A model generated the notes under the pieces. It worked only from the letters and a program-made list of their open reading frames with translations, did not search any database and was not told the origin of the DNA. A stretch of DNA of 64,000 nucleotides from Eledone cirrhosa (lineage: Eukaryota). The stretch's first letter is position 1; each line of letters opens with the position of its first letter. Made by a program: the position numbers and the translations under genes. The stretch covers positions 115,072,001 to 115,136,000 of the forward strand of contig OZ024742.1 in assembly GCA_964016885.1 (NCBI GenBank). Reading direction: 5' to 3'. Shown piece after piece: positions 1 through 64,000 of the stretch.

Positions 1-269
1 TACAAGGAAATTCATGAACTACGCTCGCTTACATGTCTAAATATGACATAGATGTAACTTTTTCCAAGTAAAAAAGTGAGGGTATTTTCGTCTACTGAAT
101 TTTGTTAAAAGATTAAAGACATTTTTTAAATATTCACTTATTTAACATTTTCAAATGTCAACACTTCCGGTTATACGACAATCCTAACGTCTTCACGAAC
201 CAAAGTATCATCTTCCTGTTTTCTTTCATTTGAAACGTTTTACAAAATATTTAGAGATTGTTTTTTTTT

Positions 270-320
270 AGTTTCAGAAGAACCCGTTAAGGGTGAAAGC
301 AGCGATTCTTTGCTTAAACT
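270..320 (+). ncRNA. Degenerate type I hammerhead ribozyme motif
   Basis: Reads AGTTT-CAGAAGA-ACCC gttaa GGGT-GAAA-GCA..TGC-TT-AAACT. All three stems pair; the core has U4>A. A (TA)n tract follows. Confidence 0.7.
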
Positions 321-331
321 TTAATCTGTTC

Positions 332-400
<69 letters not shown>

Positions 401-1722
401 GTGTACAGATATGTTTGCATACACAAAAGCAAAATATAAACAAACGTATTTATTTAACGAAAACACAGACGGCTTATCGTCATTGTTACTGCCGATTTTT
501 CACCCAAAAAGTATTAGCCTGGCCGGAAGATCAGATTTTGTAGAAGAAAGACTTAGAGAGACTAAGATTCGCGATTAGGGTCAAACCCTAAAAGTGGCTG
601 GCCTTCATCTGGGAAAACCATGTTCAATTGTATGAAGGATGCTCTAGGGTGAGCTCCCCAATCAACCTCTTCATCTTTGCTCCCGAGGGCCGAACAAAAT
701 ATGTTGTATACTCTGAACAATGAAATTTATGAAATTTCTGTTACTTTGAATTTCCATTAAGGTTGTACAAATTATTGTAATGTTTGTTAACAAATGTGTT
801 CTCTGTTCAACCTTTATTGTTGTAACTATCAATTTTCTTTAACAACTGGCCGAGAAAAGAAACCTACAATGAAAGAACATCTTAAAGTTTACCCAAGCTA
901 AATGTTGTATTTATTAAGATTTCTATCTGCAGGTTTTAGCAAGCTTACTGGCGCTTTAGTATGGTATTCAATTCTCATCTCGTTTTTGATTGACATGGTG
1001 CATATATCGCAGCTATTCATATGTTTTAAACATTAGATAACGGTTCCTGATGTATATTGTACGACAGAATTAGCTGGAAAATATTTTGAATGAATAAATA
1101 AAAGAGAGATGTTTGTTGGTTGGCTCCTTCGCGTATCACACAAAGAAACGAAAAGTGAAAATCGGATTGGGATGAGATTACATCCAAGAAAGTTTATTGA
1201 TACTAATTTTATAACACCAAATAAGAAGAAAGTGATACCACGCATGTTAATCAACCTGAATGCTATCTCTAGCAGGTTCGGAATCAAACATAAGGGATTC
1301 CCTCTGCGAGTTCGTTGTCAGTGATGATCGTGTTTCGCGGCATATGTATCCGATTCCAACGGCGGTTTACACACACACACAGACACGCACACGCACACAC
1401 ACGCGCGCACGCACACACGCACATGCAGACACACGAACACTCACACAATCACACACACACATATATATACACACACACACAAGAACACTCACTCACACAC
1501 ACAAACACACACATATATATATATACACCCACACACAAACACACACACATACACACACACAATACACATAGACTGTAAACAAGACAATGCATTCAATACA
1601 GACGTATTCTCTACTGCCGGTCTTCTCTTATCATTTCTTAACATTGGCGAAGCTCGGTACCTCAGCTAGTTTTAAATAATTCTCCACATATCACATACCC
1701 TCAGAATCATTACTACCTAATT

Positions 1723-1808
<86 letters not shown>

Positions 1809-1809
1809 T

Positions 1810-2207
1810 TAGTAACATGTGCTTACACAATATTTGACTAAATAGAATTCGAATGTTAGTTGGTATATTTTAAAATCCTCTGAATGAAAAATAAAGATGA
1901 GTATTGACGTATATTGGACATGAGCTCACATCTTTGGTTTGCCGGACAAATGTTTTACCATTACAACAACACGCCACTTTTTGCTTCCTGCTATTGAATT
2001 AGAAGCTATGTAACCGTGGCAGGTATATATATATACATATATATATATTTGATATATCTCATATGAAATAATACAGCCAATTGTCCACACAATACAATTA
2101 GTTAGCACCCCGAACGTTTAATTAGGAATATACTCAGGTATTTCCTAATGTTTGTTGAGTGAGCTGGGATTTGGCCGGAGTATCGCTTTTACTTTTCTCC
2201 GATTATG

Positions 2208-2269
<62 letters not shown>

Positions 2270-2665
2270 AGAAATGTAAGCTATCGCCATATTTTGACTA
2301 ATGAAATTAAAGAAATCAATCAGCCTGATAGTGGTTAAGGATCCTCGGTGAAATGGAAAAAGATCAGTATTGACGTACATGGGAGTCGTACCCACATCTT
2401 TGGTTATCTGGACCACTCTGCTACTATTTACATCAACACATCTCCCGTCTTTTTCCATTCAAATTAGAAGCTATAAACTTAGCGACTGTAATGTCAAGTA
2501 AGAATATTTTCGAAACAGCGAGTGGGTTTGAAATTATTAGAAATGTAAGCTATCGACGTATTTTGACTAAAGAACTGAAAGAAATTATTTAGCCTGATAG
2601 TGGGGTTAAGAACCCTCGGAGAAATGGAAAAAGATGAGTGGTTCGGATAACCAAAGATGTGACAA
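1810..2665. repeat. Three decayed partial copies of one repeat, probably PLE pLTR fragments; the last has an internal inversion
   Basis: The motif atcctc..aaagatgagtattgacgta..cacatctttggtt occurs at ~1875 and ~2340, and partly at ~2610. At ~2646, gataaccaaagatgtg is the reverse complement of the expected continuation. Confidence 0.55.
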
Positions 2666-2895
2666 TCTGCCAAACTTGAATAAATATGTGTTCACGAAAT
2701 TTGCTACAGAATATATATATATATATATATATTCATATATTCGTAACATACTGTTTTACATTAATGTTTATTTATATTGTGGTTGGCTCAAGACACATTC
2801 ATCTTGTTATAATTATTCTATATATATTCTTCCTGAGCACTGAAGGTTTATATATAGACACACACAAGCACATACACACAGAAACAGACACGCAC

Positions 2896-2926
<31 letters not shown>

Positions 2927-3127
2927 GTATTAAGGATACTATTTATGGTTATGTATATACTAAAACTTTTAAAGTTATATATATTTTAAACCCTAAACAT
3001 TGAAAGACAGTAATGTATTACTACCTTATTACCAGTAACATAATTAGCTCAATGTAATAACATCAGTTGTTCTACACAGCAGTTATATAGAATTCACATG
3101 AATCAAAGTTCTGTTCATACCATTTAT

Positions 3128-3175
3128 TAGCTTACAATTGTCTCATCCAAACCGAAGTTTGGAGTGTCGGAGCAA
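3128..3175 (-). ncRNA. Decayed hammerhead ribozyme motif
   Basis: Minus strand reads GCT-CCGACAC-TCCAAAC TTCG GTTTGGA-T-GAGA-CAATTG-TA-AGC-TAATAAA. Stem II is perfect with a UUCG loop and stem III is palindromic, but both core strands are mutated. Confidence 0.55.
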
Positions 3176-4479
3176 TTTTTCAATGTGTGTTTACATACAT
3201 GACCTCCTTTCCAACACAAGAGACATACAGATACATATGTATATATTGATGCACAGTGGGGTGACATCCATTATATTATTTTTGCATGGCAATTTAAATT
3301 CAAAAATTTAAATCATATTAAAACAGAATCAAAGCAAAATTAATATTAAAATACAACATCGGCAGTTTAAGAAGATAATGCAAGAGGATAGTTTGTTAGT
3401 CAGTTGTAGTAGTTATTGCATGCAATGGTTACACTTTGGGCATGCACGTGTGTCTTATTTATATAAGATTATTCTGCGGCAAGGTGTTATATGCAATACA
3501 AGCACATTAAGCGGGTAATCAAGAGTATTATGGAGGTTGTAGTGGTAAAGTATTTGTTTGTGTATGATAAAGAAACTTGTGTGCAGAGAAATATTATAAA
3601 TGAGAAGCAAAATAATGTTATGGTTTTTGTATACACCTCCATTTTCACAATTCAGGAAACGTAATATATAGTTTATATGTCCTTCATATAATTAACGATG
3701 ATTCAGTATTGGATGTTTGATGTATTAAGTTAAATTATTACAGCTTGTTGCGGCTCAGTGTTCTTTAATCCAATTTTATAGAGCGGGTTGTTTTTGTTGC
3801 GAGAATTTACATCGTTTTATTTTACGGAAGTTTGAGTGTGATTAAGGGGAGTTAATGCGTGAGGGGAGGTAACTAGCTGATTTCTGTAACTAAATTTATT
3901 ATTCCAATGTACATTAAAATATGTCTCAATTGAGTCACTTATATATATGGTTATATACAGTTTCCAAATTTAAGTATCCTGTATTTAAACTAAAGTCTAC
4001 TCTATCATGAAGTACTAACGGTATCTATATTAGGATGATTACTCCTTATCATAGAGTGCTATAACTGAATATTCCATACGAAGAGTCAGATCTCCATATC
4101 AATGTTCCTTGTAAATGTAATCTACTCACAGAAACTGACAGGGTCTTATTAGAACCACGTTTATATATAACTCCTGGTAAGCTCTGGGTCAGCGTATGGC
4201 TGATTGCATGGCAAAGTTAAATATCTCTAGGGTAGACCAAAGAGCAATTATCACTTACAATGTCATTAATTTGTCTATCAAGTTATACATGTATGTATAA
4301 CTTACATACCATTTGTGCATAATTCATTGTACTCCACATATAGGTTATATAGCTCTTTTATGTTAATAAATTAATCTTCTATTTATTTAATGATAGCACT
4401 CCATACACACAACAACATTTGCACAAATAAGTTATTGCTGAATTCGGTGCTTAAAGTTTACATGTAAATTATATAGTGA

Positions 4480-4745
4480 TATAATGCAGTCTAAGAGTGA
4501 GCAGTTACAAACATAGATATAGACCAAATAGCAAGGAAGTGATTAACATGTTGAACCCACATTGCAAATATTGTATAATGCAAAAACTTGAAACAAAAAT
4601 GTTAATATAATGCGAGAATTACAGTACGATATGGAATATAATATAATATAATAGATGGTGATAATAAAAAGCTTAATATATGTATATATAAATATCAATA
4701 CATATATACATTAGTACAAACACAAACTAACACTTATTAAGTATT

Positions 4746-4786
<41 letters not shown>

Positions 4787-5189
4787 TACAGTATAATATA
4801 ATAAAGATAAAAATAAAAATAAAATATAATATATAATTCTCTGTCAGTGTGCATAAACAATATAAAAACATTATAATAGATGTATACTCCATATTCTTCT
4901 GAGGTTTTGGCTTGTATTGGCTCTAATAGATGTATACTCCATATTCTTCTGAGTTTTTGGCTTGTATTGGCCGATAGTACTTCTTGTAGCTTTACTTGCC
5001 CTGATGAGTCCTTAATAGGACGAAACATTATTGGCTAATAAAGACTTTCGATGTATTGAAGGCTTCTTTGGTTTATTTTTTTATAATTCTTCGGCTCTGT
5101 TTAAATACATTGAGCTATATCTTATACTGTCATTTCTATAATATGAAGAGGGTGTTTAACTCCAACACACTCTAGTATTTTAATTCTTA

Positions 5190-5195
<6 letters not shown>
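4480..5195. mobile_element. PLE 3' UTR/pLTR fragment with an inversion (minus-strand UTR joined to a plus-strand pLTR)
   Basis: 4480-4680 aligns by eye to the reverse complement of 7530-7720; 4990-5190 aligns directly to 7805-8005. A ~50-bp tandem duplication (4874-4970) lies at the junction. Confidence 0.6.
4998..5035 (+). ncRNA. Minimal type I hammerhead ribozyme
   Basis: GCC-CTGATGA-GTCCT taat AGGAC-GAAA-CATTATT-GGC, then AATAAA at 5037. Canonical core; the stem III closing pair is mutated relative to the 7813 copy. Confidence 0.85.
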
Positions 5196-5280
<85 letters not shown>

Positions 5281-5478
5281 TCACACCGTCTCACACACAC
5301 ACAGACATATATATATATATTTTTTTTTTCAGTATATGTTGGTTGTTTACCGGCACCTCAGTATGCATATTGGAGCACTCGACGAAGTACGCAGGTCGGT
5401 TTGTTTACTCCGGAGTAACGTAAAATAATTAAGTCAAATAGGTAAAATATGGCTTCGTTTATTATAAATTATAGATAT

Positions 5479-5533
5479 ACTGCTATATATATTTCGGTGA
5501 CAGCCATCATTGGCTATGACCTCTTCAGCCAGT
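5479..5533 (-). ncRNA. Minimal type I hammerhead ribozyme (family shared with 39329 and 55876)
   Basis: Minus strand reads ACTGG-CTGAAGA-GGTCATAGCCA atga TGGCTGTCACC-GAAA-TATATA-TA-GCAGT. Confidence 0.85.
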
Positions 5534-6318
5534 CGATTTGGTGTGGGAAAGACAAGTTCAGATGCTGTTGAAGTGTGTTTTACTCCGTCCAGCTCCTGGT
5601 TGTGTTGTTATTTCTCTGAAGAACTGGAATCATATGGGTTAGAAGAAACGAATTTCAGCGTCATAGGACGTGCTCGTATCCCATTGATCAGTTCTAAGAA
5701 CATTCCTCAGTCTAAAGTCTATAGACATTTTTCTGAGGTAAGACAATCTGTTGTAGTTGTTTTTGTTTAAGTACAGATGACCTCCTCCATTGTGTTGGTA
5801 GTGGTAGTTGTGTTAAGGAGTCAGCTGGCAGGTCAGCTTTAGTGTGCTGCTGCTATGTTCAGAATAAATTGTGTGTGTAGGTTGGCATATAACCTGCCTC
5901 CATTTCACGTGGTGGGGGTTCCACACAAATAAAATAATAAAACATGCGTTTGTGTTACAACCAATATCAAAAGTTGAAAGATTTGAAAATGATTAACTGA
6001 AGTAGAAAACCTGTGCGTCAAATCGATGAGTGTAAAGAGTTACAATTCTTATACTATCATCGAGTGGAGTGTTTTAAGAGCAACTGAGATGAAAGTGGAG
6101 TGTAAAACACCAGAAACATGAGTGTCAAAATCCGGAAGAGCAAAGCACTACACTTCCTATTACGGCATAAAGTACATATGCGTGTATGTCAACGAACATC
6201 GTTGCAAGTACACGCACAAACACAGGCTCAGGTGCATTCCATATTGATATATATATATATATATATAAGCACACACACATACACACATGATATACACACA
6301 CATACGCACACACACACA

Positions 6319-6485
<167 letters not shown>

Positions 6486-6878
6486 ACATACATGTATCTA
6501 TGTATCGACAATGTGTTGTTATTGTCCATATAGCTTGTCCATGTACCGAAGAAGTCGGTCCTGAGGTTTATTAGGTTGCTTCCACCGGTGAGTATCTCGA
6601 AGGTCTTATCTCGAAGGTCTTATAATATTAATTTAATTAATAAGGGTTGCAATTCAATTTTTTGATTTAGAATAGTAGTATCATCTATATTTACCTAACG
6701 GCTTGTAGCGCCTACGCGATATTGTGTCTGTGGTTGTTTTTGTTTTTGTTTTTCGTTTTATTTTAATTTACTACCACTTGCTGTCTGTCTTCCCTATTAT
6801 CTGTCATATGTGTCATAGAATTCATCGCGTAAATATGTCTTAAGCTTTTTCCCTTGATATTGTGTGTCTGCTATTGAA

Positions 6879-7163
6879 ATATTAATATTGATATATCTTA
6901 TTATATTATATGTAATTGAATTATGAGTATGTGTCCGGCATTGAAGTACTGATATGTAATATTATATGGATTTGAACTGCCTATATCTCTATATTTATTG
7001 TCTATATTATATATATTTAAATATTAATATTAATATATCATATTATATTATATGTAATTGAATTATAAGTATGTGTCCGGCATTGAAGTACTTATATGTA
7101 ATATTATATGGATTTAAACTGCCTATACCTCTGTATATTTATTGTCTATATTATATATATTTA
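6879..7163 (+). repeat. Tandem duplication, ~142-bp unit, 2 copies, within an AT-rich PLE 3' UTR
   Basis: tattaatatt..gtatgtgtccggcattgaagtact..gtctatattatatatattta is repeated at ~6879 and ~7021. Confidence 0.9.
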
Positions 7164-7425
7164 TATATATTTGTTCACCATACTTTAATTTATTATATGG
7201 TTTTATTATTTTTTCTTACCCTGTGAAATATTTTATACACAATTTGTTGACCTTACATGACACGTATAATGTATTTTTATATATATTTTTGAATGTCAAT
7301 ATATTATTCAATTGATTCTGGTATTGTTTATTCACACCGTCAGGTTGATTATTCTATTATAATGCTTATATTTATTTTTATATCTGTGTTAGTATGTGTT
7401 TGTGTATATGTGTCGGAGTGAGTGT

Positions 7426-7534
<109 letters not shown>

Positions 7535-7812
7535 GTTTTTTTATTTCTTATTATCTATTGTATTGTATTTTATGTTGTATTATAATTCTCACATTGTATT
7601 ACTATGTTGTGTTTCATGTATTAGACTTACATTGTACTTTCAACGTGGGTTTGATGTCTTACTTGCTCTCTTGCCCTATAGTCTATATTTACAAATGCAG
7701 CCTTTTAGCTTTAGCATGTCTTTCCATGATAACTTTCCTAAATTATCATAAATATCAATTCCCTGTTCTTCTGAGTTTGTTCTGGCCGTTAATACTTCTT
7801 GTCTCTTTCCTT

Positions 7813-7853
7813 GCTCTGATGTGTCCTTATTAATGGGACGAAACATTGTTAGC
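7813..7853 (+). ncRNA. Minimal hammerhead ribozyme, A9>U mutant copy of the 4998 family
   Basis: GCT-CTGATGT-GTCCTTATTAATGGGAC-GAAA-CATTGTT-AGC-TAATAAA. Confidence 0.8.
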
Positions 7854-8012
7854 TAATAAAGACTTTTCATGTATTGAAGGCTTCTTTGTTTATTTTTCAT
7901 AATTTTTCGGCTCTGTTGGATTACATTGAAATATATCCTATACTGTCATTTCTCTAATACGACGAGTGTGTTTAACCCCAATGCAGTCAAGTATTTTAAT
8001 CTTATATATCTA

Positions 8013-8227
<215 letters not shown>

Positions 8228-9018
8228 TGATGTGTTAAAATAATCAAATTAAACTAATTCAACAGTTAAACCACCATAGGATTAATAGGTTATTTCCAAA
8301 GAGCTAGATGATTGACAATTCTATCCTAAATATGACTAATAGCTCTAGGAAAGCCATGAACGACACCACATTTTTTTTTATCTTTCATTTTGTAATTACG
8401 TTTATAATTATTAATTTTCATTATTCTTTTGTAGTTGTCTCGGCGGTCTAGTTGGAGGAATAAGGGACTCTGGTGATTGGAGTCTAAAGTTGGAAGATGA
8501 TCAGGAGTAGTGTTCCCGGTAAATCTTTTGTGTTTTTTTCTATGGGATGTAAAATAAAAACAGAAAACGATTGCATGTACCTCTCGGCCAGGATTGCTGC
8601 CAAAACCAGGATCACCACCATCTCTAGTACATACGGCTAGTCCAATGAGACAGCTACGAAAATATATTGAAAATTCATAATTATAAACCTAATTTCAAAA
8701 TTTCTAGTACAAAATTATATGGTATCGTTAAAGTGTTTCTTAATGTTATTGCTCCTACTTAAGGTTGACCAAATTATATGGGTATTCCATAATGTGCATC
8801 CTCGTTTTGTTTCTCATCTATCTAGACAATATTTTAACCTGTAATCAATGTTTCATTTCTGTTGAACCTCATTTAAACACCCCTCCCCTCTCTGTCTCTC
8901 TCTTTCTCTCTGTAATATTTTAATCCATTATGATTTGGGCTTATCTTATTCAAAATATATGTTTTTGCATGTCAGTTGTATTCAAACTTAGAATGATTGG
9001 CATATTATATGTATATAT

Positions 9019-9069
<51 letters not shown>

Positions 9070-9514
9070 ACGAAGGAAGATATATATACATGTGTGTGTG
9101 TGTGTATGTGTATATATATGTGTGTGTTTTTGCATGTGCTTGTGTGTGGGTGTGTGAAGGCATGTGTGGGTGTGTGCGTGTGAGATTGTAGACCTGTAGA
9201 AGCCATTTCTATATTAAATATTTATACTCTGCTATGTATTGAGTACCGTACTTACTGTGGTTACCCCTGATTTTACCTGGGATAAACTTAGTTCACCATA
9301 CTTAGAACAAATGTCTCACCTTGCGGATCTTGTGCTCGATCTGAGTTTACGGAAAATATAAAAACAACCATATTAATACGCATGTGCAGAAACGTTCACT
9401 ATTCCCAGGTGATATAATCCCACGGTCGAATGGTGTAAGGTAAATAACTGCGAATAATTTACTCGAGTTGATTAGAATATTTAATGTTGATGTTATTCAA
9501 TCCGGAGCTTTGTA

Positions 9515-10100
9515 ATTATGCAATATATGTTTCCAACGTGTGGAGAACGTGATAAAAGCTCATCTCATGAATTTAAGCAATCTGTATTCCGTAATATGCT
9601 CAGAATATTGATATTTACTTCAATGCACAGTCCACAAGATGGATTTCTCCTTGCGTATGGCTTGGATTTAGTGATGGCTTTTCATTGGATGGAGTACTCT
9701 ACGCCCGAGTATTTGAGGGACCATACGTGGCTCACGCGTTTCGGGGATGATCGTTTGTCCGGGTAGCTTATGTTCGACTGATGGTTCAGGAAGCGTTCTT
9801 TCAACAGGCCGTTCGCCATACCTACATAGGATTTATCCTCTTGTTGTTGATTTAGTCGGTTGGAATTGACCACGGCTTCATAAATTACACTGGGTGTGTT
9901 GCATTGTTGTTGAAGGGGACAAGCTTCAGGCTTTCGGCTAGTACGTCCTGGTGGGGTGCTGCTCTTAAGACTCTTGGTGATGTGGACCTTCATATGCTTA
10001 GCAGAGGAGTACTCTAGTTTTACTCTGTGTCTGTTAAAGATGGTGCGGTGATTGTGACCTATAGGAAAGTGTCTATCTAAGAGAGCTAAACATATCTTTC
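9515..10100 (-). pseudogene. Penelope-like (Hydra-type) GIY-YIG endonuclease remnant
   Basis: Minus-strand translation with frameshifts and stops: LLDRHFP..IFNRH; CPLQQQC..VIYEAVV..SYVGMANGLLKERFLNH; SHVWSLK; CGLC. Confidence 0.85.
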
Positions 10101-10104
10101 CGAC

Positions 10105-12260
10105 TTACGTGAAGCTCTTAGGAGAGAACATCCAAAGCGGATGAATTGCACCTCGGGTAGCACATTACGACATCCCGAACGTCGGCTGGAATTATCGGCA
10201 ATTCGGTGCGCCTAGCATCGGCGGGCGAGAGACGCGATAGGCCATCAAGATATGGACTGAAGTCCGCTACCGTCTCCGCTCCTTCACTTCCGCTGAATAG
10301 CTGCGCAAGTTGTTAGCGAAAGATTCCACATATCTGCCTGGAATCGTTCTGCTCGCGTTCATTTCGGTCCGCCAAAACCGAATTGTTGTTTTGTTACGAA
10401 GTTTCACCTCTGCTCCGCAAGCCCATCGAAACGCTTTTATACGACGTTTCTCAGAGAACGCACCTTAGCTGTGACAATGCTGCCTTCGTGTTTCACATTG
10501 AAAAAATGGTCTAATGTCATTTTCGCCGCTAGAACGTTAGTTGCAATACCACTACAGATAGCATCATTTATTTTAGCTACCGGCTCTACCTCCTTTCTAT
10601 TTTCCTCTATCGCTACTTTAATAAAACCTATCGAGATTATCTCTCTTTTGGGAGCCCACCACAACCTCTTCTGTACAACAACTTACCCAACGTTTGCGTC
10701 ATTAAATGTCTGACCCGGTGCCTGTACATCATTCGTGCAGGAAATATTATGTCTACCTGCCAGTAATCAGAGTTTATCCGACTAAATAGCGGCAAATAAC
10801 TCGACTTTTGGAAGTGCCAAAGATGAAATAGTGAATTTGCTGCCCAGCAGCACCTCTCACTCGAGACGCTCGAATTGCTTCCTCCGTGATTTAAATCAGC
10901 CTTCTTATCATTAACAACGAAGTGTTCGAGCTTGGCGTTTAAAACAAGAACGACGCACGTCAATCTCAAATCTTTTCCTGAAAGCCGTTTTTATGTTTCT
11001 TAATATCACTGTATCTAATCTGTTAGCTGTATCACTATTGTCTGTCAAAATCATATTGAGTGTAGTCTCGGTCTGCTTATCAATTTATTGTTGAAAATTG
11101 CTCCCGGCAACAAATTCTCAATTTTTTCGCAAATACGGTCACTGAAAACCTTGTTAACCAGACATGGCACATTCAGATTCTAGGAATTGAGTAACTATAA
11201 AGAAAATCTGTTTTGGTAGCACGAACCGATCCCACGTTTCTTGTCTGTATATTGAAACGCTTTAGGTTTTCGAAATCTATGCTTTTCCTTTTTAATATCT
11301 CACAGTATAACTCACCTATAACACAGATGAATGATCTGATGCAGGATTGTGATGTTTTTGCATCCTGGTTGATTATTTTCTAGTTCCTCAAAAACTCATT
11401 GGACGGATAAGATCATTTTCCAATTTCACACAATACCAAAAGCCAAGGATAATCCTAGGAATTTCTCTAGACAACTAAATAATTCTAACTGTGTTTTTCT
11501 GGTTTCGACGATGACCAACACATCTATATATATTGAGCTGCGGTCACAAATAATAGAGTTTATTCAAATTAAGGCCATGTTGGATCAGTTGCAGATAAAT
11601 GGGAAGGATTACATTCGTTATTCTAGTGGATGAACGCCTGACTCTTCCTTTTGCTGAATTTTATTTCGCGTGCAGAGTATTGCTTGTTTGGAAATAGTTT
11701 GTCATTTCTGCAAATTAAAGAAATGGGAAAAGGCTTCTGAGGAAGTGATGTTTTGTGGTTGGAATATATTATTGCAGATGTTTTAAGAGCTATTGTGATT
11801 GTCAGTTCTGCTGGTTCTGTGGCTGGTGATATTTGCATTTTTGTTTCAGCTGTTGATGTTGCCAACATGGCAGTCTGTTCTGTTGCTAGTGCTGGTGATG
11901 CTCCCCCTATCTGATGGTTTTCAAAATGGTTACGCCTGCCAGTTCTGATAGAAACAATGGACAGTGTTTTGGAGTTCGTGCGCCGAAATTCAAGAACAAT
12001 ATAAAATGCACGCACTGGTGCCCCCTTACGTTTTATTTTTTTGTCTAGTCTTCCCCTTTGCATCCATTCTAACCTTCTGCTTAAAATCACAGTCTTAGTG
12101 ATGTTTGAAAGACACGTTCGATGAGTTCCCGTCAAGATATCCATTATTTCATGCGATTCAACTATGCGATCACTGAAAAAGAAGAGATACAACCTTGTTT
12201 CAAATGTTGTAATTGGTACGTGGCTAGATGCTAGGAGTGGATACCGTTATTGGAGCATCT
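10105..12260 (-). mobile_element. Old Tx1/L1-type LINE fragments (ORF1-like region, APE endonuclease pieces, pre-RT linker)
   Basis: The translations IDVLVIVETR, ELFSCLEKFLG, KINDAICSGIATNVLAAKMTLDHFFNVKHEG and DFSPYLDGLSRLS are homologous to IDMVAISETR, EFFRRLENFLG, KLDEALSKGIATDILAAKLALDQFLNAKKEG and DFSFYLDELPRLS in the element at 20161-25618. Confidence 0.8.
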
Positions 12261-13787
12261 GGTACACGGTGTCAAAAGTGTTAATATGCTACTAATTTCC
12301 AATTAACAAGATAAACATCTTTTTAAAAGCGAACGAAATATTAAGATTTAGAATATAACAGCTTCCAAGGCATTTTATTGAAATTTCCGTATCACCTGTT
12401 ATACTCCACTCAAATATACTGTTCATTTTTGGAGGAGGTAGTTTTAATCAATCCGTTAATATGTTTTACAGAACTAGCCGTCCGTTCGGCAATTTCTGAG
12501 AAGTTCACTTTGATATAAACATTCGGGATGCGTCACCATCAGGAGGGTAACTTTCTCACATTATTGCACTAATCAAGGGCACTTTGAATGTCTCTGGTAA
12601 TTTATTATCAATTCGTGAAGTATGAAGATAGAACTTAACACTTATGAAATTAACACGAATATTATAATTACGGTCTTAAAATCCTTAGATATATTCTCTG
12701 AAACATAATGACGACACGAAATATTAGTGATTCCGTATAGACATGTGCGTGATATCAATTAAGCAACAATTATCTTTTTCTGACAGAATCTTACAGAGAT
12801 ACAAGCAATCATTCCCTTAGTGTACAAATGATTATTTCAACTACTCTGTTCTTTCAACTATCTAAAATATTATCTCCACCTTTCTGGCACTTTACTTCCA
12901 ATTAAGATTCGACTCTTCCTCGTAGCAATTTAATTTGTTCTACTTCAAAGTTATATCAGAACCACTTTCTGAGTCATTCTTTAGACGTGTTTATAGTCAC
13001 TGTAATCATATTATCCAAATTTAAAACTAACATTGCAGCTCGTATGTCCGGTCATTCTCTTTATGGTCATTACACGTGTAGCACATGGTTTAAGATTTCT
13101 GAACTTAAGAAAGTATATTTTACTCTTTTCTCCTCTTTTAAGTTGTTAGTAATTCATAACTACGCATACTGAAAATATACAATGACCAAGTGATTTTAGA
13201 ATGAAGAAAAGACGTGCATGTCAGAAAATAAACAAATATATACCAAAGGATTTTTCCTACTAAGTGATATTTTTGCGAATATCATAAAAAAACTGTGCCA
13301 TACTTAATGCTCTTTTGCAAGCACTTTAATCTGAAACCTCTACTGAAGCTGAATGTACTATAACACGCGAGAGATGTGTTGGTAAGTTAAAATAAACCAA
13401 ATTCTTACATTCATACTGTTTGATTTGTATTACAATCGTCAAATATCAAATCCATGCGTTCAAGCACTGTCGCATGGGAAGTGATATACTTCCATTTTAT
13501 ATTGTAAGATGTTAAGAGAACATAATTGCAGATGCCACACACGTTGTCATGTTTTTCACCAAACGTTCCTACAAGGTTCATGTGTATCGCTTAAAATTAG
13601 CAATACGAAGACTACACATTTTCGTAGCTATAGATATTTATATCAACAGGATAAATCTGTTATACATTTGAGTTAGAAATACCACCGTTATTGAATCTAT
13701 GTACTAAAATCTTCCAATAAGTTTATATCATATTCGAATAAGGTGGCAAATGTGTTGAAGCGTCATACAAGTGTGTTCTATAATATG

Positions 13788-13855
<68 letters not shown>

Positions 13856-13968
13856 TGTGTGTGTGTGTACGTATATGTGTGCATATGTGTATATGTGATT
13901 GCTTGCGCAAACGGAAAGAAATCTCTCAATATACATGTACATATCTATTATTATTTTTTATTAATTAA

Positions 13969-14162
13969 GGGCGGTGAATTGGCAGTATCGGTAGAGGGTC
14001 AGACGCCATGCTTTGACGCATAGAGTTACGGCCCTTGCCATTCTGAGTTCAAATCCCGTCGAGGTTAACTTTGCCTTTCATCCTTACGGGGTCGATAAAA
14101 TAAAGTACCAGTAATACAATGAACAATTGCTGGCCTTGTTCCAAAAGTAGGAACAATTATTT
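13969..14162 (+). mobile_element. tRNA-derived SINE resembling the octopus OR-type family
   Basis: A-box-like TGGCAGTATCGG, B-box GAGTTCAAATCC, central domain ctttgcctttcatccttacggggtcgataaaataaagtaccag, and 3' end aattgctggccttgttccaaaa..attatt. Family recognised from memory. Confidence 0.85.
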
Positions 14163-14735
14163 TTTATTAATTAAAGCCCTATTATTTTGTTCGGGTACCA
14201 TTGTCTATTGTTTTATATATAATAGTGTCAACACTGATATGGCTATTCTTCTTTTCTTCTTGATTGACAGAATGGATATGCAACTGTAATCAATTCGATG
14301 CGTAAGATGATTAGGCTGACAGCAATGATTGATTTCGCAAATACACATATTTTATTAACGGCTAAGTTATAATATACTAGTCGAGTGGTTTTGGTTTAAA
14401 AACGGATTTTTTAAGTGTAATATGATTTAAATATTGACGTGCATGGTAATGAAGCAGAAAGCACAAAGTCTGGGTGACTATTATTATATTATTAATTAAA
14501 TACTAACACATTGGTCTGGGTACCGTTGTCGAATTAATATATGTATTGAGTCCACTAATGAGTGAATGGATATTCAACAGTAAACAAATACGGAGGCATG
14601 GCAACTACGGTAACAACAATGGTTGATTCCAAAAATACACACACACACACATGCACACATATACGCACATACAAACACACACATATACACCTCTCTCTCT
14701 CTCTCTCCCCCCTCTCTCTCTCTATCTCTCTCTCT

Positions 14736-14778
<43 letters not shown>

Positions 14779-14795
14779 TATGTTGTATGTATATA

Positions 14796-15129
14796 TATAG
14801 TGTAGGTAGTACAGTGAAATACTGGTAATGGTACCAAATGAAGCACTCTATGCACTGTGTATATAATAGAAAAACGAGGAAATTTCGCAATATATATTTT
14901 GTCGCATCGCCAGTCTTAGGAGAAGATCGATACTGGAGTCGGGTCCATAACTCCTATGGGTCAACTTGAGCCAATCCTCTTCGAACCCCCCGTGACAGGT
15001 CGATACGCAATAACATGTTCATATGTAAACGAAACTTCCTCGTTTTTTTCTATTATATACCCTCTGCCTCTGCATAGGGTGCTTGATTTGGTATTAACAC
15101 CAATATTTCACCGTACTACTTACACTATA
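14796..15129. repeat. Small foldback element (~90-bp inverted arms with a structured centre) between (TA)n tracts
   Basis: tatagtgtaggtagtacagtgaaata..aaaaacgaggaaatttcg pairs with cgaaacttcctcgttttt..tatttcaccgtactacttacactata. Confidence 0.85.
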
Positions 15130-15130
15130 C

Positions 15131-15211
<81 letters not shown>

Positions 15212-16494
15212 TATGTGTGTGTGTGTATGTGTGTTTGAGTGTGTGTGCGTGTGTTGATGTGTGTGTAAGTGTGGATGTGTATGCGTGTGCGTGTGTATGT
15301 GTATGTATGTGTGTATGTGTGTTTTTGTTTTTATGTGTGTGTATATTGTATGCAACCAATCAGCTTCCCTACATATATCACGATCATATTCACATGCAAA
15401 TATTTACTCTCATTGTCATCATCTCAATGTTACAAATCTTTATTTATTAACCTAATTAAAATTATTTATAAAGCTCTCCGATTACATTTATTTATGTTGG
15501 TTTTCAGCTGGCAAATCTCGTTTTACCTTTTTTGTTATTTCACTGAAGCAATCTTCCAAATATTTCTGTTCTTAAATGATTAAATACTATTTTTTTTATT
15601 GAAGATTGTTGTGATATGAGAAATGAATTAACACAAGGAAAAATATATACTTTCAAATATTCATATATTGCATGGTATTTGTAAATATTTTGAAGAAAGG
15701 AAAATTGATTTAAAATCAGGTAGGAATGCGGGAATTATATTTTAATTTTAGGCATAGTTCAAGTGAGAATTATATTTGATGCTGTGTATACGAAGAAGAT
15801 ATAATTTCCAATAAAAATACGCAATATAAAGGAGAAAGGATTTACAGTTTGTTTATACACATAAGATACATTTTAAACGTATATTTTAAATGTATATACA
15901 AACTATTTTCGGAGGCCCGTGAAAAATAGTAAACTTTAACGATTTGTCCAAATAGAATGTTTTTTTTTTATTTTCTAGATGCACTCATATTAATATGTAG
16001 TTGATATATAGGTTATGTGGATGATCTAAATATTTTGGTTAGAACATTCCAAATTTAATTAAAATGCCCGGGAAATGACCATTACTTAGATTAAATAATG
16101 AAGTAATGAAGAAAGACAAAATGTTTCAGAATAATTCTTCAAACCAGCCCTTGTAGGTAAACGTGAATAAATAGCTGCATAAGCGGAAAAAAATATCATT
16201 TAATCCAGTTAACGCTGTAAATGGCTTTCGAGTACCATTTAAGAACAAAGTGTATTTCACATAGAGTATAGACTAAAAGACGGGGTAAAATATGTTTGAA
16301 AATTGTGTTTAATTTTAAATTGATTCCTCAATCATTTCGTGTAATGCATTAAGTAAAATATACGAATAAGTTATAAATATGTCATTCATATCAATTAATG
16401 ATTACTGTTTTATCCACAGGTTGTGTGGAATAATTTCATCAAAAATATTTTGCAGTGAATTAGTCAATATTTGACATTTTTTTCTCTATTTCAC

Positions 16495-16561
<67 letters not shown>

Positions 16562-16566
16562 TGTGT

Positions 16567-16680
16567 TACTTTATTTTATCACCCCTTTAACGATGAAAGG
16601 CTAACCTCGGTGGGATGTGAACTCAAAACGTAAAAGTCCTAATACCTTGCTGCAAAGTATTGTGTCTGATATTCTACCGC
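16567..16680 (-). mobile_element. Decayed SINE copy (same family as 13969)
   Basis: The reverse complement reads acgttttgagttcacatcccaccgaggttagcctttcatcgttaaaggggtgataaaataaagta. Confidence 0.7.
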
Positions 16681-16814
16681 AAACATTTGTAATGTGATTA
16701 TTAACCTCAAGCTCCGATATATAAGGACAATATAAAATAGAGGGACAGTGCGGTTTTACAATAAAATCGAGTAAAAATTGTAACAATAAATTAGATAAAA
16801 CATGTAATTCTTCA

Positions 16815-17049
16815 GTGGTGACTGAGAATTCCCACCAATTCTAAAGCAATATGCTCTATAAGATCCCCCCAGAAGGCCACCCCTCTCCCATTGCGGAATT
16901 TCAATGTTATATATTTATTGGTATATGTTTTCTATTATCTTCGATTTACTTGGTTTTTCTGTAATCGATACTGTACATGTTTATATGTTGTCTACTTTGA
17001 CGGTCTTTGTGGCCAATGAAGAAATTATTATTATTATTATTATTATTAC
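16815..17049 (+). mobile_element. 3' terminal fragment of a Tx1-type LINE with an (ATT)n tail
   Basis: ctttgtggccaatgaagaaattattatt matches the 3' end cttgtggttaataaagaaatcattatt at 25561. A similar end occurs at ~19065-19096. Confidence 0.55.
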
Positions 17050-19016
17050 TGCATTTATCTTGCTTTATGTTCATACGAGTTATCATCAAGCCACAACCAG
17101 TGACTTCAAGAGACAACAAGGTCCGCCATGTTCAAGAAAGGACATACATACACACACAAGCATCTTTAGGTGTTTAGACTTGTGATGTACTTATATTGAT
17201 AGAATCTTCCTTACTATATGGGCAGTTACTTTTAGTACTATCTTTTGTATTTTTTCTATACGCGGGTTTCCTGGGATTTGCGATAAGTAATCATTAGACC
17301 CCTTATGTATGCTAGCTAGAACGCCCGCAACAACAGGTATTGTTTTAGTTCTCAACTTCCACATTTTTCTAATTCTATCTCCAGGTCCTTATACTTGCTC
17401 AATTTTTCAAATGTTTTATAGATACATTCTTGTCTCATTGGAACGGACATATCAATTAGAAGGCATACCCTCGCTTTAAAGTCCTTCAGTATTATATCAG
17501 GTCTATTTGCATCTATATTTCGGTCTGTTTGGATGCTAAAGTTCCATAAGATTGAGATGTGATCTTTTTGAAGTACGGGAGTTGGTTGATGATCCCACCA
17601 ATTCTTTTAAAGGCAGGACAAAATGGCTACACATTATCCAATGTAAGTATTGTGCTGCTTTGTCGTGCCTGTTTAGTATTCGGTTGGAGCTATAGGACTC
17701 CACATTGAAATTATATGATCAATGGTCTCTGGTTGTTTTTTACATACACGGCATAATGGGTTGCATCCATTTTTTATTATGGTGGTTTGGTAAATTTTTT
17801 TGGTAGACACTGACCTTGTGATGATATAATCAGTCATTCAGTCTCCGATTTCAGTCCAGGGGTTGCCAACCACTGATGGGTTAAAGTTTTGTCAACATCA
17901 GGATTGTTAGCTCTTTCTGGGCATTTTCCATACAGAGGCTTTTCTTGCATTTCTTAGCCCGTTTCTGTAGCAGTTCTTACTTTGCAGTTACTTTTACCTG
18001 CTTTGCTTTTTCTGTGCTCCTCATTTCACCAGTAATTGGAACTTCTGAAATTTGTAGTTCATTACTGTCTCTTTGTGCATCCGTTGTAATAGAGTATGAT
18101 CTTTTGATACTTTCATGTTTCAAAACGCGTTTGTTCTTCCAATCATAGGATTCCGTTAGATATGTAGATAATCCAATTTTTGAAGTTTTCAAAGCAATAT
18201 CTAACTGGATTAATCCACCTCCTCCTTCTTTCATAGGAAGATATATTATATCTGCATCTGCCTTAGGGTGATGCATTCTGTGCATGGTTAAGAATATTCA
18301 AATGTTTGTATCTAGCCTACGGATCTCTGTGCTTGACCAGTTGATGACATTGCAACTGTATGTTACTACTGGTATGGCAAGCGTGTTTATGGCCTCGATC
18401 CTATTCCTTGCATTCAATTCCGCTCTTAAGATTGCTCTTACTCTGCGGTAACATTCCTTCCTTATCCTTTCCCTCATTGTTGAGTGCTTGAATCCGTCTC
18501 CTTCACAAACATCTAGATATTTGTAAGTTTCCTCTTGATTTAGTTCTCTTATCACATTCCCCCGATCAAGATTAATGTCTGAACTTTTCCTCGTATATTA
18601 GCTAGTTTGTTACTGTCAATATAGTCTCTGTCTTCGGGATGTTTCTTTATCCAGTTGATATAAGTCGGTTCTGTATTTGATCTATTTGATGGGTAAAACA
18701 TGACAGTGTAGAAAGCCTCAAGGACTTCTTTATTGTCTTCCCTTGATCATTTTTCTCTCTTTTTCTTTGGATTTCTTGGTGTTGAGCATGGAGGGCCAAC
18801 AGTAGGAGTTTTCCGGTTACGGGAGGTCTCCAGCTCCGAATTGATGGGAAGGTTTGAACTTTATTTCGTTACATTTTATCCTTAACCGCCAAGTGGTAAT
18901 CATTTGGTGTTACCACACCTAGGACAATGGTCAACCAAGACTAGAAGGGTCGTCCTCCCCTAAAGACACGGCTATTCCCCTCCGGCCGCCATCCCGGTAT
19001 TTCTTGGTCACAGGAT
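17050..19016 (-). mobile_element. R4/Dong-clade RLE non-LTR retrotransposon, internally deleted and decayed
   Basis: Minus strand gives N-terminal SREDNKEVLEAFY..NKLANIR, then YKYL..LNARNRIEAINTLAIPVVTYS, HHPKAD..YLP..GGGGL, CRVC..ETIDHI, RHDK and the RLE motif LWNFSIQTD..NRPDII..LIDMSVP. The 3' end abuts (TAA)n. Confidence 0.9.
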
Positions 19017-20160
19017 TCTTTTTGTTTTTTAAATTGTTATTATCATGAGTGGTTCTTTAATGTGAGCCCTACGTGGCTAAGAATGAAATTATTATTAATA
19101 ACATAATATACTTTTTGTTGAAGTTGCCTCTGTTGTTGTTGGTGGCTTTACTGGTGGTGCTGAGGCTTTTTCTATTGTTGCTGGGGAAGGCGGAAAAACT
19201 TCAGTGCCATAGTCGTTAACTTTTGACCGAGTCACTAAGTCAATCTATTTATTTTTTTTTGTTAGCCACTCCATTTTCTAGTGTTACCTCCACCTTCCCT
19301 TTTCCTAGGTTAACAGAAGGTAATTGGGGAATAGTTGTGGTAACAATGATGGAATGGTGGCGGCAGTGATGGGATAGTGGTACAGTAATGATGGCATTGT
19401 CGCTACTGAATTATGTTTAATAGAATGTAGCTAGTATGCGTGTATTTGATTTGTATATCTATGCGGTTTGTCGTCTATGCTTAATATATAAGTTGACATA
19501 TTTCCTTAATATTTGAATTAAACATTTAGAGGAAACTTGAGATACGATAATAATAATAATAATTATTATTATTATTATTATGCTGGGATTGGTGTTGGTG
19601 TTGGTGAGACTGCCATTATCTGGGTGTTGTATTAAGTGTACACATAGGGGGCGGGTTAGGTGGTGTATCCAGGTGGTGGTGGTGAAATTGCTCTTAATTG
19701 GCTGTTCTATTTAGTGTAGACAGAGTGGGGTTTTCTTCCATTTATAACCATTTTCTTTCTTGAATATAAAATTTCTAATACATAATTGAATATTTGAGCC
19801 TGGGTATTATGGGTCTTCATTTCCTGAAATCTAAGACGGGTGCCTTATGTCCCATTTGTACTAAGAATGTTATTTCACAATTGTTTTGAATAAGTTAAAA
19901 ATCAAAAATCAAACTATTATTATTATTATTGTTCTTTGAGTCTCAGTCATTGATGTTATTTTACTGGAACGTTTATTGAAATGAATATCAAGCCGCTACA
20001 TGCAGCCTCATATATTCAGGACGTATCAGAGTGTTCTTGCTGTTCCCATCAAGCATGCCTTTTGAAGTGTTCCAAAAAGCGTGGCTGGGCTAAACTTCCT
20101 TGAGGGCTAAATTTTCATTTATTTATAATCATACCGACCAAAATTTTGTTTTAAAAAAAC

Positions 20161-23100
20161 ATGACCGTCAAAAAAAATTGTCCGCGGGTAGGAACAGCTA
20201 GTTGTTCGAAGGGTGGAACAGCCATTTCCACCCAATCACAAGGCAAAGTAAAAAAGCATGAGAAACAGCAATAGCAGCGAAAGCCTCAGTGGTAATGACA
20301 ACAGCAGCATCATCCACTGGAACAGTAGTAACAATATTGGAAATTACAAGGAAAACTTCCATACGTTAGAAAAATCAAACAACACCACCACCACCCCAAT
20401 AACAACAATAACAACAGCAACAGCCATAAAGAACCCAAAGAACAACAACTATAACAGCAGCAACACAGAGGGGAAAAAACCGACGACGGCAACAAAGACA
20501 AAACTAGTGATGAGTCAACACATATCAAAACAAACACATCTTTCGCTAAAGCAATTTTGAACAAGTACACATCATTAACGAAGAGATAAAACAAGCAAAG
20601 GTATTGCTTAGAAAGACCGGACACAATGTAAGTCTCAACCGCCCAGCTGAGATAAGAAACAAGCTTTTGTGTTCTGTCAGTTATCGCACGATCGGATCAA
20701 AATCGCGGCGAGTTGAACTGGCAACGGAGTCACAGGTCCAAAGAGCTATGAGCACCGTCTGGCCATAGAAAGCATACATATCCCGGGGATCGAGATATGG
20801 CACTGGGGCTGTGCTCCTCGCTACACCAGAGGAAGCCAGAGCACACGCCATTGCGCCACTCCGCAGTGGCTAAATCATAATGATGCCCACATACTGCGGA
20901 CAGAGAGTCCTCAGGGTTCGAGTGGCCCAGGTTCTGCCCTCGGTGGAGAAGGCGTGGTTGACGGCGGTCGTCCTAGCTGACGTTGAGAATTCAACAACCA
21001 TACTCAACGTCATGCGAATAAGACACGCAAATTGGACAGGGTCGGGGATGGAGCTAATCATCCAAGCAAACCATGAGACCATTGAGAGCATCCCCGATGT
21101 AATAGAGCTGGACGACGGCAGCCAACTAATCGTGACTGGTGAAAGTAGGCGCCCAAGGTGTCGTGGATGCGGTGACAAGACGCACCTTAAGGGATTCTTC
21201 CCCAAACTCACCAAAACAGGCACGCGTCCACCCCTTCTCCCCACGCCGTGCTCCGCGACAAGAGCGGACAAACAAACAAAGACCACAGTGGCAGAAGAGA
21301 AATCACCATCCCCAACAACAAAAGCACCATCTCTTCGGCCACCCACATAAACAATGGAAAGCATACCCCTTCCTGATATAGCTAAATCGGAAAAGGAGTG
21401 CGATAAGGCCGAAGAGTGGAGAACTATACCTGCAAATAAATGGAAGAACTCCCTAACCCCCCCCCCCCCAAAAAAAAAGAGGAAGAAAGACTCTAAAAAA
21501 AAAGGAAATAGAAACTACTCCACCTCCCCCACCACCATCAACAGCCACACCCCCACAACAACCTACACCATCACTACCACCACCACCAAAACGACCGCCA
21601 GCACCACCACCGCCACCCTTAGCATCTACCCCATCGTCACCTCCAACAACACGACGGCAAACTCAGAAAGCACCAACACCCCAACAGCATGCACAACACA
21701 CAGCCATAGACAAAGACAACACAAAGCTTTTAAATTACATTCAACACCACACCAACATCACAGAAACAAACTACGTACAAACCACCAACACTGCACCCCC
21801 CACACACATAAACATAATAGAAATTACACCAAAAAATTACATAACATTAACAAAAATGATCCTCCAAATCAATTGGAGACCACCGAGGGAACATCACCAA
21901 AAGAATATTCACGGATATTCTCGTTGAGAAACCCACCAATGGTCGAAGGGATGGATCACCCTCCCCCTTCCTAAAATAGAGCCACAGATAATGTTTGTAC
22001 CTCTCCCATATCACTTGTTTTCCTCCTATCCTAGCTAACATGGCTTCTCTCAGAATAGGTAGCATAAATGCACGTAGCCTGGGGTTGTCTTGGAAGCAGG
22101 GCCACCTGCCGAACGATCTCATGAGACTAAACATAGATATGGTGGCCATCAGCGAGACCAGAATCTCTGAGGCACGGGCATTCTCACCCATTTTCGGTGG
22201 CTACGAGCTGTACACATGTCCAAGCTGTCACGGATCGGGAAGGGGGGAGTTAGTGGGCGTGTTCCGGAGAAGTCTGGATCTCAAGATACGGGCCGTCGTC
22301 TTGGACCCAGAGGGTAAGATGATGGAAATGGACGTCACCAGCGGTGAAGGACAAGCTTTCAGGCTAGTGGCCTCCTATTCCCCGACAGGAGCAAGACGGC
22401 CTGAATTCTTCCGGCGTCTGGAGAACTTTCTTGGAACGTCCAGCTCTCTAGTGTTAGTGGACGACTGGAACGGGATCTTAGATGCACGTTGGGATTGTGT
22501 GGGATAAGTGTGGGATAAGATTGTAGGGGAGGAGGGTGTAAAAGTCTCACAAACCTATTCAGGCGTTTTCAAATATCGGACAGGTACCGAATTGATTTCC
22601 CGAATATGCAAATGTGGACTTGGATAAACAGCATCGGGTCATCCTGATTATTTATAGATAGAGTATTTTATACGGAAATAGATAGGTCTAGCATAGGCTG
22701 TCCACAATTCAAGATAGTCAGCTACACGGATCACAAATTCGTGATCTGTGTCGTTGACTTAGATAGGCTTCATAGACAGGGACCCGGCTACAGGAAGCTA
22801 AACGCGTCATTACCAGCGCGCAAGCACTACAGAGACCGGATTAGCGAATTAGTTAATCGGGCGTTGACGGGGATCATCATCATCAACAAATAGTGATTTG
22901 CTCTGAAAAGAGCGATTAGAATAGAGTCCAATAGATTTAGTCAGGCTTTAGCAATAGAGAAAAATATAGCAGAGGGAGAACTAGTTACAAAATTAGACGA
23001 GGCGCTTAGTAAAGGCATCGCGACCGACATACTTGCGGCGAAATTGGCCCTTGACCAATTCTTAAATGCAAAGAAAGAAGGCTACGTTGTCAGAGCTAGG

Positions 23101-25579
23101 GTGCGTGCTCTCAATGACGAGGAGACGAAAGCCGTTCAATGGGCCCGAGTGGCGGAGGCGCACCGTGGCAACAAAGCCACGATCCGGTCGTTGGTGGACC
23201 ACGACGGGCGCATGCTACTTGATCCCGGGCAAATGTGTGAGGCTTTTCAGCGACACTTCGCTCAGCTGTTCGGGAGCAGCAGCAGAGGCCGGATCGAGGG
23301 ATAGACTTTAGTTTCTACCTCGACGAACTGCCGCGGCTCTCGGACACTGAGGCGGAGTGTTATAAAAAGCCGTTAATAGCCGCTGAAGTACGGGAGGCAA
23401 CGACTAGCTGCACAAGGGGTAAATCGCCTGGTTTAGATGGTCTGCCGTATGAACTGTACGTACATATGCCAGACTAGTTCGGAGGCCCCTTGTCGGACGT
23501 CTACTGCAAATGGCAACAGAACGAGAGAATTCCAAGCTCTGTGTGACGAGGAGAGGTGGTACTTCTGAGAAAGGATCCGAACAAGGGGGATAACATAGAT
23601 AATTTCAGGCCCACAACTCTACTAAACACAGTGTTTAGGATTTTGGCCAAGAAGCTAGCCAAGTGCTTGGCGCTTGTTGTTGGTGGTCTGGAGGGAGAAG
23701 CGCAGACGTGCGCCATTCCAGACAGATCCATCCAGGACAACCTCTACCTCATGCGATACATCGTGGAGAAGGTAGCTAAGGAACCTGTCACGGGTGGGTC
23801 CTTGATCAATTTAGATTAGTCGAAAGCTTTCGATAGGGTCGGCCATCGTTATCTGGCGGCAGTCCTGAGGGCGTCTGGTTTGGGCCCGACTTCAGAGGCT
23901 GTATCGCTGCCATGCACAGCGACATCTGCTTTGTGGTGAGAGTGAACGGTCACCTTTTGTAACCGTTCAACATCATGCCAATGGTGTCTCCTCTCGTCCC
24001 TCTTGTACGTATTGATTATCGAACCATTACTGCACAAACTGGAGACACTGAGGGGAGTCCCGCGTGAACTAGGATGCGGAAGATCTGTGTCAGCATATGC
24101 GGACGATGTCACTGTACTGGTGTCGAACGCCAAACACATCGTGGCAATCGGCACTACACTAAGAGAATACGAAGCGGTGACATGTGCAATGATCAACCAG
24201 GAAAAGTCGGTGGGCCTGCAGCTCGGCACCTGGAGACGCAGGTCCATGCCGTCTAACAGCGTCATCGGGCGCTAGACGGACGGACAGGTTAAATTGCTAG
24301 CGGTCTGGTTCTGTCGCGTCCGTCATCTACTACCGCCTGACCGTCTTGCCTTGACCTAAGTCTCGCCTGACTGCGCTTGAGCTTTTTGCGGAAGGGACGC
24401 GCCCCGATGGTCTTGCGGTACATCTGCTGCCAACACCCGCTACGTGGATGGCTGGGCCTGCCCTGACTGATGATGCGCAGACACGCGCTCAGGAGGCTAC
24501 GACATATCCACCTCTTCCTCGACCGTGATCAGGTGTGGTCGCCGTTGCTAGACGCGTCTTTCCCCAGCTCGTCTCCTTGACGGAGCTGCAGTCCTGGGTC
24601 AAGCGAAAAAGGAAAGAGAGCGCTTGGAGACTGGAATGTCTCCAGGCGCTCACAGCCCTTGACAAATTGGGAAATGTGTTCGGTGGAAACACCACCTTGG
24701 CGTTCTATAGAGGATTAGTGGAGGGGAAGAGCGACGACGTAGTTGGGAAAACTCTAGCCGTCGACGAACATCAACTAGCCAATCTTTTCGGAAGAACTCT
24801 CGGGCCGGGGCCTATGGACAACTTCCAGAAACCCCTGGCCTGGCAGTGCTACCGAGGAGCTTTGCCAGTTCAGGATAAACTCTACAGGCATGGAGGTGCC
24901 GTCAGCCGGGCATGTCCGAGGTGCGCGCAGGGCGACGAAATCGTTCTGCACGTACTCTTCAAGTGTCCGAGCATTGCTGACGTGTGTGTTTATGTTGAAC
25001 ACCTGCTGTCGCGTGTAGGCCTGATCCAGCTATCAGCTGAGTCCATGCGAGGATTGCCACACCCTCTTCCTTTAGCCGGGAAGGCCAGGGAGTTTTTATC
25101 TGTCTTGTGGCCATGGCAAAAGAGATAGTATGTTGGACACGTTTGAAAGGGCTGAAGACTAGCACTTACCTCTTAGGTGATGCCCTGATTAACTTTTTCA
25201 AATTTCATTTGAAAAGGAAAATCAGGGTAGGAGTGAAATGCTCTCTTCCCAGCATTTTGTTGAAAGATGGGTGAGAGAGAAAAAGAATGGCCCGAGTGAA
25301 TGGGCCTACTCTGAGTATGTGTCTGTAAATTAAAGGGTGGAAAACGGGGAGAGAGCACTGGCCCTGGTGGTCAGGGTCACTGTGACTTTTTAATGGGCTT
25401 TCTCCACGAATGTCCCTCGTAAGTCTCCCCCCTATTGGAGAATTGTTTCATTGTTCTATTTTTACATCCTCTGTTTTTTTTGTTTTGTTACACGCATAAA
25501 TGCCCTTTTGTACCGTCCAGTATTGTCCTGTATGTCCTTAATGTCTACTTTGTGTAAACCCTTGTGGTTAATAAAGAAA

Positions 25580-25618
<39 letters not shown>
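20161..25618 (+). mobile_element. Near full-length, decayed Tx1/L1-clade LINE
   Basis: ORF1 has a zinc-knuckle-like CRGCGDKTH; ORF2 runs APE-RT-CxxC; the 3' UTR ends AATAAAGAAAT plus (ATT)n. The 5' boundary is uncertain. Confidence 0.9.
22040..25328 (+). pseudogene. LINE ORF2 (APE endonuclease, reverse transcriptase, C-terminal zinc finger), interrupted by stops and frameshifts
   Basis: MASLRIGSINARSL, ISETR, DDWNGILD, YTDH, KSPGLDGLP, NFRPTTLLN, LD*SKAFDRV, SAYADD, CPRC..E..LHVLFKCP. Confidence 0.93.
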
Positions 25619-25620
<2 letters not shown>

Positions 25621-25622
25621 AT

Positions 25623-25678
<56 letters not shown>

Positions 25679-25694
25679 TAGTAGAAGCAGCAGC

Positions 25695-25756
<62 letters not shown>

Positions 25757-25810
25757 AAGTAGTAGTAGTAGTAACAGTAGTAGTAGTGGTAGTAGTAGCA
25801 GCAGCAGCAG
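25582..25810 (+). repeat. Compound trinucleotide microsatellite (ATT)n(AGT)n(AGC)n
   Basis: Directly visible. Confidence 0.97.
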
Positions 25811-26439
25811 TTGTTCAGCAAGAGAAGGCGTTAAACTTATTTATCTATTCAGTTTGTGCTTTAATCTACCTCCAGTGGTGAAAATATGAAAAAAATAAAG
25901 TAATTTCCTCTTTTCCAATTTGGAAATAAATAGTTTTTTTCAATAAATAGATAAAATGGGTGGCAAGAAAAAATGACATTTTGGTGATAATATTTAATAT
26001 TTTCTACTTATTCAGTTAGGCACCAACTAACACACCAATATTCAGTACAATTGTGAAATATTCCAGAAATAAGCTTTAATATTAAGGTGTCTGGAATGCT
26101 ATATATCTGCAAAGAACGATGTAGCAGCACGGCGGATAAAGTAAACATAACTATCAAAAAGGTATCATACACGTCTTTAATCGTATTCTTCACAGGTTAG
26201 AAAGTAGATTTCTCTTTCTCAGAATTTTACACATAACTATTATCAGAGCCTGTAACAGTGTGACCTACACGAAAAACACAAAATACTTAAGTGGTGGTGT
26301 TAAAACGAGTGATAGATAAATACTAGCACTCAAGGACGCCATGGTAAAAATTCAGGAATATATATCGTAAGACACGCTAACATAATCTACCATGGTCACA
26401 ACTATTGATATATGATACATACACACTTACATATGTACA

Positions 26440-26592
<153 letters not shown>

Positions 26593-27025
26593 AAACATAT
26601 AATCATAAGTGAATATATTTATACTAACACGCACATTTGGACGTACGTACACGTAAGCATGCAAAGATACATACACACACACAAACATGCAAGCATGTAT
26701 ACATGCATTAAAAAGAAAAGCTGGAACTTCTGAGACGGAAGGGGAATACAGAAGAAAAGATTTAAATGCCAATAAATTGTCCATAAATTCTATATTCTTG
26801 GATGAATATATAGAAAAAATAAAACGCGAAGAATGGGAATCTGCCAAATAGAATACACTCTGGTGCAAAAGTCTTAACCCTGCGTCATTTTAATATTATA
26901 AGGATTGCATTAATAGTTCACCGAGGACGAAATTATTACTATCTTAGACTAAAATTGCCTCAAGCTTTTCGTATTTTTAACATTACCAGTACAACAAATC
27001 AGATTTTCTTCCCAATAGCCAATGA

Positions 27026-27221
<196 letters not shown>

Positions 27222-27243
27222 TATATAAATATATATATACATA

Positions 27244-27293
<50 letters not shown>

Positions 27294-27925
27294 TAAATGT
27301 GTGTATGTGTGTGTGTGTTTGTATTTGGGCGTGTGTGTTAGGTCAGTAGATGTGTGTATGGATGTATAGAGATATGTATTCATATATGTGTATGTATAAA
27401 ATGTCAAGATGTTTCTTAATACAATGCTTGTTGACGATGCGCCTAACATTCTGCCGAATCTCGATGTGGTTTCTGTCCATATTGGGGCGCTATTGATAGC
27501 ATCCTCTTAGCGCTGCATGAAGAACAACTACTTGGTCCCTACAATTACATTGTTGATCTCAATAGGGCTTTTAATACAATCACTATGTAAGTCCTTTGAA
27601 GTAACCTCTGAAAGCTAGGGTGCTCTGAGGCGGTTACTGGTTGATTGCGTTACATTTAAAAGATTTGGTTTGTCTTGGTAAAACATTTCTCCGTTGAAGC
27701 ATGGGGGAAACATAATGACATGGTCCCTCCTATTCTTTTGCCATCCACTTTGCAGTTGAAATGCCTTCAAAATATGTATAGTGATTCCTTCACCAACCAC
27801 TGGGCACCATATCTACGGTGGATGACATGCATAAAGGTAAATGCTTTAATTAATTTGTCACATCATGGTTAACAAAGCATTACCACCAGTTCAACCTATT
27901 GGTAATGGAACTAAATTAGATGGTG

Positions 27926-28105
<180 letters not shown>

Positions 28106-28226
28106 AGATGAGTAATATTGTAGAACAATAAAACTATGCATATATTGGATAAGTAGCACTCAACAATGGGTACAACTGGAGTATATATTAAAGAAGAAAT
28201 TAAAAGATGGTTTAAAAAGTGCCAGA

Positions 28227-28296
28227 TATTTTATTATGCGCATTTCGAAAGCAACATCATCCTGAGACAAATTTTGTGTTCTCATCAGATAAAATA
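28227..28296 (-). ncRNA. Type I hammerhead ribozyme, palindromic stem III ATGCGCAT
   Basis: Minus strand reads TATTTTAT-CTGATGA-GAA..TTC-GAAA-TGCGCA-TA-ATAAAATA, with an 8-bp stem I. Confidence 0.88.
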
Positions 28297-28707
28297 AGGT
28301 AACATGATATGAGGCCTAAAAACACTTGTCAACAGGAAAGTGCAAAGTCTACCTATGACAGAAATATAAGAGTAAGAAAAAGATAGGAACATAGAAGAAA
28401 AGGAAAGAAGAAGGAGAAAAAGGAAAAAGAAAAGGAGAGGGGGATATGGAAGAGAGGAAAAAGAAGGAGAATGAGAAAGAGAAAGAGAAAGAGAGAGAAA
28501 CATTTGATCAGGAACGCTGTCAAAATGAAACAAGCTGTAAATAACGGTTAAAACGTAAATTGATGAGGTGTATGTGCGAATATTATAGATGGTATTCAGA
28601 TATTAGAGCTCTAAAATATGGAAACTGGGTATATTATTTTATATTGGGTTTAAATACTAAAAAATGGATTAAGAAGTGTAAACATGTATTAATAGAATGA
28701 AATAAAA

Positions 28708-30290
28708 TTAAAATAAATATGCGTTAAAATACTCGGACGTTACTAATGAAGAAATAAACATCATTCTCACCGCAAGGAAAACCATCTTGAAATTTAACAA
28801 TGAATATTGGGCAAGAGCGGATACTTCCAACAATTTCGACGTCACCATGGGTTCGTCGGATTCAGCACAACTGACCGATTTGGTTGGAATTTTCATCTTT
28901 AAACCGGAAAATTCATCAACTTCGCGGTGTGAATTTATCTTGATGATGCTCTTTTTACTGTCTCTAATTGTAACGAAGTAAACTTAAATATTATTAAGAA
29001 AAATATATTTAAGCATCCTTTAATATTATTAAGAACAATATATTTAAGCATCTTAACTTAAAAATTGAATTCGAGAATAATGATAAATTAGCAAATTTCC
29101 TTGATGTATCCCTTAATCTAGATACCGGCCTATATTACTCGTATCATAAGGATAGTGAGAACTTAAATTACGTTAAATTTAAATCTAACCACCCTAATAA
29201 TGTTAAAACTACTATAGTCAGAAGTGTAGAAAAAAGAATTTCTAATTTATCCTGTAATAGAGATATTTTCGAAGCTATTGCCAACTGTTAAAATAGTGCG
29301 CTATCTAGGGCTGGATATCCATACAAAATTAGGTATACTAAGGAAACTAATTTTGGCAGTGCTTTTAGTAACTGTAGTAATGTAGCTAGTAATAATCATA
29401 CCACTAACAAAAGGAGGAGACCTAGATATAAAAATATCCTTTGGTACAACGCTCCCTTCTCTCTTTCCGTTATTAATAATATCCCTAAATAATCTTTTAG
29501 AGCTCTATATAACAGCATCCTCCCTTCACATTTATATAGACAGATTTTCGATAAGCATACTATTAAATTCCAATATTTCTAAAATTATCTCAAGACATAA
29601 TTCTAATATATTAAATAATAACTCATATGCATCCAACCATGAGAGTCATAATAAAAACACTATAAGGCCCGACGTCAAAGTAAACTCTAGCAAAATAAGA
29701 CAATTAAAAATACGACGTCAAACGTAACTTTGAGGAATGATTCAAATAGTAACGTCAATTTGGAAACTTTAGCACCTCCTTTAGTTAATTCCAATACTAC
29801 AGTTTATAATATAATTCATCCTGGGCCCCTTGCCAATAACACTGTAAATAAACTTAATCGTAAATGCAACTGCCATATTAGAACTAATTGTCCTCTTAGT
29901 AATTTCTGTCTCGATAAAAACCTAGTATACGAATGTAAAGTGGTAACTAGTACCAATACCTATACCTACATTGGCTCTACTTCTACTTCTTTTAAAGCAA
30001 GATTCTATAATCATTCTTCTACATTTAAATATCCACTTAAAAGGACAAACACCGCACTCTCGGAACTTATTTGATCCTTAAAAGACAAATAGATTAATTA
30101 GTAAATTTCTTGGCGTAAAATATGCAACGCTTCTCTATACTCCAATGCTTCCATATCTAGTGTTTCTAATTTATGTCTAGTCGAAGAATTTACCATTATC
30201 TCGAATTTCAACTCAATAATAAATAGAAGAACATATTTATTTGGTCTTTGCACTCATAAATCCTTGAAGACCTTTCACAAACTATATAGC
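28708..30290 (+). pseudogene. PLE reverse transcriptase (C-terminal half) plus GIY-YIG endonuclease remnant
   Basis: NFDVTMGSSDSAQLTDLVG, IYLDD, NFLDVSLNL, SNHP, CNCHIRTNCPL (CxCx5C), [18 protein letters not shown] and a terminal CxH. This motif set matches my recollection of the Hydra clade. Confidence 0.9.
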
Positions 30291-31090
30291 TAATGTCTTA
30301 TAACATATTCCACGAATAACGGTTAATTTTTTACACACATTTCATTATATTCTACAATGTATTAAGTTAGTTTTCTCAGCATATATTAAGCCTTTGACCT
30401 TTTTTTCTATATACATATATGTTCGTAGACTTTGTAAACAAATTATGACGTCATGTGTATTTCTACGTTTATAAATCATTCTAGCAATTTCCTTTATTTA
30501 TTTGTTGATATAAAGTAATAATTAAATAGTATACCCCACATATATTGATTTTTAATAGAAATTTTTAATTTTGCAATAGTTAGAATATTTTAATTTTTTA
30601 TTTATTTATTTATTTTTTTTATTTTATAAAACTATTTAATACTTATTTTAATTTAATTTAATTTAATTTAACTTAATTTTATTTTATTAATACATTTTTC
30701 ACTTCTTAATGCAATTTTTAGTATTTAAACCCAATATAAAATAATATACTCAGTTCTATATTTTTGATCTCTAATATTTGAATACCATCTATAGTATTCG
30801 CACATATACCTCATCGATTTACTTTTTAACCGCTATTTACAGCTTGTTTCATTTTGACAGCGTTTCTGATCAAAAGTCTCTCTTTCTCTCTCTCTCCCTC
30901 TTTCTCTTTCTCTCTCTTCCTTTTTTTCCTCTCTTCCTTTTTTCCTCTCTTCTCTTTCATTTTCCTTTTTCTCCTTCTTCATTCCTTTTCTTCTATTTTC
31001 CTATCTTTTTCTTACTCTTATATTTCTGTCATATGTAGACTTTGCACTTTCCTGTTGACAAGTATGTTTAGGCCTCATATCATGCTACCT

Positions 31091-31160
31091 TATTTTATCT
31101 GATGAGAACATAATGTTTGTCCCAGGATGATGTTGTTTTCGAAATGCGCATAAGAAAATA
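31091..31160 (+). ncRNA. Type I hammerhead ribozyme (28227 family)
   Basis: TATTTTAT-CTGATGA-GAA..TTC-GAAA-TGCGCA-TA-AGAAAATA. Confidence 0.87.
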
Positions 31161-32020
31161 TATGGAACTTTTTAACCTTCTTTAATATATATATATATAT
31201 ATATATATACTATATATAATGTAGTTTGATTACCAATGGGTAGAACTGGTGGTAATGGTTGGTTAACCATGATGTAAAAAATTAAATATATATATATGTT
31301 TGTGTGCCTGTGCATGTACAGATATGTGTGTGTATGTGTGACCTTGTGTGTGTGTGAATAGAACAATGAAGACATAAAGGTCTGAGATGCAGTTATCGAA
31401 TATTCTAGCCTCTTTTTAGGTGTTCGGTCGCTCGATAATTTTATGTGTGTATGTTTGCATTGGCGTGTGCGTGTGCGCGTGTGCCCACCCTTAAGTATGC
31501 GTGCAGAGCTGCTTATATGTGTAGATATATGATGTGTTTTTTATGTGTGTGTTTATAGGTATATATATCTGAATGTATGCGGTTGTGTATGTGTATATAT
31601 TTCTGAATGTATGCGTTTATGTTCATGTATGTATGTCAATGTACAGTTTCCAGTCTCATATATGCGTGTGTAAGTGTTTAGTTATGTTCAAGTGACAGTG
31701 TTGTACACATTAGGCGAAATTATTCAATCTGTGTTCCATGGCAGACAAATTGCAATTAAATATTTTGTGTATGCTACAGCTTGATTTCTCAAATGATGAA
31801 TATTTTAAACTCTAGCTGGTTTTACACAAATTACTTTTCTAATAGCTTGAGGATTTTCTAAAAGACATTCGCAAACTGATTCTCCAGGTTAATAAAAATA
31901 GTATATATATATATATACCTGCATATATATATATAGTAAGTAAAATAACGGAGTAAAGGACTCACGTATAATTCTGTAATTCAATGAGTTCAAAAGAAAG
32001 AGTTTTCCTGGGCACGTTAA

Positions 32021-32126
32021 AATACAGAGAGGAAAACACAGGAGAGTGTGTTTTCATTACCGGATTGTAACCACCATTTTAATATCCTGTAATGAAACGT
32101 TACTCTCCTGTGTTGTTCATCTCTAT

Positions 32127-32129
<3 letters not shown>
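32021..32129. repeat. Foldback hairpin, ~45-bp arms
   Basis: gaaaacacaggagagtgtgttttcattaccggat pairs with atcctgtaatgaaacgttactctcctgtgttgttc. Confidence 0.85.
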
Positions 32130-32220
<91 letters not shown>

Positions 32221-34254
32221 GGGGTGTGTATGTGCGTGTGTGTGTGTGTGTGTGTGTGCGTGTGTGTGCGTGTGTGTGTGTATGTGCGTGTGTACGTGTG
32301 TGTGTTAGAAAACATGTGGATCCAAATCTGAATAATATGATTGCTATCAAGGCCACTAACTTCAATAATTAAAATATGTTGTTTTAGTACAGTATTCTTA
32401 ATAAAATAGAAAATTCCTTTCTAAACACCATATACAAGTTGCGATTCACTAATTGATTAATCTAAATCTACAGCTTATCTCATAATTCACTTCCTTCATC
32501 CATATATATCAAGCAGACATCACCTTACCTCAATGCTCTGCTTCTAGCTACACTTGTTCATATTCTAAGCCTTTGTATTGGTGTCCAGTCCTTTATTTCC
32601 AATAATTATAACTACATATCATGCTATGTCAAATTTACAAATTTATATTTGAATATAATTATCTGGAGATCAGAAATGGGAACTGAATATCAAATAATGT
32701 GTAATACATTATAAATATTGCCTCCATGATTGGTAAATTTGTTCCCAAGATATTTACTAAATATATGATATTGCATGTGTGTGTTTACATATATGAACTA
32801 CAGTTTCCTCGGAAGACACTTTTCATTGCTCATGAACACATTATAATTTATAAACAAAATATAGTATGACTTATTTCGCACAAAGTAAGTGGTAATGGAG
32901 GAAAGTGGATGCGAATATAGAGGAAAACGTGCTTTTATGAAGCTTACCCTCATCGCTACCCTTTATGACACGTGAATATCTATATAAACATACGTGTTGC
33001 TTAATTTTATGAAATGATAAAGGCAGTCGCTGCATGAAAATGTGAGAAAGTTAACAGTTGAGCTAATGAATATATTATTATTTCGAATGTGGATATTATT
33101 GACTTGTAGTATAGATATTACGATACATATATTCATTGATTCAGCATAATCCATCCTGTATTATGATGCCCGAGCAAAGCACATTTTCAATAGTTTCGAA
33201 CACCCAGTTAAATAGATATTCCCGAAAAAATTATAAAAATCCTATTGTCAAGGAAATATTAGTGTATAATGTCAAATGTATTCCGTACATGCAAGTATTT
33301 CATCAATTTCATCGCGTAAGGCTTCATGCAAACATTACAATATAATGTCATATTTATGTTTATAGATAACCTAAGTAACTTGTCAGCCTCCTTTTAGCAA
33401 TTAATTATCATTTATATGTTCCCAGATATAAATCATCATGTAATTATTTATAGTCAACTGTCATTCCATACCTTACATGTTATTTATTTCCAGGCTCTCC
33501 TCCCCAGATTCATCACACACAGAGGAAATGCTTGAACGACACTGAATTATGATGTCAATTGGTAAAGGAGGCATGAATCGGAAAAGCTTTTTTTTTCTGA
33601 TTTTGAAGGAAGTCAATTCATGTCTAAATGCGAATTGTGTGAGATGTTTTGAGTGCTTGTGCGCCTGTGAAATCAGAATGTTTATAATGCAATAAGAAAC
33701 GATAAAATGTTAGAGCCATAAAAGAGTGACATGTAGAATCATATGAACAGCAGTAAATATTGTTTCCAAGTTATGGCTCCTGTCCACACGTGACTTCATA
33801 AACAGATCTCTTTCTGGCATTAACTCTGCGTCTGATGCACTACTGTTTCTTTCCTTTTGCACCGCCGTGTATATTTTGCCAGGCCAAGTATGTTTTACCT
33901 CAATATATTTTACGTGTCTGAAACATTATAATACATACAAACACATACATTTATACATTTATATATATCTTTATATATATATATATATACGTACATACAT
34001 ATATGTATACACACGTACAGTCGTATGTATATATAAACATACATGTACACATATATATGTACGAACATTATAATAAATGTTGTGTAAATCCATAAGTACA
34101 TATATATATGTGTGCATGTATGTATATATATATATACATACTACTGTACGTCTGTATACATATATGTATGTACGTATACATACTTATATTCAAGTAACAG
34201 CCGTACTAAGATTGAGAAATGAAATTTCGTTTCATTTTTTCCGTTTATATATAT

Positions 34255-34404
34255 ATAGGAAACAGTATTACCCTGACGGCAGAGTTCAAGCCATTTCGAC
34301 GGTTATTTCTGGATTTTAGTATAAAATCTTTTATTATTTCTGGACTCTAGAAATTGCCGCCGAAACGGCTTGAGCTCTGCCGTCGGGGTCATACTTTTTC
34401 CTAT
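34255..34404. repeat. Foldback hairpin, ~58-bp arms, each containing a hammerhead 3' half
   Basis: Right arm reads GAAA-CGGC ttgagctct GCCG-TC-GGGG; the left arm is its reverse complement with a few mismatches. Confidence 0.88.
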
Positions 34405-34696
34405 TTCCCACTCTACTACCCTAAGTATTGAGACTCTGCTGTGTTCTGGTCCATTTGGTTCCTTACCACAATTCCTTTGTTATATATATATATAAATATA
34501 TATATATATAAATATATATATATATAAATATATATATATATACATATATATATTTGCTCTAGGCTTCTTATATATTTGATATATATTTATCCTTCTCGAG
34601 CCCTTATTGGATTTTACTATAAAATGTATTATTATTACTATATATATATATACGTATAATTATTATTATTACTATATATATATATATATATACGTA

Positions 34697-35103
34697 TAAT
34701 GGCTGTTCATGTATATAGGATTTAGGAGTACACACATATACATGCACCCATACTCACAGAAACACACACACACACACGCACACATACATTTATAAATAAA
34801 TATATTCGTGCATCTATCTTTATACATTTATATATATACATTTATATATGTATATATAAATTTGTATATACATACATATATAAATGTATTTATAAATGTA
34901 TAAACATAGATGCGCGAATGTATGTATTTATAAATGTATGTGTCCGTGTGTTTGTGTGTGTGTATGTGTGTGTGTGTATGTGTGCGCGCGTGTGTGTGTA
35001 TGCGTGTGCGCGCATGTGTGTGCGCGTGCGTGTGTGTTTCTGTGGGTGTGGGTGCATGTATGTTTGTGTACTCGGAAATCCTATATACATGAAAAGCCAT
35101 TAC
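34697..35103. repeat. Inverted duplication with microsatellite-containing arms
   Basis: taatggctgttcatgtatataggatt..catgcaccca..cacagaaac pairs with gtttctgtgg..tgggtgcatg..aatcctatatacatgaaaagccatta. Confidence 0.85.
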
Positions 35104-35672
35104 ATGTAAATGTCTCTATATTTATTAAAATGAATACGGGATAGATATCTTAATATAGTTCTGTTATTCTTTAATAAATCTTTGTTATGTTTTGTTTTAT
35201 GTTTGTTAAAGAAATAACTTTGGGAGAAACTGACGGAACTGCTGTAGCCTGGGGTGGAATATCAAGCTAATACCGGGTCAGATGACATAGTGGAAAAGGT
35301 TTATGACATTTTAGATCAGAAATACCAATATTCATCTGGGAAAGGAGCAAAGGAAAATGTCAGATGTGATTGAATCTACAACGGCTGCGTTGAATATACA
35401 TGTACAGACACATGCATACGGAGAATATCACACACTTAAACACATTCACTCACTCTCTCATACACACAGGCCCACGCGCTCGTAGGTATGACATATTTAC
35501 ATAATATTCCATATTCGTAACAAATGACTGGACGCATGTGAATTGCTTATACGTCAGGAATTTATACAAACACTTGCATATACATACACTCATACACGTA
35601 CAAGCACGCCACTCTCCTACAGTCTCACACAAACTTACATACACACACATACACGCACACACACACATATAT

Positions 35673-35726
<54 letters not shown>

Positions 35727-35794
35727 AAAAAGGGATGAAATCGAAAATGCAACTGAAGTCTTATTTTTTTTTAAATATATATATTTATTTGGTT

Positions 35795-35832
35795 CCTTTA
35801 CCGGTTTCGCAGTTCTTCTGCTTTGCAAAAGG
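35795..35832 (-). ncRNA. 38-nt hammerhead variant (U3-A8, C6)
   Basis: Minus strand reads CCTT-TTGCAAA-GCAG aagaa CTGC-GAAA-CCGG-TA-AAGG. Confidence 0.75.
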
Positions 35833-36856
35833 TGAGTTGAGATGGAGGGTCTGTGGTTTTTCTCACATCTGGTTGGTCTCTAAATGTTACTTGTTTTATA
35901 TGGAAAAACTGGCTCGAAAACCAGGTTTTTCGAGAAGAAATTTGATTGGTTTGTCAATGATTATAATAAATTACGCGCCAGTTCGCGTTACAATAGTTCT
36001 TCAAATAAGAGAGGGGGGGAGGTGTCACAGGTTGTTTTTTAATATATGAGTGTTTGAATTTCTTTTTACTTGAAAAAATGAGGCTCACGAAGGCTTTTTT
36101 TTGGTTGGTTATAAATGAAATTTGGCTGTCACGTGAACAAGTTTTCATTACATTTTTGCGCCCTTATTTGGAAAACTATTCTGTAGTCTATAGTGAATGT
36201 TATGACAATGGAGAGATAGTGGTCAAGGGAAAAGGGATTGGGAGAAATGTTCTGGTTCAGTGAATATGGCCAGCTGTCAGAGTTCAGGTGTCAGAGTTCA
36301 GATTTTCTATTGAGACTGAAGATATGTGTTTATTTGTGTGCTTGTGTGTGTGTATGTGTGTGTGTGTGTGTGTGTATGTGTGTATTGGAAGATAATTCTA
36401 TTAGTAGAGATGGGGGAGGGAGTTGTGTGTGTATATGGGTGTTATGTGTGTGTGTGCGAGTATGTTAGATAGAGAGAATATATATTTTTTGTGTGTGTGT
36501 ATATATATGTGTGTAGGAAAGTGGTTCTATTAGTAGAAATGGGGAGGGTGTTGTAGGTGTGGGGTTTTTTATGTGTGTGTATGGGTGTTATGTGTGTGGG
36601 AGTATGGTTAGCATGTTAAGATGAAGAGAATATATATATATATATATATTGTGTGTGTGTATGTGTGTGTGTAGGAAAATGATTCCTTTAGTAGGAATAT
36701 TTATGAATGAACATATTTTCCTGACTATTTCGTGTTTGCTGTTGTATTGCCAGTGCAAACGTATGTTTAAGGTTTATTTAGTTCGGGTTTTTATTTTCTA
36801 AAGTAGGTGTTATGTGTGTGTGTGTATGTCATATTGTGGTGTTGACATAATGTATA

Positions 36857-38477
36857 TTAAACCTTATTTAATGTTGGCCTATATTTTTGAATAAACATAT
36901 TTTTCTTATTTATTCGCATTTGTTCTGTTGTATTGTTAGCGCAAAGGTAAAATGGGAAGACTTGGAAGGTGGGTGTCTTATTACTTGCGCAAATGTCTAG
37001 ATGTGCACTTAGTGGTATTTGTCTCGTGGTTGGATCTCGTAATTGTTGGCGATGAACTGTCATTCTGTTTCTGAGTGTGAGTTTAGTTTGTCCTATATAA
37101 TCTTCATTGCATCCTTTACATTTAATGGCATAAAATAGATTTTTTGATGAGCAAGTGAAGTGATTTTTTACAGTAAAATTTTGTCCTGATTTAAATGTAT
37201 ACGTGTTGCCTTCAATGAGGTGAGTGCAGGTTCCACAATTAGAGCGACCACATTTTTTGATACTTGGTTGTGGGTTTGTGGTAGGTAATTTGGCATTGGT
37301 GAGTAATGTTTTCAGTGATTTTGGTTGTCTTTTGCTTTTGATTATTTTGTGTGTTTCAAGGGCTTTTTTCATTCTTGGGTTTTGTTTTAGTAGTGGGATG
37401 TTATTGTGAATAGTGTTGTAAGTTTCCGCATTTCTTGGGTTGTGTGTTGAGATATATGATAGAATATTGGACGTACCTTGAATTTGTTTCTGTTTCCGTA
37501 ATTCATCAATGCCTATTGCTTTAGCCCTTTCTATTCCATTATTTATTAGTAATAGTGGGTACTCTCTCTCAAGTAGAATTTCCTTTAATTCTTGAAGTCT
37601 TTTATTTCGCGTTTCATAATTGGAGACAACTGTGCAAATTATTCTTGCTAGGTTAAAAGGAATGTTCGTCTTCGTGTGCTTTGGATGGTAGGAGGTGAAT
37701 AGCAGATATTGTTTGGAATCTGTTGGTTTGTAGTGTATGTCAGTTTCGATATTTGTGTCTTTTTTTGTGATTAAGATGTCCAGAAATGGGAGCTGATCTT
37801 GGCTGTATTCCATTGTGAATTGGATGTGGTTATTGATGCCGTTTATTAAGTTTTTGAAATCCTTCAGTTGGTCGAGTGTGTGGGACCAAAGAATGAGGCA
37901 ATCATCCAAGTAGCGTTTCCAATTCTCTGATAAATATTTGTGGAAGTTCAATCCGTATTTTGATTTGGACTGTTCATATATCTGGACTTCTAAGTATGCC
38001 ATGACTAAGTTGGCATAAGTTGGAGCGGCTTTTGTGCCCATCGCAGTCCCCGATATTTGCTTGTAAGTATTGCCATCGATATCAAAAAAGTTTTTCTGTA
38101 GGATGAATTTTAATCCCTCGGTGATGAAGCTTTTTTCTATTCTGTCAGGTATCTCATTGGGATATTTCTCTAGCCAGAATCCTATTGCTTCTAGTCCGTA
38201 TTGGTGTGGGATCGTTGTGTAGAGATTCACTACATCGAAAGACACAATAATAGTGTCGTTGTTGACATGTTTGGGGAGGTGGTTTAAGAGGTCCAGCTCG
38301 TCTCTTACAAGGCTTGGTATGTGTTTCAGTATTGGTTTCAGTAGTATGTCTATAAAGTTGCTCAATCTGTGTGTTTCACATTGTGGGCCCGCTACAATTG
38401 GTCTTAATTTAAGGTCTGTGGGGTATTGTGTGTTCACGCAGGCTGAGGTGGATTGTTTACAGGCATCGTTGATTGAG
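36857..38477 (-). CDS. PLE reverse transcriptase plus GIY-YIG endonuclease, open frame but 5'-truncated (no true start codon)
   Basis: LRPIVAGP, SFDVVNLYT, QISGTAMGT..APTYANL, RYLDD, LPFLD, linker CGRSNCGTC, FYAIKC..YIGQT..LRNRMTVH. The frame extends upstream of the ORF-track GTG to the junction at 38478. Confidence 0.95.
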
Positions 38478-38667
38478 GTTTTTGAAATCCTTCAGTTGAT
38501 CGAGTGTGTGGGATCAAAGAATGAGGCAATCATCCAAGTAGCGTTTCCAATTCTCTGATAAATATTTGTGGAAGTTCAATCCGTATTTTGATTTGGACTG
38601 TTCATATATCTGGACTTCTAAGTATGCCATGACTAAGTTGGCATAAGTTGGAGCGGCTTTTGTGCCC
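38478..38667 (-). repeat. 190-bp displaced duplicate of the RT palm segment 37850-38039
   Basis: Near-identical copy encoding GTKAAPTYANL..RYLDDCLIL; only about 2 differences seen. Confidence 0.95.
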
Positions 38668-38927
38668 TTCGTGAGCCTCAATTTTTCAAGTAAAAAGAAA
38701 TTCAAACACTCATATATGAAAAAACAACCTGTGACACCACCCCCCCCTCTCTTATTTGAAGAACTATTGTAACGCGAACTGGCGCGAAATTTATTATAAT
38801 CATTGACAAACCAATCAAATTACTTCTCGAAAAACCTGGTTTTCGAGCCAGTTTTTCCATATAAAACAAGTAACATTTAGAGACCAACCAGATGTGAGAA
38901 AAACCACAGACCCTCCATCTCAACTCA

Positions 38928-38965
38928 CCTTTTGCAAAGCAGAAGAACTGCGAAACCGGTAAAGG
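38928..38965 (+). ncRNA. 38-nt hammerhead variant (U3-A8, C6), inverted-arm copy
   Basis: CCTT-TTGCAAA-GCAG aagaa CTGC-GAAA-CCGG-TA-AAGG. Confidence 0.75.
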
Positions 38966-39186
38966 AACCAAATAAATATATATATTTAAAAAAAAATAAG
39001 ACTTCAGTTGCATTTTCGATTTCATCCCTTTTTGTTTATACTTCCACTCGTGTAGGACACCTCGGTTATTTTTCATTTTGTAAAAAAAACCTCACTTTCT
39101 AATATATATATATATATATTCTATATATATATACATATATATTTATATACATATATACATACATATATATATATATATATACATAC

Positions 39187-39261
<75 letters not shown>

Positions 39262-39328
39262 CATATATACATATGTCCCAAGGCTATGATACCTTCAACA
39301 CAGAGCTGGCATATCTAAGAACTGACTC

Positions 39329-39384
39329 ACTGCCTGATGAGGTCATAGCCATTCAATGGCTATCATCGAAATATATATAGCAGT
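39329..39384 (+). ncRNA. Intact minimal type I hammerhead ribozyme in a ~150-bp solo pLTR piece between (TA)n tracts
   Basis: ACTGC-CTGATGA-GGTCATAGCCAT tca ATGGCTATCATC-GAAA-TATATA-TA-GCAGT, then AATAAA at 39386. Confidence 0.92.
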
Positions 39385-39425
39385 AAATAAAGGATTATGA
39401 GTTCATGCAATTTACTTATGTGTTG

Positions 39426-39493
<68 letters not shown>

Positions 39494-39620
39494 AAGTTTT
39501 ATTTAAATTGTTGGGTTAACAACGAGTAAATATTTATAACTGATATAAAAGCACTCAACAAGTATTTGGAGTATATTTACAATATTAAATAAATGGAAAC
39601 TATATTTTTAAAACCATATT

Positions 39621-39686
39621 TATTTTATTATATATATTTCAGGGATATCATATTAAAAATATGTTATGCCTTCTTCAGACAAAATA
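39621..39686 (-). ncRNA. Intact type I hammerhead ribozyme
   Basis: Minus strand reads TATTTTGT-CTGAAGA-AGG..CATATT ttt AATATG..CCT-GAAA-TATATA-TA-ATAAAATA. Confidence 0.9.
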
Positions 39687-39936
39687 CAATATAAACAGTC
39701 TTATAAATAGATAGATTCGACATACCTTTCAACTTCGACTTCTATTTGAAAAGTTGATTTGGTAGTGAAAAAATATTAGGGACAGTTATAAAAAGAAAGA
39801 ATGAAAAACGAAGAAAAAGAAGAAATGCATGCTACTAAATAGAGAGAGATAGATATAGAGAGATAGATAGAGAGAAGAAATTCATGTAAAGAAACAGAGA
39901 GAGATATATAGAGAGAGGAATAAAAAACACAGAGGG

Positions 39937-39975
<39 letters not shown>

Positions 39976-41736
39976 AGGAGAGAGAGAGAGAGAGAAAATA
40001 TAGAGAGATAGATATAGATAGAGATAGAGAGAAAGAAAATAGGTAGTTGGGCACCAGTTGAATGACGTATCAATGATATATTTATTTATTTATTTATTTA
40101 TTTAGCTCTAGTATTAATGTAGAGAGAGATATATGTGGTTAAGAGAGAAAACAGCCGTTACATAGAGAGGAAAGAAAAAAAAGAAAAATATCCAGACATA
40201 AACGAGGCAGATTTAAAACACTATGTTTCATCAATGTAAAAAATATCAATTCGTATAAAACAGGCATTATAATGTAAATATCATTATTCATGAATGAGAC
40301 ACGTATCAATAATGTGTGAAAAATAATGATCATATGTCTAGTTTAAAATTCCTAGGTTTATATTAGAGTTGAGAGGGATTAGAAGTTTATCCCAGATTTT
40401 ATATTATATACATCCATGTGAATTTACGTGATCAGCTCTGCAAATTCCTATTTCACACGAAAACATTCTCATTCTGCTATAAAAATTCTAGTATACATAT
40501 ATGTGTACATACACACAAATATATATAGAGTCTACATTAATTTTAACAATACTATTCATGTCTTTACTCTACATGATTATCGTTCAAGCATAAATAGAGA
40601 ACAGATATCAATATATCAATAAAAATATCAGAAACAAAAAAAAAAAAAAAAAAAAAAAAATATTAAAAATAAAAATATTAAAATATTAAAAATATTAAAA
40701 TAAAAATAAAACATAGTATGCCCCGCAAATCAACCACAGAGATCAACCCTTCAAAGTTAATTGACAATATATTGCCAAGTTCGTTATAAGCATCAGTATC
40801 AAAAGCAAACAAAACCAAAAATTGTTTACCAAATCCTGTCCAGCAGAAAACATTCCAAAAGTTTAGGATACCCATTTGATCTACAGATGGTCTTATATTT
40901 AATATAGAAGTTTATCTAGCGTAAAATTTATTCGATATATTTGGAGCATCAGCTTTTAGGGTAGTTTAATTATTCATGAAGAATGTTTAACATAAAAAGG
41001 AATCGAAAGATTTATCGGCGAGTTTCATAAATAATTATAAATCAAATTAAATATACTACATTTTAAATTTATATTTATATTTAAAAGTTGAGTTCAATTT
41101 ATGTCTGCAGCAACTGAATAAATTTGTCCGTAAATTAAGGGAATTTTTAGATTTTTAGTATAAAGAATATCTCCTCCGCGCAGAGGTCACATGTCTCAGA
41201 GGATGAATTAAAAGGAATCCCTCTTGAGACTATATTCCAAGCCGTTGAATATCCAACGTTATCATGCCTAAGTTGCCAGAGCAAGCCTGATAGTGATGTT
41301 GAGGATGTTTTGCTTGGATCTGTGAAAGAATTCTTGTGGTTATTATAGCGAAGTTTTAATTCTGTCGAGGTGGAGACAAACATAGTTAAAAGAATTTAAG
41401 TCCGTTTTAACATTACAGTTGTATATTATATTTTTAACTAAGCAATTGTTATTTAACGGACATTTAGACTTTCTCACTAAACATTAAAACCCACATCGCT
41501 AAACTATTTTTAATGCTCTTGATAATCGCTTCCCTAGAACACATAGGTATCACTCAATTTTCAATAGACATACTATAAAATTAACCTACTCATCCACCAA
41601 AAATTTAGCACAAAATATTAACAGAATAAATAATAGGAATTTAAAACATAGCCAAAATACCGATAATAGCATAAATAATATCCAAGTTAACAAATGTAAC
41701 TGTAGAGATAGATCTAAAATAAAACTGTTTATATTG

Positions 41737-41802
41737 TATTTTGTCTGAAGAAGGCATAACATATTTTTAATATGATATCCCTGAAATATATATAATGAAA
41801 TA
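41737..41802 (+). ncRNA. Type I hammerhead ribozyme (inverted partner of 39621)
   Basis: TATTTTGT-CTGAAGA-AGG..CCT-GAAA-TATATA-TA-ATGAAATA. Confidence 0.9.
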
Positions 41803-41843
41803 AATATGGTTTTATAAATATAGTTTCCATTTATTTAATATCG

Positions 41844-42150
<307 letters not shown>

Positions 42151-43399
42151 ATATATGTATATATGCATGGCCTTGATTTTGTGCTGGAATGTATATATAT
42201 CCATCTATTTATTTGGTAAATATAGGCTGTCAGTGTGAGCCTTAGAATGGTGTATTTGAAATAATGTGCATTTTTTTCTTATATATAATTTATTTATGTG
42301 ATTAACTACATTATGACATCCACTAAGAGAATATTATATAAATGCTATAACATATTTGGGCTGTAGTTAATCTGGTATGTCTGTGTATTCGTAATATTAA
42401 ATATCTACCTAATTAAGAGCTCCACAACTTATACATATATTTATAAGGTTCTTTTCTATTCTTCTGTATAAGGATCTGTCTCGTTCCGTTTCCCTGGCTA
42501 CTCAAAACAACTCTCATATATCTATCATCTTGAACGTTTATGACTTTAAATTTATGGCTTTAAATTTAGTTATTGCATCACGGTCTGATGGCGTTTTCAT
42601 TGTAGTATTTCACGCGGTTCCTTCAAAAACCAAGAGATATTATATCTATGGTGGATGATATGCTTGACGTCGAGTGCTTTTTTCACGCATTATGGTATGC
42701 TAATCCGAATGACTAGATCTACATCATCCAATATAAACGGAATATAAATATAAATATGAAGAAACAGAGAGAATTGTTTAGAGCTAACCAAGAATTAACA
42801 ATTATTCTTTATTTGTCCAGAGTCAGTTTGACGAAGTATGATACATTCAATGTTTTATGACTAAGAAATATTAGTATATTGATTCAACTCATACCTTATC
42901 GTGTAGCACAAAGGTGATTTTCAGCACAAATCGGTTTGTGTCCAAACATAGTTTATTGTCGCATTATATTTTTGTGCTAAGCAAGAGCATATTTTTGCTC
43001 AGATACGATTTGATACAGACAAATATATGTAAATTATTTTATTTTGAGACAAACAAAAGATATAAACGACTAAGGGATAGGAACATTGTATCAAGTAATG
43101 GTGAATTTGAAGTATTTTTTTCATACGTAGTTTTGTTCACTGTTTTTCTTTTTTCTTTGATGCCTCGTCTTGTTGTTTTGTTGTTGTCGTTAAAACTACT
43201 CATACTGTAGTTATTGTTGCTGCATCTATTATTGTGGTTGTTATTACTGCTGTTGCCGTTGATGCCATTGCTGTTGTTGTATTTGTCATTTTGTTTTTGT
43301 TTCTGGCGGTGATGGTGCCCTTGTAGGGGATGTTTATGATGGTGCTGCTGACACTGGTGGTGGTGATGTGGTCTATTTCAATATTTCATTTCCAATCGG

Positions 43400-44085
43400 A
43401 ATCATTTTAATGTAACATGATTTCCTGCTGCTGGATGTGGAGGAAAGCTCTCTCTAATACGCTTGTACGCACCAAGCGACATGTGTACACCCATTATGTC
43501 CTCTGATATGCAAAATGTGCGCGTGCCAAATATTTTCTCCTCCTTTTTATGTCCTACAGTCCTCCAGAAAATCTTTGCTAGTTTATTCACGCCAACATCT
43601 TCACAAGATCGTTGTCGCATTTACCTGCCACTAACCCACTATAGCACACCAATGTGACATGCTCGCAGATCATAATTTGCGATGGGTATTGGACAGTCAG
43701 CACTTGAAGACATTACCGTTTCCAAGAACACTACCTCCAACATCTCTTCACGCGGATCAGCCGTGGAAAACACGTGTTCACCGCCTAAACAAAAAGAAAA
43801 GCTGGAGATGTAGCCTCAGTACATATTTGCGCGTCATAAGCCACAGTACATCCATCCTTCAATCACAGTCGATCCGCTGACCATCAAAACGCACCTCTTC
43901 CAAATGAAGTGAAAGAAGAAACGCTCCAATGCATTCAGATGCGGTTTGATAGAGAGCATGGCATCCTAACGGATGCAATGTTCTCTTATAAACACGCATG
44001 TATAAAAATACTTGACAGTCTTGAATGAATGTGTATCCTTCATACATGTCTTCGTTACAACATCTAACTAGACATAACGTTCATT
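43400..44085 (-). pseudogene. Possible decayed DNA-transposon ORF remnants (THAP-like and P2X7-ballast/nanor-like motifs)
   Basis: Weak motif resemblance only: CLVRCCN..SLHLEEVRF (THAP-like), WMYCGL*R and AYKRIRESFP. GC content is higher than the flanks. Confidence 0.3.
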
Positions 44086-46839
44086 GTCTTTTCTTTCATA
44101 TCCCCGTACACACCCTCCTTAGTATATCAATTCCACTGCGATATATGGTAGCGTAACGCTGAATAGTATTGCTGAGTTACTAATTTCCGGCTGGTGTGCT
44201 GACGTCACAATACAGCAGACTTCATTGTCGAATACAAGAATTTGAGGATTATTATAAGCCGTGTTTGGAAGCAAGTAGACGTTTACTAATTTCTATCGTT
44301 TCTAAGCTTTACCTCATAACACACATTATAGGTTGGTGTCTGAGGAAACTAGACCAATTTAAACCTGTCGATACAATTTAAAAATCTACCTTGCTGTTTT
44401 CTTGAATTATCCCTAATACGGCCAAGTATCCAATTGCCGGTCTGAAGTACATTGACCAATGTACGGGGGGTTTCATTGTAAATTCTTCTAACACGAGAGA
44501 AATGAAACTCATCAGAATATAGTCAATATTGGTGTGTTTATGCCTCGCAGACTGATTGTTCTCTTAAGATGATGAGGGCCTAGTTCGGATAAACCAAAAT
44601 ATTATCAAAACATTTCAACACAAGAACTGGCTGGTATGAAATATTATGTTTAAAATCATTTATAGTAACTGTGTTAAAATGTATCTGCATTGACTTAATG
44701 AAACATTTAAGTGTAGGAGTGAATGAAAACTAAACTTAATAATGGTTTCTGATTTGGGCACAAATCCTCCTATTCCTTGCGATTGGAATGCCTTGCACTG
44801 CATTATATATGTCTAATAAAATTGTAGGTTTTATTACTTCAATTCCTGTGGAAGGGTCCCGTTCCATTAGTGTATATGGAAGGAAATATATACGTCGTTG
44901 AATGCACACACATTTATCACATTCCCGTACGTAAGGAATTTCAATGAAACAGTATAAGAAAGCTATAACTATCACTGCTATTCTTGAAAAATATATGAGG
45001 AAAATGTTTACCACATTCGGTTCTCGGTGTGTTAGACCTCACAGGAGTTTCTTTGATTATGCCTACCTACAAATGTGAGTATAGCAAAATAGGCTAACTT
45101 TTAAGGAGATGAAAATGTTGATGACAATTATGATTAGAAATGTGATAAGAAAGTTTATATATTAGCAACATTTTTTCTTGAAGATTCTAGATTATTGGTA
45201 AAGGTGAAGGCACTGCTGCTGTTGTTTGGGGATGGAATTACTGTTGGTGAGGCTGATGTTGTTGATGCTGGTCATGAAACAGTGGTAACTATCAACAAAT
45301 TAAATGAATACATATGAACATTATGATTGCAAAAACATTTCAGGGGACGAAATATTAATACAATTATTATTAAGAAAGGCAATTGCGAAATAAATCCCCA
45401 CAAGGAGAAAAAGAAAACAATATAATTGCCAAAGTACTGTATTCAATATCAAATGTATCATTATCTAAATCAAGAGTTGATTTTTAGAGAAAGGCACATT
45501 AGTAAAAGTTTTACATTTTATAATTGTCTCCTTTTATATTCAAAAAAATTTCTTTTCATAAATGTAAGATGGAAATAGATTTTATTTACAATTTAATATT
45601 AATTGAAATATATTAATTATACAATATTTTATAACTAATTAGCATCGTTTGTTACAATATATTGATTTTTGTATTCAATTTGTAGAATTACTTAAAATAA
45701 TACTAATAATGAAGGAAATAACAAATCTATAATATCAATATTAGCAATTGTTAGATATGTATATTAAAACATTAATCCATTTCATTTGTCTCAAGATAAA
45801 GAATATTATATTTCATTATATCGTTGATGATGAGATACTCTCCTAAGATTCTTTGAATAAGATCCAAGGAAAGAAATACATAGCTGGTGCCAGAAGAAAC
45901 AATGTTATGTTTGGATGGAACTCAAGTAGGCAAACAAGAATATAACAGCTGAAATACTGATTGAGCAGAAGCTGCAGTTGGCTAAGTAAAGCAATAAAAT
46001 GACCGAGTGCATAATTACATTCGTGCATCTGGGAAGTGAATTAAATTATAAAAGGGTTATTTTGACAACATCAAACGTTAGTGAGTGTAATTGAAAATGG
46101 TCATGTTTGCTGACAGTAAGTATATCAATTTATATCTCCGAATGGAGTAGAATTACTTCACGGAAAGATTATTTTAAAATCGGAATCGAAATACTAGCAT
46201 GTATGAAACATCCGTTATGCAAATTTATGATCAATTGTAGAACATAACGTTAGTCTACGTCTTGCTAGAGCATCAGTCGCAGTTAAAGGAATATTAAACT
46301 TTCTGAAAGATTTGGTCATACCTATAAAACTAAGCTTTCTTTCTATAAACTACAATGATATGATTAATAGGGGTTTCTGACTAACTGAATTGTATCTATG
46401 CTCAATTACATAAAATAAGGGTTACATGATATTTTGTCAACCTTACATAGCATAACATTGGAAATAGAAAGTTATAATTATATCTAAAAATAGCAATCTA
46501 CTCTTCCACAAATCACAAGAAACAGCAATAGAAACGACACACTGGGTAACATAGATCTTAATAGAGTATCTACAAATAGGTAGGTTAACACTTGAATGCA
46601 TTTATTGAAACGGAAGCTAGATGAAACAACAACAAAACATATATATTCATATCACAAAAGGATTATAACAAAGTTTGACGGTGTAATCGCTGGTCCTGTC
46701 AGATGTAAGCATCTCCCACTTTACCGCTTATAGCAGGACTGCTATCATCGTCTTCTAAACTATGGCAGACATATCAAAAGCTAAACAAAATTAAAGATTA
46801 ACACCTGTTTGATTAAAAAATATCAATATATTATTATGC

Positions 46840-47175
46840 AATCACAGTCTCACCTTTACCACAACCAGTTAAAATGGTTGCATCAATAAGATAGTTCGTC
46901 ATTGATTATGACTACCATTCGAGTGCCGTTGCACTGTTTTAGGGGGCGCATGTTACGCATAAGCATAATCGGACTGCCGACCTTGAGCTTCAGGATATGA
47001 GGTAGGAGACCTGGGGGTCAAGGCTATTCAAAAACTCTACTGGGTAATCCGTCGCCTCCTGTGGATCGGTGACGCGGTCTATAGACTTAAACATTTTCTC
47101 TTGGACTGGAATCTTGCCGAGTAGCTCTTCGTTGAGAGCATTAACAGCAGAGTTTTTGGGGGATAGGATGGTAGT
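46840..47175 (-). pseudogene. Helitron PIF1-family helicase fragment
   Basis: Minus strand reads ILSPKNSAVNALNEELL..FKSID..YPVEFLNSLDP/GLLPHILKLKVGSPIMLMRNM..CNGTRMVV..ATILTGCGKGE. This fragment is absent from the ORF track. Confidence 0.92.
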
Positions 47176-47179
47176 ATTT

Positions 47180-48237
47180 TGGGGAAGGTAAAAAATAGTG
47201 ACAAATTGTTACAATTTTAAGCAAGAAAAAAGTAAACAAAAAACGTATTGGGAATGGCAAAGTCCGAAAGCGAGGTCACAAAATGTAATGCAGTGAGATT
47301 GAAGCACACGTCTACACAGTAGCCTAACCAAGTAGCAAGTGTAGCGTTTGAAAACCAAAGCTTTGCAGGCGACTCAAATCAACGATAAGAGTCGTGCAGA
47401 ATTTGTTGATAGCAGTCTTGCCAAAACAGATTAAAAGCTGCCACCTCCAGCCGTCCAGGAAATTTTTTTTTTGATTCAAGGCGAAAATTTGTCCACTTCT
47501 CGACCGAAAAAAAGCAAAAACTGACTCAACTGGTGCCAGGTGGTCAGAACTGGCAGGAACTGGTTTGTGTCACGTGAAACTGTAACTATAGCAACAGTGG
47601 TTCCCTCGGTCTCAAAGACCATAGTAAGTGGAGAGGGAAAGGTAATGTTACTGTAACACCAACAACGTCTCTCTCTATATTCCTCGCTCAATAAAGAAGG
47701 GGGGGAGGTAATGTTACTATAGCAACAGTGGTTCGCTCACTGACCAAAGTCGAGAGGGGAATGTAATATTTCTGTGACACCCAAAACTTCACTCTCTATC
47801 TTCCTCTCTCTCTCTAAAGAAAGGGGAAGGGGAAGGTAATGTTACTATAAGACCTGTTATTCCTGTCTCTCTATATACGAACTGGAGATTCGACCTCGAG
47901 CTTCACTCTCGACCGAATTTCGAAATGATTCGAGCACGTGAACAACATGTAGACTCTTTTCTACCCATATTAGCAAAAAACCGGGTCAAAAAACTCAAAA
48001 GGAAAAATGTTTCACGCGTGCATAAAATGCTACCTCATCTCCCGATTTCACCCAAAATAGACAAAAAGATGGATTGCGGGCCCCTGGGGGGGACCTATCA
48101 AAATACAAAGTAGCCTAAGCAATCTAAAGGGTCATGAGAAGGGATGTATGCAAATTTGAGCGAGATCGGGCGAGCGGTGTAGACGCCAACCTCGAATAAT
48201 ATAGCATCCACACACACACAGACAAACACACATCCTC

Positions 48238-48250
<13 letters not shown>
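47180..48250 (+). mobile_element. Probable non-coding Helitron/Helentron-type 3' region with internal subrepeats
   Basis: Repeated ggtaatgttacta..gcaacagtggttc units at 47580-47850. The end tgcaaatttgagcgagatcgggcgagcggtgtag..acacacagacaaacaca..ttttatata resembles known non-autonomous Helitron ends. Adjacent to the helicase fragment. Confidence 0.55.
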
Positions 48251-48285
<35 letters not shown>

Positions 48286-48326
48286 AGGATATTAATACAT
48301 GGAAATCCCTCTTTATAAACCATATT

Positions 48327-48387
48327 TATTTTATTATATATATTTCAAGGATACCAATATTTTGATAAGGCCTCATCAGATAAAATA
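48327..48387 (-). ncRNA. Type I hammerhead ribozyme (related to the 39621 family)
   Basis: Minus strand reads TATTTTAT-CTGATGA-GG..TATCAA aata TTGGTA..TT-GAAA-TATATA-TA-ATAAAATA. An inverted partial copy at 48597-48651 stops inside CTGATG. Confidence 0.82.
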
Positions 48388-48698
48388 CAAAAATTGTTTC
48401 ATAAATATTGACGTATCCAAAAACAAGAAATATGTTAATGAGAAGGAAATATGTTCATGATGCTAAACGTACAGTTGAAAAAGATCGTTATATTTAGAGG
48501 CTAGGTACATTTTAATAATTATTAGGGTAATTAACATATTTCATCCTAAGATTTGAAGTTTCTTTCACTATCCATAATGAAATTAAAACGATAAGATCTT
48601 GCTTTTGTTTATGTCAAAATTTATAAAAAAATATTTGTATTTTATCTGATGTGTGCGTACCAAATTTTTGAAAAACCACAAACCCTCCACCTGAATTC

Positions 48699-48738
48699 TA
48701 CTTTTGAAAGGCACAAGAACTGCGAAACCGGTAAAGTA
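48699..48738 (+). ncRNA. Hammerhead variant (U3-A8) in a solo pLTR (48655-48870) of the Neptune-type family
   Basis: TACTT-TTGAAAG-GCAC aagaa CTGC-GAAA-CCGG-TA-AAGTA. Stem I covaries with the 38928 copy. Confidence 0.72.
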
Positions 48739-48860
48739 ACCAAGTAAATATATTTCTTCAGAAAAAGACTCCAGTTGCATTTTCGATTTCATCTTTTCTC
48801 CTATACCTTATCTCGTGTAGGACACCTCGTTTTTTTATTCATTTTGTAGAAAAACATCAC

Positions 48861-48957
<97 letters not shown>

Positions 48958-49029
48958 GAGGGGTATAACACTGGAAGGTAATATCCGTAGTGGTAGAGCA
49001 CTCAGTCCATTGCACTAGTTAGGTAGAAG

Positions 49030-49141
49030 TGGTAACAAAACAGTTAGCTCACGATATCGAGAACAATGGTTACACCTTACGGATGTTCAGCTACGGTGAA
49101 ACAATTGTTCTCGATATGGTGAACAAACTGTTGTGTTACCA
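49030..49141. repeat. Foldback hairpin, ~48-bp arms, containing a hammerhead-like 3' half
   Basis: tggtaacaaaacagtt..tcacgatatcgagaacaatggttacacc pairs with ggtGAAACAATTGTTctcgatatggtga..aactgttgtgttacca. Confidence 0.87.
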
Positions 49142-49196
<55 letters not shown>

Positions 49197-49366
49197 GTTA
49201 TATATTAAGGCGTATTATTGGTTGTGTAAAACGGTCCAATAATGTTTTGTTAGCAATATTAAGTTCTCCACGCTTTAGTATATTTCCAATTCCATTCAAG
49301 GAAACAGCTAGATGATGTAAAACGGAGTATGATTGGAAATGTTACCTTGCCTTCGGATTTTCATTT

Positions 49367-49385
<19 letters not shown>

Positions 49386-49410
<25 letters not shown>

Positions 49411-51238
49411 GGTGAGTAATATTGTACAACAATAAAACTATGCTTATATCCGATAAGTAACACTCAACAGTTGGTAGAATTGGAGTATGTATTAAAGGAG
49501 AAATTAAAAGGTGGTTGAAAAAGTTCATATCTTTTATTATGCACATTTCGAAAACAACATTATCCTGGGACAAAAATTGTGTTCTCATCAGATAAGGTAA
49601 CATGATATGAGGCCTAGAGACACTTTTCAACTAGAAAGTGTCCCGTCTACATATGATAAAAATATACGAGTAAGAGAAAAATAGTTAATATATATAATAA
49701 AAAAGAAGGAAGAAGGAAAAAGGAAAAATAAATTAAAGAGAGGAAGAAAAGAAAAAAGAAATAAGAAATAATGAAAAAAGAAAGAAGGAAGAGAGAGAGG
49801 CCTTTGATCCGGAACGCTGTCAAGATGAAAACACCTGTAAATAATGGGCTAAACAAATAAATTGATGAGGTGCATATGCGAATATTATGGATGGTATTCA
49901 AATATTAGAGGTCTAAAATATAGAAACTATGTATATTATTTTATATTGAGTTAAAATACTAAAACTTTGATTAAGAAGCGTAAAAATGTAATAATAAAAT
50001 AGAACATAATAAAATATATTAAAATTAAATTAAATTAAAATAATTATAAAAAAGGTTTTTAAACAAAAGGTTTTTAAAATAAAATAAAATAAAATAAGAT
50101 AGAATAAAAATAAAAATAAGAATCGTCTATCTATGTCAAAATTAAAGATTTCTATAAAAAATCTATATATGTGCGGGTATACTATATACTTATTATTTTA
50201 CATCAACAAGTAAAATAAAGGAAATTGCTGGAATGATTTATAAACGTAGAAAAACATATGACGTCATAGTTTGTTTACAAAATCTACGAAGGTTTGAACG
50301 AACATTTAAAGCAAAACAGAAAACTATGCTGTGAAAAATGAATAAATACTTTGTAGAATATAATGAATTGTGTGTGAAAAAAATGTGTGAAGAAAATATA
50401 TGTGTACAAAAACATATGAGTAAAAAAATATATATGTGTGAACAATTAACCGTTATTCATGGAATATGTTAAAGGACATTAGCTATATACTTTGTGGAAG
50501 GCCTTGAAGGATTTATGATTACAGAGAGCAAATAAATACGTACGTCTATTTATTATAGAGTTGAAATTCGAGATAATGGTACATTTTTCAGCTAGACATA
50601 AATTACAAACCCTAGATATGGAAGCATTGGAGTATGGATAAACGTTCCAGATTTTACGCCAAGAAATTTCGTAATTAATATTTTTGTCTTTTAAGGACCA
50701 ATACTTTCTGAGAGTGCGGTGTTGGTCCTTTTAAGTGGATATTTAAATGTAGAAGAATGATTATAGAGTCTTGCTTTAAAAGATGTGGAAGTAGAAATTA
50801 TCTTAAGACATAATTCTAAAATATTAAATAATAACTCATATGCATCCAACCATGAGAGTTATAATAATAACACTATGAGGCCCGACGTCAATGTAAACTC
50901 TAGGTAAAATAACACCAGTATAAATACGACGTCATATCTAACTTTGAGTAATGCTTCAAATAGTAATGTAAATCTGGTAACTTTAGCATCTCCTTTAGCT
51001 AATTCCACCACTCAATTTCCTAATATAATTCGTCCTGGGCCACTTCCGATTAACTCTGTTAATAATCTTAATCGTAAATGCAACTACTGCCCTATTAGTA
51101 CTAATTGACCTCTTGGTAATTGATGTCTTTATAACAACCTAATATACGAATGTAAAGTGGTAACTAGTACCAATACCTATACCTACATTGGCTCTACTTC
51201 TACTTCTTTTAAAGCAAGATTCTATAATCATTCTTCTA
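49386..51238 (-). mobile_element. Hydra-type PLE (same family as 27862-31274) with a 5' inversion
   Basis: 49386-50796 is the minus-strand equivalent of ~29977 to the 3' end; 50797-51238 is the plus-strand equivalent of ~29584-30021. Confidence 0.88.
49532..49596 (-). ncRNA. Type I hammerhead ribozyme (28227 family), stem I shortened
   Basis: Minus strand reads TTAT-CTGATGA-GAA..TTC-GAAA-TGTGCA-TA-ATAAAA. Confidence 0.8.
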
Positions 51239-51313
51239 TACATGGATATAAAGTAGTGGCCGTACTCGAAAACGAATTGGCAGCCACCATATATATATAT
51301 GTATATATATATG

Positions 51314-51345
<32 letters not shown>

Positions 51346-51365
51346 CGTATATATGTATATATGTA

Positions 51366-51478
<113 letters not shown>

Positions 51479-51479
51479 G

Positions 51480-51510
<31 letters not shown>

Positions 51511-51538
51511 GTATATGTATATATTTATATGTATATGT

Positions 51539-51569
<31 letters not shown>

Positions 51570-51682
51570 TGTATATATGTATATGTATATGTATATATAT
51601 GTATATGTATATATATGTATATTGTATATATGTATATGTATATATATGTATGTATATATGTACATGTGTATATATATATATG

Positions 51683-51715
<33 letters not shown>

Positions 51716-51720
<5 letters not shown>

Positions 51721-52514
51721 AATATAAATTAGCGAAAATCGTTTTCAGCTCAGGAGTTAACGAAAATCAACGTCCGATATGTGTGGCAAGCGCTCGATGA
51801 ATCATATGAATCAGAGCTACAACATACGTTAAGGGCCAAACACACTGAGATGATGGTTTAACATATCATCCGCACAGCCAAAATCAAAACGACCAAGTAA
51901 TTCGGGTCAAACAATAAAAATATATGTGTTGACCCTGGACTGATGGTAAAATCCAGTATTGGTTTCTGCGACTCCAAATCAGGTACTGTCCGCCTACATA
52001 AAGAATGTTGGGCTTCTGGTGAGATGATGAACAAAGCAGTCGTGTTTTCAACGGGTTTTGCTCCAATATGCTATAGATAGTGTAGCTATTACTGACCCCT
52101 CGGGGGATTCAGCTAGGGAGGTAACACCTCTATTAAGCGAATGATTCAGTTGTGTATTATTGCGAGAATGCAAAACATCACAAATCGAATTAAAGCTCTC
52201 GAAAGAATGGTTAAATATAACAGAGCCATTCAACAGTCAATATAAGTAACTGAAACAAATCAATAAAATTAACTGCTCAATAGCTAGACTCTGGAGATTA
52301 ATACAAATATAAATTAGCGAGAATCCTTTTCAGCTCAGGAATTAACGAAAATCAACGTCCGATATGTGTGGCAAGCGCTCGATGAATCATATGAATCAGA
52401 GCTACAACATACGTTAAGGGCCAAACACACTGAGATGATGGTTAAACATATCATCCGCACAGCCAAAATCAAAACGACCAAGCAATTCGGGTCAAACAAT
52501 AAAAATATATGTGT
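51716..52514. mobile_element. 799-bp non-coding element with 214-bp direct terminal repeats, in (TA)n
   Basis: 51716-51929 and 52301-52514 differ at about 5 positions, around a 371-bp unique core with no recognisable ORF. Confidence 0.75.
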
Positions 52515-53199
52515 ATATATAGTATAAAAGATAAAACACAGGTAAGCATTAAGAAAAGGATTTTATCCAGGTATTTCCGACCGTTTCATTGGTAAGTGCA
52601 ACCTTATATTGCTATACTACAAATACCAGCCACTCAATGATAATTCTTGTTCACGTCCACAATTTCAAAATAGTGAGTAAGTTACTCTTAAAAAAGTTCT
52701 TAATATATAAGTAAAACATTTATTTGGAATTGTATTTACTAGTATAGAGAGTGAGGAATAGGAATTAGAAAGTGGGGGGACAAACGGAATAGTTTAGATA
52801 TAGAGTTAGGAAGTAGAGTGACAAATTCAGATGGAGGGAGTGGTAGAGGTGGAAGGATTCCTTGATCAGTTTTGATACGTAGACTTCATATCGTTGGTTT
52901 AGAGTGTAGTGTGTTAAAGAGAATTAAATTGTTTATAGTGGAGGAATGGAGAGAGAGAGAGAGAGGGGGAAATATAAATATATAAATATATATAGATAAA
53001 AATATAAATAAAAATAAAGAAGGTGGGAGAAGAAAAGAAAAGATAGACAAAAAGTGGGAGAGAAGAAAGGAAGAAAACGAAAAGAAATAGAAAAGGAATG
53101 AAGGAGAAGGGAGGTATATAGGTATTCGTTTTTGTGGGTAATTAAAGGGGTTAGATACAATAAGAGAGTAGAATGTCTAAGTATATGTCAGGTGGTAGT

Positions 53200-54270
53200 A
53201 AGAGGTTAAGGGTTCGATTTGCACTTGGAATACTAAAACTTTTGTTTGGGTCTATACCATAGCTGGTATGTATTTGAGTCATTCTGTATGGCCTGCTTTA
53301 AGTAAAGCTAAGTTGTAGTAGCTAGCGTGTTCATTGAACATTTCAAGGTTAGAGGATAAGCGCGAGATTCTAAGGGATATACTATGCGCTATAGAGTTAA
53401 TTATGGATCTAGGACGGTTCGAGTTATAGTCAATGTAAGCTAAATTTTCATTTTTCTTTTGGAAGGGTTCTATTAGTCCTGAGTTAAGGTTAAACGATAC
53501 GTCCATGAAGTGGTCTCTTTTAGAATTGGGTTCAAAAGTAATGCTAAGGCCTAAGTGGTTAAAGAATTTTCTAATTTGCTTTCTTAGTTTTGGCTATTTG
53601 AGTTTCTAGCTAAAAGCAAAGTATCATCTCTATAGATTCCGCCTTGTAGGTTACCAAATTCCCTATGTAAGAAATATGCTATATAAATTCCTACCAAGTC
53701 TGTGATCTGGGCTGAGTCGTTTGATCCCATAGTTATATCAAAGTTATTATGTCTATTTTTTCGCTCCCAGTAGCTGTTGTCGAATTTATTGATTGTTTGT
53801 CTAGCGGCTAATATTATTTTAATCTCATCTGCTGAAAGATCCGAATTATTTTGGGCAAAGGATAGTGCATTATTAAGGGTGACTGGAGAGATATAAGAGT
53901 AGTAGTCATTTATGTCAAATTGTATAAAGTCGGACGATTCTCTATTGTTTAATGAGTTGAACCAGTCTATTGCTTCATTTGTGTTACCCCAGAGCTTGAT
54001 AGTTAGTTGTTACTTAATTTGTGGTAATATTCCATCTAGTATAAACTTATTAATTCGGCCTGCATCTGATTTTGAAGGACATATCAATCTAATAGTAGGC
54101 TTGGTTTCGAAGTTACATGTATGATCCTTCAGATTAAAGGTGGGTTCACAAGGTGTAGTAAGTTCGGTTCTATCGGATATTTTAAGTTGTTTTACTATGT
54201 TAAGACCTTCTATGTTAATGCTGTTGTTAATGTTAAGAACTTCTATGTTAATGTTAACATAAATCAGCAA
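53200..54270 (-). pseudogene. PLE (Hydra-type) reverse transcriptase remnant
   Basis: FNLKDH..KPTIRLICPSKSDAG, FIQFDINDYY, NFDITMGSNDSAQITDLVG, GGIYRDD, FMDVSFNL, RISRLSS. Confidence 0.9.
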
Positions 54271-54949
54271 CGAAATTCCAGAACTTTAGACCAACTTAAC
54301 TCCACTTTCAACTCCTTATTCCTTGTTATACCATTAGCACTTATTACGATATCAAATTATCACAAACTTTATAATTACGAAAGAATAACGTCAGAACATT
54401 TGTATTTACATCATTATTTTTATTTTGTTTGTATTTACTTCATTTATAAACATCTTTCACCATTTGTCTTTGCATTTCTCCACTTAAACATATTTTATAT
54501 CGATCATTTTATCCTATCATATAATACATCTCAAACTAGCTATTTTACCTAGTAATATATATTCGTCCGTCTGTTTATTCTATTTTTTCTTTCCTTCATA
54601 TCCTGTATTCATGATTAATTTTTACCCCTCTCTGCTTCCTCCTCCCTCTTAAACTTCATCTATTTCATTCTCATCATCCTACCTCTTTGCCTGTGCTATA
54701 TCCCCCCTTCTTTATTTCTATCTATATCTTTATTATTAATATTATATTTATTTTGATGTGATAGTTTGATTTCGTAACTTTGCCGGTTATACATTTAACT
54801 ATATCTTCGTTCCTTCTTTCGTCATTTTCTTTTTCTCTCTCTCCGTTCCACATGTCCCCCTTCCTTTATTTATTTATCTTTAATACTATTATTGAAGTAG
54901 TAATTTGAATTTGTAAGTTTACCGTTACGCATGTATTTTGAAGTTATTG

Positions 54950-55061
54950 ACAGTTTCTGAGGAAATGATTGAACTTATATGTATTTTACATTGAATAATG
55001 CTATATCCAGTGTTTAGCAATTTATAGACAATATCTATCATGGAAACAATTTTTAGACTGT
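54950..55061 (+). ncRNA. Decayed hammerhead with a ~79-nt stem II domain
   Basis: ACAGTTT-CTGAGGA-aATGAtTGA..TCtATCATg-GAAA-CAATTT-TT-AGACTGT, at the end of a pyrimidine-rich UTR-like tract. Confidence 0.62.
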
Positions 55062-55273
55062 AAATAATTCTCCTTTTTTGTACTGTTGACCATGTTATTC
55101 TTCACATTTTTACTACTCCAAGATATATTTACATAATAATACAAGTGAAGTCATAAATTCGTCACTCAAGTAAACCTCTGGTTGAGTCACAGAGCACCGT
55201 ACGCTTAAACTGTCCATGGTAAGTAGTTTTCTCAGACAGTTATCGGATATTACCTTTAACGATGTATTGTTAT

Positions 55274-55374
<101 letters not shown>

Positions 55375-55647
55375 GTGTATATATACGTGTATGTTATCCT
55401 ACACATATATATATATATATATATGTAAGAGGTGAGTTTTATTGTAGCACAATCTCTCCTCCTCTCTCATCCTTCCTACTTATACTCCGCCCGCACCATC
55501 CTTTACTCTTATTTCTTCCTCCTCCTTACCTTTTCCAACCCCACCTAATTTTTCCCAATCTCATACATTCATCTTAATTTATTTTTCATATGTTGATTTA
55601 AAACTTCACTGCTCACAAGTGTGTTTAAGCTTCATATCATGTCACCC

Positions 55648-55718
55648 TATTTTATCTGATGAGAACAAATATGTCATCCCATGATGATATTTGTTTTTGA
55701 AATGCGCATAATAAAATA
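55648..55718 (+). ncRNA. Type I hammerhead ribozyme (28227-related family)
   Basis: TATTTTAT-CTGATGA-GAACAAATAT..ATATTTGTTTTT-GAAA-TGCGCA-TA-ATAAAATA. Confidence 0.87.
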
Positions 55719-55754
55719 CTCGGAAGCCTTTTAAATATCTTTTGATCTTATATT

Positions 55755-55833
<79 letters not shown>

Positions 55834-55875
55834 GTTAAATAAAAGCCACATGATTAAAATATAGCTTCGTTTATT

Positions 55876-55930
55876 ACTGCTATATATATTTCAGTGACAA
55901 CCATCTTTGGCAGTGACCTCTTCAGGCAGT
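55876..55930 (-). ncRNA. Type I hammerhead ribozyme (39329 family)
   Basis: Minus strand reads ACTGC-CTGAAGA-GGTCACTGCCA aaga TGGTTGTCACT-GAAA-TATATA-TA-GCAGT-AATAAA. Confidence 0.87.
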
Positions 55931-56041
55931 TTGAATTAGTATGGTACAGACAAGTACATATGTTGTTTAGGTGTATAATATTGTCAATACTCTGATATGC
56001 CCAGTTCCTTGTTGGGTTGTTATTTCACTGAGGAACTGGAG

Positions 56042-56078
<37 letters not shown>

Positions 56079-56086
<8 letters not shown>

Positions 56087-56749
56087 TAAACGGAATAGAA
56101 AATGCTGACAAATTGTTCACAGTGAAAAATAGTTTAATTAGGAATAAGTGATAATTAGTAATAGTATTGGTTAGTATTCAGTTTTGGTTTAAGTTTTACC
56201 AGTTGCGCATTTCTAATGCTTTTCAAAAATAATTTTGAGATAGAGCGTCCGTGATGTTTGCTCTGATCTGATTAGTTTTGGGAATTCTACCTGTTTTTAT
56301 GTTAAAAAAGTGGCTCCAGCGGTATTAAAATAAGTTTTGCGCCAATTCGTGTTGCAAAAATTCTTGTGGTCAAAACAATTTTGATTGGTCGGTAGAGGTC
56401 ATGTGAATGTAAAAAATTGATTTTGCGCCAAATGTAGGTTTGTGTCGGCTGACTGAGAGATAAGTCTTTCACAACAAATATGTGTGTGGATGTGTGTAGT
56501 AGTAGTAAACAGGTTCGTTTTTGTGATAATAGGTCAGCAGGAATGTGTGTGCGAACCGCAGCCTGAGGACAGTTCAGATGCCTATTAAGACAAGTGTGTG
56601 TGTGTGTGTGTGTGTATGTATATGTGTGTGTGTGTGTGTGATACAGAGTAATTCGTGGTAGAGGGATGGTCAGTAGGAATGTGTATGTGTGTGGGGGATA
56701 TTTTAACATGTTAAAATATATTTGTTCAGCTCTTGTCTTGTACAGAGAA

Positions 56750-56780
<31 letters not shown>

Positions 56781-58440
56781 TGTATGTGTGTGTGTGTGTG
56801 TATGTGTGTGTGTGTGTGTGTGTCTTTGTATGTTAATGTGTCTGTAAGTGTAGGGGGATATTTTAACATGTTAAAATATCTTTTTTCAGCTCTTGTCTTA
56901 TACGGAGAAGTGTGTGTGTGTGTATATGTCTCTTTGTATGTTAATGTACGCCTGTGTATGTGTGTGTGGGTGGGTGGATCAGTATTTATTTCTGTTAAAA
57001 TGGTGTACATTATTCGATATTTTCAGTAAAATCGATTCTCTCAATAGAACATCAAACACCTTAATAGTAAAAGGTGTGAAATGGTATATAGTATTGGCAT
57101 AATACCAAGGTGTGTGTGAGTGTGTCCAGATTGCATGTACTGCAAGGGGGATGCATTAGACCTAGCCGTTTTGATGTCTATAGATATAAACGTGCCGACA
57201 CGCACACATTCATAAATGCACACATTCATTGCACACTGATGGGCACATACATATTTGTGCACAGGTATTCCAATACGGCAATGGCCTAATGAATTACCCT
57301 TGCAGTACGTACAATCTGGACACACTCCAGATACATATTTGTGCCAGGTATACAATTTCTGGACACACCCCAGATACATGTATACAATTTGTGCACAGGT
57401 ATACAATTTGTGCACGGGTATGCAAGTTCTGGACACACTCAAGATACATATTTGTGCACAGGTATTCCAATACGGCAAGGCCTAATGGACCCCACTTGCA
57501 GTACGTACAAGCTGGACACACTCACAGACACCTTGGTATTATTCCAATACTATATATCATTTCACACCTTTTATTATTAAGGTTTTTGATGTTCTATTGA
57601 GAGAATTGATTTTAATGAAAATATCGAATAATGTACTCCATTTTAACAGAAATAAATACTGATCCAACCACACACACACACACACACACACATTCTCACA
57701 CATACACACGCACACACATGTATACACACACACATACACACGCGTACATTAACATACAAAGAGACACACACACACACACACACACACACTTCTCCGTACA
57801 AGACAAGAGGTGAAAAAATATCTTTTAACATGTTAAAATATACCCCAGACACTTACAGACACATTCCTACTGACCATCCCTCTACCACGAATTACTCTGC
57901 TACACACACACACACACACACTTGTCTTAATAGGCATTTGAACTGTCAACAGGCTGCGGTTCGCACACACATCCCTGCTGACCATTATCAAAACAACGAA
58001 CTTTTTTACTACTACTGCACACACACACACACATATTTCTTGTGAAAGACTTATCTCTCAGTCAGCCGACACAAACCTACATTTGGCGCAAAATCAATTT
58101 TTTTACATTTACATGACCTCTACCGACGAATCAAAATTGTTTTGACCAGAAGAATTTTTGCAACACAAATTGGCGCAAAACTTATGTTAATACAGCTGGA
58201 GCCACTTTTTTAACATAAAAACAGGTAGAATTCCCAAAACTAATCAGATCAGAGCAAACATCACGGACGCTCTATCTCAAAATTATTTTTGAAAAGCATT
58301 AGAAATGCGCAACTGGTAATACTTAAACCAAAACTGAATACTAACCAATACTATTACTAATTGTCACTATTTATTCCTAATTAAACTATTTTTCACTGTG
58401 AACAATTTGTCAGCATTTTCTATTCCGTTTACCAATATAT
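56079..58440. mobile_element. Foldback-type non-autonomous element with ~1-kb terminal inverted repeats
   Basis: 56079-57170 is the reverse complement of 57468-58440 (ends ATATTGGTAAACGGAATAG..CTATTCCGTTTACCAATAT). The ~300-bp spacer contains gtgcac subrepeats. Confidence 0.9.
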
Positions 58441-58470
58441 CATAACTCGTGTGTTACACCTCTATTCTTT

Positions 58471-58509
<39 letters not shown>

Positions 58510-58511
<2 letters not shown>

Positions 58512-59032
58512 CAACCCATTATAAACCATACATTAATGAAAATAGTAATACTAATACTACTATATATAACACAATTAACTCTCCCGATACAATATTTTCG
58601 AATGGCCGTAACTGTAGAATCATAAGAAATTGCCCATTAAAGGGAAATTGTCTTATTAATAACATAGTCTATAAACGTGTAAGTACCACTAAGGACTCCA
58701 CTCAATCGTATATAGGAGCTACGTCTAACTAATTTAAAGTAAGATTTGATAGCCACAAACATAGTTTTAAAAATGCCGCATTAGCTATTACAACCTCCTT
58801 GGCTGGAGCAATTAATAATTATAGAAAGAAGGATATTGATTGCAATCTGACCTGGAGCGTGCTGAAAAGGGACACCCTTTATCAAAATAGCAGATATGAG
58901 TGTAGGTTATGCTCCCAAGAACTATTTGAAATCATTAAATCTAATGATATTCTATTAAATAAGCGACAGAAGTTGATTATATCATGCAATCATAGAATTA
59001 GAAAAACCTTCAAATATTATAATCTTAATTAA
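58510..59032 (+). pseudogene. PLE (Hydra-type) GIY-YIG endonuclease remnant; 3' UTR continues to ~59990
   Basis: NCRIIRNCPLKGNCL..IVYK..SYIGATSN*FKVRFDSH..CRLC..LLNKR..SCNH. Confidence 0.9.
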
Positions 59033-59790
59033 TATATACCTCACTCTTATATTTTACAAATTATTATAATTAATTTTACATTTTTTTTTAATTTACTTAA
59101 CCTATAATTAGATATTTAATACAAAGAATTTCATAATTTTATTTCCCTCTTGCAGCTCACTTTACCTAAAGTTATCTTTAACCTCACCGCATCCCATATC
59201 TATCACATTTAATACCCATAATTATTTAATACCTAGGAATAGTAGATATATTTAATATCTTTAATATTATGGATGCTTAGATAATTACACTATTTTTATA
59301 AAACTTTATCTATTTCAGTCTTTCTATATATATTTATTTATTTTTTTGTTTTACTTCTTCATTTATCACATTCATAAGAATTAATATAATTTTAACTCTA
59401 TAAGTGTACCTATCAATTAATTTAATTTCCTTTTAATTATCTAGGTTCCTTGAAATTTAAACAGATGTAATATTTCTCACTAACACTCTGATCCCACAAA
59501 CAATTATTTTCCCTTCAATTTTAACAGCATTCTTTAATATCATCAATTTTTTGGGGGAATTCTTCACTATCTCATTGACTTGACTGCATTGTAACCCCTA
59601 TCTATCTCTTTCCCATTGTATTCTTTTCATTCAAAGCATAAATTTACATTCCTCCACTCCTAGCATAAAGGTCTACTACTGTTATTCTATCAACTTGACC
59701 TCTAACTCTTTTCTATTGGCCAATTCAAAACCTGTTCCGAAACAGACTTTTTGTATTGATACTTTGTTTCTTTCAATAAACATACTTCAT

Positions 59791-59925
59791 CATTTCTGAA
59801 GATGGCATATATAGGTGAAGGTATGTATATCTCCTCAGATAATTTGTATTATTTATTTACATACATCTTTAATATGGTATACATACCAACACACACATAT
59901 ATATCCCAGAAACGATAGTAAAAGG
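59791..59925 (+). ncRNA. Hammerhead motif with a 106-nt stem II domain
   Basis: CATTT-CTGAAGA-TGGcATATATAgGTG..CACATATATATcCCA-GAAA-CGATAG-TA-AAAGG, at the expected pLTR position downstream of the GIY-YIG remnant. Confidence 0.68.
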
Positions 59926-60094
59926 AACCTGTTCTTTGTTTTTATCTCATTGTTTTTATTAATTTATCTTGACTCTGTTTTCCTATGATTTTCATCGTTA
60001 AATTTGGAATGCATTTTCTTTTTCCATATAAAACAAGCAACATACAAAGAACAACCAGATGTGAGAAAAACCACAAACCCTCCATCTCAACTCT

Positions 60095-60136
60095 ACTTTT
60101 GAAACGCAGAAGAACTGCGAAACCGGTAGGTAAAGG
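60095..60136 (+). ncRNA. Hammerhead variant (U3-A8) in a solo pLTR (60015-60200)
   Basis: ACTT-TTGAAAC-GCAG aagaa CTGC-GAAA-CCGG-TA-(GGTA duplicated)-AAGG. Confidence 0.65.
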
Positions 60137-60196
60137 AACCAAATAACTAAATATTTTTTTTTTAAAATAAGACACCAGTTGCATTTTCGATTTCAT

Positions 60197-60235
<39 letters not shown>

Positions 60236-60347
60236 CACTAATAAAGGGAGGCGTACGCGACAACGCTCGTTTTATATCTTTTAATACCGTTAGTAAAATA
60301 ACTTCTAATAAATAATTGTTTCTACGTTTGGCACAAGGGGAGTACAT

Positions 60348-60420
60348 TACTGGTACTTAATTTCAACGACACCGTAAGGATGGAAGTCAAAGTTAAACTC
60401 GGCGAGTTTTGAACTCATAT
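60348..60420 (-). mobile_element. Decayed SINE core fragment (13969 family)
   Basis: The reverse complement reads tgagttcaaaactcgccgagtttaactttgacttccatccttacggtgtcgttgaaattaagtaccagt. Confidence 0.7.
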
Positions 60421-60535
60421 TGTCAATTTGAATAAATAATGAATGAATATTATATATTATTCTAAATTTCGTAACACGTGATTAAAAATAAGTAATTTTA
60501 TTGCTTATATCAGAATTCAATTCTTTTAAAAGATG

Positions 60536-60617
<82 letters not shown>

Positions 60618-61199
60618 TTAGAGAGAAAGAGAGGGCGGCTGAAGAGATTGGAATATTTTTCAACGAGCTGATGAGTATATGTGCGTATATGTGCATTTAT
60701 ATGTATGAGTATATAACTAATTGTGCAGACACGCTTACAACAATATACACTCGCATACATACTTTCACACAAACACACATTATTTGCTGTTACAGGTTTC
60801 ATTTACAGTTGTATAACAAATATAATATTATATTGATATAATGTGAATGAAAACACAAACAAACATAATATATACAAAGGAAAGGGAAAGAAAGAAGAAA
60901 GAGAAAGAAACACAGAAATAGGTAGCACACGTCTAGGACCAGACAACACACAAACAGTTAATACACACATCAAAGACAACACACAAAACACAAGCAGGTA
61001 ATACCACATAGAAAAAAAGGCAGGCGAAATGGCTGGACAAACGTGCTACTACCAGACCAAAAGATAACAATATCGCAACGAGCACTAGCAAAACATTCTA
61101 ATAATTTTTGAGGCAAGCCAGCACACTTGGAGCGTTAACTCCGATGCTGAGATGGTGGAACAACCAAACGCTCTCACTAGGACCACCACTTACCTCGGT

Positions 61200-61477
61200 T
61201 AGGCGAGCCGCGTGTGAAGAGAAGAATCTCGCTGTCAGTAGCCTGACTTCCCCAAACGTCTCGCCACGGGCTGGAAAATATAGTTAGCTGACAGACCATG
61301 AAATGTTAGGATTGTGTTGGAAGAATCAAAAGAGTCACTAACTGTTGTGTCCCAGACAAGGCATCTATCTCTTGACCAAGGGCACAGGGTTCGACCGTCA
61401 GGTCTTTTCCTATCAATTCTGGACAACCCAGACGGTTTCAAAATTGAGGGGATGTTTGCCCAGGACAAAGCTCTTAA
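61200..61477 (-). pseudogene. CRE-type non-LTR retrotransposon restriction-like endonuclease fragment
   Basis: [48 protein letters not shown] matches the EPxGLxRxDGKRPDGxTxxPWxxGxxLxWD motif. Confidence 0.82.
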
Positions 61478-61734
61478 GTGGTAGTAGGAAAGTGTGTCTA
61501 TGAGCGCGCGGGTGATTTTGTCGGCATTCTAAAATTAGAGACATGTGTGTTATACATATATATATGTGGATTATATATATATATATGTGTGTGTCATATA
61601 TATATATATATGTGCATGTGTGTGTGTGTGTGTGTCACCGTTTTTAAGTTAGAGATATATATCTGTGTATCCCCTTCCTTTTACACACATACATACACAG
61701 AAACACATTTTGTGACGGACAGAAGTCGCTTAAA

Positions 61735-62389
61735 TTGATATACATGTAAATGGAGTTCCGCTGAAGCATCTGGAGAAGTTGAAGTATCTCAGGGCCGTGT
61801 TCATTAGTGACGGAAGGCAGGAAACGGAATTAAGAGCAAGAATTGCAAAAGCTGATGCAGTAGTGCGTCAGCTTTAGCATTCAGTAATCTAATGATGGGA
61901 GGTAGGTGTAAAAGCGAAACTCGCTGTCTTTCTGGAATTCCTGCCAACCCTTGCCAAGGGTAATGAGTCTTCAGTAATGACTCAAACAATAACATTTCAA
62001 ATAAAAGCGGCAGAAATAGAGTTATTCCGAAGGGACTTTGAGTAACGTTACTGGATGAAGTGCAGATATCAGAGACCAGAGAGTCACTCCTAGCAAAGCG
62101 GCTACTTCTCCGAATTGACAGATCACAGCTGCAGTAATATGGGCATGTGTTAGAATGTCTCAGTAAAGAATCGCTGGACAGATTTTACAGGCAAAACCAA
62201 CCGGCAACGGACCCAGAGGTAGACCCTGAGCAAGATAGTTAGATAACATCCATGACCTTGTTTGGTCACGCTTTAGGATCCAGCTGGACCAGTTAGAGAT
62301 GTTTACTTCGGACAGACTCGCTGGAAGGAGTGTTTGTTGAGGACTCTGCCCCCACGACCTTCTCAGAAATAAGTGGGCGAAGAAGAAGA
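61735..62389 (+). mobile_element. RTE-clade LINE 3' fragment
   Basis: VNGVPLKHLEKLKYLRAVFISDGRQETELRARIAKA, AAEI, RSQLQ*YGHV, KPTGNGPRGRP, and a short (GAA)n tail. Confidence 0.85.
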
Positions 62390-62785
62390 TATTGTCAATT
62401 TACTTTTCAATATACATATAATATCGATATGCATATATATTTGCGTATAAAACCAATACGCACATTATATGTGCTAGGAGAAAACCGCACTCAGGGTGGT
62501 TTTTCTGCTAGTATGTATAATATCTTTGTTAATTTACTAATGGGCATTTAATAATTCAACAGATACATACATAGGATGTTGTAAACTGATATTTATTGGA
62601 GGATAACTTAACAGGTGGTTTGAAATAAATTAAATATTTATTGAAGGTTGATATTTCGCTTTCTTTCAGAAATAGCTCATTGAAGAATAGCTCATTATAA
62701 AAAAATACCAATTCAGTAATCATAATAAAAAGTATCTTCAGTAATAATGATAAAAGTATAGATAAGTGGAAAGGGAGGAGGAGAC

Positions 62786-62876
62786 GAAGAAGAAGAAGAA
62801 GAAGAAGAAGAAGAAGAAGAAGAAGAAGAAGAAGAAGAAGAAGAAGAAGAAGAAGAAGAAGAAGAAGAAGAAGAAG
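62786..62876 (+). repeat. (GAA)n microsatellite, ~30 units
   Basis: Directly visible. Confidence 0.97.
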
Positions 62877-63177
62877 GATTTAAAATGTATAATATCAAAG
62901 ACCATCCTATGAACAGTAGAACAAAAACATACAATAAAAAATTAAAATCTCAAATTGAATTTTCAAAGATTTTCACATTTATACTAATAAGAAAATATAT
63001 TTTTTTCTAACATAACATTCTTACAATTTTTATTTAACAAAGATGTTTTGATGTTTTACATCAATAATAATATTGTTCGTGAAAAATGTTTTAGAGAATA
63101 ATCTAGATGACATTATTTATACGTAAATCTGTAAATACACCTACACGCACACATAGAGAAAAAAGTTTGTTTATAAC

Positions 63178-63244
<67 letters not shown>

Positions 63245-63251
63245 TATATAC

Positions 63252-63282
<31 letters not shown>

Positions 63283-64000
63283 CCTGTGTGTGTCTGTGTA
63301 TGTATGTACATTTTATTTATATATATAATAATATACGATAAGTTTGAAAATAAACATGTGAAAGCCTTTAGCTCTGAATTTTAAACGAAATAAAAAAATA
63401 CCAATTGATGATGCCAGCTAGGATTTTCCAGCTGAACCAAGAGGAAATTACCGGGAGGTGTTTCTAACTTTTAAAGGTAATTCACCCGTCTACCTCTCTT
63501 TCTGCTGGAACTCGATTCAGGCGAAATCGATTAGCTTTTATGCATATGTATATTGGCTGTTTAAACTCATTTGCAAACGGCTCTGTAAACGGGCTCTGCA
63601 TGTACAACTAAAATAAATAAGTTGTTCGCAACAGCATAGCTGTATACTTATGTGTATGTAAATATTGTATATCGAATAATACGGGACATATTCACGAAGA
63701 AACATTTCAAAGCATTCAACTATGTATTTTAAAACGTAGTGTCAAGGCGACACATCACGGATTCTAGCAGAAGCAATGAACAATTTCCGACAGTTGTTTC
63801 TGACTTATGTTAGTTACGAAGGTAATGCAGTCCTCTACCCCGTTTTCTGCTGGAACAACATGTAAGCACAATATATAGTTTTAAAGCCTATGTATACGGT
63901 CAGGTTAACTTCGTTTGCACACAGAAGTGTAACATGCTCGGTTCGTACAATACATTGTTTAAAGTGTTCACTACATCACAGCTGTATACATATAACTATG

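What the first reader, a model, noticed from the sequence alone, without database searches (positions are those of the whole stretch)
34255..34404. Half-hammerhead mirror element: a ribozyme 3' half duplicated about its own stem II
Seen: the right arm has an exact hammerhead 3' half (stem II 3' strand, GAAA, stem III CGGC/GCCG, GUC cleavage triplet, then a stem I 3' strand). Where stem I 5' and CUGANGA should be, there is instead the reverse complement of that same 3' half, so the axis of symmetry falls in loop II. Similar geometry recurs in unrelated sequences at 49030, 32021 and possibly 14796. Inference: PLE cDNA copied from the pLTR 3' end folds back on the stem II hairpin and self-primes, giving a MITE-like palindrome. 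The ribozyme helix would then also act as a second-strand primer and a source of new palindromic elements. Inverted pLTRs are known in PLEs; I am not aware of this breakpoint rule being described.
Basis: partly seen in the sequence, partly recalled or inferred. Interest (0 to 1): 0.8.

Follow-up and report, generated by a model that had tools for sequence, protein, structure and literature searches.

The report
Penelope stubs joined inside a ribozyme
This mirror-image stretch is one of thousands of stub insertions of a Penelope-like jumping gene whose two arms stop at the same few letters inside its hammerhead ribozyme motif, likely because two short DNA copies ran off the start of the element's RNA and were joined, which would give a testable view of how these poorly understood elements insert.

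Summary
The half-hammerhead palindrome is real but larger (34255-34482) and asymmetric. It is a stub of a Hydra-clade Penelope-like element; one tail 33-mer has 10,342 exact matches. The parent carries a whole type I hammerhead with a U3-A8 core (UUGANAA). The proposed mechanism fails. The stem II snap-back junction has 0 matches genome-wide. In 23 of 29 direct junctions the tail-less arm reaches further in than the tail arm, which self-priming cannot give. In a second family (49030) the stop lies in stem I, and 32021's axis is outside its ribozyme. Long copies read through the site (0 of 27 stop), while short copies stop there twice and jump. The stop therefore behaves like an RNA 5' end, likely an initiator-type transcription start. 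Best model: two cDNAs, primed at the two target ends from the two known internal start sites (56 of 57 pair one of each), run off this end and are end-joined. No RNA data were available. The scan found similar palindromic stubs in other genomes before.

The parts
34244..34254 (.). (TA)n target, left flank
   Evidence: sequence; TA repeats follow the tail in 84 of 90 sampled copies
34255..34313 (-). short inverted arm: parent positions about +62 ('A-end') to +3; no tail
   Evidence: alignment to natural copy L039, 84.7% over 59 nt
34314..34345 (.). junction insert: small inverted repeat (34312-34328) and a second copy of the antisense cDNA end (34334-34345); not parent loop II
   Evidence: sequence; inserts of 3 nt or more in 16 of 63 junctions
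34346..34404 (+). long arm, body: parent +3 to +61 with hammerhead 3' half (stem II 3' 34351-61, GAAA 34362-65, stem III 34366-82, predicted cut after 34384, stem I 3' 34385-88)
34405..34482 (+). 78-nt 'tail', present on one arm only; in full elements it runs on into the ORF
34483..34540 (.). (TA)n target, right flank
48959..49141 (-). comparison: family B stub (different pLTR, minimal CUGAGGA hammerhead); tail arm on the minus strand, tail-less arm on the plus strand
31930..32132 (-). comparison: family C stub; its hammerhead is not in this copy, and the family's arm ends are dispersed

Best explanation
This is a dead-end insertion of a Hydra-clade Penelope-like retrotransposon whose two arms stop at a fixed site inside the hammerhead motif, likely because two separate cDNAs ran off the 5' end of the element's RNA (likely its transcription start) and were then joined. 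Shown: the family, the intact parent (3543-bp tandem unit, RT plus C-terminal GIY-YIG), the whole U3-A8 hammerhead in the parent, the nucleotide-sharp pile-up of both arm ends at +1 to +8, the pairing of one tail arm with one tail-less arm, microhomology and inserts at the joint, and read-through of the same site by long copies. Inferred: the endonuclease cuts both strands of (TA)n; each 3' end primes on sense RNA, one at about +140 (tail end) and one at +61; both cDNAs reach the RNA end at +1; they are joined end to end, by RT jumping or by microhomology-mediated repair. A transcript starting at +1 would carry only the 3' half of the ribozyme at its 5' end, which is why the stubs look like half-hammerheads. 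Long partial-tandem copies would come from another template (circular or multimeric RNA) in which +1 is internal.
For: Stop site: 84 of 118 at-risk arm ends fall in a 10-nt bin around +1, against 1-9% per bin further 3' (90 tail-selected loci). It is sharp to the base: among the first 100 of 2024 junctions, the letters between TATTT and AGTCC are C 35, CTG 20, CTGG 20 (+2 mutated), CT 9, none 3, others 11; the junction a longer cDNA would make through ATTT homology is only 3 of 100. Not a structural block: of copies running on 1.4 kb or more, 0 of 31 that reach the site stop there (27 independent loci), and 6 of 6 arrays end elsewhere. Short ORF-leading copies that reach the site stop at -3 to +4 in 5 of 5 cases, and several carry two +1-started pieces in tandem, as a jump from a template end would give. 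Two cDNAs: 56 of 57 two-arm copies pair one tail arm with one tail-less arm; in 23 of 29 direct junctions the tail-less arm reaches +1 and the tail arm is shorter. The same junction types recur in at least five subfamilies and both orientations. Family B has its own stop (25 of 44 ends in a 10-nt bin; 7 of 25 inverted arms end exactly at +1) in stem I. Both stops match an initiator-like YYANWYY at the A (motif recalled; about 1-1.5% of positions match). A Penelope-like protein cuts and extends both strands, starts at two internal sites bounding the tail, and is modelled as a dimer (PMC11167929); Penelope has an internal Inr promoter in the pLTR (PMC2377424).
Against: No RNA 5' ends were seen: the one RNA run laid one contig, away from the site. 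The cap signature is only suggestive: G precedes +1 in 2121 matches against 1723 for A or C; G is unexplained by the other arm in 14 of 40 and A/C in 4 of 20, but the commonest junction has C. One of three family B variants misses the initiator match by one base. No downstream promoter element was recognised. Family C shows only a weak peak at its candidate site (8 of 19, or 6 of 17 without two parsing artefacts). No full-length copy starts at +1, so the RNA that makes stubs is not shown to make full copies. Long copies are mostly a younger subfamily than the stub sample. Bins were placed after seeing the data, and the two ends of one copy are not independent.
Confidence: 0.65

Rival explanations
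1. Same two-cDNA joining, but the fixed RNA 5' end is made after transcription (exonuclease trimming up to a bound protein, or a processing cut), not by a promoter.
For: The stop lies a similar distance from the ribozyme cut (41 and 38 nt) and from the tail end (about 140 and 135 nt) in families A and B, as a protein footprint would give. The cap-G excess is weak.
Against: The stop is at an initiator-like A in both families; the hammerhead cut site itself (+41) is not a pile-up (3 of 148 ends in that bin); no shared upstream exon or leader precedes +1 in 60 junctions, against splicing at the adjacent TTTAG.
Confidence: 0.2
2. One reading: one cDNA folds back on the stem II hairpin and primes its own second strand.
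For: Arm ends lie next to stem II; 6 of 29 direct junctions have the polarity that fold-back allows; 1 of 90 copies (L063) keeps the inner loop as a fold-back on the inner hairpin would; self-priming has been proposed for such palindromes (PMC3846280).
Against: 0 matches for the predicted junction; wrong polarity in 23 of 29 and 30 of 63; stop in stem I in family B; 0 of 27 long insertions stop there.
Confidence: 0.05
3. A palindromic master copy is itself mobile (MITE- or SINE-like), and the junction is inherited rather than made at each insertion.
For: Stubs outnumber ORF-leading copies by far (10,342 against 205 pattern matches); a few junction types dominate; both arms usually share subfamily letters (30 of 54 identical, the rest mostly single changes).
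Against: Junctions differ copy by copy with private inserts; the same junction types occur across subfamilies and with either arm reaching +1; ends are the parent's own two ends, not TIRs; long ORF copies carry the same pair of ends.
Confidence: 0.07
4. Longer inverted insertions later lost their centres by deletion of unstable palindromes.
For: Some copies have large one-sided central losses (L061, L077, L085).
Against: Deletion would not stop at one base of the parent, and single-arm and direct-jump copies also start at +1 to +4.
Confidence: 0.03

Closest known systems
Hydra clade of C-terminal EN+ Penelope-like elements (Craig et al. 2021, PMC8557442)
   Same: Single ORF with RT and C-terminal GIY-YIG, DKT motif, CxCX5C linker, CxxC and CxH around the conserved E and N, no CCHH, (TA)n targets, hammerhead in the pLTR, partial tandems, inverted 5'-truncated copy, one-sided tail.
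   Different: RWR in place of RWK; unit 3.5 kb rather than under 3 kb; tail 78 nt rather than 30-40; U3-A8 core; over ten thousand stub copies; a fixed inner end of the arms is not described in the sections read.
PAc (Poseidon, Anolis) in vitro mechanism (Frangieh et al. 2024, PMC11167929)
   Same: Both target strands cut and extended; two internal start sites bounding the tail, downstream of the hammerhead; uncleaved RNA used as template.
   Different: That paper maps where cDNA starts, not where it ends or how two cDNAs join, and finds no strand difference in start site; here 56 of 57 insertions use one of each start and both arms end at one site.
Palindromes at inverted pLTR junctions in Adineta vaga (Arkhipova et al. 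2013, PMC3846280)
   Same: Head-to-head arms, tail on one arm, Inr-like motif in the pLTR.
   Different: Explained there by self-priming on an antisense template; junction polarity here contradicts self-priming for most copies.
Minimal and U3-A8 hammerheads of PLEs (Cervera and de la Pena 2014, PMC4209133)
   Same: U3-A8 covariation, opposite-strand hammerhead pairs, proposal of circular RNA templates for tandem copies.
   Different: Here stem III is a stable 4-5 bp helix and loop II is long; the stop site splits the ribozyme.
L1 twin priming and retroviral minus-strand strong-stop DNA (recalled)
   Same: Two target-primed cDNAs joined by microhomology; a short cDNA running to the RNA 5' end.
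   Different: Twin priming gives non-overlapping inversions, whereas these arms overlap fully; no strand transfer giving full copies that start at +1 was found (0 of 27).

Membership tests
Hydra-clade EN+ PLE | single ORF, RT followed by C-terminal GIY-YIG endonuclease | tested here: met
   786-codon open frame with RT motifs and VIY..YIG; Atlas neighbours at 0.96-0.99 carry GIY-YIG, RVT_1 or HTH_animal; Pfam scan itself gave 0 families
Hydra-clade EN+ PLE | DKT, CxCX5C linker, CxxC and CxH, no CCHH | tested here: met
   read from the translation against PMC8557442 section 11
Hydra-clade EN+ PLE | RWK motif | tested here: inconclusive
   RWR at the expected place
Hydra-clade EN+ PLE | placement in the clade by RT phylogeny | not tested
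   no reference set fetched
Hydra-clade EN+ PLE | (TA)n insertion, partial tandems, inverted copy, one-sided tail | tested here: met
   84 of 90 with TA after the tail; arrays and inverted arms
Type I hammerhead ribozyme (parent) | conserved core with 3-8 pair, GAAA, NUH, three helices | tested here: met
   UUGANAA in 22 of 24 distinct copies with all four bases at N7, C3-A8 in 2; three-way fold z -3.3; no Rfam hammerhead model among the 150 of 189 matches listed for the window
Type I hammerhead ribozyme (parent) | self-cleavage | not testable with these tools
   needs in vitro assay
MITE | symmetric TIRs, fixed internal sequence, TSD of a DNA transposon | tested here: not met
   asymmetric ends, junction differs by copy, parent is a retroelement; TSD not discernible in (TA)n
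Stem II snap-back product | sense loop II kept; tail arm reaches at least as far in as the other arm | tested here: not met
   0 matches; wrong polarity 23 of 29
Pol II initiator start site | YYANWYY at the RNA end | tested here: met
   family A full match; family B 2 of 3 variants; motif recalled
Pol II initiator start site | capped RNA 5' ends; cap-derived extra G | tested here: inconclusive
   no RNA coverage; G excess modest and confounded by microhomology

The most novel reading that the evidence does not exclude
The Penelope-like promoter fires inside the element's own hammerhead, so the primary RNA begins with half a ribozyme and with both reverse-transcription start sites only 61 and 140 nt from its cap. 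An asymmetric protein dimer primes both ends of a (TA)n break from these two sites; the two 'strong-stop' cDNAs are joined head to head, making over ten thousand palindromic stubs whose joints map the start site to the base. Full-length partial-tandem copies come only from a second, circular or multimeric RNA. This would explain inverted pLTRs, the one-sided tail and partial tandems in one scheme, and give the ribozyme a role in making the productive template.
Probability: 0.35. Interest if true: 0.82.

Novelty: new variant of a known kind. Interest (0 to 1): 0.6.

Why it matters
How Penelope-like elements make inverted and tandem ends is open: PMC8557442 names it as the next task, and PMC2377424 says there is no obvious way to regenerate the pLTR. 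Thousands of junctions in one genome give rules any model must meet: a base-sharp inner end, one arm from each start site, and read-through in long copies. These rules exclude the published self-priming idea for most copies here, point to two RNA templates, and name one base to test by CAGE. Stub joints might also map start sites in genomes without RNA data. The element itself is an ordinary dead copy.

Tried and rejected
Rfam scan of the window: only below-threshold microRNA and snoRNA look-alikes among the 150 of 189 rows listed. Pfam: 0 families for the ORF. RNA test: 7 runs found, 1 on record as RNA, contigs only, no cover at the site; laying the focal copy on four further runs showed the family but no contig across its private insert, which proves nothing. 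First arm mapping with one reference mis-parsed divergent subfamilies and was redone with seven natural references. Family C coordinates were wrong and redone. Rows dropped: L066, L104, L120 from the arm-length comparison (mis-parsed), L244 from family B, L286 and L313 in the corrected family C count; L245 and L246 are duplicates of one insertion. A retrovirus-like scheme (strong-stop cDNA jumps to a ribozyme-cut 3' end and yields full copies starting at +1) was tested and not supported: 0 of 27. Ribozyme cut site as the end of arms: no pile-up at +41. Splicing at the TTTAG next to +1: no shared upstream sequence. A wide-gap census of junctions could not be run; a 0-4 nt version was, so long inserts are counted only in samples. 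14796 was not searched in the genome.

Full report
Observation. The + strand at 34351-34388 reads as a hammerhead 3' half, and 34255-34313 is its inverted copy. A search of the own genome (3.0 Gb, 1796 contigs) gave 2779 candidates. Flanks showed that the element runs on through a 78-nt tail to about 34482 and then (TA)n, while the inverted arm begins at a fixed point without the tail. I number the parent from the A of AGTCC in loop II (+1): stem II 3' strand +8 to +18, predicted cut after +41, short end +61, tail end about +140. In the focal copy both arms end at +3. The 32 nt between them are a private insert: a small hairpin and a second copy of the cDNA end.

Parent. A pattern joining tail to downstream sequence found 205 places, among them tandem arrays of a 3543-bp unit with a 786-codon frame (99% identical in a second array). 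It has DKT, a CxCX5C linker, CxxC and CxH, no CCHH, and RWR for RWK, which fits the Hydra clade (PMC8557442 section 11); no tree was built. Pfam gave nothing; the Atlas gave GIY-YIG, RVT_1 and HTH_animal neighbours. Non-inverted copies hold the 5' half directly upstream: CCCC, UUGANAA, G, stem II. The core is U3-A8 in 22 of 24 distinct copies with all four letters at N7, a variant reported for Schistosoma PLEs (PMC4209133). One natural copy folds as a three-way junction, z -3.3. Cleavage is untested.

Where arms end. To avoid selecting on the junction I took the first 90 of 10,342 exact matches of a tail 33-mer, all on contig C1. Arms were extended against seven natural references. Of arm ends still at risk, 84 of 118 fall in the 10-nt bin around +1 (44 of 66 tail arms, 40 of 52 partner arms), against 1-9% per bin further 3'. 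The bin was placed after seeing the data and paired ends are not independent, so the very small p-values are overstated. Of 2024 junctions of the form TATTT-N(0-4)-AGTCC, the first 100 had C 35, CTG 20, CTGG 20 plus 2 mutated, CT 9, nothing 3, other 11 (counted by eye). A cDNA passing +1 by a few bases would offer ATTT homology and give the 'nothing' class, which is rare.

Snap-back fails. Fold-back on stem II would leave loop II in sense orientation behind the inverted arm; that string has 0 matches. Fold-back also requires the tail arm to reach at least as far in as its partner. The tail arm is shorter by 3 nt or more in 30 of 63, longer in 16, within 2 nt in 17 (three mis-parsed rows dropped). 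In 60 loci picked for an arm reaching +1 (40 of 2121 G-preceded, 20 of 1723 A/C-preceded), 23 of 29 direct two-arm junctions had the tail-less arm at +1 and the tail arm ending at +4 to +7. Two cDNAs are needed. In the same set 56 of 57 two-arm copies pair one tail arm with one tail-less arm; in the tail-selected set 62 of 63 partners lack the tail. Joints show overlap in 33, blunt 4, 1-2 nt inserts 10, longer inserts 16 of 63. One copy of 90 fits fold-back on the inner hairpin.

The stop behaves like an RNA end. In 49 ORF-leading loci, the 33 that run on 1.4 kb or more never stop at the site: 31 read through (27 independent insertions), 2 end before it. Of the 16 short ones, the 5 that reach it stop at -3 to +4 (the script's window counted 4 and left the -3 copy outside). 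Several are built of two direct pieces, each starting at +1 to +4, as if the enzyme ran off a template, jumped, and ran off again. All 6 arrays examined end elsewhere. Most long copies are a younger subfamily, but its short copies also stop at +1 to +4. A retrovirus-like transfer giving full copies that start at +1 is not supported. Long copies fit a circular or multimeric template, as PMC4209133 proposes.

Other families. The 49030 family (2374 tail matches, 50 sampled) has a minimal CUGAGGA hammerhead and its own stop: 25 of 44 ends in one bin, 7 of 25 inverted arms at exactly one A in the stem I 5' strand. The 32021 family (77 matches, 50 sampled) has dispersed ends and a weak peak at stem I (6 of 17 without two artefacts); the 32021 axis is far from its ribozyme. 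So the stop is not tied to loop II or to a fixed arm length. In families A and B the stop A sits in an initiator-like YYANWYY (motif recalled; 2 of 3 B variants; about 1-1.5% of positions match). An untemplated G marks capped templates in L1 (PMC6425141, two passages). Here G precedes +1 more often than A and C together, and is unexplained by the other arm in 14 of 40 against 4 of 20, but C is the commonest single junction, so this is only suggestive. No RNA reads cover the site.

Mechanism. Most likely (0.65): both strands of (TA)n are cut; each end primes on sense RNA, at +140 and +61; both cDNAs run off a fixed 5' end at +1, likely the transcription start; they are joined by jumping or microhomology repair. 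Two-strand extension, two internal starts and a dimer model are reported for PAc (PMC11167929); a start site in the pLTR for Penelope and Chlamys-3 (PMC2377424; PMC8557442 section 10). Rivals: processed RNA end 0.2, mobile palindromic master 0.07, stem II snap-back 0.05, later deletion 0.03.

What is known. Inverted truncated copies and one-sided tails are standard (PMC8557442); self-priming was proposed for junction palindromes (PMC3846280). I found no account of a fixed inner end, of strict pairing of the two start sites, or of the read-through contrast in searches; subscription papers are not in that library and no supplements were read, so PLE alignments there could bear on novelty. Read: PMC11167929 parts 1-2 of 4; PMC4209133 parts 1-2 of 4; PMC8557442 passages and sections 10-11; PMC2377424 passages and Discussion; PMC3846280 passages and Discussion; bioRxiv 10.64898/2026.07.22.740005 part 1 of 5; PMC6425141 passages; the rest as listings only. 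Earlier scan notes describe similar stubs in other genomes, none with a start-site reading.

Verdict. A real feature, an ordinary dead copy of a known kind of element, but its family shows junction rules that overturn the proposed mechanism and make an open question testable. Interest 0.6.

Noticed in passing
window 28288, 31099, 49591, 55656, 48379 (core starts); inverted pairs such as 28212-28498 / 30889-31175: Another repeated hammerhead-like family (CUGAUGA...GAAA with palindromic stem III) in long inverted pairs; likely further PLE ends.
   Followed up: partly
window 5528, 39334, 55925: A further hammerhead-like repeat (CUGANGA GGUCA...GAAA UAUAUA), also seen in flanks of other loci.
   Followed up: no
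window 4990-5045: Single compact canonical-looking hammerhead core with a perfect GTCC/GGAC stem II; stem III and cut site unclear.
   Followed up: no
G000:C2:356030076-356031898: Seven matches of the tail-to-ORF pattern at 299-bp spacing: a retrozyme-like short tandem of this family.
   Followed up: no
L174 (G000:C1:91486400-91492000): At least 51 exact tandem copies of a 55-bp ORF piece at the 5' end of a four-unit array, suggesting repeated slippage or jumping.
   Followed up: no
family C loci L263, L269, L274, L279: Family C's tail runs into its own hammerhead region within about 400 bp, a short non-coding tandem unit like an animal retrozyme.
   Followed up: partly
L192, L199, L206, L284, L308: Stubs of families A, B and C often sit side by side in the same (TA)n, each insertion leaving targets for the next.
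   Followed up: no
junction class TTTC|AGTCC (35 of first 100): The commonest joint recreates a TCAGT initiator-like word in front of the sense arm; stubs might themselves be transcribed and re-mobilised.
   Followed up: no
window 14790-14866: Degenerate hairpin between TA runs with no match to families A-C.
   Followed up: partly
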